Positions 1-64,000 of a stretch of DNA of 64,000 nt are shown here, in pieces. The notes under the pieces were generated by a model. That model searched no databases, was not told the origin of the DNA, and saw nothing but the letters and a program-made list of their open reading frames with translations. The translations under genes were made by a program, and so were the position numbers. Every line of letters starts with the position of its first letter. Positions within the stretch are counted from its first letter, which is position 1. The stretch lies in the IMG/VR virus record IMGVR_UViG_3300032224_000970, positions 1 to 64,000 of that record; one strand, given 5' to 3'. This DNA comes from a virus.

Positions 1-147
1 AATCTTGTAGTTGATGCCATGAGTATGCAGTATTTTGACAACGCTACTATAGATTTTACTAGTGATAAATTAAAAGGATCTCAATTTGTTATATCAAACC
101 CAAATGCCAAATCAACTTGTGGATGTGGAAGTAGTTTCTCAGTCTAA
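1..147 (+). CDS. erpA: ErpA/IscA (HesB family) iron-sulfur cluster carrier, 3' part (truncated by window)
   Basis: Frame 1 reads [48 protein letters not shown], with the A-type carrier NPNA..TCGCGxSF motif. Not in the ORF track. Confidence 0.92.
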
Positions 148-148
148 A

Positions 149-802
149 GTGAAAACATTTATACATCATGATATCCCCAAACTTGAACGTATCACCTCTC
201 CCGATGGATCAAGATTATACAACACACCATCGGGTAGAGCCTATCCCAGCGTTACAACAGTTACAGGATCACAATCAAAAGAGGGAATCCTTGCATGGCG
301 AAAAAGAGTTGGAGCCGAAGAAGCAAATAGAATCACAACCAGAGCAGCAAACCGAGGAACAAGAATCCACTCTCTCTGCGAAGCATATCTCCGCAATGAG
401 AGATGTGAACCTGATATCTTCGATAAAGAGATATTTGGAAGTATATCACCCTTCCTCGAAAGAATAGATAATATACATGCGTTGGAGACACCACTGTATT
501 CTGACCATCTTGAAGTTGCAGGAACTGTTGATTGTGTTGCAGAGTTTGAAGGTAAGATGTCCGTAATTGATTTTAAGACATCTGCAAAAATTAAAACACG
601 AGACAATATTCATGGGTACTTTATGCAGTGCTCTGCATATGCAGTTGCCTTTGAAGAAAGAACAGGAATTCCTATTGGTCGTTTAGTTGTTATAATGGGT
701 GTTGATAACGAAGATCCTTTATTGTTCATCGAGAAGAGAGATACTTGGATCGGTGAGTTTCGTAAACTGAGATTAGAATATAAAAATATGAAAGGTGTAT
801 AA
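149..802 (+). CDS. PD-(D/E)XK exonuclease, T4-like phage type
   Basis: YPSVTTV, RGTRIH and AGTVDCVAEFEGKMSVIDFKTS motifs. GTG start at 149, right after the erpA stop. Confidence 0.85.
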   Translation: MKTFIHHDIPKLERITSPDGSRLYNTPSGRAYPSVTTVTGSQSKEGILAWRKRVGAEEANRITTRAANRGTRIHSLCEAYLRNERCEPDIFDKEIFGSISPFLERIDNIHALETPLYSDHLEVAGTVDCVAEFEGKMSVIDFKTSAKIKTRDNIHGYFMQCSAYAVAFEERTGIPIGRLVVIMGVDNEDPLLFIEKRDTWIGEFRKLRLEYKNMKGV

Positions 803-1123
803 ATGATTCCAATGTTTGACTATGGATCTATCAATGAAGATCATAAAGCTGCAGCAGAAGAATGCGCTAAACTGATTGAATCGCATGTTCCACAAATAGC
901 TGAACAAATTCGTGAGAGATTCAAAATTGTGGAGCCAGTAAGAATGGATCCTGAGACTAGCGAATTCTATAGAACTGCAAGAGAGTTTGGGTTATTTCCA
1001 GCGCAACAGGGTTATATGGTTGGACCAGATGGAGTGCAAATTCCACTTGTTAATGTTTGTGCAGAACTACCGAAGTTTGACCAATTTTTACAACATTATA
1101 AAAATTTGATCTGCAACGAATAA
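803..1123 (+). CDS. hypothetical protein
   Basis: 106-aa ORF abutting the upstream stop; AAGGT SD. Confidence 0.7.
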   Translation: MIPMFDYGSINEDHKAAAEECAKLIESHVPQIAEQIRERFKIVEPVRMDPETSEFYRTAREFGLFPAQQGYMVGPDGVQIPLVNVCAELPKFDQFLQHYKNLICNE

Positions 1124-1134
1124 ATAGGTATAAT
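1106..1134 (+). promoter_or_regulatory. sigma70-type promoter (TTGATC-17-TATAAT) overlapping a late promoter TAAATA (1121-1126), upstream of tmRNA
   Basis: Motifs and 17-nt spacing read directly. Confidence 0.65.
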
Positions 1135-1144
1135 TATGTTTAAG

Positions 1145-1456
1145 TGATATTGCTGTATGAAGCAAAGAGAAAAGTGTTCTGGACGGGAGTTCGATTCTCC
1201 CCACCTCCACCAAAAGTATAATCGATATGCACATAGCATATAGAGACATAAGAAACGTGATTATGCTTCTGATGGGGGTGACTAGGTTTCGACAGGGCAA
1301 AGAGTAACAGAGTGGACAGCACGGTAGGCGATGACCGTAAATCAAGCAAAAACGTAAATGCAAACGATAGCGCATATTATCAGGATCTACGCCTAGCAGC
1401 GTAAACTGATTGGGGTTTCGTCAGCTGTCCTTATTAACCAATCAGCTGACATTTTT
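1145..1456 (+). ncRNA. ssrA: circularly permuted (two-piece) tmRNA; acceptor piece ends CCA at 1212, coding piece starts 1274, tag ANDSAYYQDLRLAA at 1360-1404
   Basis: T-arm GGGAG-TTCGATT-CTCCC then CACCTCC-A-CCA comes before GGGGGTGACTAGGTTTCGAC. The acceptor stem has G3.U70. Inter-piece pairings TGTTCTG/CAGGGCA and TGCTGT/ACAGCA. Tag starts AND and ends LAA-stop. Outer ends approximate. Confidence 0.95.
1420..1456 (+). terminator. hairpin/pseudoknot terminator closing tmRNA
   Basis: GTCAGCTG(1420-27)/CAGCTGAC(1443-50) followed by ATTTTT. Confidence 0.65.
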
Positions 1457-1477
1457 AATTTTATAAAGGTATTGAAT

Positions 1478-1933
1478 ATGAAAAAGGGAATTTTAATTGT
1501 AGCACTTATGGCAGCATTTGGTGCCAACGCTGCTGATCTAAAGACTGAGATTGGTGTTACTGGTAGTCGTGACACTGCTGGTTCAGATCGTTCTGGCTAT
1601 GGTATTACTATCGGACAGAAGTATGACAAAATTGGTTTAACTGCTGGTTTTGATCGTTACACTTCTGGTACTGATCTTAATAAATATAGTGTAGTTGGTT
1701 CTTATGATGTAGCAAACATTGGCAAAGCAACTATTGCAGTTAAAGCTGGTTTTGCTTACTTAGATCAAAAGGGTTCTACTGATGGGTATGCTGGTTTGAT
1801 GGGTGCTGGTGTTTCTATGCCAATCAACTCTAATCTAGCAGCAACTATTGATTATCGTTATCAGGCAGGTCAGAGTCGTGTTAGTTCTTTAGATGGCAGT
1901 ACTATTTCTGCTGGTCTTAAGTACTCGTTCTAA
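1478..1933 (+). CDS. outer-membrane beta-barrel protein (OmpA/Ail/Lom-like, about 8 strands)
   Basis: Sec signal peptide ending ANA-A, alternating beta strands, C-terminal beta-signal AGLKYSF. Confidence 0.85.
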   Translation: MKKGILIVALMAAFGANAADLKTEIGVTGSRDTAGSDRSGYGITIGQKYDKIGLTAGFDRYTSGTDLNKYSVVGSYDVANIGKATIAVKAGFAYLDQKGSTDGYAGLMGAGVSMPINSNLAATIDYRYQAGQSRVSSLDGSTISAGLKYSF

Positions 1934-1951
1934 AATTTCTTGGAGAGAAGT

Positions 1952-2152
1952 ATGAATAAACTTATCGCTTTAATTATGCTTACACTTGCTATGTCAGTAT
2001 CAGCTGCAGATGCACCTAAAAAAGCAACAGCTGATAAGAAGGCTCCAGTGAAGAAAGAAAAATGTGTGCCTTCAAAAGAAGTAGTATGTCAAGATTCTTT
2101 AAAGGGTAAGACTCGTCCTACTCCAAAGAAAAAATCAGAAGACACTAAATAA
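1952..2152 (+). CDS. small exported Lys-rich protein
   Basis: Signal peptide MNKLIALIMLTLAMSVSA; basic mature part with two Cys; GGAG SD. Confidence 0.7.
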   Translation: MNKLIALIMLTLAMSVSAADAPKKATADKKAPVKKEKCVPSKEVVCQDSLKGKTRPTPKKKSEDTK

Positions 2153-2161
2153 TATACACAG

Positions 2162-2197
2162 TGGGTTTGGTAGTCCCAATAAAACTACCGTTTTTTT
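2162..2197 (+). ncRNA. candidate H-type pseudoknot/terminator leader RNA
   Basis: TGGG/CCCA and GGTAGT/ACTACC interleaved, then a T7 tract; late promoter TAAATA at 2146-2151. Confidence 0.5.
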
Positions 2198-2222
2198 ACA
2201 CATTACACACAAGGAGTAAACT

Positions 2223-2498
2223 ATGTCAAATATGACACCTTTCGAGATTCGCCTAGAACTTTTAAAAATGGCGAAAGACATGCTTAACGATGAATACTAC
2301 GGTAAGCGTGAACAAATTAGCAACGACTGGCACATGAAAGTCGAATCTGCTAAACTAAATGGTGGAACGATTCCTGATCATCCAGGATTCCCTTCTATCC
2401 CATCCGAAAATGATATCATTGCAAAGGCATCTGCCTTGAATGGTTTCGTTTCAAACCTCCCTCTAGATACAAAGACTACTACCAAGAAGTCCACCTGA
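2223..2498 (+). CDS. conserved hypothetical phage protein
   Basis: AAGGAG SD; TPFEIRLELLKMAKDML N-terminus resembles T4-like phage hypotheticals. Confidence 0.75.
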   Translation: MSNMTPFEIRLELLKMAKDMLNDEYYGKREQISNDWHMKVESAKLNGGTIPDHPGFPSIPSENDIIAKASALNGFVSNLPLDTKTTTKKST

Positions 2499-2507
2499 TA
2501 TGGGATT

Positions 2508-2535
2508 GGAAAGGTGTGTTCGCACACCTTTCTTT
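2508..2535 (+). terminator. intrinsic terminator with UUCG loop
   Basis: GAAAGGTGTG-TTCG-CACACCTTTC-TTT. Confidence 0.75.
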
Positions 2536-2554
2536 AACTAATTAAGGAGATTAG

Positions 2555-3157
2555 ATGCGAGTATATTTAAAAATACTTTTAATTATAACTGCAATGATTG
2601 TGATGACTGGTGTGGCTACTGCATTGCACACACATGAATTAAAACTACTTGATGTTAAATACAACCAATTAACAAAAGAAGCAAAAAGTCAAGTAGATTG
2701 CCTTGCTGAAAACATTTATCACGAAGCAGGGTATGAACCAGAAGAAGGAAAAATCGCAGTTGCGATGGTGACCTTAAATAGATTGAATGACCCAAGATAC
2801 CCAAAAGACATTTGCTCTGTAGTCAAACAAAAGACACATAGCACTTGTCAGTTCTCTTGGTTCTGCATGCCTGTTCATTTAAACAAAGAGAACAAAGTTT
2901 ATGAACAGGCAATGGATGTTGCTTTACATGTTTATGTAAACTATGAAAAGATGACTGATGTAACACTGGGTGCTCTATATTATCATGCTGACTATGTTAA
3001 TCCAAGATGGAAGTTAATAAAGACGACCACGATCGGACGACATATTTTTTATAAAGAAGGTGTAAAATTTAATGATGACAAAACTAAATCTGCAGTTGAA
3101 AGAAGAAAGCAACTCGAAGCACTCGTTCTTCCTACTGATGGAGGAGATAACACTTAA
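2555..3157 (+). CDS. SleB/Hydrolase_2 family cell-wall hydrolase with N-terminal signal/anchor
   Basis: CLAENIYHEA, AVAMVTLNR, YPKDICSVVKQ, CQFSW, GALYYHADYVNPRW, IGRHIFY. Confidence 0.9.
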   Translation: MRVYLKILLIITAMIVMTGVATALHTHELKLLDVKYNQLTKEAKSQVDCLAENIYHEAGYEPEEGKIAVAMVTLNRLNDPRYPKDICSVVKQKTHSTCQFSWFCMPVHLNKENKVYEQAMDVALHVYVNYEKMTDVTLGALYYHADYVNPRWKLIKTTTIGRHIFYKEGVKFNDDKTKSAVERRKQLEALVLPTDGGDNT

Positions 3158-3632
3158 CAGTGCTAAACAGGCTGTTGAGTGGATAATGGAAGCAAACTTT
3201 TCTGAGGAACCACCTCAACTAATGAATCTAATCATTACATCTCCAGGTGGTGACTTAAATGCTGCATTTGCTTTAGTTGATACGATGAGAGGATCATCGA
3301 TACCAATTAGAACTGTTGGGCTAGGACAGATTGCTTCCGCTGGTCTTATGATCTTTATTAGTGGTACACATGGTCATCGTATTCTTACACCGAATACTTC
3401 GATTCTGTCTCACCAATATTCATGGGGTGTGTTCGGTAAAGAGCATGAACTTATTGCACAGGTTAAAGAGTTTGACCTTACAACTAAACGAATGATTGCG
3501 CACTATAAAAAGTGTACTGGATTGAATGATACTAAAATTCGAGAAGTACTACTTCCACCGCAAGATGTTTGGCTTAGTGCACTAGAAGCAAAAAAGTTAG
3601 GTATATGCGACGATGTTAAAGATCTTAAGTAA
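3072..3632 (+). CDS. clpP: ClpP-family protease subunit
   Basis: ITSPGGD, GQIASAG (Ser), LSHQ (His), QDVWLSALEAKKLGICDDV (Asp). Confidence 0.9.
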   Translation: MMTKLNLQLKEESNSKHSFFLLMEEITLNSAKQAVEWIMEANFSEEPPQLMNLIITSPGGDLNAAFALVDTMRGSSIPIRTVGLGQIASAGLMIFISGTHGHRILTPNTSILSHQYSWGVFGKEHELIAQVKEFDLTTKRMIAHYKKCTGLNDTKIREVLLPPQDVWLSALEAKKLGICDDVKDLK

Positions 3633-3801
3633 CTACTTAAAATACTCTGGGCTATGGATTGGTGTAGTTTTTAATCCACTACAATGGGAGTTTCGTTTTA
3701 CAACAATCCAACCAGATGAATTAAATCCACATGCCCATGGATTTTTTTTAACAGTTGGTCCAGTATGGATCAGGGGAGTAATAGATGATGGCTCTTGGTA
3801 A
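3613..3801 (+). CDS. hypothetical protein
   Basis: 62-aa Trp-rich ORF overlapping the clpP end. Confidence 0.6.
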   Translation: MLKILSNYLKYSGLWIGVVFNPLQWEFRFTTIQPDELNPHAHGFFLTVGPVWIRGVIDDGSW

Positions 3802-3817
3802 ACTTAAAGGAACTACA

Positions 3818-4057
3818 ATGACAGAAAAAACTTCATTGCACATTGGTATGTGCTTGGTCATTATGACTGCACTTGCATGTATCACTTACTACTACGACAA
3901 TCAAAACAAAGCAATCAAGTCTAACATTGAATCTGCAATCGTAAAGGGTATCGATCCTATTGCAGTTCGCTGTTCGTATTCAGGTGAAAGAGACAATATT
4001 TGTCTAGCCTATGCGATGACCCATGGCAAGGTTGACGCACCTGCGGTTAAAAAATAA
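3818..4057 (+). CDS. hypothetical membrane-anchored protein
   Basis: AAAGGA SD, N-terminal TM segment, KGIDPIAVRC motif. Confidence 0.7.
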   Translation: MTEKTSLHIGMCLVIMTALACITYYYDNQNKAIKSNIESAIVKGIDPIAVRCSYSGERDNICLAYAMTHGKVDAPAVKK

Positions 4058-4081
4058 CCCTACAGAGGGTAGGGGATTCGC

Positions 4082-4094
4082 TAAGTCGTTGATT
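4082..4094. promoter_or_regulatory. IHF-consensus site
   Basis: TAAGTCGTTGATT matches YAANNNNTTGATW (reverse complement of WATCAANNNNTTR). Confidence 0.5.
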
Positions 4095-4124
4095 TTAAAG
4101 GGAAAATTTAGTCGTTTTTACCCC

Positions 4125-4153
4125 TTTACTTTTATTCAGGTTTCCTGTATAAT
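4125..4153 (+). promoter_or_regulatory. early sigma70-type promoter TTTACT-17-TATAAT
   Basis: Intergenic motif with canonical spacing; the same -35 recurs at 5811. Confidence 0.75.
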
Positions 4154-4183
4154 TATATTATGTTGATTGAGAAAGGACTTGTT

Positions 4184-4453
4184 ATGAAAAACCTGAATGC
4201 TTACGTTGCAAAAGCCAACCAGTGGACCGCTATCTTCAAAGGTGAGCAGTACACTACTCAAACTTCTGAGGGTCGTCGTCGCATCGCTGAACGAATCGAT
4301 GCTGACCTCAGCCCAGAAAACCTTACCTGCGATGGTGAACTTCCACGCAGTGTCGTGCAAGCCAAGTATCGTGAATTGAATGCAGCTGCAAAAGAGTTGA
4401 TTCAGTTGGACCCTAGCGTTGCCAAATTTATGTATGAATTTTCTGGAGAATAA
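4184..4453 (+). CDS. hypothetical early protein
   Basis: AAAGGA SD; LSPENLTCDGELP motif. Confidence 0.75.
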   Translation: MKNLNAYVAKANQWTAIFKGEQYTTQTSEGRRRIAERIDADLSPENLTCDGELPRSVVQAKYRELNAAAKELIQLDPSVAKFMYEFSGE

Positions 4454-4455
4454 TT

Positions 4456-4803
4456 ATGCAGATGTTGCATACGAATCTTGGTAAGTCTAAGAAGCGTAAG
4501 CCCAACGCTAAGCAACGTGAGTTGCAAAAGTCTTGGGAAGACATGTTGAAGAAGTATGCCACAAAGAAGGTTGCCCCTAAACAGCAATCACTCAGTGATG
4601 TATACTCACTTGGTACACCTGCTTGTCGTGAGACACCTAAGATACCGAGTTTACCTTTTACTGGTGGCGTATGTGCCAAAGCACCAGATAAAGTTTACAC
4701 AGGCACTTTGATTAAAGGTATCGCAACGATGCACAAGTCAAATGCAGTACCAGTGTTTTCCGATGAACAGGCAGTTGAAATTTCAAAAATGCGAAGAGGT
4801 TAA
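4456..4803 (+). CDS. conserved basic hypothetical protein
   Basis: YTGTLIKGIATMHKSNAVPVF motif resembles T4-like phage hypotheticals. Confidence 0.75.
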   Translation: MQMLHTNLGKSKKRKPNAKQRELQKSWEDMLKKYATKKVAPKQQSLSDVYSLGTPACRETPKIPSLPFTGGVCAKAPDKVYTGTLIKGIATMHKSNAVPVFSDEQAVEISKMRRG

Positions 4804-4805
4804 TT

Positions 4806-5072
4806 ATGAATCCGAAATACAACAAAATTGTTTCCCTTGCTACTGAGGGTAAATACGAGGACATTAAAGATGTTCGCCATGAGTTACTTATTGAACGAAT
4901 GAAGATGGACAAATTCTTTTCAAAGTATCTCGATAAGGTTGGTGGTAAAATGGATCCCAACACACCAAACACTCCAATCTGGAAACTCTATCGTTCCAAG
5001 ATGCGTGAGTATGGTGAATTAGAACAAACAATCAAAGCAGCTGATTACTACATAAAGAAGAGCTATGTTTAA
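4806..5072 (+). CDS. hypothetical protein
   Basis: 88-aa ORF with GAGGT SD. Confidence 0.7.
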   Translation: MNPKYNKIVSLATEGKYEDIKDVRHELLIERMKMDKFFSKYLDKVGGKMDPNTPNTPIWKLYRSKMREYGELEQTIKAADYYIKKSYV

Positions 5073-5280
5073 AAACTCAAACGAATTTTCTTTATACATA
5101 GAACAGTTAGTCCAAGAAAAGAGAATGTCTCATATGGACGCTGTTCTTGAATATTGCAAAGAAAACTTTCTTGAACCTCAGGATGTTTCACGTCTTATCA
5201 ATAAGTCTCTGAAGGATAAGATTGAAATGAATTTTCGTGATTTAAATTACTTACCCAAGCAGGCACAACTAGATGTCTAA
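5065..5280 (+). CDS. gp33: late-promoter transcription co-activator
   Basis: FSLYIEQLV..MDAVLEYC..LINKSLKDKIE..LNYL; synteny with gp59-gp32. Confidence 0.85.
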   Translation: MFKNSNEFSLYIEQLVQEKRMSHMDAVLEYCKENFLEPQDVSRLINKSLKDKIEMNFRDLNYLPKQAQLDV

Positions 5281-5455
5281 TTTTCGGTTTACATTTGTAG
5301 CGATCATAGTATTTTTATTAGTACTTGGTGGTTTACTTGAATTTATTCCACGCCATGGCAGAATAGTATATGATTGTAGGATGGCAGAGATCTCGCCAGA
5401 CTTCCCTGTTGAAGTACGTAATGAATGTAGGAAGCGTTATAGTGGACGGATTTAA
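5273..5455 (+). CDS. small membrane protein
   Basis: N-terminal TM segment, YDCRMAEISPDFP..C. Confidence 0.6.
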   Translation: MSNFRFTFVAIIVFLLVLGGLLEFIPRHGRIVYDCRMAEISPDFPVEVRNECRKRYSGRI

Positions 5456-6056
5456 AGCATACAAATATTATATTGCAATCAAATTACATTTCACAAAGGA
5501 TTCATTCGATGTTTTCACAAATCGGGGCAGTGTTAAAGGAACACGTGAAGCGTTCAATGCACGTAATGATAGATATATCTTCGAAAAGCTGGCACGTAAA
5601 TTCCCAGTTGATCGAGATATCATACAATATTATGTATCAAACTTTGCATATGGAAACGAAAGCGTTGTCTACGATCTTGCAGAAGCTGAAGAAAACTACG
5701 CAGAGTGGAACAAGCGTAAACAGTCTATAACAAAAATCTTTGCAGATGACCTCAGCAAGATTTTGATGGATGCTTACAAACGCAAGATTAAAGAATCATC
5801 AATAATAAACTTTACTTTAAATCAATATCCGAGTATACTTAACCTATATCTTGGAAAACAAATTGGGATTGAAACCCTTAGGATCATAGATGACTTCGAG
5901 AATTTACTTGGTACGTGGAAACAACACAGTTCTATGTTATTACTGTGGGAAAACGAGATACGTAAAGTTGAGAAAATTAGAGGATTTGTTAATTACGATA
6001 AAGACAAAGTCTTAACAGTGTTTAATCAATTTAAAGAAGAGATCAAAGAGTTGTGA
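5442..6056 (+). CDS. gp59: helicase loader
   Basis: GTG start; DGFKAYKYYIAIKLHFTKDSFD and RNDRYIFEKLARK. Confidence 0.88.
   Translation: MDGFKAYKYYIAIKLHFTKDSFDVFTNRGSVKGTREAFNARNDRYIFEKLARKFPVDRDIIQYYVSNFAYGNESVVYDLAEAEENYAEWNKRKQSITKIFADDLSKILMDAYKRKIKESSIINFTLNQYPSILNLYLGKQIGIETLRIIDDFENLLGTWKQHSSMLLLWENEIRKVEKIRGFVNYDKDKVLTVFNQFKEEIKEL
5811..5839 (+). promoter_or_regulatory. internal early promoter TTTACT-17-TATACT within gp59
   Basis: Same architecture as the 4125 promoter; lies upstream of gp32. Confidence 0.55.
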
Positions 6057-6058
6057 TC

Positions 6059-6271
6059 ATGGGTAAAACTTACAAGAAACATTCTAACGATGATGAATTT
6101 TCCAGTCAGCGTTCTGGGAAACACGCCAAGCATGCCAATGGCAAAAAAACTGGCGGTATGAAAACGCTAAATAGTTATGTTGAAGAAGATTATGATGAAG
6201 ATCCATTTCACGATGAGATCGATGGCATTCATGATGAGATTTTTATAACACATACTAAAGATACTAATTAA
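6059..6271 (+). CDS. hypothetical protein (basic N-half, acidic C-half)
   Basis: ORF between gp59 and gp32; contains TAAATA at 6168-6173. Confidence 0.6.
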   Translation: MGKTYKKHSNDDEFSSQRSGKHAKHANGKKTGGMKTLNSYVEEDYDEDPFHDEIDGIHDEIFITHTKDTN

Positions 6272-6295
6272 TACTTTTATACAAAGGAAAATACG

Positions 6296-7216
6296 ATGGA
6301 TATTCAAACACTCCGCAAAATGCGCAATCAAGACTTCGGAAAAATCTCTGGAGAATTCGAAAAGATTGCTAATCCCCAATCCGAATCAAAGTCTTTCAAT
6401 GACGATCGCTTCTGGCGTCTTGAAGGAGATAAAGCAGGTAACGGAACTGCTACGATTCGATTCCTCCCACGTGTTGAAGGCGACGAACTCCCATGGGTTC
6501 GAATCTTCTCTCATGGTTTCCAAGGTCCAACTGGTAAGTGGTATATCGAGAATAGTTTGACTACTCTTGGTGAGAACGATCCTGTTGGTGAGTTGAATAC
6601 TCAACTATGGAACAGTGGTTCTGAAGCCAATAAAGAAATTGCACGTAAACAAAAGCGTAAGCTGAGTTTCACTGCTAATGTCTATATCGTTTCTGATCCA
6701 AAGCATCCTGAGAACGAAGGGAAAGTGTTCCTCTTCAAATTTGGTAAGAAAATCTTTGACAAGATTATGGACAAAGCACGTCCTACCTATGAAGATGAAA
6801 AGCCAGTCAACGTATTTGATCTTTGGGAAGGCGCAAACTTCAAACTACGTATGCGTAAGAAAGATGGATACACCAATTATGATGAATCCACTTTTATGGA
6901 ACCAGCACCTGTCTCTGAAGATGAGAATGAGTTGCTGAACATCGTTAACTCACAACATAAACTTGCAGAATTTCTTGATCGTAAGAACTTCAAGTCTTAT
7001 GATGAGTTGAAGAAGAAACTCGAGCAAGTCCTTTCAGGAGATAGTTTTGTAGCGAAGTCTGCTGCAGAAATTGCTGAGGAAGATCGTCCTGTTGCAGCAG
7101 CACCTAAAATGGCTTCTGCTCCCGCACCTGCTCCTAAAGTAAGCAAGTCAGCACCTTCACTTAATGAAGATGATGACGTAATGGGTTACTTTGAGAGAAT
7201 TGCGAAGGAAGACTAA
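6296..7216 (+). CDS. gp32: single-stranded DNA-binding protein (Cys-free type)
   Basis: DDRFW, IRFLP, SHGFQGPTGKWYIENSLTTLG, FKFGKKIFDKI, FDLWEGANFKL; acidic tail. Confidence 0.97.
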   Translation: MDIQTLRKMRNQDFGKISGEFEKIANPQSESKSFNDDRFWRLEGDKAGNGTATIRFLPRVEGDELPWVRIFSHGFQGPTGKWYIENSLTTLGENDPVGELNTQLWNSGSEANKEIARKQKRKLSFTANVYIVSDPKHPENEGKVFLFKFGKKIFDKIMDKARPTYEDEKPVNVFDLWEGANFKLRMRKKDGYTNYDESTFMEPAPVSEDENELLNIVNSQHKLAEFLDRKNFKSYDELKKKLEQVLSGDSFVAKSAAEIAEEDRPVAAAPKMASAPAPAPKVSKSAPSLNEDDDVMGYFERIAKED

Positions 7217-7266
7217 ATTTATTTTCAAATCTAGTCAACCGATCTATAGGCTGAAGCGTTAATTAT

Positions 7267-7297
7267 AGTGGAGGGGAATGTCTCTTCTCCACTTTTA
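7267..7297 (+). terminator. hairpin downstream of gp32
   Basis: AGTGGAGGGGA/TCTTCTCCACT stem followed by TTT. Confidence 0.55.
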
Positions 7298-7313
7298 AAA
7301 AGGAAACTTTAAA

Positions 7314-7502
7314 ATGAAAACTATTGCAACTCTAATCGCTTCAATGTTCGTTGTTTCTGCTTTCGCTGCTGAACCAGCCAAGCCAGCCACTGCTACTGCA
7401 CCAGTTGCAACACCTGCTGTTACTAAGGCAGATGCCAAGCATGCTGACAAAAGCGCAGACGTTAAGAAAGCTGACAAGAAAGCCGAAGCTACTAAGAAGT
7501 AA
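7314..7502 (+). CDS. small exported Ala/Lys/Pro-rich protein
   Basis: AAGGA SD; signal peptide ending SAFA. Confidence 0.75.
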   Translation: MKTIATLIASMFVVSAFAAEPAKPATATAPVATPAVTKADAKHADKSADVKKADKKAEATKK

Positions 7503-7710
7503 TCCTTACCAAGTACCATCATCGTTAGATGATAACGATGATGATCTCGGTCTTGACGATGATAGTCTACAAACTGGTTATCGTCGTCCACAAATAGTTA
7601 AGGATAAAGTCCCCGATAAGGATGACGATATCAGTGATGAAATAAAGTGGAGATTATTCTTAGCCAGACAACTGGCTTTGTTAAAGTACCAAGAGAAATG
7701 GGGATCGTAA
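7432..7710 (+). CDS. hypothetical protein overlapping the upstream ORF in +1 frame (start uncertain)
   Basis: Acidic tract and amphipathic C-terminus IKWRLFLARQLALLKYQEKWG; ends in the terminator. Confidence 0.5.
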   Translation: MPSMLTKAQTLRKLTRKPKLLRSNPYQVPSSLDDNDDDLGLDDDSLQTGYRRPQIVKDKVPDKDDDISDEIKWRLFLARQLALLKYQEKWGS

Positions 7711-7726
7711 GATCCCCATTTTTTTA
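7696..7726. terminator. bidirectional terminator between convergent operons
   Basis: AAATGGGGATC-GTAA-GATCCCCATTTTTTT. Confidence 0.85.
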
Positions 7727-10378
7727 TGCCTGAACACCATACCTACTATCGAGATATCGATTAACAGATGGTTCAGGATTGCGTATCGGCATGCGATACT
7801 CGAGACTTTGTGTAGATTTATTAATACTTGTTGGTGCGTTAACGATACTAGTAGTACCACCACCGCCACTAGAAGCCATTTCTCTTTGTGTATCTTGATT
7901 CTCTGCAGACTGTCTTCCGATCATTACAGTTTGTTGACCAGTTTCAACTTTCATTACACCACCAGATGCAGCAAATACACTTGCCTTCTGCCATGGGAAT
8001 GCGTCAACAGCTTTGATTGTTTCAGGTTTTATATTTGAGAATGCAGCGATACCATCAGAAATACTCTTGATACCAACACCTGCCTTTTCAAGACCAACTC
8101 CATATTGAGAAATTTGTTCCATCTGCTCAACTGGAGATTTTTGTCCACTAACTGCAGTTAAGAATCCACCAACCAAACTTCCAAGACCAGCTACTGCCTG
8201 AGCAGCACCGAATGCTGCCATACCTGCACCAACAGCAACAAGACCAGCACCTACCTTAACAAGATTATCACCATCGATCTTCGATAGTTTATCCATTGCT
8301 GCAGCGAATGCATCAAATGCAGGTGCAGCTATTTCCATTGCTGCAGCGAAAGGAATCAATGCTAAACTAATTGCAGAGATACCTACTGCACCAAGAAGTA
8401 GAAGTGGAGATAGAACACCAGCAAGAGCACCAACTCCAACCATTGCTCCTATAGCAGTAATTCCGCTAGATACTGATTCCCAATCTAAATCTTTCATAGA
8501 TTGGAAACCTTCGCCTACTGACATTAAACCCAAACCTAATGCTGCTAGTCCAGCACCTGCAAGAATCATCACTGGTGCTAATAAACCGATTGCACCAGCC
8601 ACAACTCCAAGAACACCTATCGTTACTGCTGCTTGTGCTATGGTTTCCCACTTTAAGTCAGCCATTGCTTGAAGACCAGTTCCTATTGACATCAGACCAA
8701 CACCAAGTGCAGTTAGTCCAACTGCAGCTAGTAACATTACTGGAGCCAATAAACCAATTCCAGCTGAAACTACACCTAATGCGCCAATAGTAACAGCAGC
8801 CTGAGCAATGGTTTCCCACTTTAAGTCAGCCATTGCTTGAAGACCAGTTCCTACTGAGATTAAACCTAAACCTAATGCTGCTAAACCTACGCCAGCCAGA
8901 ATCATTACTGGGGCTAGTAAACCTATTCCTGCAGCAACGACACCTAGTGCACCAATAGTAACAGCAGCCTGAGCAATGGTTTCCCATTTCAAGTCAGCCA
9001 TCGTTTCTAAACCAGTTCCTATTGACATCAGACCAACACCAAGTGCAGTTAGTCCAACTGCAGCCAGAATCATTACTGGTGCTAGTAAACCTATTCCTGC
9101 AGCAACGACACCTAGTGCACCAATACTAACTACTGCTTGAGCAATTGTTTCCCACTTAAGATCTGCCATTACATTCAGACCAGTGCCCACAGATATAAGT
9201 CCAACACCAAGAGCAGTTAGTCCTACGCCAGCAATTAGCATTAATGGAGCAACAGTACCTAATCCTGCAGCGATAACTCCAAGAGCACCAATAGCAACAG
9301 CTGCCTTAGCGATAGTGGCTAGATCTAAATCTGCCATAGTTTTTAAACCAAGACCAACAGATATAAGTCCAACACCTAATGCGGTAAGTCCTACACTTGC
9401 TATTAACATTAGTGGCGCAACTAATCCTAGACCAGCTGCTATAACACCAAGTGCTGCGATTGATACACCTGCTTTAGCGATTGTTTCCCAGTCTAGTTCT
9501 GCGAAATTCTTTAGCCCTGTGCTGGCTGAAAGTAAACCAACTCCAAGAGCAAGGATACCAACTGAGCCAAGTATCAACGCTGGTGCAACAGTGCCTAGTA
9601 GAGCAGCCACCGCACCTAGTGCTACTAGCGATACGATTGCTTTACCGATACTTTCCCATTCAACATCTGCGAATGTAGTTAATGCTTCAGCTGTTAACCA
9701 AAGAGCACCACCCATTACAAGTAGTGACGCTGCGCCAGCTAACATTGCTGGACCAGCACTACCAAGTGCAATCGCAGCAACAACTAAACCAGCAAGAACA
9801 ACACCACCCTTTAGTATCGCTTCCCATTCAATCTCACCAAACTTCTCTAATGCAACTGCAGTAATTAAAAGAGCAGCACCAAGTGCGAGTAGTGTTTTAT
9901 GCGCACCACTTTCTTCAATAAACTTGGTAGCAATAACTAAACCACCCATAACGATAAGACCTTTGGCTAAATCAGTCCAAGAAACATCTGCAAATTCTTG
10001 CATTGCTTTTGAAGTGATCCATAGTGCAGCAGCAAGTCCTAGTAAACCTTTAGCAGTATCGCCAAGTGCTTTAATACCACCTGACAATCCACTTAGTATT
10101 CCACCGCCACCACCTCCACTACTAGTAGCTTCGTTCGCTGGTCTAACAGCCTCAGGACGTTTACCACCACCTCCAGTATTATCTGCAATAATACCAAGAA
10201 GTCTGGTTTGTTCATCCATCCTCCTATTCATCTCTTCTTGATTTTCATCGGTAGTAGTACCAGACGCTGATGCTTCTTTCTCCATCAGTTCTCGAATTGT
10301 CTGAATGTGTTCTACCGATGCTTTTTGAAGATCCAAAAGTTTCTGGAAATTACTTGGAGATGCTGTTATGATTGCCAT
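7724..10378 (-). CDS. tape-measure-like (gp29-position) protein with hydrophobic 56-aa repeats
   Basis: Directly follows gp26/gp51; Ala/Gly/Leu helical repeats; C-terminal TSIVNAPT motif. Confidence 0.65.
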   Translation of the reverse strand: MAIITASPSNFQKLLDLQKASVEHIQTIRELMEKEASASGTTTDENQEEMNRRMDEQTRLLGIIADNTGGGGKRPEAVRPANEATSSGGGGGGILSGLSGGIKALGDTAKGLLGLAAALWITSKAMQEFADVSWTDLAKGLIVMGGLVIATKFIEESGAHKTLLALGAALLITAVALEKFGEIEWEAILKGGVVLAGLVVAAIALGSAGPAMLAGAASLLVMGGALWLTAEALTTFADVEWESIGKAIVSLVALGAVAALLGTVAPALILGSVGILALGVGLLSASTGLKNFAELDWETIAKAGVSIAALGVIAAGLGLVAPLMLIASVGLTALGVGLISVGLGLKTMADLDLATIAKAAVAIGALGVIAAGLGTVAPLMLIAGVGLTALGVGLISVGTGLNVMADLKWETIAQAVVSIGALGVVAAGIGLLAPVMILAAVGLTALGVGLMSIGTGLETMADLKWETIAQAAVTIGALGVVAAGIGLLAPVMILAGVGLAALGLGLISVGTGLQAMADLKWETIAQAAVTIGALGVVSAGIGLLAPVMLLAAVGLTALGVGLMSIGTGLQAMADLKWETIAQAAVTIGVLGVVAGAIGLLAPVMILAGAGLAALGLGLMSVGEGFQSMKDLDWESVSSGITAIGAMVGVGALAGVLSPLLLLGAVGISAISLALIPFAAAMEIAAPAFDAFAAAMDKLSKIDGDNLVKVGAGLVAVGAGMAAFGAAQAVAGLGSLVGGFLTAVSGQKSPVEQMEQISQYGVGLEKAGVGIKSISDGIAAFSNIKPETIKAVDAFPWQKASVFAASGGVMKVETGQQTVMIGRQSAENQDTQREMASSGGGGTTSIVNAPTSINKSTQSLEYRMPIRNPEPSVNRYLDSRYGVQA
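8480..9680 (-). repeat. 168-bp (56-aa) tandem repeat, about 7 copies
   Basis: TTTCCCACTTTAAGTCAGCCATTGCTTGAAGACC at about 8644 and 8812; protein unit ADLKWETIAQA..IGALGVV.. Confidence 0.9.
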
Positions 10379-10382
10379 GTCT

Positions 10383-10589
10383 TTATCTTAAATTCTTTGG
10401 TTGTTTAGCCTTTTGTGCTTCCATACGAGCTTTTTCTTCTTCTAAAAACTTAATCAACATTGTTACGTATACTTCTCTCTCGAACGGTATCATATTATCA
10501 AGTTCCGCAAGCGAGTACTTATGGTACTGCATCAATGAAAAATTCATCTTATAATGATTCATTAAGGTATCATGACAAAGGTTTATCAA
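10383..10589 (-). CDS. gp51: gp51-like baseplate/tail assembly catalyst; probably reached by -1 frameshift from gp26
   Basis: NFSLMQYHKYSLAELDNMIPFEREVYV motif; TTG start lies within a T8 run. Confidence 0.82.
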   Translation of the reverse strand: MINLCHDTLMNHYKMNFSLMQYHKYSLAELDNMIPFEREVYVTMLIKFLEEEKARMEAQKAKQPKNLR

Positions 10590-11308
10590 AAAAAACTTTG
10601 GAGACCCTCTAAAACTTTATGGTGGGCTTTACCGCAAACAGGACATTTATAGTCAACTTCTTTACGTAGCCTTGGCATAGTTTCAAAGAATTTCTGAACA
10701 CTCTTAAATTGCTCAGAAGTAAGGTTGTTTAAAAACTCAAGAATCTCTTCTTTTGATTGATCCTTCGCATGGAAAACTTTATCGCCATCATAAATGTATT
10801 CAACGCAGTTTGCAACTACTTTGAAAATCTCGTCAAGATTTTCTGTCTTGACATTTTGTAATTCTCTCATTGATTTGAAGTTTGGATATGTCATTACAAC
10901 ACCTACTTCATTGAACAATGGTATATTCTTTTGATGATCTGGATTAATATCAATTTCTAATTTACTGATATCAAAACTAATTCTAACTTTGGCTCTTTCA
11001 TTATCTGAGCCATGATCTTCATCGCAAGCAAAAACTAAATCAACAGTTTCACCTACAGACTTTGCACGTAGCTGAGTAAAGATATACTCAAGATCGAACA
11101 ATGCAAGATCTTCTACACGATAATCACCAGTTACGCATGCGCTGATAACAGATTTTAATGTATCAACCATCACCTGAGGATCTTCACTTTGCTGCGCCAT
11201 CAGCAGTGCTTTCTCTTCCTTAACTAAGAACTGTCTGTATTTGACTTCTTTCTTTAGCGAAGGGATTGTTAACGTATACGTTGGCGATGTATTAATTGGT
11301 AATGCCAT
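10586..11308 (-). CDS. gp26: baseplate hub assembly protein
   Basis: MALP..PTY, RQFLVKEEKALL, LRAKSVGE, FFETMP, CPVC, GLQSFF. Confidence 0.9.
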   Translation of the reverse strand: MALPINTSPTYTLTIPSLKKEVKYRQFLVKEEKALLMAQQSEDPQVMVDTLKSVISACVTGDYRVEDLALFDLEYIFTQLRAKSVGETVDLVFACDEDHGSDNERAKVRISFDISKLEIDINPDHQKNIPLFNEVGVVMTYPNFKSMRELQNVKTENLDEIFKVVANCVEYIYDGDKVFHAKDQSKEEILEFLNNLTSEQFKSVQKFFETMPRLRKEVDYKCPVCGKAHHKVLEGLQSFF

Positions 11309-11310
11309 AT

Positions 11311-11736
11311 TCATTCTCCTTTAGTCATATTCTGAATAAGTTTATTCAACTCACTTGTGCTACCTACAAAGATAGCATTATTCGTTACCTTAGCCCCACC
11401 TTCTTTCGCTGATGGTGCATCTAACTTTGCTTTTTGCTGGTGGATATCCATTAATTGTTGGTTAATGTCAGCCAGCTGTTTCATTAAATTACCCACGACC
11501 TCAAAGGCACGTGGGTGTTCAGATTGTTTTGCAACTTCAAGAGCTGCATTTAATGCTTCCTGTCCTTTCACCAATAACTCGTGTAGATTACCACGAGTTT
11601 TATCATAGTCATCTTCAATGCGTTGGACTGGGGTTTGAATAATCTCCCCAGTCTCATTCTCAATCAATTCATGTTCAGTAATCTTTACAATTTTAGGTGT
11701 ATCGAATACTGCAGATAATGTATCATCAATTTTCAT
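11311..11736 (-). CDS. gp16: terminase small subunit (cyanophage-type)
   Basis: DYDKTRGNLHELL.KG, SEHPRAFEV, NNAIFVGSTSEL. Confidence 0.85.
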   Translation of the reverse strand: MKIDDTLSAVFDTPKIVKITEHELIENETGEIIQTPVQRIEDDYDKTRGNLHELLVKGQEALNAALEVAKQSEHPRAFEVVGNLMKQLADINQQLMDIHQQKAKLDAPSAKEGGAKVTNNAIFVGSTSELNKLIQNMTKGE

Positions 11737-11737
11737 T

Positions 11738-12202
11738 TTAATCGTTTCTAGTATTTCTCATTGGTGGATCATCAGGTAACAAATCGTCACTTGGTGGTAA
11801 TGGACGTGCCATTGGTTTTGGTGTAGGACTATTTATTGCTGCTGGCGCACTAACACTGGGACTTGCGAATACTGGCGCAGGTACGCTAGGTGCTGCTGGC
11901 ATGCTTGGTGGTAAGGGTGTAACATTTGTTGCTGCTCCCGCAATTTTCTCTTGTGTACGACCAAACGCTGCAATACCTAAAACTGCACCCATTGCTAAGT
12001 GGAATAGACCAGCACCTTGCAGTGTTAGTGGATTCCATTGTGTAATTGGTGTATGAGTAACTGTTTGTAGTAATGACCATGCAACTGGAAATACTACCAT
12101 GTCCATCATACAGACAACCATGTACATCCAACCCATAGCTGGACGCCACTTCTTCTGCATCCAATCTTCATCTTTCTTTTCTGCTTTAACTTCATCAGCC
12201 AT
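11738..12202 (-). CDS. holin-like membrane protein (GTA 3TM-holin-like) with Pro-rich tail
   Basis: WRPAMGWMY, TM segments, LGIAAFGRTQEK; AAGGA SD before ATG at 12202. Confidence 0.6.
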   Translation of the reverse strand: MADEVKAEKKDEDWMQKKWRPAMGWMYMVVCMMDMVVFPVAWSLLQTVTHTPITQWNPLTLQGAGLFHLAMGAVLGIAAFGRTQEKIAGAATNVTPLPPSMPAAPSVPAPVFASPSVSAPAAINSPTPKPMARPLPPSDDLLPDDPPMRNTRND

Positions 12203-12218
12203 TTTATTATCCTTTTTA

Positions 12219-13007
12219 TTATGTGCTTTCGAAATCAACAAACCTGCCAAAACTTTGCGTAATTTCAGTACGTCCAGTTGTAGCAGAACCACCACCTATT
12301 TCAGAGAAGATATCATTGAACTTCTGCTGAATATTATAAAATCCAGTTCTATTTACATCAAAGTCTGTTCCAAACTCACCTGCATCTGCAAGTTGCCATC
12401 CTGATGGAAAATATCTTGTTGCTTCTGTCTCACCAACTACTGATGGACTAACACCTCTTGGTTCTGGAATATCTTTTTGAATTTTAATTGTTCCACTCCA
12501 AGATTTAATCATAAATGTAACTTGCATCTTCATTACATCTTTTTGATCATATCCCATTTGAATAGGAGATACTGTTTTAGGAAAGACTTCGTATAACTCT
12601 ACGACATATCTTTCTTTGTTCGCTACATCTTCTACTTTAATTTGCATCTGTTGGCAAACATATTGATCATAGTAGTTGAATGTTCTACGCTTACCTTGCT
12701 GAATACTTTTAATCCATGAGTCAAAGAATGCTTTAACTTCCATTGCCCCATCTACATAGAAAGACATGGTGATAGCGTCATAGTTAAACTCATAAGGTAT
12801 TTCACGCACCTCACCAAATGTTCTAATTGGCGTTGTGTTTACATTCAATCCTGGAAGACTTATCGAGTCGCAGAATAGTAAAATTTTTGGTAAGTCTAAT
12901 TTAAATGCAGTGCGGACAGCAGCTGGCGCATCAAGAACAACAGAATATCTGTTGCTTCTAGCCAATCCACTTGGTCCCATCTGACTGACGAATTTTGAAA
13001 TTTCCAT
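12219..13007 (-). CDS. gp54: baseplate tail-tube initiator
   Basis: GLARSNRY, FCDSISLPG, EVFPKTV; tube-protein fold motifs. Confidence 0.75.
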   Translation of the reverse strand: MEISKFVSQMGPSGLARSNRYSVVLDAPAAVRTAFKLDLPKILLFCDSISLPGLNVNTTPIRTFGEVREIPYEFNYDAITMSFYVDGAMEVKAFFDSWIKSIQQGKRRTFNYYDQYVCQQMQIKVEDVANKERYVVELYEVFPKTVSPIQMGYDQKDVMKMQVTFMIKSWSGTIKIQKDIPEPRGVSPSVVGETEATRYFPSGWQLADAGEFGTDFDVNRTGFYNIQQKFNDIFSEIGGGSATTGRTEITQSFGRFVDFEST

Positions 13008-13609
13008 TACCTTGCGATCCTAGTTTGTGAGTCTTTCCAGACTCTTTCTTTTGGTGCCTTAACAAATCGTTCAACTGGAAGTAACATTGCAGTAGTCCAG
13101 TTTGAAGAGTCTACCTTATTATAAGGCGATTTGACATGGTCACTCAGATACCTTTTAATGCAGGGTTCAGCTGCTTTATATTTTGAGACACCTGCAATAA
13201 GTGCCCATGAATATTTAATTCTTGTAGTTCCATCCATTTTGTCATTATTCTTGAATGTCATTAAACGATCAAGCAACTGTATACGCAGTGGATATGGAAG
13301 ATAGTGCATATTCAAACCCATAAAACCATCTGGTGTTGACGCATATGGAAATACTAATGGAAACCTATCATAGTATGGTAGGGTTTCCTTTAACTTTGGG
13401 TCATAGAAAAACATATAAAGATTCCCAGGAATAATTCTCGCTTTAAGAGAACCACCCTGCATCAACTTATTAGGTGTGATTGACTGTCTGCTTAGCAGCA
13501 ATACCTGTTGATTAAACCATGCTCGAGACTTTTTTGCTGATGTTTTGAGGTCGTATTTATTACGTTCAAATGCATCTAGCATGGTTGGAGTTTTATTAGT
13601 TGTAGCCAT
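13007..13609 (-). CDS. gp2: DNA end protector
   Basis: YDPKLKETLPYYDRFPLV, GLNMHYLP, CIKRYL. Confidence 0.9.
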   Translation of the reverse strand: MATTNKTPTMLDAFERNKYDLKTSAKKSRAWFNQQVLLLSRQSITPNKLMQGGSLKARIIPGNLYMFFYDPKLKETLPYYDRFPLVFPYASTPDGFMGLNMHYLPYPLRIQLLDRLMTFKNNDKMDGTTRIKYSWALIAGVSKYKAAEPCIKRYLSDHVKSPYNKVDSSNWTTAMLLPVERFVKAPKERVWKDSQTRIAR

Positions 13610-13622
13610 ATTACTATTTATC

Positions 13623-14060
13623 TTACTTTAGACCGAGCTCATGCTCTGTTATGATCTTAAATTCCCATCCACGATCTTTTGCATACTCAGTGGCTGCTTT
13701 CCACTTAGCTTGATTCTTAATGTAGGTCAGTGACTCGGTAATATAGCGTTGAGTTTTTCGTCCAGGATATATTGGAGGAATTGTTTGTTTCTCTGGTTTA
13801 ACTTCTATCAGATATGTCTTTAGTTGCCCACTTGTTTGACGAATCTGTATTTGAAAGTCTACAAAATATCGATGTAAACGATCGTCTGTGGGACAACGAT
13901 ACGGTATTACCGTTTCTTCTGAGATCCACTTAATAACTGCAGGATTCTTATCGCACCAACCAGCAAACCTAGTCTCCCAGGAACTGCGCATTATGATGCA
14001 AGTAGGATCCCCAGCATATTTTTCAGGAAATAAAGGTATAAAGCGTCTTTTATGGAACAT
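13623..14060 (-). CDS. gp4: head completion nuclease
   Basis: RSSWE, HRYFVDF, EVKP, NQAKWKAA, FKIITEHEL. Confidence 0.93.
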   Translation of the reverse strand: MFHKRRFIPLFPEKYAGDPTCIIMRSSWETRFAGWCDKNPAVIKWISEETVIPYRCPTDDRLHRYFVDFQIQIRQTSGQLKTYLIEVKPEKQTIPPIYPGRKTQRYITESLTYIKNQAKWKAATEYAKDRGWEFKIITEHELGLK

Positions 14061-14098
14061 AAATAACTAATGGGAATAAATAACCACCAACTTATTTA
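14060..14098. promoter_or_regulatory. divergent late promoters: TAAATA on + at 14060 and 14077, on - at 14093-14098
   Basis: T4-like late box in the gap between divergent structural operons. Confidence 0.75.
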
Positions 14099-14105
14099 GA
14101 AGAAA

Positions 14106-15263
14106 ATGGCAAAGACATCCAAACCACTAATACCAAGCGTTACACCAGAACGAAGCGGACCAAACCTAACACGAGATAGAGGTGGTGCGAGTTCGTTTAG
14201 CACCAAGTATAAAATACAAGAATTGAGTTATCCTGAAGACATCTATAGTCCAGAAGGACCATACGGTGGCAACTTTGTTGTATTCTACATCAACGTAGCT
14301 GAAGATTCTAAAATTTTAAAGGATGAAATTCAATCATCTATCAATGCTGAGTTACCACAAGAATATAGAATGCGTGGTGACAATATTGGTATTGGTGCTT
14401 CTGGTAATGAAGCAGTAGCTGGAGCAGCTGTTGGTGGTGCAGTAGCTGGTGCTGGTGTTAGCGCAATCGGAAAAATTATTTCAGGTGCGGGTAAAGGTGG
14501 TTTTGGTGCTGCTGTTAAAGATGTTGGTGGTGATGCCGCAAAAGCTGGAGCAGCAGCAGGTCTTGCTGCAGGTGTTGTTAATAATATGGCTGGTGGTAAA
14601 ATGGCTCGTCAACAGAAACGACTTGAGAAAGCCATTGCTCTACATATTCCAAACCAGTTAAGTATTCGTTACTCAATGCAGTGGGCAGATGAAGAGACGA
14701 TGCTTTACCAAGCAGCGATTACAGAGAATAGAGAAATTGCTGCAGCGATGGGTAAACAAAAACCAGCAACTAAAGAAGAATCATCAAATGCTAAAGCACT
14801 TGCTACTAGTTTAGCATTGAGTAAAACTCCAGGTATGGGTGGCGCACTTTCTTCTGCGTCTGGTCTTGCAGCTAACCCAAAGAAAGAACAAATTTTCAAG
14901 AACGTAAACCATCGTGAGTTTACGTTCGATTATACTTTTGCACCACGCAGTTCTACTGAAGCACGTAAAGTGTTAAACATCATTGAGACATTTAAACTGC
15001 ATATGCACCCAGAGTATAAAGATACAAACAACTTTATCTTTATCTATCCTTCAGAGTTTGATATTTTCTATTATCAGGGAACGAAGGAAAACCTAAACAT
15101 TCATCGTCATACTTCTTGTGTATTAAAAGATATGACTGTTAACTATACACCGAATGGTATGTTCAACACATTCGATGATGGTATGCCTACCCAGATTAAT
15201 ATTTCGCTTTCTTTCTTGGAACTGGCAATTCTTACAAAACAACAGATAGTGGACAAGTTCTAA
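14106..15263 (+). CDS. gp48: baseplate tail-tube cap
   Basis: NPKKEQIF, REFTFDYTFAPRS..E, PSEFDI, VNYTPNG, LSFLEL. Confidence 0.88.
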   Translation: MAKTSKPLIPSVTPERSGPNLTRDRGGASSFSTKYKIQELSYPEDIYSPEGPYGGNFVVFYINVAEDSKILKDEIQSSINAELPQEYRMRGDNIGIGASGNEAVAGAAVGGAVAGAGVSAIGKIISGAGKGGFGAAVKDVGGDAAKAGAAAGLAAGVVNNMAGGKMARQQKRLEKAIALHIPNQLSIRYSMQWADEETMLYQAAITENREIAAAMGKQKPATKEESSNAKALATSLALSKTPGMGGALSSASGLAANPKKEQIFKNVNHREFTFDYTFAPRSSTEARKVLNIIETFKLHMHPEYKDTNNFIFIYPSEFDIFYYQGTKENLNIHRHTSCVLKDMTVNYTPNGMFNTFDDGMPTQINISLSFLELAILTKQQIVDKF

Positions 15264-15264
15264 T

Positions 15265-15765
15265 ATGTATTTTGCACAACTACCAGACATACTTTACAAT
15301 TTTCCTATTAAGGAAAACGAGAGAGATACGTATCTTATTGTTAAAGATATTACTGCGAACATGAGATTCATTACGCAGACTTTAAGTAACGTAACACTCT
15401 ATGATCTTTATAATATCGTTGATGGCGAAACACCTGAAATGATATCAGATAAATTTTATGATACGCCAAAGTATCACTGGGCAATTATGCTCGCCAATCT
15501 TAGATTTGATTACATCAATGATTTTCCATTGACTTATGATAGATTGCAGCAATACACTTTAGACAAGTATGGCGATCTTTATGATATTCACCACTATGAA
15601 GATGCCAATGGTTATGTTGTAAATGATGATTATCCTTTGGCAACACCAATAGATAACATTACATATGAGGATAGAATAAACGAATCCAAACGCACAATTA
15701 AAATCTTATCGAAAGATTTATTGAATCAATTGAACACTGAGTTTAACAATATTTTTAGAGTATGA
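15265..15765 (+). CDS. gp53: baseplate wedge subunit
   Basis: MYFAQLP, DGETPEMIS..Y..HWAIML, IHHYE, YEDRINESKR. Confidence 0.9.
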   Translation: MYFAQLPDILYNFPIKENERDTYLIVKDITANMRFITQTLSNVTLYDLYNIVDGETPEMISDKFYDTPKYHWAIMLANLRFDYINDFPLTYDRLQQYTLDKYGDLYDIHHYEDANGYVVNDDYPLATPIDNITYEDRINESKRTIKILSKDLLNQLNTEFNNIFRV

Positions 15766-17081
15766 GCGGACCAGAACAAAATATATCTGCAGACATTTTA
15801 AGGTTTGCAGGTGACGTAAAAGTTGAAGATGTTACTATCACATCGATGGTAAGTGGTCTGTCATTCAACGTAACCAATCAGGTTGTTACGATTGAATTCT
15901 TTGAAGATATGTTTTCTCCATTTATGACTGGTGCGTTAATCCTTAGAGAATCTTTTGATTTTGCAAATACGTTACCAATCGTTGGACAAGAATTACTTGA
16001 CATAACTGTATCAACACCAACTCTTGAGGATAGTGGTGGTAGAATCTCTGGCAGATTCTATGTTTACAATATGTCAGATAGAGAAGAGCCATCTGAAAGA
16101 AGTACTATCTTCAGACTTGGTTTTATTACTGGCGAAGCAATGGTTGACCTAAACCAAAAAATCTCCAGATCTTATGATGGTAAAATTTCAGATATTGTAC
16201 AAAGACTAATCACTGAAGAATCTGCACTCTCATCAGAGAAACGATACAATATTGAAGAGACTAAAAATAAAACCAAATATATATCAAATTATTGGTCACC
16301 TATCAGAAACATCAACTTCCTTCTTGACAATGCTGTAACTATCGTTGGCAACCCAACCTTTACTTTCTTTGAAAATAGAAATGGTTTTAATTTCGTTTCA
16401 CTTGATTATCTGAATGCACAGAATACAAAACAAGAATTTATTTACAATAATGCAGAGGATATGATTAATAAGGGTGGTGGATCTAGTCGTGTGCCCGAAC
16501 GTGAGTTTAAAAAGATTACAGAGTTGAGAGTTCCAGTATCAAATGACTTTTTGAAGAATGCTTCGTCAGGTGTTTACAGATCTAGATTAAAATTTAATGA
16601 CTTGACTACTAAGCGTTATTTTGATAAGAAATTTTCATATCTTAAAAACTGGGGTGAAAGTTCTAAAGAAGTGCGACTAAACAAATATCCAATCGCAGCT
16701 AATAATGTTTTTTCTTTATATGACTCTACTATTTTTCACGAAGTTATTGTAACTCAGTTATTCTCTAACTATGGTGATGTTTCAAATGCAAGAGTTATGC
16801 AACAACGTATATCACGTCTTCGTCAGGCGATGGCATACAAAATTGAAATTGTTGTTGCAGGAAGATTAGATTATACAGTTGGTCAGAAGGTAATGGTGAC
16901 AACATTTAAAAACCAGCCTATCGGCAGAGAAGATGATATAAATGCAGAGAAGGATAAAATTATTGGTGGCTACTATCTTATCGCAGCCATAAATCATATT
17001 ATCGATAAAGAAAAACATGAGTGTCATATGGAATTAATTAAAGACTCATTGACAATGGATTTGAATAAGGGTGGCATATGA
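15762..17081 (+). CDS. baseplate hub protein (gp27-like)
   Basis: Between gp53 and gp5; FFENRNGFNFVSL, GYYLIAAINH. Confidence 0.65.
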   Translation: MSGPEQNISADILRFAGDVKVEDVTITSMVSGLSFNVTNQVVTIEFFEDMFSPFMTGALILRESFDFANTLPIVGQELLDITVSTPTLEDSGGRISGRFYVYNMSDREEPSERSTIFRLGFITGEAMVDLNQKISRSYDGKISDIVQRLITEESALSSEKRYNIEETKNKTKYISNYWSPIRNINFLLDNAVTIVGNPTFTFFENRNGFNFVSLDYLNAQNTKQEFIYNNAEDMINKGGGSSRVPEREFKKITELRVPVSNDFLKNASSGVYRSRLKFNDLTTKRYFDKKFSYLKNWGESSKEVRLNKYPIAANNVFSLYDSTIFHEVIVTQLFSNYGDVSNARVMQQRISRLRQAMAYKIEIVVAGRLDYTVGQKVMVTTFKNQPIGREDDINAEKDKIIGGYYLIAAINHIIDKEKHECHMELIKDSLTMDLNKGGI

Positions 17082-19912
17082 TAGGTGTTGGATATTATAC
17101 TGGTGTAGTTGAGGATAGAGACGATCCACTAAGACTTGGTCGTTGTCGTGTACGTGTAGTTGGTTTACATACAGAAAATAAAACTGTTCTTCCAACTGAA
17201 GACTTACCATGGGCATACCCACTTCAACCAGTAACTTCAGCAGCAATGAATGGTATTGGATGGACACCTACTGGTCCAGTTCTTGGTACATGGGTTGTTA
17301 TTATCTTCAGAGATGCTGAGCAACAAGAACCAATTATGCTGGGAACTTTTGGTGGTATCCCGCAAACTAAATCTGCGCAGCACATTAATGATGAGAATGC
17401 AGATGTTATTGCAACTGATAGTGGTGTTTTAACAGATTCAAGCGGAGAAGCTGTAAAGACAGCTGATGGTATCCCTGTAACTGTTGGTAGTGTTGAAGCT
17501 GGTAATAATTCACCTGATGCAGAACCAGCTGGTGGAGAACCAGCACTTACTGAACAGAAAACTCCAAATGCTGCATCTGATTCCGCACTCAAAACAGATA
17601 TTCCTACTACACCTCCACCAAATTCTACACCAAACCCAACACAGGCTAAACAAAACATTCAGTATCTTTTAGACGCATGTGAAAAAGTTGGATTAACTAG
17701 CAAATACGCCAAGTGCGCAGTTCTCGCTATCGCTGGTGGAGAAACTGGCTGGCAACCAATCGGTGAATATACATATTATACTGCAAGTACTTTGATGAGA
17801 ATTTTTGGAAGAACATTTCCTCCAGGAAGTGAAGCAGAAGCTGCAGCATACGCTAAGTGGGATTACAAAATTAAAGGAAGAGAAGACTTTTTCCGTAAAA
17901 TTTATTCTCCAAGTGGTAATGGTTCTTTCGTTGGAAATACTCAACCAGATGATGGTGCAAAATATTACGGACGAGGTTTTAATCAATTAACAGGTAGAGC
18001 TGGATATCTACAGGCACAGAATTTTTTAAAGAGCAAGGGTATTGCGATTGATCTTATGAACAATCCTGATTCTGTTTTAACAGATCCCAAAGTAGCTGCT
18101 CTTGCTTGTGCTGCATTCTATATCTTGAATGTCAAACATAATCAAAATGATCCAGGATATTTTATTGCTGCAAGAAAACGAACAGGTGCAGATGCTGGCA
18201 CTGGATATGCGAAGAAGCAGACATACTATGAGTATTTCCTTGGTGCTTCTGTTTCTTCCAGTCCTACGAACAAACCACCTGCCGATGAAAACAAAACATA
18301 TACTAAAGAAGAAGTTGCAGATCTTCCACCATCAAAACAACAGGCACTGTTAGAATCAAGAACAGAAAATGCTACTGTTGGTTTCTGCGACCCAAATGGA
18401 AAATATCCATTACGTAACCTAATGGATGAGCCAGATACCAATCGTCTCGCACGTGGTGTTATTAAAGAAACTGCTATTGAGTATAAAGACTCTGTGAGAA
18501 CTAAACAGATTCCATTGGCAAATACAACTGAAGTATGGGAGCAACCAATTGCTCCATTCGGTGGTAAGTATCCTTACGTCAAAGTTTATGAAACTGAGTC
18601 AGGACATCTACAAGTATTTGACGATACACCTACGCATGAAACAATCAGTCTGTATCATAAGGCTGGAACATTTATTGATGTTGATGCGAATGGAACACAG
18701 GTTAATAAAATTGTAGGGGATGGTTATTATATTATCGATAAGAATGGTTCTATTCATATCGGTGGCGCAGCGAAAGTAACAGTCGGTAACTCTGTAAACA
18801 TTTTAGTGCAAGGACGTGCTGATGTTCAAATTCAAGGACCAACAACTATCAATGTAAATAACAGTGTTGATCTTGGTGTAGCAGGTGACTTTAATGTTGC
18901 TGTTGGTGGTGACTATAATGTAAAGGTTGCTGGAAGTTACAATGTTTCTGCGGATGGTGATGTTAACCAAACTTCACAGGGAAATACTATTATTCAATCA
19001 AGCGGAGATTTGGGTATCATCTCTAGTGGCGATTCAAAGTTCTTTGCAGGTGGCACTCATAATATTAAAGCAAGTGGTAATGTTAATGTTGATGGTTCAG
19101 AGTTCCATGGTCAGGAAGGATCTGCTTCTTCACCAGAAGGTGTTGAGCCAGTTGATTTAACTCCACCAGAGAATATCGGTTTTGTTACAGATCAATTTGG
19201 TGTTCTACAAACACCTGTTCGTCCATCGCCACCTATTGATGTTAAGTTTGCAATTAATGAAGAGAACATTGCACAGACAGAAGATTATATTGCAAACCCA
19301 GATAAATATAATAACCCAACTGCAGCTGATAATGGTGTTAAACAGAATTATGCTGGAACACCAAAATCTGATGGACAAGGTAAATCATTAAAATCTGATG
19401 CTGCTCCAAGTGACATCTATGAATTCTTGAGAAAACAACTTGAATTGACTTCTCAGACTGATTACTGGAGAGAAACTGGACAGAATGGTAATAAGAGCAA
19501 TCCAAACATTACCCGTATTTGGGCAGACTTAGGATACCCAACATCTTCTCCATGGAACACTGACCAAACTGCATGGTGTATGGGATTTGTAAATTATACA
19601 TTGAAACAATGTGGTTATCGTTATGTTCAGGAAGCAGGTTCTCGAGCAATCGCAGCAAATCCATCTAGGTGGAATGCAACTAAAGTTACTGTTGCAGATG
19701 CTCAGCCAGGAGATATTGTTCTTTGGGATTTTGGTCACGTAAACTTTGTTTATACTGCTGAGAGTGGAAAGCTGTCGTTCGTTGGAGGTAATCAGTCTCC
19801 AAAGAATAAGGGTAATAATCCAAATGATGGAGATGTAACTCAATCATGGCCATCTGGATGGACATCGGCACGTGGTGGTATTGTTGGAATCTTTAGACCG
19901 AGCAAGACATGA
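17078..19912 (+). CDS. gp5: baseplate spike with OB-fold, GH19-like muramidase, beta-helix and C-terminal TIGR02594/CHAP-like domain
   Basis: GVVEDRDDPLRLGRCRVR, LPWA, YYGRGFNQLTGR, ETESGH..FDDTP, TAWCMGFV..GHVNF..GGNQS. Confidence 0.92.
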   Translation: MIGVGYYTGVVEDRDDPLRLGRCRVRVVGLHTENKTVLPTEDLPWAYPLQPVTSAAMNGIGWTPTGPVLGTWVVIIFRDAEQQEPIMLGTFGGIPQTKSAQHINDENADVIATDSGVLTDSSGEAVKTADGIPVTVGSVEAGNNSPDAEPAGGEPALTEQKTPNAASDSALKTDIPTTPPPNSTPNPTQAKQNIQYLLDACEKVGLTSKYAKCAVLAIAGGETGWQPIGEYTYYTASTLMRIFGRTFPPGSEAEAAAYAKWDYKIKGREDFFRKIYSPSGNGSFVGNTQPDDGAKYYGRGFNQLTGRAGYLQAQNFLKSKGIAIDLMNNPDSVLTDPKVAALACAAFYILNVKHNQNDPGYFIAARKRTGADAGTGYAKKQTYYEYFLGASVSSSPTNKPPADENKTYTKEEVADLPPSKQQALLESRTENATVGFCDPNGKYPLRNLMDEPDTNRLARGVIKETAIEYKDSVRTKQIPLANTTEVWEQPIAPFGGKYPYVKVYETESGHLQVFDDTPTHETISLYHKAGTFIDVDANGTQVNKIVGDGYYIIDKNGSIHIGGAAKVTVGNSVNILVQGRADVQIQGPTTINVNNSVDLGVAGDFNVAVGGDYNVKVAGSYNVSADGDVNQTSQGNTIIQSSGDLGIISSGDSKFFAGGTHNIKASGNVNVDGSEFHGQEGSASSPEGVEPVDLTPPENIGFVTDQFGVLQTPVRPSPPIDVKFAINEENIAQTEDYIANPDKYNNPTAADNGVKQNYAGTPKSDGQGKSLKSDAAPSDIYEFLRKQLELTSQTDYWRETGQNGNKSNPNITRIWADLGYPTSSPWNTDQTAWCMGFVNYTLKQCGYRYVQEAGSRAIAANPSRWNATKVTVADAQPGDIVLWDFGHVNFVYTAESGKLSFVGGNQSPKNKGNNPNDGDVTQSWPSGWTSARGGIVGIFRPSKT

Positions 19913-20397
19913 GTTGGGCACCATCTACAACAGAACTTGGACCACATGCTGAATTTGAAACTTTCAGTCATACAATAACGTATGAGGTTATAGATCCAAT
20001 ACTTGGAACTACTTCTTATAGTGTAAGAATACTTCCTCAGGAAACATTACCAGCTACAGTTAATATAACTGGAGCAACACTTTCTGGTTATTTTAAACAT
20101 GTGTTCAATGATACTTTGAAATATAGAACAGCGTATCAGCAAACTAAAACTGTTGTAACTGATTCTGATAATGGCGCATGGGATAAGTTGAATACCGATG
20201 ATGTTTATGAGTTTACATCATTTAAAGCAGATACATCGAGAAGTAGGGTTTATAATTATGTTGCGGAAGCATACGACCCACTGGTTCCTGGAACTGTGGT
20301 TGCTTCACAAAATTACACGCTAAATGTTCGAGACCTAAATTGGACTCCAGGACTTTTAGCCTTAAAAGAAATAGTAACTTTAACACAGAGTAGATAA
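19909..20397 (+). CDS. hypothetical baseplate-associated protein
   Basis: Translationally coupled between gp5 and PAAR. Confidence 0.65.
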   Translation: MSWAPSTTELGPHAEFETFSHTITYEVIDPILGTTSYSVRILPQETLPATVNITGATLSGYFKHVFNDTLKYRTAYQQTKTVVTDSDNGAWDKLNTDDVYEFTSFKADTSRSRVYNYVAEAYDPLVPGTVVASQNYTLNVRDLNWTPGLLALKEIVTLTQSR

Positions 20398-20696
20398 TGC
20401 CAGCTGTCGCACTAGAAGCCAAACAATCAACAGGGCATGGGTGTTTTCCACCTACAGCTGCGGTTGGTCCATATACAACAACTGCGTATTTTAATGGTCT
20501 GAAAATCCAACTAAAGGGAGTGACTAAGTATGCTCCCCATACTTGCGGATTAACTACTCATCCTTCTGAGGCTAGATTGGTCTCAAGCGCATCTTCCACC
20601 TTCTATTTTGAGGGTAAACAGGTTGCAAGAATATCTGATGATATTGCCTGTGGAGATTGTATCGCAGAGGGTTCAGAAACTGCATTCATTGGATAA
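20397..20696 (+). CDS. PAAR-like spike tip (gp5.4-like)
   Basis: STGHGCFPPT, HTCG..H, VARISDDIACG..IAEGS. Confidence 0.85.
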   Translation: MPAVALEAKQSTGHGCFPPTAAVGPYTTTAYFNGLKIQLKGVTKYAPHTCGLTTHPSEARLVSSASSTFYFEGKQVARISDDIACGDCIAEGSETAFIG

Positions 20697-20702
20697 AATA
20701 GC

Positions 20703-20708
20703 TAAATA
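20703..20708 (+). promoter_or_regulatory. late promoter TAAATA (also at 28559, 35652, 40194, 46629, 47285, 55034, 59784, 59822, 62061; minus strand 13615-13620)
   Basis: (C/A)TAAATA recurs just upstream of structural gene starts. Confidence 0.75.
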
Positions 20709-20714
20709 ATACAA

Positions 20715-21107
20715 ATGGCACAAACTTCAAGACTATTTACAGATTTAGACCTTAATTTCCTCGCTCATCCAGCTACCAAGGACGTAACTACGGTAATTGA
20801 TGAACAGGCGATTAAGGCATCGGTGCGCAATTTAATCCTAACATCAAATTACGAGAGACCATTTCACCCAGAGATTGGTTCTCCAATTAAGTCTTTGATG
20901 TTTGAGAATGCTTCTCCTATTACGGCACTTCTTATTGAAAGAGCAATTCATCAGACCATAGACAACTTTGAACCAAGAGTGGCTTTGACCAGCGTAAAGG
21001 CAAACTTTAGTCCTGATAACAATGCGGTCTATGTAACAATAGAATTTACAATACTGAATATCGCTACAGTACAAAGCGTTAGTCTAATACTTAACAGAAC
21101 GAGATAA
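20715..21107 (+). CDS. gp25: baseplate wedge subunit
   Basis: DLDLNF, AIKASVRNLILT..ERPFHPEIGS, FEPRV. Confidence 0.93.
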   Translation: MAQTSRLFTDLDLNFLAHPATKDVTTVIDEQAIKASVRNLILTSNYERPFHPEIGSPIKSLMFENASPITALLIERAIHQTIDNFEPRVALTSVKANFSPDNNAVYVTIEFTILNIATVQSVSLILNRTR

Positions 21108-21109
21108 AG

Positions 21110-22978
21110 ATGGCAATCGAAAGCAAACGAATTAGAGTTAGCGAATTAGACTTTGACCAGATCAAAACTAATTTAAAGAATTTTCTAAGAGGGCAAGACA
21201 AGTTCTCAGATTATGATTTTGAAGGATCAGGTCTTTCTGTTCTTTTAGATGTTCTTGCTTATAATACTCACTACAATGCTCTTTACACAAACCTAGCTGT
21301 AAACGAGATGTTCCTTGATTCTGCAAGTAAAAGATCTAGCGTTGTTTCGATTGCAAAACAACTTGGATATACTCCGCAGTCTGCAACTTCCGCTAGAGCC
21401 AGCGTTCGTGTTACTGTTAATAATCCTACTTCATTCCCTTCCACGCTAACTCTTCCAAAGTATAGTCCATTCAGTGCTAAGGTTAACGATACTGATTATA
21501 CATTTTATTCAGCTGAACAGGTAACTTTAGTTTCGTCAGTATCAACTGCAACTTATGACGCACCTTATGTATTTGGTGAAGTAGAGTTAATCGAAGGTAC
21601 TCCGCTATCATTTAAATATACAGTTGCTGCGGGACAGAAATATATTATTCCAAACCAGTATGCAGATTTAAGCACTCTAACTGTTCAGGTTCAGGAATCT
21701 GCTTCTTCAGATATGTTTACTACATTTACAGCTGCTAGTTCTCTAGTAGAGTTGGCTTATGATAGTAAAGTATACTACACTAAAGAAATTGATGGTGGTT
21801 TATTTGAAATTGTATTTGGTGATGATATCGTCTCAGCTGGATTGACTAACGGTAATGTCGTTCACTTGAATTACTTCGTTAGCAATAGAGCAGATGCCAA
21901 TGGCGCAAGATCTTTTGGTTTCGATGGAACACAACTTATTGGTGGAACTATCTCTGTTACAACTTTATCTGCAGCTGCAGGTGGTACTGATCCAGAAGAT
22001 ATTGATAGTATCAAATACAATGCACCAAGACTTTATACTGCGCAGAATCGTGCAGTAACTCCCGAAGATTATAAAGCATTAATTTATTCTAAGTTTCCAG
22101 TTGCAAAATCAGTTTCTGTTTGGGGTGGTGAAGATAACAATCCACCTGTTTATGGTAAAACCTATATTTGTGTTAAGCCAGAGAATGTTACCAAACTTAC
22201 TAATCAGCAAAAGTCAGATATTTTAACAACGATCCTTTCTTCAAGACAGGTAGTTTCAATTACACCTGTTATCGTTGATCCAGAGTATTTAAATATTGCA
22301 CTTACAACTACTGTCTATTTCAATGATAGAAAGACAACTAAGACTGCTTCTGAAATTGCACAAATTGCACGTGCGACTATTTTAAACTATGACGATACTT
22401 ATCTACAAAGATTTGATGGAGTTTATCGTCACTCTCAACTAAGTCGTTTGATTGATACATCAGATCCTGCTATTATTAGTAATGTGACTACTGTATTAAT
22501 TAGAAGAAACATTTCCCCACGTTATAATGTTTCTGCAGAATATACACTTAATGTAATCAACCCTATCTTTACTACAGGTGTTCCTGAAGGTGCTGTAACT
22601 TCAACATCATTCTTTGTTTCTGGCAGTGATATTGCTCATTATATTCAGGATGATGGTGTTGGTAATATTCAGTTGTACTACTTCTCTGAATCTTCTTTAA
22701 CTACTTCAGAGACAACAAAGGTTATCGTTAATCCAACAATTGGAACTGTTGACTATGCAGCTGGTATTATCAACATTAAAAACTTAACTATTACTGCTCT
22801 TGGTGATGTTGATTGGGAAATTACAATTAAGCCACAGTCAAACGATATCGTTTCTGCATATACTCAAATTGCTCAAATTGCAAGTGATCATTTGATTGTT
22901 ACTGCTATTGCCGATAAGACTGCAAATGGCGACATGCGTGCAGGAACTAATTACGTATTTACTTCTAGTCGTTCATAA
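21110..22978 (+). CDS. gp6: baseplate wedge subunit
   Basis: LDFDQIK, DYDFEGS, LAYNTHY, FGD, QNRAVT..DY, WGGEDN. Confidence 0.95.
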   Translation: MAIESKRIRVSELDFDQIKTNLKNFLRGQDKFSDYDFEGSGLSVLLDVLAYNTHYNALYTNLAVNEMFLDSASKRSSVVSIAKQLGYTPQSATSARASVRVTVNNPTSFPSTLTLPKYSPFSAKVNDTDYTFYSAEQVTLVSSVSTATYDAPYVFGEVELIEGTPLSFKYTVAAGQKYIIPNQYADLSTLTVQVQESASSDMFTTFTAASSLVELAYDSKVYYTKEIDGGLFEIVFGDDIVSAGLTNGNVVHLNYFVSNRADANGARSFGFDGTQLIGGTISVTTLSAAAGGTDPEDIDSIKYNAPRLYTAQNRAVTPEDYKALIYSKFPVAKSVSVWGGEDNNPPVYGKTYICVKPENVTKLTNQQKSDILTTILSSRQVVSITPVIVDPEYLNIALTTTVYFNDRKTTKTASEIAQIARATILNYDDTYLQRFDGVYRHSQLSRLIDTSDPAIISNVTTVLIRRNISPRYNVSAEYTLNVINPIFTTGVPEGAVTSTSFFVSGSDIAHYIQDDGVGNIQLYYFSESSLTTSETTKVIVNPTIGTVDYAAGIINIKNLTITALGDVDWEITIKPQSNDIVSAYTQIAQIASDHLIVTAIADKTANGDMRAGTNYVFTSSRS

Positions 22979-25092
22979 TGATTAACAGACCTAAAGTATC
23001 TTCGATACTACCTTCTCAGGTTCCTGAGTTTATCAGGGAAGACTACACCACATTTGTAGAATTTTTACAAGCATACTATGAGTTTCTAGATGAAAATTAT
23101 GGTTCTGATTTTGGAACTTTAAGAGATTTAGATAAAACTCTTGATTCATTTGTTGAGCATTTCAAAAATGAGTTATCAGTAAATATTCCATTTACTGTTG
23201 TTAATGAACGATTCTTGCTAGAGAAGATTAAAGACCAGTATCTTGCAAAAGGTTCAGAAGCATCTTTTAAACTTCTATTCAAACTTCTATTCAATAAGCA
23301 AGTTACACTTGATTATCCATCACGTCAAATTCTTCGTGCATCAGATGGTAAGTGGAATCAGGATGTATCGTTATTCGTTTATGTAAATGCTGGTGACCCA
23401 GATATGGTTATCGGTAAGATGGTTGATGTTGTTCAGCCAACTAGAATCTTACGTGTTCAAGTAGATAAGCGTCAATATGTTGAAGTGGAAGTAGACAATG
23501 TAGTACAAATTTCTGAAAACATTTATGAGTTATTCATAGATCGTAGATTCTTTGGTGATATTGCTATTGGAGATAAACTTCGTTACTCTGATATATTTGA
23601 CGCAACAATTTTAGCAACCACATCAAAGGTTACAATCCAACAAGCAGGTAAGAAGTTTAAACTTGGTGAATTGTATGAAATTAAAAATGGTGAAGGTAAG
23701 GGTTCTATATTAAAAGTAGCTGCAATTGATGATAATGGTGGAGTTACTTCACTAGAATTTGTTAAGTATGGTATTGGTTATGCAACAGATTTTACTGCAA
23801 CTCTATTACCGTATGGTGGTGTTTCAGCAACCACAGCAGGTGCAACTGCTCTTACGATTGTTGGATCTTCGCCAAGCACTTCAGTTTATTTAAATGAAAC
23901 ATCAAATGGTTTCTATGAACAGGGTACAGTTAATACCAGTGATTATAACGTAACAGGTTATTGGTCTGGTGCTTACGTAGGTGATGTTGTTCGTGAATTC
24001 TATGAAGACAATAAGTATGCTATTCTTGATGCTGATGAACCAGCTATTATTAAAGTAACACTTGGACCATTAACAAAATATCCAGGATACTATACAACTA
24101 ATGATGGTTTCTTGGATGATGCAATTTTTATTCAAGATAGTCGTTACTATCAAGCATTCGCTTATGTGGTTAGAATTGATGAACGTCTAGACAAATATCG
24201 CTCTGCTGTAAAAACAATGTTACACCCAGCTGGTATGGCATTGTTTGGTGAGTTTGATATTCGTAATGAATTTGATACAGGCACTTCTCTTGAGTTTGCT
24301 CTCAAGTATCTGTTCTTGGCTTTCCAAGACGAAGCATTTACATCAGATGTTTCTGCTGGCGCTAACACAACATTCGCACTGCGAAAGATTTTTGATAACC
24401 TTTATCCACATTTATTGCATGATAATGCTACAACTGATACAGATATAGCAACACCATCTGATTCTACTCCAACTTTTGAAGTTAGAAAACCACTGAGTAC
24501 TCATTATCTTTATGGTGGAGTAACAGCAGATACTAATGCAGTAACACCATCTGATTCTACTCCAACTCTAATAACAACAAAGGGTCTTCAGAATCATTAT
24601 CTGTATGGTGGAGTAACAGCAGATACTAATGCAGTAACAGCATCTGATACTGGTGTTAGTACTATTAATACTGTAAAAACACTAAACTCGTTGTTGTATA
24701 ATCACTACCTATTTGATGGTACAACTCTTGATACAGATACAGTATTAACAACTGATACTACATATACTTTTGTAGTCAATAAGAGTTTAGATAATACAAC
24801 ACCAAGATACCTATTTGATGGTACAACTCTTGATACAGATACAGTAACACCGAGTGATGAAATAGGTGCAAATGGTACTAGAACTGTTCCTTATTTTACC
24901 ATAAATAAACCATTGGGCACTCATTATTTGTATGATGGGGTGACAGCAGATACAAATTCAGCTACAGCAGATGGTAGCGGTGGAGGAATCTGGTTAAATT
25001 CTTATACAGATTTTCCATATCCATCCAGCAGTGCATATTTTGCAAACGATAGTGGAAACTATACAACAGGGGAATCCACCTTTACAGGATAA
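22978..25092 (+). CDS. gp7: baseplate wedge initiator (gp7-like) with repetitive C-terminal extension
   Basis: FLQAYYEFL, AKGSEAS, ASDGKW, IQDSRYYQAFAY, LHPAG. Confidence 0.75.
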   Translation: MINRPKVSSILPSQVPEFIREDYTTFVEFLQAYYEFLDENYGSDFGTLRDLDKTLDSFVEHFKNELSVNIPFTVVNERFLLEKIKDQYLAKGSEASFKLLFKLLFNKQVTLDYPSRQILRASDGKWNQDVSLFVYVNAGDPDMVIGKMVDVVQPTRILRVQVDKRQYVEVEVDNVVQISENIYELFIDRRFFGDIAIGDKLRYSDIFDATILATTSKVTIQQAGKKFKLGELYEIKNGEGKGSILKVAAIDDNGGVTSLEFVKYGIGYATDFTATLLPYGGVSATTAGATALTIVGSSPSTSVYLNETSNGFYEQGTVNTSDYNVTGYWSGAYVGDVVREFYEDNKYAILDADEPAIIKVTLGPLTKYPGYYTTNDGFLDDAIFIQDSRYYQAFAYVVRIDERLDKYRSAVKTMLHPAGMALFGEFDIRNEFDTGTSLEFALKYLFLAFQDEAFTSDVSAGANTTFALRKIFDNLYPHLLHDNATTDTDIATPSDSTPTFEVRKPLSTHYLYGGVTADTNAVTPSDSTPTLITTKGLQNHYLYGGVTADTNAVTASDTGVSTINTVKTLNSLLYNHYLFDGTTLDTDTVLTTDTTYTFVVNKSLDNTTPRYLFDGTTLDTDTVTPSDEIGANGTRTVPYFTINKPLGTHYLYDGVTADTNSATADGSGGGIWLNSYTDFPYPSSSAYFANDSGNYTTGESTFTG
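24440..24970 (+). repeat. imperfect 93-114 bp repeats, about 5 copies (HYLYGGVTADTN / YLFDGTTLDTD)
   Basis: Near-identical DNA at about 24501/24594 and 24706/24808. Confidence 0.85.
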
Positions 25093-25111
25093 TTAATACA
25101 AGGAGAAATTT

Positions 25112-25591
25112 ATGAATTTACAAGAAACATTTAAAGCAACAGGCGATGTTTACATTAAAGTTTATGATCAAACTGGTAAACTTAAAGAAGCCCATGCTTT
25201 TAAAAACAGAGTAGTTACTACTGGTAAATATTACATCGCCAATCGTTTGGCAGGTGTTGCTACTGGAACTGTACCTATTATGGGATGGATGAGTATCGGT
25301 ACTGGTACTGGAACTCCTGCTGATGGCGATACAAACTTGGGTACCCATGCTTATCGTGCTGTGTTGGATTCTTTAACTGCAACAACTACTAGCAATACAG
25401 TTACTGCAGTTGCAACTTTCTCAGCTGGTAATGGTACTGGTGCTATTACTGAAGCAGGTATTTTTAATTACTCTACATATACAGCATCTCCATCTGCAAC
25501 ACAGATGATGCTTTGCCGTACAACTTTCCCAGCAGTTAATAAAGCAGCTGGCGACCAAATTGCTATTACATGGCAGATCACAATCAGCTAA
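25112..25591 (+). CDS. virion structural protein
   Basis: AAGGAG SD; NRVVTTGK, GAITEAGIFN, VNK..D.IAITW. Confidence 0.7.
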   Translation: MNLQETFKATGDVYIKVYDQTGKLKEAHAFKNRVVTTGKYYIANRLAGVATGTVPIMGWMSIGTGTGTPADGDTNLGTHAYRAVLDSLTATTTSNTVTAVATFSAGNGTGAITEAGIFNYSTYTASPSATQMMLCRTTFPAVNKAAGDQIAITWQITIS

Positions 25592-25606
25592 TTAAAGACT
25601 AGAAAA

Positions 25607-28558
25607 ATGGCGACATCATCTTCCCTAATGAAATCTTTTCTGCATAATTCTATTGCAGATGGATTATATAATGAAGTAATATCAAGATACTCAAGATATT
25701 ACTATTTCCTTGGTAGAACACTATCATGGGAAGATGAATTATCACCACCAACACCTATCAATAGTTATGCTTATGACCTTCAAACTCGTAATGAAATTAT
25801 TACGATGAAAGAGATTAAGCCAACTGATATCGCATATGTTGTATATCGATATGATTGGGTGACTGGTACTGTGTACGATCAATTTGACGATCAGTATTCT
25901 ACTGAGGTTCAAGGTATAGATTTACAACAGGGTGGTTATAGTTATGCGACTGCGCCAAATGTTTACATTGGTTCTTATGGTGCTTCTACTTGGGTTGCAA
26001 ATACATCATATACCACAGGTACTATGATTAAAGTAGTTGTATCATCAAATGTTCAAAGAACATACATTGTAACTAATACTGGTGTTTCTGGTACTACTGC
26101 TCCAACACATACTACTGGAACTGTTTTAAATGGTACTGGTACTTTAATGCTGCAATACTTTGCACATAATGATGGTAATGGTACTGGCGCAACTGCTGCT
26201 GCTACAGTTCTTGATGGTCAGGTTATTGATATTGAAATGACACATCGTGGTTCTGGTTATGAAAGTGCACCAACAGTAGCTATCTGTGGTGGTGGTGGCG
26301 CTGCTGCTGTCGGTGTTGCTAAGGTTAATATATCTACACTTGGTTATCAAACACTCGAGGAATCACGTTATTATGTTATTACCGATGAATATAATGTGTA
26401 TATGTGTTTGGACAATAACAATGGAGCAGCTTCTGTTATTAAACCAACTGGTACCTCATCAGATGTAGTAAGTACTTCAGATGGTTACCTATGGAAATTT
26501 ATTTACACAGTTCCAATCGCACTGAGAAATAAATTTTTAACAGATCAATATATGCCAGTTGTAACTGCATTGAGAAATCAATTTTATTCATCTGGTAATT
26601 TGCAAACTATTAGAATTGATTCTGCTGGTTCTGGATATTCAAGCGGAACTATTACTGTGCAGGGCGATGGTTCTGCAACAGGTGAACAAGTTCATTTAAC
26701 TACAGCAGTTATTTCAGGTGCTGGTTCTGGTTATGTTAGTCCAACAATTACTATTGATCCACCATATACTGGTGCTGTAACATGGCAAGCCAGCTCAACT
26801 GTTTTAGTTGGACAAATATTAACTTATCAGAATAACATTTATGAAGTTGCAATTTCTGGTGTTACTGGTTCCACAGGTCCAGTGCATCGTTTTAATACTG
26901 TTGCCAATGGTACTGCTTCTTTACATTATAAAGGAACTACTGCAACAGGTGTTGTAACTGTGAATGGTAGTGGTGGCATTAATAGTTTAACTATGTATGG
27001 TATGCTACGTGATATAGTTATTTCAATTAATGGATCTGGATATACTTCTCCACCAGCAATTACATTCAGTGGTGGAAGTGGTACTGGAGCAACTGCGGTA
27101 GCTGTATTGCAAAATGGTTGTATTAATCAAATTAAAATTACAGGTCCTGGCAGTAGTTTTACCAGTGCTCCTTCTGTTATTATTGGAACACAGTGGACTG
27201 CAAATACTGCAGTAACCACTGGTCAACAGATTTATTACTCTAATCGTTTATATACAGTAACTGTTTCTGGAACAACGCATGCTTCTACTGCTCCAACCCA
27301 TTTAAGTGGTTCTGCAAGTAATGGTACTGCAACTCTTGCCTATGCAGGTGTTCAGGCAACTGCAACTGCATCATTGAAGTATGGTTCTGGATATAATTCT
27401 TATCCATCAGTAACAATTACTGGTGCTCCTGGAACTGGTGGTGTTATTTCTATTAGTGGTGTAAAAACAGAAGCCAAGTTACTTCCTATCTTCGCAGGTG
27501 ATACATTAGGACAACAGTGGACATCATCAACATCATTTGGCGCTGGTCTAAAAGTTTGGTACTCTACTAGGTTATATACAGTAACATCTGCTGGAACAAC
27601 TAGTGGTACTGCTCCAACTCATACTTCTGGCACTTTACCAAATGGAACTGCAACATTAAAATTTGAAGGATATTTTGGACAACTGATTGGTGTTCAAATT
27701 GATGATGCTGGTGAAGGATACACTTACGCCAACTTGAATGTAACAGGAACTGGAACTGGAGCAAGCGTCTCTGCTGATTTATCTCCTGGAGATGTTAATA
27801 CTTTACAAGCAAATATTGAATTGCTTACTGTAGATGGACGTATTATGAATTGCCCAGTTATCTCTGGTGGTTACGGTTATGGAGATGCGCAAGTAACTAT
27901 TGTTGGTGATGGCTCAGGAGCAACAGCTACAGCTTCTATCAGTCAAGGTGTTATTACAAAAATCAACATGACCAGTTATGGTTCTGGTTATCGTTGGGCA
28001 TCTGTTATAATTAGTGGTTCTGGTGATGGCGCAAGAGCACGTGTAATTATTGGTCCATATGGTGGTTATGGAAAAGAAGCACTTAACAATTTGTTTGCAA
28101 GAACACTAATGTTCTATAGTAATATTAGTCAAGATAAAAATCAAGGATTTGATGTAAATAACGACTATCGTCAACTTGGTATCATCAAAGGTCCAAGACA
28201 ATATGGAAATACCAATCCTTTGACATCAATTTTAGCATCAGCATGCTGGGTTATTTCAGGATCAATTAGCACGTCTTTATTCCCAGCTGATACGCTTATT
28301 ACAAATGTAGCAACAGGTGCAAGGTTTAGAATTGTAACTAATACAGGTTCTTCAGCATTGGTTCAATCATTGGATAATGCTCAAATTGCAATTGGAAATA
28401 CATTTACAAATAGTAGTGCTAACGTATTTGTATGCTCAACAGTAACACCACCTACAGTCGATAAATACTCAGGTGACTTGTTGTTCATTGATAATAAAGA
28501 AGCATTTACACCAACAACTGATGAAACAGTTACGCTAAGAACTGTTATTAGATTCTAA
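25607..28558 (+). CDS. gp8: baseplate wedge subunit (gp8-like) with inserted Gly-rich and CBM-like modules
   Basis: RYDWVTG..YD, YNVYMCLDNNNG, DGYLWKFIY, NDYRQLGII, SGDLLFIDN. Confidence 0.8.
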   Translation: MATSSSLMKSFLHNSIADGLYNEVISRYSRYYYFLGRTLSWEDELSPPTPINSYAYDLQTRNEIITMKEIKPTDIAYVVYRYDWVTGTVYDQFDDQYSTEVQGIDLQQGGYSYATAPNVYIGSYGASTWVANTSYTTGTMIKVVVSSNVQRTYIVTNTGVSGTTAPTHTTGTVLNGTGTLMLQYFAHNDGNGTGATAAATVLDGQVIDIEMTHRGSGYESAPTVAICGGGGAAAVGVAKVNISTLGYQTLEESRYYVITDEYNVYMCLDNNNGAASVIKPTGTSSDVVSTSDGYLWKFIYTVPIALRNKFLTDQYMPVVTALRNQFYSSGNLQTIRIDSAGSGYSSGTITVQGDGSATGEQVHLTTAVISGAGSGYVSPTITIDPPYTGAVTWQASSTVLVGQILTYQNNIYEVAISGVTGSTGPVHRFNTVANGTASLHYKGTTATGVVTVNGSGGINSLTMYGMLRDIVISINGSGYTSPPAITFSGGSGTGATAVAVLQNGCINQIKITGPGSSFTSAPSVIIGTQWTANTAVTTGQQIYYSNRLYTVTVSGTTHASTAPTHLSGSASNGTATLAYAGVQATATASLKYGSGYNSYPSVTITGAPGTGGVISISGVKTEAKLLPIFAGDTLGQQWTSSTSFGAGLKVWYSTRLYTVTSAGTTSGTAPTHTSGTLPNGTATLKFEGYFGQLIGVQIDDAGEGYTYANLNVTGTGTGASVSADLSPGDVNTLQANIELLTVDGRIMNCPVISGGYGYGDAQVTIVGDGSGATATASISQGVITKINMTSYGSGYRWASVIISGSGDGARARVIIGPYGGYGKEALNNLFARTLMFYSNISQDKNQGFDVNNDYRQLGIIKGPRQYGNTNPLTSILASACWVISGSISTSLFPADTLITNVATGARFRIVTNTGSSALVQSLDNAQIAIGNTFTNSSANVFVCSTVTPPTVDKYSGDLLFIDNKEAFTPTTDETVTLRTVIRF

Positions 28559-28596
28559 TAAATAATAAAGATTACCTTACAGGATAGAGTTCAACA

Positions 28597-31500
28597 ATGT
28601 TAGATTTCAATACCGAACCGTATAATGATGATTTCGATGAGAATAACAAATTCTATCGAATTTTATTTCGCCCAAGTTACGCTGTTCAGGCTAGAGAACT
28701 TACTCAGCTACAATCAATCTTACAGCAACAAATTAAATACCATGGTTCACATGTGTTTAAACAGGGTGCTATGGTTATTCCTGGGCAGATCTCGCTTGAC
28801 ACAAAATACAATTATGTTAAACTACAAGCAACCTATGCTGGTAATACTGTAGAAACATATATCGATAATCTTGCAGGTGCTACTTTAACTGGCACTTCAG
28901 GTGTTACTGCACAGGTTCTTCATATCGAAAATGCAGTTGGCTCTGATCCTACAACAATTTATGTTCGTTATACAACATCTGGCACTGATAATACTACAAA
29001 AACATTCTCTGCTGGTGAAGTTTTAACTACATCAGACCTTGCATATTCTGTGCAAGCAGCAGCATCTTCTGCAATAGGTGTTGGTTCGGCTGCAGTTATT
29101 GAACGTGGTGTATATTACATCAATGGCTTCTTTGTTCTATGTGATGCACAAACTATTGTATTAGACAAATATACAAATACACCAACATATAGAATTGGTC
29201 TTACAGTTGTAGAATCTAAAACAACACCTGAATTAAACGAAACTCTTCTTGACAATGCACAGAATAGTTATAACTATGCTGCTCCTGGAGCACATCGTTA
29301 TTTCATTGATCTAACTCTTACTGCACTTGCAGTAGATAGTACTAATGATGAAGGTTTTATTGAGTTACTACAATGTTCAAATGGTCAAGTAAAACGTGAA
29401 GTAACTAAAACATCTTATGCTGAAATTGAAAAAACATTGGCTCGTCGTACTTATGATGAGTCTGGTAACTATACAACTAGCCCATTTAAAATTGATGTTC
29501 GTGAACATAGAAATAATAATCGTGGAGCATTTGCTGCATCAAGAGCATATCTGGTCGGTGATGTAGTTACTAATGCTGGTAATACCTATGTTGCTAAAAA
29601 AGCAGGTACATCATTAAATACTCTACCGCCAGTACACACTAGCGGAATTGTTTATGATGGTGGTGTTTCTACTACATCAGGTGTTCCATGGGAATATAAT
29701 GAAACTCCATATTACAATCGTGGTATTTACGATGCTTTAGATGCGGTTGAGCCAGGAAATACAACTAAACTTGCAATCGGTTTAGAGCCAGGAAAAGCAT
29801 ATGTACAAGGTTATGAAATTGAAAAAATTTCAACTTCATATCTTACAGTAAATAAACCAAGAACATCTTTACAGACAACTAACAGTTATTTGTCTACACC
29901 TTTGGGTAACTTTGTTACTGTTACAAATATAAATGCACTTCCACCATTTGATTCTGCAAGTGGTTTCCCAACAGTAACTATCTACAATAAATTTACATCA
30001 AGCGTTGGTGTTGCTGCAGGTGGTACTGCTATTGGTACTGCTCGTGTTCGTGGTCTTGAGTGGGACAATGGAAACATTGGATCACAAACTGCAGTTTACA
30101 AATTATATCTGTTTGATATAAAGATTAACTCTGGTTATGATTTTACTCGTGATGCAAAATCATTCTATTATTCTCGTGGATCTGCTCCATTATCATTCAC
30201 TGCAGATATTAATCCACAGACTACAACCTTAACTGGTTTCGCAACAACTTATACATCTTACCCAGGAACACGTGGTTCATCAGCTACAATTTACGGTAGT
30301 GGAACTTCATTCCAAGGTGGTACTACTAACCCATTTAGCCCTGCTTTAAAAGTTGGTGATTATATCTACGTTGGTACTAACATATGTAGAGTTGCTACTG
30401 TTGTAAGCAATCAGCGAATTACAGTTGATTCTGCTATTACTGTAGATGGAGAGATTATTAAACTAATTACTACTTCTGTTGTTGAACCACAGAATAGCAA
30501 ATTAGTATACCAGTTACCAAACTACGCTATCAAATCTGTTACAAGTTCAAGCAATACTGAACAGATCATTTACTACACAATGAAATATATTGATGGTCTA
30601 TCTGCAACTAGCGGTGGTGCCATAACACTTAATACTGGTGGTGGTGTTTTTGCAGATCCTGCCGAAACAGATAACTTTATCTTAGTTTGCACAGACGCAA
30701 CAATCGGTGGAGTTATTGTACAGCCAACATCATATACATCTGGTGGTAGCAGTTCTATTACATTTAATGTTGGATCTACATACTACAGCAAGAACTTTGC
30801 TGTAATGGCAACTATCAAGAAAACTGCTGGTAGAAAGACTAAGACATTCTTGTCTAATGATGCATCTCCACAGACATTTACTACAGCAGCTACATCTACT
30901 AAAACTATTCTCCAATTAAATAAGGCAGATATATTCCGTATCAAATCTGTAATGATGGATACTGGAACTTTTGCTTCTCCATCAACAAGTTATACAATCG
31001 ATATTACTGATCGTTATGACTTTGATAATGGTCAAAGAGATACTCATTATGATGTTGGTCGTTTGATTTTAAAAACATCTTATACACCACCTACTGCTCC
31101 AATTAAAGTTTTCTTTGAATACTTCTCTCATTCATCGGGGGATTACTTTGCTGTAGATTCATATCCATTCCCAACTGATATGAGATATGAGGATATTCCT
31201 GGATATAATGGCGTATCCCTAAGAGATTGTATTGACTTCCGTCCACGTATTAATGATGCTGGAACATTGTTCTCTAGCACAGGTTCTTCATTCGCTTTAA
31301 CACCAAAACGTGGTCAAGATGTTACTGTTGATTACTCTTACTATCTTGGACGTAAAGATAAAATTGTAATTGATACACAAGGTAATTTCTCTGACATTAC
31401 AGGGGTTCCTGCTCTTGTTCCTACTCAGCCAGGAGATCCTGCTCTGGGTATGACTCTGTATAATCTTACACTTGAGCCATATACCTTCGGTACATCAAAC

Positions 31501-34500
31501 GCTAATATCGTTATCGACCAAGTTGATAACAAGCGTTATACTATGCGTGATATCGGTAAACTTGAAAAGCGTATTGACAATCTTGAGTATTATACATCAC
31601 TATCATTGTTAGAGCAAGAAACTACAAGTCTTTCTGTTACAGACTCTAATGGTCTTGACAGATTTAAAAATGGTTTTATTGTAGATGGATTTAAAGGACA
31701 TAACGTAGGTAATGTTCTATCTCCTGATTATAAGTGTTCTGTTGATATGAACAATGGAGAACTTCGTCCATTCTATACAATGACCAACGTAAACTTGATT
31801 GAAAATATTGTATCTTCAACAAGTGCAGATACTGATAGAGATACTGCTGGTTACAAGTTATATGGTGATGTTATTACTCTACCATTAAATGCAACAACAC
31901 CACACGTAGAACTTGTAAAACAGAAATATGCTTCTCGTCTTGAAAATATTAACCCATTCGCTATCTTTACATTCCTCGGTGATATCAAACTAAATCCATC
32001 ATCAGATGACTGGTTTGAAACCAAGTATGACAGTAAATATGACATTATTCGAAATGTAGAAGGTAGCTTTAATACTGTCGCTGCTCTTGCAACACAGGCT
32101 GGCATCCTTGGAACTATCTGGGGCGCATGGCAAATTAACTGGTATGGTGAACCTGTAATTCAAAATGGCGGTTCATTGATTCAGTATACTACTGGATCAA
32201 ACTGGGCGAATGAGCGAGCACTAAGCGAAGGTGCAACATATATTAACGTACAAGATTTTAATAATCGTTTCGGTACTGGTGGCGGTGGTGGTCCAGCACG
32301 TCAGGTTTTTGTTGAAGCACGTGCACAAAAAGGTATTGGACATAGAGAGGGTGTTAAGTCTACTCTTGCCGTACAGTGGGAAAGACAAGTAATTGATGAT
32401 CGCATTATTTCTACTGCTGTTATTCCATATATGCGTTCACGCAATATTTTAGTTCAGGTTAAGAAACTAAAAGCAAATACAAAGTTCTATGCATTCTTTG
32501 ATGATGTAAATGTTTCTACACAATGCACACCTTCTTCATCAATCACTTATACTCTACCAACTGCTACTTCTGTTGACTTTGATATTACATCAAATGCAGG
32601 TGGTGGTGCAGCAGATGCTGGTCGTGTGATTAATACAATTACTGATAAATTAAATTCAGATAACGTGGGTAATATGTGTCTGAATGTTGGAGATATGATT
32701 CTAGGTGGTACTTCAGCTGCTACTGCAGTTGTTGTAGGTAAGGAATATAATCCTGATACTACTATTAGAAAATTGCATGTAATGAACATCAAGGGTACTT
32801 TCCAGAATGGTGAAACTATCACTGGTTCTATTTCTGGTGCTATTGGTACAATCAGTGCAGTTCCAGAAACTAACAAGTCTCTTGGTGGAGATCTAGTAAC
32901 AAACTTCCGTGGAGATTTGAATTTTATTTTCAATCTTCCAAATAACGATGCTCTAAAATTTAGAACAGGTACTCGTGAATTTAAACTGCTAGATGTTTCA
33001 AGCGCAAATGGACAATGGACATCTTCAGCTAAAACACAGTTCGAGGCGTCTGGTGTTTTACAAACTCGTGCTCAAACAATTAACAATGTACGTAATGGTC
33101 ACATTATTCAAGAAATTGTTGCAGAGGACGATAAAGTTACAAGAACTATTGAACGTGTTGCAGCAGATACTGGTTGGTATGACCCACTGGCACAAACATT
33201 CTTGGTTCAAAGTAAGGGTGGTGCATTCTTAAGTAAGGTAGATATCTTCTTCGCTTCTAAAGATAGCAAGTATCCTGTTACTTTACAAATTCGTGAAGTT
33301 GTAAATGGTTATCCAGGTAAAGTTATTCTTCCATTCTCTGAGGTTACATTAAATCCAGAACAGGTTAATCTGTCTGTTAATACTGTAACTTTAACTGATG
33401 GTTCAGAAGCCAACTATCCAAAGTATGATACAGCAACTACATTTACATTCCCAAGTCCAATCTATGTAGAAGATAATACTGAATATTGTATTGTTCTTGC
33501 ATCAGATTGCAGCAACTATAAAGTTTGGATTAGTCAGATGGGAGATCAGATTCCTGATTCCTCAAGCACTATTTCTGAACAGCCTTATGCTGGTGTTCTA
33601 TTCAAATCACAGAACGCATCTACTTGGACTGCAAATCAAGACCAAGACTTGAAGTTTACTTTATGGCGTGCAAATTTTGAAACTAACTCAGTAGGAAATG
33701 TAACATTCGTCAATGATGTATTGACACCTGAGTTAATTGAATCTGATCCATTCGAAGCTGTATCTGGTCAAAGTAAAATTCGTGTATGGCATCCAAACCA
33801 TGGTATGTTCCCAGGATCATATGTTCAGTTTACAAACACTGATGATACAGTAATTAATGGTACTGCTTTAAGCGGAACGATGACTGTCTCTGCAGGTAAT
33901 ACTACAGTTACAGGTGGAACATCTGGTACAGCACAAACATACTTTGTAGCTGAATTAAATTCTTCACGTTATGTTCTTCGCAGAGCATCTGATAATGCTT
34001 TCGTTGGTGTTATCTCTGGTGTAACTGATAATAACCATTTAGTGTTGTTATCTGGTGCAGCTGTTCCTCTTGCTGGTGTTGCTTGTAAAGTTTGCAAACC
34101 AATCGCTGGTAGTGATACTGGTGGTATTCCAACTACAGAGATCTACAAGAACTCAGGTGGAACACAAATAACTCATACTATTTCTGACGTAGATCTAGAC
34201 TCTTATTGCATTACAGTTTCAAGTACTGCAGGTAGAACTGGATATAGCGGTGGACAAACTGTAAATGCTACATACAATGTGATGTATGATATGGTTCAGC
34301 CAGCCCTACAAATTCAGAATTTCTCTGAAACACAATGTGATGTTTCTATGGCGAATGCTACTGGAAAATCTGTTGATGGAACTGAAACACCATATACTAT
34401 TAGTAGCCCACCAACTTATTACGCTGTATCACCAAATGATACAAATATTCTTTATTCACCAGCTGTTATTGCTTCTAGCATTAACCAGTCCTTCGTTGGT

Positions 34501-35490
34501 TCTAAATCAGTATTCTTGAAAGCAGCGATCTCTTCTGATAATTCTGCTCTTTCACCCATCATTGACACTCACAGAACTTCTCTGTTGGCTATTTCGAATA
34601 AAGTCAATACACCATCTCCTGATAATATCAACGTAGATGTTATTGATACAAGAACTGTATTTGAACATACAGCATATGGACCATTTAGTTTTGCCAATAC
34701 AGGAACTTTATGGTCAGCAACTGCAACTGTTGCTTTGAATGCTCAGTTATATTGGCTGGGTAACCTGTATACTGTAACTCAGGCTGGTACAACAGGTGCG
34801 GTTGCTCCAACTCATACAGCTGGTTACGCTACAAATGGAACTGCAATTTTGACTTATGCAGGTTACTCTACAGTAATCACTACGTCAGATTCAGTGATTG
34901 CTGGATTGATACCAACCATTGCAGTGGGTAAATACATTACTGTTACTGGCGCAACTACTTCTGGCAACAATAATAGCACTACTGGTTATCTGGTGACTAA
35001 GATTGCTGGCGATGGTTCTACCACTGGAACAATTACTGTGGCTAGAGGTTCAAACTGGTCTGCTGCGGAAAACTCTGTTTCTGGAACTACAGTCAAGTTG
35101 AAAAACCTTTTTGTAGACGAGATTTCTCCAAAGGGAAGTTCTTCGGTTAATAAATATATTTCTAAGAACATCAAACTGGATAACCCTTCTACGTTCTTTA
35201 GAATTCGCCTAGCAGCGAACTGCCCAACTGAAGCAAACATCTTAGTTTATTACAAGATTTCACCTATCGGTTCTACTGTTGATTTTGATACTGTAAATTG
35301 GACTCAGTCTTACCCAGATGTTGATATGAAGAAAGTACAAAGAGGCGACTTTACTACATTCTATGATGTAGATTATTCTGAAGAAAAGCTGTCACCTTTT
35401 GATACTATTGCAGTCAAGATTGTCCTTCAGTCTACAAACAGTTCTGCCGTACCAAAGGTTAAAGACCTAAGAATTATTGCCTGTGCTTAA
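28597..35490 (+). CDS. large virion structural protein (DUF4815/VrlC-like)
   Basis: PYNDDFD..FYRILFRP..VQARELTQLQ, APGAHR, RYTMRDIGKLEKRI, DPLAQTF, FKSQNASTW. Confidence 0.85.
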   Translation: MLDFNTEPYNDDFDENNKFYRILFRPSYAVQARELTQLQSILQQQIKYHGSHVFKQGAMVIPGQISLDTKYNYVKLQATYAGNTVETYIDNLAGATLTGTSGVTAQVLHIENAVGSDPTTIYVRYTTSGTDNTTKTFSAGEVLTTSDLAYSVQAAASSAIGVGSAAVIERGVYYINGFFVLCDAQTIVLDKYTNTPTYRIGLTVVESKTTPELNETLLDNAQNSYNYAAPGAHRYFIDLTLTALAVDSTNDEGFIELLQCSNGQVKREVTKTSYAEIEKTLARRTYDESGNYTTSPFKIDVREHRNNNRGAFAASRAYLVGDVVTNAGNTYVAKKAGTSLNTLPPVHTSGIVYDGGVSTTSGVPWEYNETPYYNRGIYDALDAVEPGNTTKLAIGLEPGKAYVQGYEIEKISTSYLTVNKPRTSLQTTNSYLSTPLGNFVTVTNINALPPFDSASGFPTVTIYNKFTSSVGVAAGGTAIGTARVRGLEWDNGNIGSQTAVYKLYLFDIKINSGYDFTRDAKSFYYSRGSAPLSFTADINPQTTTLTGFATTYTSYPGTRGSSATIYGSGTSFQGGTTNPFSPALKVGDYIYVGTNICRVATVVSNQRITVDSAITVDGEIIKLITTSVVEPQNSKLVYQLPNYAIKSVTSSSNTEQIIYYTMKYIDGLSATSGGAITLNTGGGVFADPAETDNFILVCTDATIGGVIVQPTSYTSGGSSSITFNVGSTYYSKNFAVMATIKKTAGRKTKTFLSNDASPQTFTTAATSTKTILQLNKADIFRIKSVMMDTGTFASPSTSYTIDITDRYDFDNGQRDTHYDVGRLILKTSYTPPTAPIKVFFEYFSHSSGDYFAVDSYPFPTDMRYEDIPGYNGVSLRDCIDFRPRINDAGTLFSSTGSSFALTPKRGQDVTVDYSYYLGRKDKIVIDTQGNFSDITGVPALVPTQPGDPALGMTLYNLTLEPYTFGTSNANIVIDQVDNKRYTMRDIGKLEKRIDNLEYYTSLSLLEQETTSLSVTDSNGLDRFKNGFIVDGFKGHNVGNVLSPDYKCSVDMNNGELRPFYTMTNVNLIENIVSSTSADTDRDTAGYKLYGDVITLPLNATTPHVELVKQKYASRLENINPFAIFTFLGDIKLNPSSDDWFETKYDSKYDIIRNVEGSFNTVAALATQAGILGTIWGAWQINWYGEPVIQNGGSLIQYTTGSNWANERALSEGATYINVQDFNNRFGTGGGGGPARQVFVEARAQKGIGHREGVKSTLAVQWERQVIDDRIISTAVIPYMRSRNILVQVKKLKANTKFYAFFDDVNVSTQCTPSSSITYTLPTATSVDFDITSNAGGGAADAGRVINTITDKLNSDNVGNMCLNVGDMILGGTSAATAVVVGKEYNPDTTIRKLHVMNIKGTFQNGETITGSISGAIGTISAVPETNKSLGGDLVTNFRGDLNFIFNLPNNDALKFRTGTREFKLLDVSSANGQWTSSAKTQFEASGVLQTRAQTINNVRNGHIIQEIVAEDDKVTRTIERVAADTGWYDPLAQTFLVQSKGGAFLSKVDIFFASKDSKYPVTLQIREVVNGYPGKVILPFSEVTLNPEQVNLSVNTVTLTDGSEANYPKYDTATTFTFPSPIYVEDNTEYCIVLASDCSNYKVWISQMGDQIPDSSSTISEQPYAGVLFKSQNASTWTANQDQDLKFTLWRANFETNSVGNVTFVNDVLTPELIESDPFEAVSGQSKIRVWHPNHGMFPGSYVQFTNTDDTVINGTALSGTMTVSAGNTTVTGGTSGTAQTYFVAELNSSRYVLRRASDNAFVGVISGVTDNNHLVLLSGAAVPLAGVACKVCKPIAGSDTGGIPTTEIYKNSGGTQITHTISDVDLDSYCITVSSTAGRTGYSGGQTVNATYNVMYDMVQPALQIQNFSETQCDVSMANATGKSVDGTETPYTISSPPTYYAVSPNDTNILYSPAVIASSINQSFVGSKSVFLKAAISSDNSALSPIIDTHRTSLLAISNKVNTPSPDNINVDVIDTRTVFEHTAYGPFSFANTGTLWSATATVALNAQLYWLGNLYTVTQAGTTGAVAPTHTAGYATNGTAILTYAGYSTVITTSDSVIAGLIPTIAVGKYITVTGATTSGNNNSTTGYLVTKIAGDGSTTGTITVARGSNWSAAENSVSGTTVKLKNLFVDEISPKGSSSVNKYISKNIKLDNPSTFFRIRLAANCPTEANILVYYKISPIGSTVDFDTVNWTQSYPDVDMKKVQRGDFTTFYDVDYSEEKLSPFDTIAVKIVLQSTNSSAVPKVKDLRIIACA

Positions 35491-35491
35491 T

Positions 35492-35728
35492 ATGACAAGA
35501 TACTTAAAAGTCGAAGGAAATTCTTCTTTGGTCAGAGATGTCGAGACCATGGCTATCCTAAATACTAATAGAACAGAATATGAAAATTATCTGCGCAAGA
35601 AGGAAGCCATGGAAACTTCTAAAGAAGCTATTGAACGACACTCGCAGGAAATAAATACCATCAAAGAAGATTTAAGTGAAATTAAACAAATGATTTATGC
35701 GTTATTACAAGATCGTACAAAGGGATAA
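35492..35728 (+). CDS. small coiled-coil protein
   Basis: KVEGNSSLVRD..AILN; coiled-coil tail. Confidence 0.75.
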   Translation: MTRYLKVEGNSSLVRDVETMAILNTNRTEYENYLRKKEAMETSKEAIERHSQEINTIKEDLSEIKQMIYALLQDRTKG

Positions 35729-35731
35729 TAA

Positions 35732-36724
35732 ATGTCAACGATAGTCACAAGAGCAGGTAAAGGCTCTCCTTTAACTAATACCGAAGTTGATTCCAACTTT
35801 ACTAATTTAAACACAGATAAACTAGAGTCCACTTATTCAGGTGCGATGAATAGTTTAACTGGCGGTACTTCTATCGCTACTGTTGGTACAGTCACTACTG
35901 GTACTTGGTCTGCTACTGCAATAGGTGCTACCAAAGGTGGTACTGGGCAAACAACTTATGCAACTGGCGATACACTTTATGCAAGTGCCTCAAACACTTT
36001 AAGTAAACTGTCAAAGCCAGCCAGCGCAACATCTATTCTACAGATGGATTCCGCAGGTGCTCCCAGCTGGTTAGATAAAGGTGCAACAGGTATTACTGGT
36101 GTTGGCACTGTCACTACTGGTACTTGGAATGGTACTGCAGTCGGTGCTGCATATGGTGGTACTGGTGTTGCAAATAATGCTGCCAATACTATTACCTTTA
36201 CAGGTGCGTATTCTCTTGGTTTGACTTTAACTGCATCAACTACTTTGACTTTGCCAACTAGTGGAACTTTAGCTACTCGTGCAGGATCTGAAGCACTGAC
36301 AAATAAAACGATTAATGGTATGACCATTACATCTAGCACTGGTACATTCACTCTTACTAATGCCAAAACATTATCTGTTTCAAATACTCTAACATTTACT
36401 GGTACTGATTCTTCATCGGTTGATTTTGGTGCTGGTGGTACTGTTCTTTATACAGGTGGTACTACTTCGATTACTAGTGTTGGTACTATTACTACTGGTA
36501 CTTGGTCAGCAACTGCGATTGCAGCTACTAAAGGTGGTACTGGTTTAACCACTTATACTACTGGCGATATCATCTATGCATCTGCTACAAATACCCTAAG
36601 TAAATTAGCAGCAGGTACAGATGGACAAATTTTAACATTGGCAAGTGGAGTTCCATCATGGACAACTTCCAATTCAGCAACAACAGGTAAAGCAATCGCC
36701 ATGGCAATGGTTTTTGGCGGATAA
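35732..36724 (+). CDS. tail fibre-like protein
   Basis: RAGKGSPLTNTEVDSNF N-terminus; GT.TTGTW repeats; ends GKAIAMAMVFGG. Confidence 0.75.
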   Translation: MSTIVTRAGKGSPLTNTEVDSNFTNLNTDKLESTYSGAMNSLTGGTSIATVGTVTTGTWSATAIGATKGGTGQTTYATGDTLYASASNTLSKLSKPASATSILQMDSAGAPSWLDKGATGITGVGTVTTGTWNGTAVGAAYGGTGVANNAANTITFTGAYSLGLTLTASTTLTLPTSGTLATRAGSEALTNKTINGMTITSSTGTFTLTNAKTLSVSNTLTFTGTDSSSVDFGAGGTVLYTGGTTSITSVGTITTGTWSATAIAATKGGTGLTTYTTGDIIYASATNTLSKLAAGTDGQILTLASGVPSWTTSNSATTGKAIAMAMVFGG

Positions 36725-36746
36725 TTTTTAAAGAGGATAAAATAAA

Positions 36747-37151
36747 ATGGCAGCTCCAAATATTGTAAACGTAGCAACTATCACTGGTTCTACAGCATAT
36801 CAAACATTAACTAATACCAACGATAACGCATTAATTAGCAATGCAGCTTCTTCTGGTAAAGTTTTAAAAGTAAACAACATCTTCGTGTCTAACGTAAATG
36901 GTGTTGCAGCAGCGACTGTTACTCTATCATATCGTTCAGCTGCAAATGCTGTTACTGATGGTACTTTGTCAACAGCTTCTTCTGGTACTGCATATCGTAT
37001 GGCATATCAGATCTCTGTTCCTGCAAACACTACATTAATGTTGTTGGACAAGTCTGGTTCAATCTACTTGCCAGAAAATGCATCATTATCAATTCAGGCT
37101 GGTACTGCATCTTACTTAGAAGTAGTAGCGTCATACGATCAGATTTCTTAA
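36747..37151 (+). CDS. fibre-associated small structural protein
   Basis: MAAPNIVNV; beta-rich; GAGG SD. Confidence 0.7.
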   Translation: MAAPNIVNVATITGSTAYQTLTNTNDNALISNAASSGKVLKVNNIFVSNVNGVAAATVTLSYRSAANAVTDGTLSTASSGTAYRMAYQISVPANTTLMLLDKSGSIYLPENASLSIQAGTASYLEVVASYDQIS

Positions 37152-37186
37152 TTAAGTAGGTTGTTTTGAACACGAGATAGGACATC

Positions 37187-40100
37187 ATGTCTAAAAGATA
37201 TACAGGTAATTTTATTAGTGGAACTCCGCAAGTTCCTACGTTATCGTCAAATAATGGTATTTTTGATACTAATGATGTCTACACAGCTGTAAGTAATGGT
37301 ACTTGGCAAGAGCCAGATGGTGTTTATGAGATTGGTAAATCACTAAGATTTAGAGCAGCATCAACTACATATTTTAATCGAACTCCTTCAACTGCTTCTA
37401 ATCGTACTACCTGGACATGGAGTGGTTGGGTCAAAAGAGGTTCTGCTGGTGGACCGAATGTATTTACTTTGTTTTTTGCTGAAAGTGGTGGAAATACAAA
37501 CGCTAGAATTGAATATTTGGCGTCTGGTCAATTTAGATGGTTTTATCAGGTTAGTGGTGTAGATACTGCAGGTACAACATCAAATGCTCTCTATCGAGAT
37601 TATTCTGCTTGGTATCATGTTGTTTATGTGTATGACTCAACTCAAGCGAATGCAGGAAACAGGCAAACACTTTATGTAAATGGAGTAATTGCGACAAATG
37701 CATCAGTTATAGCCCCTGCACAAAATACTGCAACTTCAATTAACAACACAGTCACTCATTGGCTTGGAAGAAATAACTCTCCTGAATATTTTGATGGTTA
37801 CATGGCTGAAGTCAACTTTGTTGATGGTCAAGCACTAGATCCTTCATACTTCGGTTACTTCGACCCAGTTACAAATATCTGGCAACCAAAGAAATATACT
37901 GGTGCTTATGGAATTAATGGCTTCTATTTACCATTCAGCGAGAATTTCTCCACAACAAATCTTGGTAGAAATTTTGCTGGATCAAATCATTTCACATATT
38001 CTCAAGCTGGTACTGATGCTAGTTATGTCTATAATAATGCAAGTGGAACTGCAAACTTTACAACTGCGCCAGATGGTACATCTACAGCAACTAAACTAAC
38101 AATTGATAGTTCTAATACATCTCATCGTTTTTATAAACAATATACAGTATTAACAAGTGGTGCAGTTGCGGTAGTTTCAGCATATGTTAAAGCACTTCCA
38201 GGAAGTGCATATAATGTTGTTGCACTTGAAAACTGGACTGGATCTGCTGGTGGACAAGCATATTTTAACTTGACTACTGGACAACCACAGTATGCTGCTG
38301 CGTGGCCAGCAGGATCTGGATTCCAATATGTTGGTGATGGATGGTATAGAATTTGGACAACTTTTGCAAATGCAACAAGTAATGGTAGTGGTACTCCATC
38401 TATTGGTATTTACATGGTAGATAATTCCAATGGTCTAACATATACAGGTAATGGTACTGCAGGATTTTATTTCTGGGGTGTTCAAGTAAATCTTGGAACA
38501 ACACCAGACAATTATATCGCAACAACTTCAACAGCATCAATTAATAATTTTACTCCAAATAACTTCTCTGTAACTGCTGGTACAACATATGACTCAGTAA
38601 CAGACTCTCCAACCAACGTATTTCTCGGAAATGTAACAGATACTGGTGGTGTGATTCCAGGAAACTATCCAACATTTAATCCTTTAGATATAGATTATGG
38701 TGGTGGTACTGCTCCATCATTTTCAAATGGTAACTTAACAACATCGTTTGCTAGTAGTGGTTATACTTACGTACAAACAACATTCTCAAAGGCTAACGTA
38801 GCATTTGCTAGTAATTATCTTATTGATAATATTGGTTTTGAATTTTATGTAAATGCAATCGGTGCATACAGTTATGGTGTTTCGGTACAGCTTTGTGGAA
38901 AAGAAGTTAGAACTGATGGCTTTCCATACACCACAACAACTTTTACAACAGGAGACTATATTCAGTGTACGTATAGTGCCGCAAGTAATGGTACAGTAAG
39001 ATTTTATAAAAATGGCACATTAATGACCAATGGAACATTTACTAGCTGTGGTGATTTTCTAATGCCTAGAATTGTAATGCAGGGTAGTGGTGCTTCTGTT
39101 TCTATGAATGCTGGTCAACAGCCATGGAAATATCCAACTCCATTTGTTGGATTTAGAGGAATATGTACTACAACTTTACAGGCATATGGAACATCGCTTG
39201 TTGGTAAACCCGCAATTCAACCAAATAAATGGTTTGATACTGTTCTTTATGGTGGTACTGGACAAGCAAGAACAATTACAAATCCTGGAGGTTTTGTTCC
39301 AGATTTAGTTTGGACAAAATCAAGAAGTAATACTTACAGTTATAACATAACAGACTCTGTTCGTGGTGCTGGTATCAGATCTTATTCTGATGGTACTGCT
39401 GTAGAAGCAGCTATTCCTAATGGTGGTGTTACTTCCTTTAATACAATATCTAATAATGGATATGACATTAATGGTGGTGTTGAGGTTAATGAACTTGGTA
39501 AAACTTATGTTTCATGGCAGTGGAAACAATCACCAACAGCTGGATTTAATATTATCACTTATACTGGTGATGGTACTTCTAATAGAGCAATTTCTCATAA
39601 CCTTGGAGTAACTCCAGGTTTTCAAATAGTTAAGGCTAGATCTGGTGGTAATGCTGGTTCTTCGCAATGGATAATTCATCATCAGAGTCAGGCTACTGGA
39701 TATACACATTATTTTAATTCTGGTCTTCCTGCTGACAGTGGAACATATCAATGGGGAACAAGTGCTGCAACCAGTTCTAACTTTTATGTTGGGTGGTACG
39801 CTGGCGCAACAGGTTCAAATGAAAATGGTACTTTATATGTAGCTTACTTGTGGGCAGAAGTTCCAGGATTCAGTAGGTTTGGTTCTTATGCTGGAAATAC
39901 TTCTGCAGATGGTCCATTTATGTATTGTGGATTTAGACCAAGATGGATTACTATACGATCAACTACTGCGGCAAGAGAATGGAATGTATGGGATACAGCT
40001 AGAGGACCATATAATATTAATAATGCTGGACAACTTAATCTTGGTGATGCTCATGCTGAATATACTACTACTGGTTATAACGATGTTGTTGACTTCCTGT

Positions 40101-40213
40101 CAAATGGGTTTAAATTGAGAAGTGCAGGATCCCCAAACTATAATCAGGGTGAAACATATCTTTGGGCTGCATTTGCCGAGTCACCATTCGTCCTAAATAA
40201 TAGAGCAAGATAA
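37187..40213 (+). CDS. receptor-binding fibre protein (LamG/ConA-like, SPRY-like and C-terminal domains)
   Basis: SLRF..TWTWSGWVKR, DYSAWYH, FVDGQAL, PDLVWTKSR, AFAESPF. Confidence 0.8.
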   Translation: MSKRYTGNFISGTPQVPTLSSNNGIFDTNDVYTAVSNGTWQEPDGVYEIGKSLRFRAASTTYFNRTPSTASNRTTWTWSGWVKRGSAGGPNVFTLFFAESGGNTNARIEYLASGQFRWFYQVSGVDTAGTTSNALYRDYSAWYHVVYVYDSTQANAGNRQTLYVNGVIATNASVIAPAQNTATSINNTVTHWLGRNNSPEYFDGYMAEVNFVDGQALDPSYFGYFDPVTNIWQPKKYTGAYGINGFYLPFSENFSTTNLGRNFAGSNHFTYSQAGTDASYVYNNASGTANFTTAPDGTSTATKLTIDSSNTSHRFYKQYTVLTSGAVAVVSAYVKALPGSAYNVVALENWTGSAGGQAYFNLTTGQPQYAAAWPAGSGFQYVGDGWYRIWTTFANATSNGSGTPSIGIYMVDNSNGLTYTGNGTAGFYFWGVQVNLGTTPDNYIATTSTASINNFTPNNFSVTAGTTYDSVTDSPTNVFLGNVTDTGGVIPGNYPTFNPLDIDYGGGTAPSFSNGNLTTSFASSGYTYVQTTFSKANVAFASNYLIDNIGFEFYVNAIGAYSYGVSVQLCGKEVRTDGFPYTTTTFTTGDYIQCTYSAASNGTVRFYKNGTLMTNGTFTSCGDFLMPRIVMQGSGASVSMNAGQQPWKYPTPFVGFRGICTTTLQAYGTSLVGKPAIQPNKWFDTVLYGGTGQARTITNPGGFVPDLVWTKSRSNTYSYNITDSVRGAGIRSYSDGTAVEAAIPNGGVTSFNTISNNGYDINGGVEVNELGKTYVSWQWKQSPTAGFNIITYTGDGTSNRAISHNLGVTPGFQIVKARSGGNAGSSQWIIHHQSQATGYTHYFNSGLPADSGTYQWGTSAATSSNFYVGWYAGATGSNENGTLYVAYLWAEVPGFSRFGSYAGNTSADGPFMYCGFRPRWITIRSTTAAREWNVWDTARGPYNINNAGQLNLGDAHAEYTTTGYNDVVDFLSNGFKLRSAGSPNYNQGETYLWAAFAESPFVLNNRAR

Positions 40214-40224
40214 AGAGAAAAGAA

Positions 40225-40770
40225 ATGACAACTTACTACTTAAATGGAACTGCACTTCAAGAAGGTGCTAACTTTATAATGAATGGGATGAGTTATCCAT
40301 ACTCATGGTTGGAAAACACTTCACCATCTGTTCGTGCTTCTCTTGGTATTGAAAAAGATGGCGATGTTAATTTTGACCCTAAGTATTACTGGGGTGTGAA
40401 TAATCCAAAATCTCTTGAAGATGTAGAAGAAGTAGATGCGGATGGTAATCCAGCATATGTAAAGGTATTTGATGCATCTGTCGGTGAATTTGGTTCTATG
40501 ATTGATTCTGATAAACGTATGGTTACAAAAGGTCTAAAGACTGCATGCACTTCTGAAGTTAAATCAACCGTAAACAACCTACTATCTCCAACTGACTATT
40601 ATGTTGTTCGCAACAGTGTTGAAGATTTAAAAATCCCAGAAAGTATTTCAGAATATCGTGCTGCAGTTATTGCAGAACAAAATAGAGTAGTTCCTGCGAT
40701 TGCTGCAACTACTACCGTAGAAGAACTAATTGAAGTTATGAATTCTATTACATGGCCAAGAGCAGAATAA
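40225..40770 (+). CDS. tail fibre assembly chaperone-like protein
   Basis: LLSPTDYYVVR..YRAAV..WP; paralogue of 46662. Confidence 0.65.
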   Translation: MTTYYLNGTALQEGANFIMNGMSYPYSWLENTSPSVRASLGIEKDGDVNFDPKYYWGVNNPKSLEDVEEVDADGNPAYVKVFDASVGEFGSMIDSDKRMVTKGLKTACTSEVKSTVNNLLSPTDYYVVRNSVEDLKIPESISEYRAAVIAEQNRVVPAIAATTTVEELIEVMNSITWPRAE

Positions 40771-40781
40771 AAGGTAAATAA

Positions 40782-42386
40782 ATGACTCGTCGTTATACTG
40801 GTGGATTTTTATCCTCAACAGAACAAGCAACTGATGCTAACTCAGCGAATGGTATTTTTACTCTGTCAGAAGCAGCAGAGAAAACTGCACTCGGTAGTTT
40901 TCCAACAGGTCGTTACAGTACAGGAAGATCTCTAAGATTTAGACGTAGTGCTGGTGGTTATCTAAGTCGCACACCAACAACTAATGGAAGTGGATCTACA
41001 CTTACTTGGGCTGGTTGGGTTAAAAGAGGTATTATTGGCGGTAGCGATTATAATGTTTTATATTCAGCTGGTTCTGGAGACGGTACTCTTAGTGCTTTGT
41101 ATTTTGGAACAGATGATAAATTAAATTGGTTAAGTTATAATGGTAGTTATCAATGGCAATTAATTTCAACTGCAGTTTTTAGAGATCCCTCTGCTTGGTA
41201 TCATATTGTTGCAGTACTTGATACTACACAAGCATCATCAACCAATAGAATTAAGATATATGTAAATAATGTTCAAATAACTTCTTTTGGAACATCTACA
41301 TATCCATCACAAAGTTATGCAAGCCCATTCTATAACCAAACATCTTATGCTCAATTTATAGGTCGTTGGGGTACTTGGAATGGTTCGCACATATATGATG
41401 GTTATCTCTCTGATGTTTATCTTATTGATGGACAGGCATTAACTCCTTCTTCGTTCGGACAAACTGATGCTGCAACAAACGTATGGATTCCAAAACGCTA
41501 CACTGGTACATATGGAACCAATGGTTTTAATCTACCATTCACTGTAGATACAACTTTTAGTGCAGACTTTTTAGTAGTTGCTGGTGGTGGCGGTGGTGGT
41601 TCTAATCGAGGTGGTGGTGGCGGTGCAGGTGGTTTCAGGACTTCCGCTGGAACAAGTGGAGCTAATTCTTCTGCTGAAACTGCTTTAACTTTATCTACAG
41701 GAACTACTTATACTGTAACTGTTGGTGGTGGCGGTGGATCAGCAACCAATGGTAGCAACTCTGTACTTGGAAGTATTACTTCTACTGGTGGTGGTCGAGG
41801 TGAAGGTGCTTCTTCTGGTTCTGGCTCTACTGGTGGTTCTGGTGGTGGTGGATCTGGTGATGCTGGAATTGGCTCGGCAGGAACTTCTGCTCAAGGTTTT
41901 AGTGGTGGTACTGGTGCCGACACTGGTTCAGGTCGTGCAGCTGGTGGTGGCGGTGGAGCTAGTGCTGTTGGTAGTAATGCAGTAGGAACAGTAGCAGGTA
42001 ATGGTGGTAATGGTCTTGCTACAACAATTACAGGTTCCTCAGTAACATACTCTGCTGGTGGCGGTGGTGGTTATTTAAACAACGGAACTGCTGGTACTGC
42101 AGGATCTGGTGGATCATCTGGTCTTGGAGGTGCAGGTGCTTCAGGTGGATCTGGAGGTACAGGTGGATCTGCTTCATCAAATACTGGTAGCGGTGGTGGT
42201 GGGGCTGCTGCAGTTGCTTCAGGTGGATCTGGAGGTTCTGGTATTGTTATTATTAAAATTCCATCATCAAGAAATGCATATTTTAGTTCTGGTGTAACCT
42301 CTACATTATCAACATCAGTTGCTGGATATAAAATCTATACTGTAACTGCTACATCTACAACATCTGAAACGGTAACATTCGCATGA
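40782..42386 (+). CDS. fibre protein: LamG-like domain plus Gly-rich domain
   Basis: N-half paralogous to 37187; VVAGGGGGG Gly-rich C-half. Confidence 0.75.
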   Translation: MTRRYTGGFLSSTEQATDANSANGIFTLSEAAEKTALGSFPTGRYSTGRSLRFRRSAGGYLSRTPTTNGSGSTLTWAGWVKRGIIGGSDYNVLYSAGSGDGTLSALYFGTDDKLNWLSYNGSYQWQLISTAVFRDPSAWYHIVAVLDTTQASSTNRIKIYVNNVQITSFGTSTYPSQSYASPFYNQTSYAQFIGRWGTWNGSHIYDGYLSDVYLIDGQALTPSSFGQTDAATNVWIPKRYTGTYGTNGFNLPFTVDTTFSADFLVVAGGGGGGSNRGGGGGAGGFRTSAGTSGANSSAETALTLSTGTTYTVTVGGGGGSATNGSNSVLGSITSTGGGRGEGASSGSGSTGGSGGGGSGDAGIGSAGTSAQGFSGGTGADTGSGRAAGGGGGASAVGSNAVGTVAGNGGNGLATTITGSSVTYSAGGGGGYLNNGTAGTAGSGGSSGLGGAGASGGSGGTGGSASSNTGSGGGGAAAVASGGSGGSGIVIIKIPSSRNAYFSSGVTSTLSTSVAGYKIYTVTATSTTSETVTFA

Positions 42387-42739
42387 GTCACTTTGCTAAA
42401 TTAGATAAAAATAATATTGTTGTCTTTGTAACTGTTGGTAGACAGGAAGACGATGGTAAGGAAGCAGAATTAACTGCTCGTACAGGAGATGTTTACAAAC
42501 AAACATCTTACAATACACAGGGTGGTGTTCATCTATTAGGTGGAACACCATTTAGAAAAAATTACGCAGGAATTGGATACACTTACGACGAAGAACGTGA
42601 TGCATTCATACCATCGAAAGAATTTAACTCTTGGGTTTTAAATGAAGAAACCTGCTTATGGGAAGCACCAACTGCCATGCCACTAGACGGAAAATTATAT
42701 GATTGGGATGAATCTCAACAGAAATGGGTGGAGGCTTAA
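42383..42739 (+). CDS. small partner/chaperone of Gly-rich fibre domain
   Basis: MSHFAKLD, QTSYNT, RKNYAGIGYTYD..DAFIP, SWVLNE. Confidence 0.7.
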   Translation: MSHFAKLDKNNIVVFVTVGRQEDDGKEAELTARTGDVYKQTSYNTQGGVHLLGGTPFRKNYAGIGYTYDEERDAFIPSKEFNSWVLNEETCLWEAPTAMPLDGKLYDWDESQQKWVEA

Positions 42740-45700
42740 ATGGCAATTTATGTTGGCTCAGACGCATCAAGTAGCGGAAACAATTGGCTTGCAACTAATA
42801 TTAGCACAACAGCAGGAATTACTAATGACTTGTTAGTTGACGTTCCTGGTATTGCATCAGTAACATCACAACCAGATGTTGGTGGTGTACAGCGTGGTAA
42901 CTACTGCACTCTTAGTGTGGTTGATTTTGATACTGCTGCTCCAACTGGTGGAGGTCTAATTTTAACCAATGGTTTTTCCAGAGGAACAATGGCTATTCCT
43001 TCTACTGGTAAATGGTATTGGGAAGTATATTTTTCAGCAGTAAGTAATGCAGGTTTAGGTCTTTCCCCATCAACATCTAGAGTTAGTGATGCTAACGGTA
43101 GTGGCGGATTCTGGGGATATATTTATACTGGTAACAAATATGAAGCAGGAAGTGCTAGTGGATATGGATCTACTTTTACTGCTGGTGATACCATTGCGGT
43201 TGCAGTAGATGCTGATGCAGGTACAGTTACTTACTATAAAAATAATGTAAGCCAAGGTATTGCACACCGATTAGATTTTAAAAATATACAGTGGTTACCT
43301 ACTTGCAGACCAATTACTTCTAGTACTGGGTATATAAATTTTGGTCAACGTGCATATACATATACTCCACCAGCTGGATATAAATCTCTTTGCACAACTA
43401 ACTTACCAAACCCAGTTATCAAACTTCCATCAGATCACTTTGATGTAAAGACATATACTGGTAATGGTACACAGTTAATGGTTGGTGTTAACCCAAAACA
43501 GTTACAAACAGCTTCGATTAATAAATCTCTAAGATTTAAATCAAATCTTAAAACATATTTAACCAGAACACCTTCAAGTGCTTCTAATCGTCAGACATGG
43601 ACTTGGAGTGGTTGGGTAAAAAGAGGTCTCTCAAACACTCGTATGACACTCATGGGTGGATATACAGGAACAACAAATGGTAGTTTAAGAACTGAAGTAA
43701 TTATTTTGGATGGCGGTGCTTTCCAAATGTATACAGACCAGATACAAACTGCCACCGACTTCTCTGTAGTTACAAATCAAATTTTCAAAGATACATCTTC
43801 TTGGTATCACTTTGTTGCAGTTCTTGATACTACACAATCATCTTCAGTAAATAGAGTTAAGCTGTATGTAAATGGAGTTCAGATATCTTCGTTTTCTAGT
43901 GCATCATATCCATCACAAAACTATCAGAGTGGTATTAATTACAATAATATTCAATATATTAATAGGTATTATGATACATCTGGTGGCAATTATTATGGCG
44001 ATGGTTATCTTGCTGATGTCAACTTTATTGATGGTCAAGCATTAACACCATCTAGTTTTGGTCAATTTGATGCCAACAATAACTGGGCACCAAAAACATA
44101 TACTGGTACATATGGTACAAATGGATATAAACTAGATTTTAATGATACACGTAGTCCAACTACTGCTGCTTATGATGTTTCTGGTAACAGCAATCATTGG
44201 ACACCATTAATTGAAACAGCACTTGCTTCTGCTGGGTGGAATACTGCTCCAACTGCAGCAAATGCACCTAACGTACTTTACTACGGAACTCCAGGAACTT
44301 ATACTTGGACAGCACCTGCTGGCGTAACATCTGTCACTTACCTAGTTGTAGGTGGTGGCGGTGGCGGTGGTGATGGTGTTCCAACAAGAACAACTGGTGC
44401 AGGTGGCGGTGCAGGTGGTTATTTAACTGGCACATTATCTGTAACACCATCAACTTCGTATACTGTAACTGTTGGTGCAGGTGGTCTTCCAGGCACTTCT
44501 CCTACGAATGGTGGTAACTCTGTATTTGCATCTATTACTGCACTTGGTGGTGGTTATGGTGCGTATGGTGGTAATAATGGTGCAACAGGTGGTACTGGTG
44601 GATCTGGTGGTGGAACTTCTGGTCCATATAGTGGTGGTACAACTAATGGTGGACTAGGAACTGCTGGACAAGGTAATAATGGTGGTGTTGCATCACAATT
44701 TTCTTGCTCTGGTGGCGGTGGTGCTGGGCAGGTTGGAGGTAACTCTTCTCCAGGTGCTTATGGTGGTAATGGTTTAGCAAATACTATCACTGGTGTTTCA
44801 GTATACTATGCTGGCGGTGGTGGTGGATCAATTGGTGGTCTCGGTGGTGGAGGTAGACAAGCAGACAATCCTTCTAGCGGAACTGCAGCACGTCCAGGAA
44901 CTGATGGTCTCGGTGGTGGCGGTGGCGGTGGTTCAAACCCAACTACTGCTGCAGCGAGAGGTGGTTCTGGTGTAGTTATTCTTTCTTACACTAATGCTGG
45001 TTCATATGTTGGTGCTGGTGTAGGTTCTTCTATTAATAATGATAGTTCGATGGATGTTCCTGCGAACAGTGTAGATTCTCTTGGTAACAGTATTGGTAAT
45101 TTTGCTATTTGGTCAACAAGCAACCAAACTGCATCTTACAATACAACTGCAACAATATCTGAGGGAGGATTATTAGCAACTGGTGGTGCAATTAATAATT
45201 CTTGGAATGCTATTGGGAGTTTAACTATCCCAACAACTGGTAAGTGGTATTGGGAAGTTGAATGTTCCCCTACAGCTTATGGTAATGGATATACTGGAAT
45301 TACTGGTAAAAATATTTCAAAGAATACTGGTTGGAGGATTGGTACTGGTGTTCTATTAAATGATGGAACCACAGCATATACATATACATCGTACAATACA
45401 ACTTCAGCGAATAGAGTTGGTATTGCATATGATGCAGATGCAGGCAAGATGTGGTTTACAGATATCTCTGGTGCATGGTTAAACAGTAAGACTCCAGGCG
45501 TAGATACAACTGGTTTAGTTTCTGGTATTATTAAAGATGACTATGTTCCATTCTGGAGTTATAACTCTGGCGCTGAGATTAACTTATATGTACGTGCTAA
45601 TTTTGGCCAGTCACCATTTGCTTATACTCAACCGACTGGATTTAAATCTCTTAACACTAAGAACTTAAATGATGTTGGTGTTTCTAACCTACCAGATAAC

Positions 45701-46627
45701 TACGGTAACTACGTTAATTCTCCAGATTTAGTATGGATTAAGTCTAGATCTGGTGCTTATGATCACCAACTTGCAGATACAATTCGTGGACCAAGATTAG
45801 GATTAAAGGCTAATTCTCAGGCTGTTCAATCAGCTGAAGCCAATGGCGTTCAAACTTTTATGCCTAATGGATTCATTGTTAACTCGGCACAAGATTTCAA
45901 TAACTCTGGTTCAACATATGTTACTTGGAATTGGAATCGTGGTAAGATTCCAGGATTTGATATTGTAAATTACGGTGGTAATATTACAAACTATCTACCA
46001 TTAACTATTCCACATAACTTAGGTGCACCACCTGCATTTATGATGGTTAAAGCCATGACTGATAGTACTGCTGGTAATAGAAACTGGAACTGCTATCATA
46101 AGGGACTTGGTCCAGGATATACAACATATATATCCTTAGTATCTTCAGCAGCAAACACTGACATTTGGGCAAATATTGTACCCGATTCTAAGAATTTTTA
46201 TATCGGTGGGGCTGCTAATGCACAGGAAATTAACTATACTGGTGGTTCTTATATTGCTTATCTGTGGGCAGAGGTTCCAGGATTTAGTAGAATGGGATTA
46301 TATACTGGTAATGGTGGAACAAGTAATTTTATATACTGTGGGTTTAGACCAAGATTTGTTATGGTAAAAGCCACTGGTACTGCAAACTCTACTAATAATA
46401 GTACAGAGTGGACTATTTGGGATACTGCCAGAAATATATTAAATCCAACTTTACAAGAACTATATCCAAATCGCGCATTTGCTGAAGCAACAGATGGTTC
46501 AGGTATTGATATTCTTTCAAATGGATTTAATTTGAAGAGAAACTCTGAATATGCAAACTGGTCTGGTACCAACTATATATTTGTTGCTTTTGCTGAGGCA
46601 CCATTTAAGTATGCCAATGCTCGATAA
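42740..46627 (+). CDS. multidomain fibre protein (SPRY, LamG, Gly-rich, SPRY and C-terminal domains)
   Basis: GKWYWEV twice, TWTWSGWVKR, Gly-rich block, PDLVWIKSR, FAEAPFKYANAR. Confidence 0.8.
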   Translation: MAIYVGSDASSSGNNWLATNISTTAGITNDLLVDVPGIASVTSQPDVGGVQRGNYCTLSVVDFDTAAPTGGGLILTNGFSRGTMAIPSTGKWYWEVYFSAVSNAGLGLSPSTSRVSDANGSGGFWGYIYTGNKYEAGSASGYGSTFTAGDTIAVAVDADAGTVTYYKNNVSQGIAHRLDFKNIQWLPTCRPITSSTGYINFGQRAYTYTPPAGYKSLCTTNLPNPVIKLPSDHFDVKTYTGNGTQLMVGVNPKQLQTASINKSLRFKSNLKTYLTRTPSSASNRQTWTWSGWVKRGLSNTRMTLMGGYTGTTNGSLRTEVIILDGGAFQMYTDQIQTATDFSVVTNQIFKDTSSWYHFVAVLDTTQSSSVNRVKLYVNGVQISSFSSASYPSQNYQSGINYNNIQYINRYYDTSGGNYYGDGYLADVNFIDGQALTPSSFGQFDANNNWAPKTYTGTYGTNGYKLDFNDTRSPTTAAYDVSGNSNHWTPLIETALASAGWNTAPTAANAPNVLYYGTPGTYTWTAPAGVTSVTYLVVGGGGGGGDGVPTRTTGAGGGAGGYLTGTLSVTPSTSYTVTVGAGGLPGTSPTNGGNSVFASITALGGGYGAYGGNNGATGGTGGSGGGTSGPYSGGTTNGGLGTAGQGNNGGVASQFSCSGGGGAGQVGGNSSPGAYGGNGLANTITGVSVYYAGGGGGSIGGLGGGGRQADNPSSGTAARPGTDGLGGGGGGGSNPTTAAARGGSGVVILSYTNAGSYVGAGVGSSINNDSSMDVPANSVDSLGNSIGNFAIWSTSNQTASYNTTATISEGGLLATGGAINNSWNAIGSLTIPTTGKWYWEVECSPTAYGNGYTGITGKNISKNTGWRIGTGVLLNDGTTAYTYTSYNTTSANRVGIAYDADAGKMWFTDISGAWLNSKTPGVDTTGLVSGIIKDDYVPFWSYNSGAEINLYVRANFGQSPFAYTQPTGFKSLNTKNLNDVGVSNLPDNYGNYVNSPDLVWIKSRSGAYDHQLADTIRGPRLGLKANSQAVQSAEANGVQTFMPNGFIVNSAQDFNNSGSTYVTWNWNRGKIPGFDIVNYGGNITNYLPLTIPHNLGAPPAFMMVKAMTDSTAGNRNWNCYHKGLGPGYTTYISLVSSAANTDIWANIVPDSKNFYIGGAANAQEINYTGGSYIAYLWAEVPGFSRMGLYTGNGGTSNFIYCGFRPRFVMVKATGTANSTNNSTEWTIWDTARNILNPTLQELYPNRAFAEATDGSGIDILSNGFNLKRNSEYANWSGTNYIFVAFAEAPFKYANAR

Positions 46628-46661
46628 CTAAATAATAGAATTCTTTAAGAGGAAATAACAA

Positions 46662-47207
46662 ATGTTCGCTTTAGTAAAAACTGTAAAAAATATGAGCAAT
46701 CAAGATACTCAGGTTATTAGCCTGTTTGCTCCATACACAATCTGGGAAGATAAACATGGCGTACAACATAGTCCAGAAACTTTGTTGTCAATGACAGCTG
46801 ACCAGAAACAGGATGCTGGTATCTATGATGTGGCTTATGCTACTCGCCCAGATGATCGTTTCTATAATGTTTCAGAAGAATCTACATCTTTTGATCAAAC
46901 TGAAAAGATTGTCAAAGTAACTTATACATCAGAGCCAAAACAATTGGATGATATTGATGATGTAAAAGGATTGAAGACGCAGTGGACTAATCAAATTAGT
47001 TCTATCGCAAATTTAATGTTGGCTCAAACTGACTGGATGCTAGTCCGTAAAATTGAACGTAATGTAGATGTTCCAGCAGAAACTACTGCTTATCGTGCAG
47101 CTATTGTTGCTGAGTGTAATCGTATAGTTACTGCCATTGGAAAAGTCAAAACTGTTCCAAAACTTATCGAAGCCATCGAATCTGCTAATTGGCCATCTGC
47201 AGAATAA
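46662..47207 (+). CDS. tail fibre assembly chaperone-like protein
   Basis: MLAQTDWMLVRKIE..YRAAI..WP. Confidence 0.65.
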   Translation: MFALVKTVKNMSNQDTQVISLFAPYTIWEDKHGVQHSPETLLSMTADQKQDAGIYDVAYATRPDDRFYNVSEESTSFDQTEKIVKVTYTSEPKQLDDIDDVKGLKTQWTNQISSIANLMLAQTDWMLVRKIERNVDVPAETTAYRAAIVAECNRIVTAIGKVKTVPKLIEAIESANWPSAE

Positions 47208-47225
47208 TAAATCGTTGCTCGAACG

Positions 47226-47256
47226 AGACCCCACCGAGCGTGGGGTTTTTGTTTTT
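47226..47256 (+). terminator. intrinsic terminator
   Basis: AGACCCCAC-CGAGC-GTGGGGTTTTTGTTTTT. Confidence 0.85.
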
Positions 47257-47312
47257 ATCTTTGCAATTGCAGTTTAGAAAACGATAAATAAGAAGTAGAA
47301 TGGGAGATTTCA

Positions 47313-47651
47313 GTGGCATCCGTATCGAATTTATACATTGATCAGGGTTCAACCTACAGTAACATTATTACTGTAGCTTCCAGCACAGGCACAGCTTTAA
47401 ATTTAACTGGATATACCGTGGCTTCTCAGATGAGAAAGTCGTATGGTTCTTCCACATTTTATACATTTACTGCAAGCGTTTATGACGCTGTAACAGGTAA
47501 GGTTAGATTACAACTAACATCGACACAAACTTCTGCGATTCCAGCTGGTAGATATCTTTATGATATAGAAATCACAAATACATCTACAACTGCAAAAACA
47601 AGAATCTTGGAAGGTATTGTTGTCGTAACCCCAGAAATAACGCAGACATAA
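47313..47651 (+). CDS. virion protein (BppU-like/Ig-like)
   Basis: NLYIDQG, LNLTGY..SQMRKSY, GRYLYDIEI, RILEG.V.VTP. Confidence 0.75.
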   Translation: MASVSNLYIDQGSTYSNIITVASSTGTALNLTGYTVASQMRKSYGSSTFYTFTASVYDAVTGKVRLQLTSTQTSAIPAGRYLYDIEITNTSTTAKTRILEGIVVVTPEITQT

Positions 47652-47654
47652 AAT

Positions 47655-47927
47655 ATGGCAGAAATAATTGCAATCGTAGATGACCCATCTCTTACAGCGA
47701 TAACTGTAACCACAGGTACAGGAAGTACATTGTCTGATGGTGGTATGGCAGTTATAACTGGGAGTACATTATCTAACCCCCAAACTGTTGAATCAATTTC
47801 ATCGATTGGTAATGTAGACACTACTACATTAGAAAATGGTGCGGTTCTAGTTTATAAAACAACAACAAATAAATGGACTTCTACAACTACGCTAGATGCG
47901 CAGAATATGGAAGCTGGCGAATTTTAA
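47655..47927 (+). CDS. small structural protein
   Basis: NGAVLVY..KW; ends AGEF. Confidence 0.65.
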   Translation: MAEIIAIVDDPSLTAITVTTGTGSTLSDGGMAVITGSTLSNPQTVESISSIGNVDTTTLENGAVLVYKTTTNKWTSTTTLDAQNMEAGEF

Positions 47928-47941
47928 CGGAGAAATAAAAG

Positions 47942-50737
47942 ATGGCATCTATAATTAGAATTAAAAGATCATCGACTGTCGGTAATCCAACAACCCTTGG
48001 AGCAGGTGAGTTAGCGTATTCAGCTTTAGCCAACACTGGGTTCACTGGAGGAACTGCTACTGGTGGTAACATCCTATACATCGGTATGGGGGCAGAAACT
48101 GCTGGTAACGCTGCAAACCATTATGCAATCGGTGGTTACTACTATACTCAAGCAATCGATAATGCTACCAACTCTAGCACTGCTTCAACACTTGTTAAAC
48201 GTGATGCTTCTGGTAACTTCTCTGCTGGTACAATTACTGCTGCTTTATCAGGTAATGCTTCTACTGCCACTGCTTTAGCAACTGGTCGTACAATTTCTTT
48301 AACTGGTGATGTTACTTATACATCTGGTTCATTTGATGGTACAGGTAACGTAACTGGTACTGCTACTTTAGCAAACACTGCAGTTACTGCTGGTTCATAC
48401 GGTTCTTCTACTGCGATCCCAACATTTACTGTTGACTCAAAAGGTCGTTTAACTGCAGCTGGCACTGCATCAATTAGCACAACATTATCATTGAACGCTG
48501 GTAGTTCTACTTCTGCCACTGTTGCTCTTGGTACTGATAACTTAACATTCACTGGTGGTTCTGGTATTACCACTAGCATAGCAAAAGTAAGCACTACTTC
48601 TACGCTAACTATCGCCATCGATTCTACAGTTGCGACATTAACTGGCACTCAAACTCTTACAAATAAGACTTTAACACTACCAACTATCGGTGGTACTGGT
48701 GCTACATTTAATGGTTCTACTTCTGGCACGACTGTTCTTAAAGCATCTGCTGCTGCAGGTTCTACAACTATCACTCTTCCAGCAACTACAGGTACTGTTG
48801 TTACTACTGGTGATACTGGTACTGTTACTGATACCATGCTGGCTGGTAGTATATCTAATGGTAAACTAACAAACAGTTCAGTTACTATTAACGGAACTTC
48901 TGTTTCTCTTGGTGCTTCTGCAACTGTTACTGCTGCAGCTGGTACATTAACAGGCACAACTCTTAACGCTACTGTTGTTTCTTCTAGTTTAACTAGTGTT
49001 GGAACTATCGCAACTGGTGTCTGGAATGGTACAACAGTTGCTGTTGGTTACGGTGGTACTGGAACTACGAATGGTTCTATCACTGGTACTGGCGCACTAA
49101 CTTTTACTGCTGGTGGTTCAAATACTAACGTAAACCTAGTTCCAAATGGTACTGGTATTGTTGACGTCGGTGGTAAGCGTGTTGGTAATGCTGCAGATCC
49201 TACACAATCTACTGATTTAGCAACTAAAGCATACGTTGATGGTCTATCAAATGGTTTAGATGTTAAGCAATCTGTTGTTGCTGCATCTACAACTGCACTT
49301 ACTGTAACATATTCTAATGGCACTGGTGGTGTTGGTGCTACATTAACCAACGCTGGTACTCAGGCTGCATTTACTCTTGATGGTATTGCACTATCATCTG
49401 GTGATCGTGTTCTTATTAAAGACCAAGCATCTGGTTTACAGAATGGTGTTTACACTGTTACAACAGTTGGTACAATTTCTACAAACTGGGTTCTTACTCG
49501 TGCCACTGACTTTGATAATAGTCCAAGCACTGAAGTTGGTCCAGGCACTTTCTTCTTCGTTGAACAAGGTAATACTCAAGCAGACAATGGTTATGTTGTA
49601 AATACTGATACTGCCATTACTATTGGTACTACTGCTATTTCTTTCAGTCAGTTCTCTGGTGCTGGTCAAATTACTGCTGGTGCTGGTTTAACTAAGTCTG
49701 GTAATACTATTGACGTAGTTGGTACATTAAACCGTATTAGCGTTGCTACTGACTCTATCGACATTTCTGCAAGTTATGTTGGTCAGACTTCTATTACTAC
49801 TCTTGGTACAGTTACTACTGGTACTTGGAATGGTTCAGTAATTGGTTCTACTTACGGTGGTACTGGTGTTAACAACGGATCTGCCACTCTTACAATGGCA
49901 GGTAGCGTTACCCACGCTGGTGCATATACTCAGTCTTTCACTGCCACTGGTAATACTGCTGTTACATTACCAACTACTGGTACTCTAGCGACTTTAGCTG
50001 GAACAGAAACATTTACCAATAAGACTTTAACTAGCCCATCATTAACTACTCCAGCTATTGGCTCTGGTGGTTTTACTATCGCTGGTTCTACTTCTGGCAC
50101 TGTTAGTATTGTTAGCCAAGCGACTGCTTCTGGTACATTAACTCTACCAAATGGTGCAGATACATTAGTTGGTCGTGCCACTACTGACACATTAACTAAC
50201 AAGACTTTAACTTCACCAACTATCAATGGTGGTGCGGCATCTGCTCTTACTACTTTAGCAGTTCGTGATACTTCTGCTGCGTTTGATGTAACAATCGCTG
50301 CAACTTCTTCTACTACTCTTACTGCTGGTAGAACATTGACTATTGATATGGTTAATGCTGCGAGAACTATTAAACTTGCAGGTAACATTGATTTAGCAGC
50401 AAACTTCACTACTTCTGGTGCCAATGCTTTAACATTGACTACCACTGGTGCTACAAACGTAACTCTACCAACTACTGGTACTCTTGTTAACAGTGCAGTA
50501 ACTACTCTATCATCTCTAGCAAGTATCGGTACTATTACTACTGGTACTTGGAATGGTACTGTAATCGGTTCTTCTTATGGTGGTACTGGCTTTAGCACTT
50601 ATGCAACTGGTGACATTATTTACGCATCTGCGTCAAATACACTATCTAAATTAACAGCTGGTACAAGTGGTCAGGTTCTTCAAGTCTCTGCTGGTGGTGT
50701 TCCAACATGGGCAGACGTTGATGGTGGTACGTACTAA
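47942..50737 (+). CDS. long Thr/Gly/Ser-rich fibre protein
   Basis: IRIKRS..GELAYS head; TLTNKTLT and GTW repeats; DRVLIKDQ..NGVY..LTRATD; ends DGGTY. Confidence 0.8.
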   Translation: MASIIRIKRSSTVGNPTTLGAGELAYSALANTGFTGGTATGGNILYIGMGAETAGNAANHYAIGGYYYTQAIDNATNSSTASTLVKRDASGNFSAGTITAALSGNASTATALATGRTISLTGDVTYTSGSFDGTGNVTGTATLANTAVTAGSYGSSTAIPTFTVDSKGRLTAAGTASISTTLSLNAGSSTSATVALGTDNLTFTGGSGITTSIAKVSTTSTLTIAIDSTVATLTGTQTLTNKTLTLPTIGGTGATFNGSTSGTTVLKASAAAGSTTITLPATTGTVVTTGDTGTVTDTMLAGSISNGKLTNSSVTINGTSVSLGASATVTAAAGTLTGTTLNATVVSSSLTSVGTIATGVWNGTTVAVGYGGTGTTNGSITGTGALTFTAGGSNTNVNLVPNGTGIVDVGGKRVGNAADPTQSTDLATKAYVDGLSNGLDVKQSVVAASTTALTVTYSNGTGGVGATLTNAGTQAAFTLDGIALSSGDRVLIKDQASGLQNGVYTVTTVGTISTNWVLTRATDFDNSPSTEVGPGTFFFVEQGNTQADNGYVVNTDTAITIGTTAISFSQFSGAGQITAGAGLTKSGNTIDVVGTLNRISVATDSIDISASYVGQTSITTLGTVTTGTWNGSVIGSTYGGTGVNNGSATLTMAGSVTHAGAYTQSFTATGNTAVTLPTTGTLATLAGTETFTNKTLTSPSLTTPAIGSGGFTIAGSTSGTVSIVSQATASGTLTLPNGADTLVGRATTDTLTNKTLTSPTINGGAASALTTLAVRDTSAAFDVTIAATSSTTLTAGRTLTIDMVNAARTIKLAGNIDLAANFTTSGANALTLTTTGATNVTLPTTGTLVNSAVTTLSSLASIGTITTGTWNGTVIGSSYGGTGFSTYATGDIIYASASNTLSKLTAGTSGQVLQVSAGGVPTWADVDGGTY

Positions 50738-50747
50738 TTGATTTTCG

Positions 50748-50780
50748 AGGGGAGTTTTTACTCCCCTGTTTTCCTTTTTT
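50748..50780 (+). terminator. intrinsic terminator
   Basis: AGGGGAGT-TTTT-ACTCCCCT followed by GTTTTCCTTTTTT. Confidence 0.75.
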
Positions 50781-50791
50781 AAGGTTATAGG

Positions 50792-52150
50792 ATGCCAAAC
50801 AAAGTTCTTCTTAAGAAGTCCTCGACAGCTGCTAAAGTTCCGCTAACGAGCGACATCGATTACGGTGAGTTAGCGTTAAACTACGCTGATGGAAAACTGT
50901 ATTATAAAACTTCAAGTAACACCATTAAAAGTTTTACAGATGATACTTCTGTTGTAACTCTTACTGGCTCCCAAACTCTTACAAATAAAACCTTAACATC
51001 ACCGACTATTAATAGCGGTGCATTGTCTGGCACTTTCTCTGGTGCAATTACCCTTTCCGATACAACTGCTTCTTCTTCAACCACTAGTGGTGCACTGAAG
51101 ATTGGTGGTGGTCTCGGTGTAGCTGGTTCTATCTACGCTGATAAAATCTACGCTGTTAATAATGGTGCTGGTACCAATGTCTATGTTGGTGATGATGTTG
51201 TCCTTGGCGATGTTAATCAAGCAAACACTCTAGGTCTTAGAGGACAGCAAGACGCATCTCAGGCTTATATTGTTTTTGGTAATGCTAACAACACTACATA
51301 TATTGGTCGTTCTGGAACAAACCCACTTCAAGTAACTGGTCAGTTCAAAGTTGATTCTGGTACTGTTACTGGTGCAAGTGCAGTTGCTATGCAAATTGCT
51401 GGTTATGCTAATAAAGGTGGTACTGGTTATCACGACTTCCTTAGTGTAACAAATGGTTATGGTTCTGCTACAAACGCATCTAAATGGTTTCGTTTAAACA
51501 GCACTGGTGCACTAGAGATTATCAACAGTGCATATACTGCAAGTATCTTTACATTAACTGATGCTGGTGTATTGGTTGTGCCTCAAATTAGTGCTGGTGG
51601 TTCTACAGGTACTAGTGGACAAGTTCTTCAATCTACTGGTACTGGTATTCAGTGGGCATCAGTTAGTGGTTCTGGAACAGTAACTTCTATTACAGCTGGC
51701 ACTGGTTTAACTGGTGGCACAATCACTAGTAGTGGAACTATTGCAATTGATTCCACTGTCACAACCTTAACAGGTTCTCAAACCCTTACAAATAAAACTC
51801 TTACTAGCCCCACAATAAATAGTGCTACGGTAAACAATTCAACCATCACTGGCACATTAACTGCAAATAGTTCTGCAGGAACTAATGGCTACTTTCTACA
51901 GTCTACTGGATCTGGTGTTCAGTGGGCACAGGCTACTTCTACTTCAGTCTTTACTGCAAATGCACAAAGCGATCTTGGTTATGTTTATGATTCTGCTACA
52001 GTTATAGAAGATTTAGGAACACCTCTTGGTACTACAACGACAAGTTATGACTTGGCAGTTCTACGTGTTGATGGTGTTGTTTCATTAAGCAATCTAGATA
52101 GTTCTGTCAAATCAGATTATCTTGCTCAAGCAATTATTTTTGGATTCTAA
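50792..52150 (+). CDS. fibre protein
   Basis: LKKSS..GELALNYADGKLYYK head; TLTNKTLTSP repeats. Confidence 0.75.
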   Translation: MPNKVLLKKSSTAAKVPLTSDIDYGELALNYADGKLYYKTSSNTIKSFTDDTSVVTLTGSQTLTNKTLTSPTINSGALSGTFSGAITLSDTTASSSTTSGALKIGGGLGVAGSIYADKIYAVNNGAGTNVYVGDDVVLGDVNQANTLGLRGQQDASQAYIVFGNANNTTYIGRSGTNPLQVTGQFKVDSGTVTGASAVAMQIAGYANKGGTGYHDFLSVTNGYGSATNASKWFRLNSTGALEIINSAYTASIFTLTDAGVLVVPQISAGGSTGTSGQVLQSTGTGIQWASVSGSGTVTSITAGTGLTGGTITSSGTIAIDSTVTTLTGSQTLTNKTLTSPTINSATVNNSTITGTLTANSSAGTNGYFLQSTGSGVQWAQATSTSVFTANAQSDLGYVYDSATVIEDLGTPLGTTTTSYDLAVLRVDGVVSLSNLDSSVKSDYLAQAIIFGF

Positions 52151-52159
52151 GGATATAAA

Positions 52160-55036
52160 ATGGCTCGTCAGTTAGTTGAAAAATATGTTTTTACTCCAGG
52201 AGTTGCGAACGTAGGTACGCTAAAGATTCCTGGTAAAATTGAATTAAATCAGTTATTGATTATTGCGAATAAAACTACACAAGAGAACATTTATGCTCTT
52301 GGTGATTCTACACGTAATGCATATTCGTTGTCTTATGATGCGACTGATACTACTACATTTTATGCACCTGAAGATGGTGTAACAACTATTACATTTGCCA
52401 AAGATACTTCGGCAATGTCAGCTAATGATAAAATTGCTGTTTATACTGATGCTCCAAAGAACGTAGGTAACATTGTTCGTCCATATGCTTTCGGTGTTGA
52501 TGCCATTGAACGTGCACGTGTTGCCACTCCACAAGCATTGATTGATGCTGACTTTGAGTATGGTCTTCAACCAACAAAGTGGCAGAACTATACAGATATT
52601 CGTGGAATCCCAGGTATCTTTGAAAAGCCAGGACTTGACTTAGCAATTACAGCAGTTACTACTGATGGAGCAACCCCATCAGTTATTACAGTAACCACAT
52701 CATCTGCACATGGTTTATCTGCTGGTGATCCTGTTATTATTTACGGTCTTGGAAACGTGAGCACTTATGCTCGAGCCGAAGGCGCATTTATTGCTGCTAC
52801 CATTCCAACCAGCACAACATTCACTTATTATGCAAAAGGTACTATAGGTACCAATGGACAATCTTTATTTACTGGTTCAACTTATGGACGTAAGGCTGGT
52901 TTCTTCGCTGGAGCAAACTTACCAGTTGCTAGTATCGCAAGTGATGCAGCATCTCCATCAGTTATTACAGTGACAACTACAAATAACCATGGTTTAGTTC
53001 CAGGGTCGACTCTAATTTGTGTTGCTACTTCTGTTGGTACAAATCACAGTTTAATGACTGGAACTATCTACGCTGAAACAGTCCCATCAGCAACTACATT
53101 TACATTTACTGCCAGAGCAGGTGGTGCTGTAGCGAACTCTTCTATCACAGCAAACATATACACTCGTTCTGATGCTTTTGTTTTACACAGACCATTTGAT
53201 GGTGGTGTTCAACTTGGTCCATTTAATCCAACACATGGCGCATCTGTTTCACGTCAAACTAAAAAATATATGCGTTACCAATCTGGTAAGGGATTATTAT
53301 GGACGTCAGGTGTATTGTTTAATCCAGTTCTTAACTTAGATCAGATTTCTGCATCAAGCACTTCTGTAGGTGCAACTGTTACAGTAACTACAGAAACCGA
53401 CCATGGTCTACAGGCTGGCGCAAGTATTTTAATTTCAGGTGTTGTTACTTCTGGATATAATGGAACATATACTGTTAATGCAGTAACATCTGAAAATACA
53501 TTTACTTATGTGGCGACAAGTGCTCCAGGATTAACAAATGCTGTTATTACAAACCTTCCACGTGTAACTATTAAAAATTGGCATGGTGCAGCGGTTCGTG
53601 TTGGTCCATTCGATGACCAAAATGGATTATACTGGGAATTTGATGGAGTAGAATTGGCAGTAGGTAAGCGTTCTGCAACATATCAGTTATCTGGTAATGT
53701 AGCAGTAAATGCAGCATCTCAAGCAGTAACTGGAACTTCTACTCGTTTCACGCAACAGTTAAAAGCAGGTGATCGTATTGTTATTCGTGGTATGACATAT
53801 ATGGTCAACTCTATTGCAAGTGATACATCTTTAACAATCAATCCAGAATTCCGTGGTGTCAATAACGTCTCTGGTGTTAAAATATCTTCAGTAATTGAAA
53901 CTCGTGTTCCACAGTCACAATTCAACGTAGACAAAATTGATGGAACTGGTTTCTCGGGTTACAATATTAACCTGAATAAAATGCAGATGTTGGGTATTTC
54001 TTCATCATGGTATGGTGCTGGTTTTATTGACTTTATGTGTCGTGGTGTTGATGGTAATATGGTTCTCGTTCATCGAATGAAACAGAACAACGTAAATGAT
54101 GAAGCATATATGCGTACAGGTAACGCTGCTGTTCGTTATCAGGCTATCAATGAATCTGCACGTGACAGACTTGCTGTTGCAATGACAAATAGTGATACCA
54201 CTATGACTCTTGCAGATGCTACACGTTTTCCAAATCCAGGCGCAACTTATCCAGCAGTAGTAATGTGTGAAGGCGAGCTAATTAGATATACCACTAAAAC
54301 AGGTAACGTGCTTTCTGGTTTAACACGTGGTTCTTCATTAACTCAATTTAGTGGTGGTCAATCTAGAACATTTACTGGAACTGCTGCAGCTGCTCATGCT
54401 TTGGGTAATGGATATAATTCAGTAACTTTGGTTAGTTGTACTGCAGCACCAGTTATTAATCACTGGGGTTCTTCTTATATCATGGATGGTGGATATGATC
54501 AAGATCGTGGTTACTTCTTTAACTATCCAAGAACAAATATTACATTAACAACTGGGCAAGCAGTAACAGCATTCTTTGTTCGTCTTGCACCTTCTGTTAG
54601 TAACTCAGTAGTAGGTACACTTGGTGATCGTGAACTTATTAATCGTTCACAGTTATTGCTACAAAGATTACAAATTCAGTCAGACCAATCATTACAGGTT
54701 TATGGTATTTTAAATCCAGGTAATATTGATGCGTCAGCATTAACATGGAACTCATTAAACCAAACATCATTCGGTTCTCAACCATCGTTTGCTCAGATCT
54801 CTACTAGCAGTGCAACAGTTGCAACTCCAGGAGAGCAGATCTTTTCAACACTGGCACCTCCAGGTGGTTTGAATGAAATTGACTTAACAGCACTTAAAGA
54901 ATTAACAAACTCGGCGATTGGTGGTTATAGTAACTACCCAGATGGTCCAGATAACTTAGCGATTGTAATTTCTAACCTTACAACTAACACAGCACGTGTA
55001 AGTCTTAACTTATTCTGGTCAGAAGCCCAAGCATAA
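52160..55036 (+). CDS. large virion/fibre protein with repeated TVTT..HGL beta modules
   Basis: LIDADFEYGLQPTKW, RQTKKYMRYQSGKG, SWYGAG, HWGSS. Confidence 0.7.
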   Translation: MARQLVEKYVFTPGVANVGTLKIPGKIELNQLLIIANKTTQENIYALGDSTRNAYSLSYDATDTTTFYAPEDGVTTITFAKDTSAMSANDKIAVYTDAPKNVGNIVRPYAFGVDAIERARVATPQALIDADFEYGLQPTKWQNYTDIRGIPGIFEKPGLDLAITAVTTDGATPSVITVTTSSAHGLSAGDPVIIYGLGNVSTYARAEGAFIAATIPTSTTFTYYAKGTIGTNGQSLFTGSTYGRKAGFFAGANLPVASIASDAASPSVITVTTTNNHGLVPGSTLICVATSVGTNHSLMTGTIYAETVPSATTFTFTARAGGAVANSSITANIYTRSDAFVLHRPFDGGVQLGPFNPTHGASVSRQTKKYMRYQSGKGLLWTSGVLFNPVLNLDQISASSTSVGATVTVTTETDHGLQAGASILISGVVTSGYNGTYTVNAVTSENTFTYVATSAPGLTNAVITNLPRVTIKNWHGAAVRVGPFDDQNGLYWEFDGVELAVGKRSATYQLSGNVAVNAASQAVTGTSTRFTQQLKAGDRIVIRGMTYMVNSIASDTSLTINPEFRGVNNVSGVKISSVIETRVPQSQFNVDKIDGTGFSGYNINLNKMQMLGISSSWYGAGFIDFMCRGVDGNMVLVHRMKQNNVNDEAYMRTGNAAVRYQAINESARDRLAVAMTNSDTTMTLADATRFPNPGATYPAVVMCEGELIRYTTKTGNVLSGLTRGSSLTQFSGGQSRTFTGTAAAAHALGNGYNSVTLVSCTAAPVINHWGSSYIMDGGYDQDRGYFFNYPRTNITLTTGQAVTAFFVRLAPSVSNSVVGTLGDRELINRSQLLLQRLQIQSDQSLQVYGILNPGNIDASALTWNSLNQTSFGSQPSFAQISTSSATVATPGEQIFSTLAPPGGLNEIDLTALKELTNSAIGGYSNYPDGPDNLAIVISNLTTNTARVSLNLFWSEAQA

Positions 55037-55059
55037 ATATACAGGAATAGAGGAAAACT

Positions 55060-55548
55060 ATGGCAACACAAGTACAATTTCGAAGAGGAACTACTCTACA
55101 GAACAATGCGTTTACTGGTGCGTTGGGCGAGATCACAGTTGATACTGATTTAAAAACCTTACGTATCCATGATGGCACAACTGCAGGTGGTGGATCTACT
55201 GTTGTTACACTTGCTGGTTCGCAAACTTTAACCAACAAAACTATTGGCTCTGGTTCTTCTTATACAGGAACTGCAATTGCACTAGCATATGGTGGTACTG
55301 GTTCTTCTCTATCTGCAGTACAAGGTGCAGTTACATACTCTGGTGCTTCTGGTTTAGCGTTATCTCTAGCAGGAACAGCTGGACAAATTTTAGTTTCTGG
55401 TGGTACAGGATCTCCAACATGGACTGCTTCAGGAACATCTGGACAATTATTGCAGTCTAATGGTTCTGGTTCTACTCCAACATGGGTAACAGCAACATAC
55501 GCAAGCACTGGTAAAGCAATCGCCATGGCAATGGTGTTCGGAGGATAA
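55060..55548 (+). CDS. short fibre with Mtd-like N-terminal domain
   Basis: VQFRRGT..FTGALGEITVDTD..HDG.TAGG; ends GKAIAMAMVFGG. Confidence 0.75.
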   Translation: MATQVQFRRGTTLQNNAFTGALGEITVDTDLKTLRIHDGTTAGGGSTVVTLAGSQTLTNKTIGSGSSYTGTAIALAYGGTGSSLSAVQGAVTYSGASGLALSLAGTAGQILVSGGTGSPTWTASGTSGQLLQSNGSGSTPTWVTATYASTGKAIAMAMVFGG

Positions 55549-55549
55549 T

Positions 55550-56509
55550 ATGGCGATCCCAACAACAAGAGAAACACTAAAGCAATATTGCTTACGTGAC
55601 TTAGGTGCGCCAGTACTAGAGATTAACGTAGATGACGATCAGTTAGAAGATCGTATCGATCAGGCACTTGACTTTTGGCGTCTATATCACTATGATGGTA
55701 TAGAGAAAATGTATATGAAGCATCAAATACGTGCTTCTGAAATTACATTAACAACTTCTACTGCTACATCATTTAATCTTGCTGAAAACATTACAGGTGG
55801 AACTTCTGGTGCAACAGCACAAGTTTGTAAAGAAACACAAAGATCTTCTTCAGGTACATTGTTGTTAGTGAGAGATGTCACTGGAACTTTTGTAGCTGGT
55901 GAAACTATTACAGGTTCTGCAGGACATACTGCAGTAGTATCATCTGTAACTCTGCGTGAGTATGATAACAAATATATTGAGATCAACGATTGGGTTTATG
56001 GAATAACACGTGTTATTCCTTTTGCGAATGCATCTTCATCTAAAAATCTATTCGACTTACAATATCAATTACGTTTGAATGACTTGTATGATTTAACATC
56101 TACATCAATCGTTTACTACAAAACAGTAATGAGTCATTTGGCTATGTTGGATCTAGAACTAAATGGTTATCCAATGTATCGTTTCAATCGTATGCAAGGA
56201 CGTTTGTATCTAGATATTAACTGGGCTACAGATATTCCTCTTGGAGACTACATTGTTGTTGAAGCATATCGTGCACTTGATCCAACAACATGGAGTAAAA
56301 TTTGGAATGAACAGTGGCTAAAGAAATATGTTACTTCATTGTTTAAAAGACAGTGGGGAACTAACTTAAAGAAATTCTCTGGTATTCAACTTCCAGGTGG
56401 TGTAACTTTGGATGGAGATAAACTATTCTCTGAAGCCACTGAAGAAATTGCGCAGTTAGAAGATGAGTTGATGCGTAAATCTGCACCTCTTGAATTTTTC
56501 CTTGGATAA
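55550..56509 (+). CDS. gp13: neck protein
   Basis: YCLRDLGAPVLEINVDDDQ, KRQWGTNLKKF.GIQLPGGVTLDG. Confidence 0.93.
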   Translation: MAIPTTRETLKQYCLRDLGAPVLEINVDDDQLEDRIDQALDFWRLYHYDGIEKMYMKHQIRASEITLTTSTATSFNLAENITGGTSGATAQVCKETQRSSSGTLLLVRDVTGTFVAGETITGSAGHTAVVSSVTLREYDNKYIEINDWVYGITRVIPFANASSSKNLFDLQYQLRLNDLYDLTSTSIVYYKTVMSHLAMLDLELNGYPMYRFNRMQGRLYLDINWATDIPLGDYIVVEAYRALDPTTWSKIWNEQWLKKYVTSLFKRQWGTNLKKFSGIQLPGGVTLDGDKLFSEATEEIAQLEDELMRKSAPLEFFLG

Positions 56510-56512
56510 TTA

Positions 56513-57442
56513 ATGCCAACAAATGTATACTTCACACAGGGAACTAAGAACGAACAGTACTTAGTTGAAGACCTGATCATAGAATCATTGAGAATCTATG
56601 GACAGGAGATGTTTTACATTCCAAGAACACTGGTTGCAAAAGATGAAATCCTTGGTGAAGATCGTTTAAGTCAATTTACTTCTTCATTTCCAATCGAAAT
56701 GTATTTTGAGAATGTAGATAACTTTGGTGGGCAGGGTGCATTCATTCAGAAGTTTGGTTTGATGATGGAGCAGTCTGCAACTCTTGTAGTTGCTCGCAGA
56801 CGCTGGGAACAATTCATTGGTCGCTATGATAAGACAATTATACCAACTCGTCCATGCGAGGGAGATTTAATTTATTTCCCACTAACTAAAGGTATGTTCG
56901 AAATTAAATTCGTACAACACCAAGACCCATTCTACCAGTTGGGTAAACTATATGTTTACAAACTTCAAGTTGAACTATTCCAGTATTCTTCAGAGCGTAT
57001 CGATACTGGAGTTGCTGCTATCGATGCATTTGAAACACTTAAAACATTCAGTACCAATACTACTCGCAATCCATATGGTGCTGTAACTTCTATCAGTCTA
57101 ACCAATCAAGGATCTGGTTATTCATCAGCACCAACAGTTTCCTTTACAAGTTCTTCTGGTGTTGGCGCAACTGCTACTGCAGTATTAGGTACTGGCGTAA
57201 ATGCAGGTAAGGTTATTCGTGTAGATGTAACAGAGGGTGGTGTTAGTTATGCTACCGCACCTGTTGTTAACTTCACTGGTGGATCCCCATCAGTAGCTGC
57301 TGTTGCAACTGCAAGCATTGATATCGACATAGATCGAAGCGAATCTTTTGGAGATAATAATTCCTTCAAAACACAAGCGCAAGATATTTTATTCAGCTCA
57401 ACAAATCCATTCGGTGAAATAGACGTAGATCATAACCCATAA
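56513..57442 (+). CDS. gp14: neck protein
   Basis: EDLIIESLRIYG..YIPR, RPCEGDLIYFP, FEIKFV..PFYQLGK. Confidence 0.93.
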   Translation: MPTNVYFTQGTKNEQYLVEDLIIESLRIYGQEMFYIPRTLVAKDEILGEDRLSQFTSSFPIEMYFENVDNFGGQGAFIQKFGLMMEQSATLVVARRRWEQFIGRYDKTIIPTRPCEGDLIYFPLTKGMFEIKFVQHQDPFYQLGKLYVYKLQVELFQYSSERIDTGVAAIDAFETLKTFSTNTTRNPYGAVTSISLTNQGSGYSSAPTVSFTSSSGVGATATAVLGTGVNAGKVIRVDVTEGGVSYATAPVVNFTGGSPSVAAVATASIDIDIDRSESFGDNNSFKTQAQDILFSSTNPFGEIDVDHNP

Positions 57443-58188
57443 TGTTAAACAATCAAGTTTTCTACCACGGAATAATTCGCAAGTGTATTGTAGGATTTGG
57501 CACGTTATTCAGCGACATCTATATCGATCGTAAATCTGGTGGCTCTGTAGAGGGTACTACTGTTCAACGATTACAGGTTCCTCTTGCATATGCACCAAAA
57601 GAAAAATGGCTAGTTCGTTTGGATTCAGATCCAACCTTAGAGAATCACACTTATATTTCTTTACCACGTATGTCCTTTGAGATTACTGGGTATCAGTATG
57701 ATTCTGCAAGAAAAACTAATCGTATGCAGAAAATTACATGCGGTACAGGTGACACTTCTATGTCATATATGTACTCACCTGTTCCTTACAATATTGATAT
57801 TTCTTTCTATGTGTTAACTAAAACACAAGAAGACGGTATGCAAATTATTGAACAAATTCTTCCAACATTTACACCTGAGTATACTCTATCAATTAATGTA
57901 ATTCCTGATATGAATGTTATTCAAGACATTCCAATCATCCTTAACAGTATATCAGTGCAGGATGATTATGATGGAGACTTTCAAACACGTCGTTTCGTTA
58001 CACATACTTTAAACTTTACACTTAAAACAAATATCTTTGGTGCGATTACTGGACAGGGTGTTATTGCTCAGGTTAATTCTAATATTGGATTGAATGAGAA
58101 CTTCACCAATCCAGTAAGAGCATATGTTGCTGATGGTGATGTAACTACTGCAACTGTTACTAATGAAACATGGACTTCTGATTTCTAA
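57442..58188 (+). CDS. gp15: tail sheath stabiliser/terminator
   Basis: FGTLF, VPLAYAPKEKW, LPRMSFE, QIIEQILPTFTP. Confidence 0.93.
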   Translation: MLNNQVFYHGIIRKCIVGFGTLFSDIYIDRKSGGSVEGTTVQRLQVPLAYAPKEKWLVRLDSDPTLENHTYISLPRMSFEITGYQYDSARKTNRMQKITCGTGDTSMSYMYSPVPYNIDISFYVLTKTQEDGMQIIEQILPTFTPEYTLSINVIPDMNVIQDIPIILNSISVQDDYDGDFQTRRFVTHTLNFTLKTNIFGAITGQGVIAQVNSNIGLNENFTNPVRAYVADGDVTTATVTNETWTSDF

Positions 58189-59768
58189 TGGCACAAATTT
58201 ATAATGCTAATGTGAATTTGAAAGCAGCTGGGGTAAAGGTTCAATTTACTCCAGAACAAATTCAAGAGTACCTAAAGTGTAAAGCAGATCCTGTTTACTT
58301 TATTGAGAACTATTGTAAGATTGTTTCTCTTGACCATGGTTTGATTCCCTTCAAACTTTATCCATGTCAGGTCAATAAAGTAAATATGATTCACAACAAC
58401 CGTAAGGTTATCCTTATGGAAGGTCGTCAGCAGGGTAAGACGACTACGTCCGCAGCCTATATTCTTTGGTATACAATTTTCCAAGATGAGAAGACTGTAG
58501 CGATCCTTGCAAATAAAGCAACTGCTGCACGTGAGGTTCTTCATCGTTATCAGTTGATGTATGAAAATCTACCCAAGTGGATGCAACAGGGTGTTATTAC
58601 TTGGAACAAAGGTGACATTGAGTTGGAGAATAAGTCGCTAGTGTTTACTGCAGCTACAACTACTTCTGGTATTCGTGGTAAATCTGTTAACTTACTTTAC
58701 GTTGACGAAACTGCAATTATTCCAAACACAGTTGCCGAAGAATTCTTTACTTCAGTTTATCCAACTATTTCTGCTGGTGAAACTACAAAGATTCTATTGT
58801 CTTCAACTCCATTGGGTTACAACCACTTTTGGAAATTCTGGAATGATGCTGAGAACAAGAGAAATGACTTTGTCCCACTTTACATTCCTTACTGGGAAAT
58901 TCCTGGACGTGATGAGAAATGGGCAGAAGCGCAACGTCGTCAGTTGGGTGATCTGAAATATAATCAAGAGGTACTCTGTAAGTTCCTTGGTTCTTCATTG
59001 ACTTTGTTCAATGCAGATGTTATCGCAAGAATGAGTTTGGCTCAGACTGTCTACTCAAAAGATGGTTTAGATATATACGAGAAGCCACAAAGAGCGCATA
59101 CATATGTGATTGTTGCAGATACTGCAAAGGGTGTTGGTGGTGACTACTCTGCCTTTACCATTGTAGATATCACTGAAGTTCCATATAAAATGATTGGTAA
59201 GTACCGCAACAATAATATCAGCCCACTTCTATATCCAAATGTAGTCTATGAGGTGGGTAAGCAATATAATAATGCATATATTTTGGTAGAAATAAATTCT
59301 AGTGAACAGGTTCCGCATATTCTATACCAAGAGTTGGAATATGAGAATATTCTTTTTGTGAATAGAACAACTGGATCTCAGGTAGTTTCTGGTGGATTCG
59401 GTGGAGGTAAAACCCAGTTGGGTGTAAATACGGACAAGAAGGTCAAAAGGATCGGGTGTCATAACTTCAAGTCCCTAGTAGAAGAAAACAAATTATTAAT
59501 AGAGGATGCCGATACTATTTCAGAGATCTCGACTTTCATTGAGAAGAAAGGATCTTATGAGGCAGATGATGGCTACCATGATGACTTAGTTATGAGTTTG
59601 GTTCTGTTTAGTTGGCTTACAACTAACCCTTATTTCAAAGACCTAAATAATATTAATCTGAGAGAAATAATGTATAAGAAACAGATGCAAGCGATCGAGG
59701 ATGAGTTGACACCATTCGGAGTTTATGACGATGGACACATTGAAGAACCAGCCCCTCTAAATTTTTAG
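58188..59768 (+). CDS. gp17: terminase large subunit
   Basis: GRQQGKTT Walker A, YVDE Walker B, STPLG, HDDLVM. Confidence 0.97.
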   Translation: MAQIYNANVNLKAAGVKVQFTPEQIQEYLKCKADPVYFIENYCKIVSLDHGLIPFKLYPCQVNKVNMIHNNRKVILMEGRQQGKTTTSAAYILWYTIFQDEKTVAILANKATAAREVLHRYQLMYENLPKWMQQGVITWNKGDIELENKSLVFTAATTTSGIRGKSVNLLYVDETAIIPNTVAEEFFTSVYPTISAGETTKILLSSTPLGYNHFWKFWNDAENKRNDFVPLYIPYWEIPGRDEKWAEAQRRQLGDLKYNQEVLCKFLGSSLTLFNADVIARMSLAQTVYSKDGLDIYEKPQRAHTYVIVADTAKGVGGDYSAFTIVDITEVPYKMIGKYRNNNISPLLYPNVVYEVGKQYNNAYILVEINSSEQVPHILYQELEYENILFVNRTTGSQVVSGGFGGGKTQLGVNTDKKVKRIGCHNFKSLVEENKLLIEDADTISEISTFIEKKGSYEADDGYHDDLVMSLVLFSWLTTNPYFKDLNNINLREIMYKKQMQAIEDELTPFGVYDDGHIEEPAPLNF

Positions 59769-59855
59769 AAATGTGGCTTTTCCTAAATAAATTAGTGATA
59801 TCCATGCTTGTCAGAGCACAATAAATAACATGTTAATGTAATAAGGAGAATTACA

Positions 59856-62054
59856 ATGCCTTTTCAACTAAGTCCTGGCGTTGCAGTCGTAGAGAAAGAT
59901 TTCTCTTCAATCGTTCCAGCAGTAGCTACCTCAACAGGTGCATTTGCAGGTACTTTCCAATGGGGTCCAGTTCTTGATCCCGTAACAGTGAATTCAGAGA
60001 ATGTTCTGGTTCAGCGTTTTGGTAAGCCAAAAGACGAGAATGCAACCTCATTTTTCACTGCTGCAAATTTTTTATCTTATACCAACAATATGTTGGTTGT
60101 TCGTGCAGATACTGTAAACCATAAGAATGCTGTAACTACCCAAACAGGTGGTATTACATCAGTAACTATTGGTGGTACAAACTCTGGTTATTCTTCAACT
60201 TCTGCTGCTCCTACTATTACTGTTGGTGCTCCACAAATTACTGGTGGAACTCAAGCAGTTCTAACTGCAGTTCTTTCTGGTGGTGCGATTACTGCTGTTG
60301 CAGTTTCTAGTGGTGGTACTGGATATAGTGGAACTCCAACTGTTACTATTACTTCTCCATCTGGTGGTTCTGGTGCTACATTTACAGTAACAACTTCTGG
60401 TGGTGTAATTACTGCTGTTACAGTTGTAACTGGTGGATCTGGTTATAAAGGTACTGTTACTGCTTCTTTCTCTGGTGGCGGTGGTTCTGGTGCTTCTGCT
60501 GGCGCAGTTACTGTAGGAACATCATCTATCTCTAGCGTAACTATTACTACTGCTGGTACTGGTTATACTTCTGCTCCAACTGCTACTCTTAGCGGTACTG
60601 CAACTCTTACACCTACAATCACTGTTGGTGGTGTTAAGATTAATAATGCTAATGATTACCAAGCAACTTATGTTAATGGTGCTGGTGTTATGGGTCAGTG
60701 GGCTGCAAAATTCCCAGGAGAATTAGGTAATGGTCTAAAAGTTTCAATGGCTGACTATGAAACTTATACTGATTGGACTTACGAAAATGAATTCGATGGT
60801 AAGCCAGATACTTCTGATTATGCTACTGGCGTAAGCGGAACTAATGACGAACTGCATGTTATCGTTATTGACGAAACAGGTGTATGGACTGGTGTTCCAG
60901 GAACCATCCTTGAAAAATTTGCATACCTATCAAAAGCATCTGATGCTAAAAAAGGCGATGGTACTAATAACTACTATCGTGATGTAATCAACAGTCGTTC
61001 AGCATATATCTGGTGGATGGATCATCCAACTGCATTGGCTTCTACACACCAAGGAACTGCTGGTGGTACTGCATGGGGTACTGCTGCATCTAGCAAGAAC
61101 TTCAAAGATCTTACTGCTGCAATTACTGTTCAATTGTCAGGTGGTGTTGATGATCTAACTGCAACTGATGGTCAGTTAATGACTGCATGGGATATCTTTG
61201 CTGATGATGGTCAGTATGACATTTCTCTATTGCCAGTAGGTAAAGCATCTACTACTGTTGCTAACTACGTTATTAGCAACATTGCAGAAACTCGTCTTGA
61301 CTGCGTAGCATTTGTTTCACCACAAGATACTACTTCTGGTGATGTTATCATCGGTTCTGGTTCTGATGCAACTGATGCAATCAATGAATACCGTGATGCG
61401 CTACCAAGCACTTCATACGCTGTTATGGATTCTGGTTACAAATATCAGTATGATCGTTACAATGATGTATATCGTTGGATTCCATTGAATGGCGATACTG
61501 CTGGTCTATGTGCTCGTACTGACTACACTAATGACCCATGGTTCTCTCCAGGTGGTCTAAATCGTGGTCAAATCAAGAACGTAGTTAAACTATCACACAA
61601 CCCAACTAAAACAGATCGTGATACTCTGTATAAGAATGGTGTTAACCCAGTTGTTACCTTCCCAGGACAAGGTACTGTTCTATTCGGTGATAAGACATTG
61701 CTTGCTAAGCCAAGTGCATTTGATCGCATTAACGTGCGTCGTCTATTCATCGTTCTTGAGAAAGCAATTGCTACTGCTTCTAAATTCCAGTTGTTCGAAT
61801 TTAATGACAGCTTTACTCGTGCTCAATTCAAGAATCTAGTAGAACCATTCCTACGTGATGTTCAGGGTCGTCGTGGTATCACTGAATTCGTTGTTAAGTG
61901 CGATGCAACTAACAACACTGGTGAAGTTATCGACCGTAACGAGTTCGTTGCAGATATCTTCATTAAGCCAAATCGTTCTATCAACTTTATCACTCTCAAT
62001 TTCATCGCTGCTCGTTCTAGCATTGCCTTTAGCGAAATTGGTGGTGGTCAATAA
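59856..62054 (+). CDS. gp18: tail sheath protein with Gly/Ser/Thr-rich insertion
   Basis: SPGV..E.D, FQWGP, PWFSPGG.NRG, FDRINVRRLF, IKPNRSINFI. Confidence 0.97.
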   Translation: MPFQLSPGVAVVEKDFSSIVPAVATSTGAFAGTFQWGPVLDPVTVNSENVLVQRFGKPKDENATSFFTAANFLSYTNNMLVVRADTVNHKNAVTTQTGGITSVTIGGTNSGYSSTSAAPTITVGAPQITGGTQAVLTAVLSGGAITAVAVSSGGTGYSGTPTVTITSPSGGSGATFTVTTSGGVITAVTVVTGGSGYKGTVTASFSGGGGSGASAGAVTVGTSSISSVTITTAGTGYTSAPTATLSGTATLTPTITVGGVKINNANDYQATYVNGAGVMGQWAAKFPGELGNGLKVSMADYETYTDWTYENEFDGKPDTSDYATGVSGTNDELHVIVIDETGVWTGVPGTILEKFAYLSKASDAKKGDGTNNYYRDVINSRSAYIWWMDHPTALASTHQGTAGGTAWGTAASSKNFKDLTAAITVQLSGGVDDLTATDGQLMTAWDIFADDGQYDISLLPVGKASTTVANYVISNIAETRLDCVAFVSPQDTTSGDVIIGSGSDATDAINEYRDALPSTSYAVMDSGYKYQYDRYNDVYRWIPLNGDTAGLCARTDYTNDPWFSPGGLNRGQIKNVVKLSHNPTKTDRDTLYKNGVNPVVTFPGQGTVLFGDKTLLAKPSAFDRINVRRLFIVLEKAIATASKFQLFEFNDSFTRAQFKNLVEPFLRDVQGRRGITEFVVKCDATNNTGEVIDRNEFVADIFIKPNRSINFITLNFIAARSSIAFSEIGGGQ

Positions 62055-62084
62055 TCACGATAAATAGGATAAAGGAGATAACAA

Positions 62085-62684
62085 ATGGCAAATATTGCTG
62101 ACTTTAAAGCCCAGATGATTGGTGGCGGTGCTCGCCCTAATCAATTCCGAGTTGAACTATCATTCCCATCATTTGTTACTGGTGGTATTCTAGCAGGACA
62201 ACAGGCTCAGTTCCTGTGCAAGTCTGCTCAGCTACCAGCTTCCACTTTAGAGAACATCTCTGTTCTTTATCGTGGTCGCCCAGTTAACTTTGCTGGCGAG
62301 CGTACTTTCCAACCATGGACAATTACAATTTACAACGACACTACTTTCTCAATCCGTAATGCGATTGAACAGTGGCAAGCTGGTATTCAGAACTATTCTG
62401 CAACTACTGGTCGTGTAAATCCACGTGATTATCAGGTTGACATGAACGTACACCAACTAGATCGTAATGGTGCATCTGTTAAGATCTACAAATTCGTTGA
62501 TGCTTACCCAACTACTATTGGCGCAATTGCTCTTGACTATGAGCAACAAAACCAAATTGAAACATTTGACGTAGAATTCCAATACAACTTCTTTACTAGC
62601 AATAGCACTGAAGGTAACAGCTTTGGTGTTAACGTCGCTGTTAATACTCCAATCGGTACGTTCCCAATTCCAATTGGTACTTAA
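62085..62684 (+). CDS. gp19: tail tube protein
   Basis: GGARPNQFRV, AGERTFQPWTITIYND, IETFDVEFQY. Confidence 0.95.
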   Translation: MANIADFKAQMIGGGARPNQFRVELSFPSFVTGGILAGQQAQFLCKSAQLPASTLENISVLYRGRPVNFAGERTFQPWTITIYNDTTFSIRNAIEQWQAGIQNYSATTGRVNPRDYQVDMNVHQLDRNGASVKIYKFVDAYPTTIGAIALDYEQQNQIETFDVEFQYNFFTSNSTEGNSFGVNVAVNTPIGTFPIPIGT

Positions 62685-62709
62685 TCGATAAAAAGGGTTT
62701 AATTTAATT

Positions 62710-64000
62710 ATGCAGATTTTTGGATTTGAGTTAAAGAGAAAAAAAGCTGGGTTGGATGTAGGGAGTGTTGTAACTCCCTCATCCGACGATGGCTCTACAG
62801 TTGTAGCCAGTGCTAGTGCTTATTATGGCATGGTTATGGACGTCGAAGGTGTCGTTAAGAATGAGAATGATTTAATTCGCAGATATCGCGAGGCAGCACA
62901 ATATGCTGACTGTGATGCAGCTATTGAAGATATTGTTAACGAAACGATTGTTACTGATGGTAATGATCAACCAGTAAAAATTAATCTTGATAAACTAAAG
63001 GTTGGCGAACCTATCAAGAAAAAGATACGTGAAGAATTTGATAATGTCTTGAGACTTTATAATTTTGATTACAAAGGTCATGACATTTTCCGCTCATGGT
63101 ATATTGACGGACGTCTCTACTACCAAATTTTGATTGATGACAATAACCCAAAAGCAGGTATTGTCGAGATGCGTTACATTGATCCTCGCAAAATTCGTAG
63201 GATTAAAAATGTAACAAAGGAAAGAACTCCATCAGGTGTGGAGGTTATAAAGGCAATAGAAGAGTATTTCCTTTATAACGATAAAGGTATTATGGAGCAA
63301 ACAACGCAGGGTGTGAAACTACCGATTGATTCTGTAGTATTTTGCAACTCTGGTTTAATGGATGCTAATACTGGAATGACACTTTCTGCATTGCATAAAG
63401 CAATCAAACCAGTTAACCAGTTAAAGATGATTGAGGATGCGGTAGTTATCTATCGTATTTCACGTGCTCCAGAACGTAGAGTGTTCTACGTTGACGTAGG
63501 TAACCTTCCAAAGTTGAAGGCTGAGCAATACGTTAATGATATGATGAACAAGTTTAGAAATAAAATTGTTTATGATGCAGTAACTGGTGAAGTACGTGAC
63601 AATAAGAAGCATCTATCAATGATGGAAGACTTCTGGATGCCACGTCGTGAAGGTGGCAAAGGTACTGAGATTACTACACTTCCAGGTGGACAGAATTTAG
63701 GTGATATTCAAGATATCGAATATTTCCAAAGAAAATTATACATGGCATTAAACGTGCCTATCTCGAGAATGATTCCATCGCAAGGTTTTAGCCTTGGACG
63801 TACTCAAGAGATTACTCGAGATGAAATTAAGTTTAACAAGTTTATTGTAAGACAACGTAAAAAGTTTGCAGCACTGTTTTCACATACGTTGCGTGTTCAG
63901 CTGGCATTGAAAGGTATTATTCGTGCAGATGAGTGGGAAGATATGGAACACTACATCGAGTATGATTATAACCAAGACAATCACTTCACTGAATTAAAAG
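62710..64000 (+). CDS. gp20: portal vertex protein, 5' part (runs off window)
   Basis: Hand translation: MQIFGFELK.., WYIDGR, LHKAIKPVNQLKMIEDAVVIYRISRAPERRVFYVDVGNLPK, EDFWMPRREGGKGTEI. Confidence 0.97.
   Translation, partial: MQIFGFELKRKKAGLDVGSVVTPSSDDGSTVVASASAYYGMVMDVEGVVKNENDLIRRYREAAQYADCDAAIEDIVNETIVTDGNDQPVKINLDKLKVGEPIKKKIREEFDNVLRLYNFDYKGHDIFRSWYIDGRLYYQILIDDNNPKAGIVEMRYIDPRKIRRIKNVTKERTPSGVEVIKAIEEYFLYNDKGIMEQTTQGVKLPIDSVVFCNSGLMDANTGMTLSALHKAIKPVNQLKMIEDAVVIYRISRAPERRVFYVDVGNLPKLKAEQYVNDMMNKFRNKIVYDAVTGEVRDNKKHLSMMEDFWMPRREGGKGTEITTLPGGQNLGDIQDIEYFQRKLYMALNVPISRMIPSQGFSLGRTQEITRDEIKFNKFIVRQRKKFAALFSHTLRVQLALKGIIRADEWEDMEHYIEYDYNQDNHFTELK

Follow-up and report, generated by a model that had tools for sequence, protein, structure and literature searches.

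A candidate −1 frameshift on a T-run joins gp26 and gp51 of a T4-related phage into a lambda G/GT-like chaperone pair

The single gp26-family gene of an uncultured T4-like phage very probably makes two proteins, a short and a long form, by a −1 slip on a run of T residues, as judged from the arrangement of the locus and its relatives. The gene is located on the minus strand of the stretch of DNA analyzed here, called the window (64,000 nucleotides, positions 1 to 64,000 of the IMG/VR record IMGVR_UViG_3300032224_000970). The best explanation is a programmed ribosomal −1 frameshift that yields a gp26–gp51 chaperone pair, and we consider this explanation likely. The lambda G/GT-like reading of the pair is supported. 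As the original prediction had proposed, the locus combines a −1 overlap lacking a start, a slippery heptamer, and a tape-measure neighbor. The N-domain has a modelled fold like that of tail assembly chaperones (TAC). We describe here the anatomy of the locus, its conservation, its homology to T4 gp26 and gp51, and the TAC-like fold.

The gp26-family gene (10,586–11,314, minus strand) has 242 codons followed by TGA and is predicted to encode the short chaperone form (TAC-N). The 242-aa protein matches PF12322 (T4_baseplate) at 5.1e-63 with residues 11–242 on profile positions 2–218 of 219, and phrog_150 (“baseplate hub”) at 4e-68. An alternative start is Met3 (11,308), which is where the homologues begin. 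The −1 extension, i.e., the “gp51” mini-ORF (10,383–10,589, minus strand; 68 codons and TAA), would form the C-terminal part of the predicted long product (TAC-NC). It matches phrog_634 (“baseplate hub assembly catalyst,” gp51) at 1.4e-26. The extension also matches positions 237–278 of phrog_150, the gp26 family; therefore, some family members carry this segment in frame.

The pair was predicted to lie directly upstream of a tape-measure-like gene. This holds, as the adjoining ORF (7724–10,378, minus strand; 884 aa with hydrophobic repeats) matches phrog_4372 (“tail length tape measure protein”) at 9e-39 in four stretches and begins at 10,378, which is 5 nt past the stop of the extension. Its product consists of a repeat of about 56 aa, each copy of which contains two long hydrophobic segments. 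On the other side, the neighbor of the gp26-family gene is the gene for the small terminase subunit (terS; 11,311–11,736, minus strand) and not a tail tube gene. The terS gene overlaps the gp26 start by ATGA and is an unusual neighbor for a tail chaperone gene. Farther upstream is a GTA_holin_3TM-like ORF (11,738–12,295, minus strand; PF11351, 3e-8), which overlaps the end of a tail-tube-like gene (12,219–13,007). The source virus record has 159,683 bp with terminal repeats and is rated complete; this complete genome contains exactly one PF12322 gene.

At the junction, the minus strand reads GAG GGT CTC CAA AGT TTT TTT TGA. The slippery heptamer T_TTT_TTT (10,595–10,589, minus strand) consists of the T of AGT and the two following Phe codons, and it stands in the X_XXY_YYZ phase of the gp26-family ORF. 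It is part of a run of 8 T (10,595–10,588). The 0-frame stop TGA (10,586–10,588, minus strand), which ends the ORF 11,314–10,586, adjoins the heptamer in a “shifty stop” arrangement. An SD-like GAGGG (10,605–10,609, minus strand) precedes the heptamer with a 9-nt spacer. It is a candidate upstream stimulator and codes for a conserved Glu-Gly as well. After the heptamer, the −1 frame continues as TTG ATA AAC CTT (LINLCHDTLMNHYK...) and stays open for 68 codons up to a TAA at 10,385–10,383. The predicted products have 242 and 310 aa if the first ATG is used, and 240 and 308 aa with Met3 as the start. All coordinates originally given for the heptamer, the GAGGG, the stop, and the −1 frame were exact on recheck, and the proposed products of about 240 and 308 aa match the lengths from Met3.

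In the whole window, TTTTTTY is depleted about 3.4-fold (15 observed vs. 51 ± 8.5 expected from shuffles). This depletion suggests a general avoidance of slippery T-runs in this genome. TTTTTTY occurs twice in the window in the X_XXY_YYZ phase within an ORF of at least 80 codons, and the gp26 junction is the only in-phase occurrence in a long ORF that has a long −1 frame behind it. The combination of heptamer and −1 overlap at gp26/gp51 exceeds chance because TTTTTTY is depleted, the window has a single such site, and the arrangement is kept in all related junctions.

For comparison with relatives, we used 80 IMG/VR loci (gp26 40–68% identical), the cyanophages S-CAM3 and P-HM1, and Delftia phage PhiW-14. 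These loci gave 62 distinct junction sequences, which are mutually related, so that the counts do not represent independent events. The alignment proposed with the original prediction gave a uniform result. An in-phase T_TTT_TTY is found at a conserved C-terminal Phe-Phe in 62/62 junctions, and the gp51-like segment follows in the −1 frame in each of them, with a length of 60–68 codons wherever the locus is uncut. The 0-frame stop is directly behind the heptamer in 42 of the junctions and one codon later in the other 20. The codon ahead of Phe-Phe always ends with T (AGT 42, AAT 8, TCT 7, GAT 3, GGT 2). Five different codons that all end with T point to selection on the nucleotide despite the kinship of the sequences. 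The P-site Phe is encoded by TTT in all 62 junctions vs. 65% TTT elsewhere in the same genes. By these codon counts, the heptamer is under synonymous-site constraint.

If gp26 and gp51 were two independent genes, a “gp51” peptide of about 50–68 aa would be translated alone from the stop-overlapping TTG or from an internal ATG. GenBank records do annotate a separate small gp51, and TTG overlaps TGA in the window. In most close relatives, however, this TTG is TTA and the stop is TAA or TAG; hence, Leu is conserved and the start codon is not. P-HM1 has a GAGG before an ATG at codon 10, but an SD-like motif before any of the first three ATGs of the extension, the first one included, is absent in 60/62 junctions. 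In the window, none was found before any of the ATGs of the extension. The first ATG is at codon 15 in 34 and at codon 20 in 16 of the junctions (50/62), yet codons 1–14 are under constraint at the protein level. They read L/R, I/V, x, L, C/S/F, H, D/E/N, S/T, L, x, N, Y/F, Y, K, and the residues before the first Met, the conservation of which was an open point of the original prediction, are conserved as protein. The summed entropy for codons 2–14 is 10.9/8.5/16.2 at positions 1/2/3, i.e., it has coding periodicity, and the other two frames over the start of the extension contain stops in 62 and 61 of the 62 sequences. The starts chosen by gene callers are scattered and give lengths of 40 to 81 residues, as expected for an ORF that has no real start. 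Furthermore, T4 has the homologous segment solely at the C-terminal end of a gp26-like protein. The proposal that the TTG of “gp51” lacks a start signal of its own is thus borne out by the absence of a conserved start or SD across the 62 junctions, and the coding signature indicates that the extension is translated from the slip site onward. Phages of the KVP40-like group, PhiW-14, and Rhizobium phages have TAATG or TGATG at this position. Independent initiation is unlikely in the window phage on these sequence grounds, and it would be a possible extra route in the TAATG/TGATG lineages. As a general account of the pair, two separate genes are very unlikely.

An identical protein would result from transcriptional slippage, in which RNA polymerase adds one U on the T8 and a subset of mRNAs encodes the fusion in frame. 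The uninterrupted T8 in the window and in 38/62 junctions speaks for this mechanism, as does the lack of a conserved downstream RNA stimulator in the RNAalifold analysis. Bacterial RNA polymerase is known to slip efficiently mainly on runs of 9 or more. The window has T8, and an A/T run of about 9 nt or more is not conserved among the homologues. In the other 24/62 junctions, the run is limited to T6 and a C comes next; such a run is too short for RNA polymerase to slip on efficiently, yet the same phase and the extension are kept. In addition, a ribosomal event agrees with the strict X_XXY_YYZ phase, with the wobble base that is always T, and with the dnaX-like spacing of the SD-like element. 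We therefore consider transcriptional slippage unlikely. That a homopolymer sequencing error splits a single in-frame gene, or that the overlap is due to chance, hardly deserves credence. Homopolymer runs are indeed error-prone, and one in-frame fusion of 303 aa (P0005) exists. The same split, however, recurs in isolates and in many metagenomes, 62 distinct sequences in all, and T6C junctions, where no long homopolymer is present, are among them; the distance of the 0-frame stop from the heptamer is held at 0 or 1 codon; and split forms make up 111 clusters vs. one fused form. A ribosomal −1 slip is the most economical explanation because the phase, the wobble constraint, and the extension are kept in the 24 junctions with T6 then C.

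The SD-like GAGGG had been pointed out for its dnaX-like spacing. It lies 9 nt from the heptamer, and few other sites in the gene match the anti-SD as well. The duplex of the 8-mer TTAGAGGG with the anti-SD has −6.3 kcal/mol, which is in the top 0.3% of the 8-mers of the window ORF. Across the relatives, anti-SD binding has a median of −7.0 kcal/mol with a sharp minimum at 7–9 nt from the heptamer, and the site is within the top 2% of the ORF in 46/62 relatives. Glu at this site is mostly encoded by GAG, vs. 29% GAG among the Glu codons elsewhere in these genes. The motif would fit a dnaX-like upstream stimulator, but conservation of the Glu-Gly dipeptide confounds this comparison. Conserved residues impose part of both signals, E-G in the case of the SD-like motif and F-F in the case of the T-run. 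On the downstream side, RNAalifold on 28 junctions gave 0 pairs, i.e., no conserved structure, and single-sequence folds were weak and inconsistent (z of −1.97 for the window alone). A stop that abuts a slippery heptamer, as it does in the window clade, favors slippage according to older “shifty stop” work.

The AlphaFold2 model of the 242-aa protein (pLDDT 85.9) was aligned exhaustively against 48,161 representative PDB chains. The top ranks for model residues 1–96 were 3fgx (Z 7.4, rmsd 4.3, 87 aligned), 2ob9, i.e., HK97 gp13 tail assembly chaperone (Z 7.1, rmsd 5.7, 85 aligned), and 3klu, i.e., YqbN (Z 6.7, rmsd 5.7, 86 aligned). Rank 4 was chain 5ir0 with Z 5.4, and unrelated chains followed below with Z of at most 4.2. 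The three top-ranked structures are phage tail assembly chaperones with a common structural core (PMC9603447). A TAC-like fold of the N-domain is supported by this model; the Z-scores are modest, and what counts is that the three solved TACs take the first three ranks. A Foldseek search of the model against the PDB gave no match at E ≤ 0.001 and listed 2ob9 weakly at rank 10 (E 0.67, probability 0.82). A sequence search of the PDB with the gp26-family protein gave nothing relevant.

The pair resembles gpG/gpGT of lambda. The −1 frameshift of tail assembly chaperone genes is reportedly conserved, as said to be described for lambda gpG/gpGT by Xu, Hendrix and Duda in 2004 and by Levin et al. in 1993. 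In this class, two products are made in a fixed ratio, both are absent from virions, and the N-domain binds the tape measure protein. Common to lambda and the window are overlapping ORFs, the second of which is in the −1 frame and lacks a start, a heptamer near the end of the first ORF, the position just upstream of the tape-measure gene, and the TAC-like fold of the N-domain. They differ in that their sequences are not detectably similar, U_UUU_UUY takes the place of G_GGA_AAG as the heptamer, and the first ORF of the window, with about 240 aa, has extra domains beyond the TAC core of about 95 residues. Moreover, terS takes the place of the tail tube gene upstream. A second comparison is E. 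coli dnaX (tau/gamma), which resembles the window in having a −1 slip at a heptamer of the homopolymeric type and, some 10 nt before it (9 nt in the window), an SD-like element inside the gene. However, dnaX has a strong downstream hairpin, whereas the window clade lacks a conserved one, and the shifted frame of dnaX ends at once, whereas that of the window adds a domain of 68 residues.

We propose the following mechanism, in which we infer the ribosomal nature of the slip, its efficiency, and the binding partners of the products. Most ribosomes would halt at UGA and release the short chaperone of 242 aa. A minority would slip back by one base on U_UUU_UUU, either by a tandem slip of two tRNA-Phe or by slippage in the P site with the stop codon already present in the A site. 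Translation would then go on with UUG-AUA-AAC and add 68 residues, which would give a long form of about 310 aa (about 35 kDa). The predicted junction is ...LQSFF-LINLCHD..., with the junction peptide VLEGLQSFFLINLCHDTLMNHYK. The likely stimulators are the SD-like GAGGG 9 nt upstream and the adjoining stop codon. By analogy with lambda gpG/gpGT, the shared N-domain would bind the tape-measure protein encoded by the adjoining gene, and the rare extension may recruit a further component of the tail or hub.

In T4, genes 26 and 51 are divergent neighbors, and gene 51 heads the 51-27-28-29 operon. PF12322 spans residues 1–206 of T4 gp26 (208 aa) and residues 1–201 of T4 gp51 (249 aa), and residues 207–248 of T4 gp51 align to the extension of the window (BLASTP E 9e-5; profile E 7.5e-5). 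With hhalign, the gp26 alignment against T4 gp51 gave a local CPxC match only, although PF12322 covers both proteins in full length. T4 gp51 thus has the architecture predicted for the frameshift product of the window, i.e., a full-length PF12322 domain and a tail, and T4 gp26 corresponds in architecture to the product without the shift. T4 has two divergent paralogous genes with neither a heptamer nor an extension after gene 26, whereas the window has one gene. Since the window genome contains a single PF12322 gene, the long form needs recoding. T4 gp26 and gp51 are hub assembly chaperones. T4 gp51 is required for assembly and absent from the virion (PMC3004832). The “gp51” of cyanophage and marine vibriophage is without the first ~200 residues of T4 gp51 (Sullivan et al. 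2010, PMC3037559).

Other lineages vary in this arrangement. The KVP40-like Vibrio phage D485 and PhiW-14 keep T_TTT_TTC and have an ATG overlapping the stop in addition. Rhizobium phage RHph_Y68 has T_TTT_TTG plus TGATG. The Vi1-like phage rabagast and Vibrio phage K469 have a homologous extension in the −1 frame and no canonical heptamer, and Acinetobacter phage KARL-1 has two genes like T4. In D485, PhiW-14, RHph_Y68, and K469, an ATG overlaps the gp26 stop as TAATG or TGATG, and judging from this overlap, coupled re-initiation could coexist with or replace the frameshift in these lineages. In Salmonella phage rabagast (L086:2328–2832), about 500 nt after the “baseplate hub” gene are unannotated and contain a homologue of the gp51-type extension (..MPWHLDLL..) as a −1 ORF; at the junction, GAG ATT TTC ATT TAA, a canonical X_XXY_YYZ heptamer is missing. 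P0005, encoded on a single contig of 1805 bp, is the only in-frame gp26–gp51 fusion found among 5.8 billion clusters. It has the junction ...SFCKFFLICLSHD..., which is odd (..GLASFCKFFLICLSHD..) and may be a natural fusion or a homopolymer error. A precomputed PF28602 assignment is attached to P0005 and to the short “gp51” ORFs P0006–P0116, so that a curated family for the gp51-type extension seems to exist now.

The extension is carried by 508 phage records. In the records examined, it is annotated as a separate small gp51 gene or unannotated, and no joined gp26–gp51 CDS was seen in them. This agrees with the original prediction that annotations of T4-like phages call two genes. In S-CAM1 (L090:1204–1389) and DSL-LC03 (L091:1204–1373), the extension is unannotated and lies in an apparent gap between gp26 and the large downstream gene. 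[quoted passage not shown] PMC12846349 attributes to this work the report of poly-T −1 slippery sequences in TAC-N genes of T4-like phages, and PMC10885494 presents it as describing that in some T4-like phages frameshifting is replaced by a short gene together with a long, fused one. In a 2016 review, T4 had been named as the exception (“except T4”) to the conservation of G-T frameshifting among phages with long tails (PMC5009743). Going by these accounts of Vladimirov et al. (2022), the gp26/gp51 frameshift is already published for T4 relatives, and the window phage is a new example and not a new mechanism.

We tentatively put forward a broader reading, which is plausible without being the probable one. 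Among T4-related phages at large (cyanophage, pelagiphage, KVP40-like, and PhiW-14-like groups), frameshifting rather than two genes would be the usual arrangement and probably the older one, and in the window clade it would be driven by the “shifty stop” and the SD-like element at dnaX spacing, with no downstream RNA structure. Part of this reading may already be contained in Vladimirov et al. (2022).

For the window phage, the finding corrects the annotation to one recoded chaperone gene with products of 242 and 310 aa, in place of a hub subunit and a free “catalyst” of 6–8 kDa. The same annotation issue is present in hundreds of deposited relatives, i.e., the records that carry the extension. 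The locus also supports the view of T4 as a derived case in which gene duplication replaced recoding; this idea has been published, and the value of the present example lies in confirmation and breadth.
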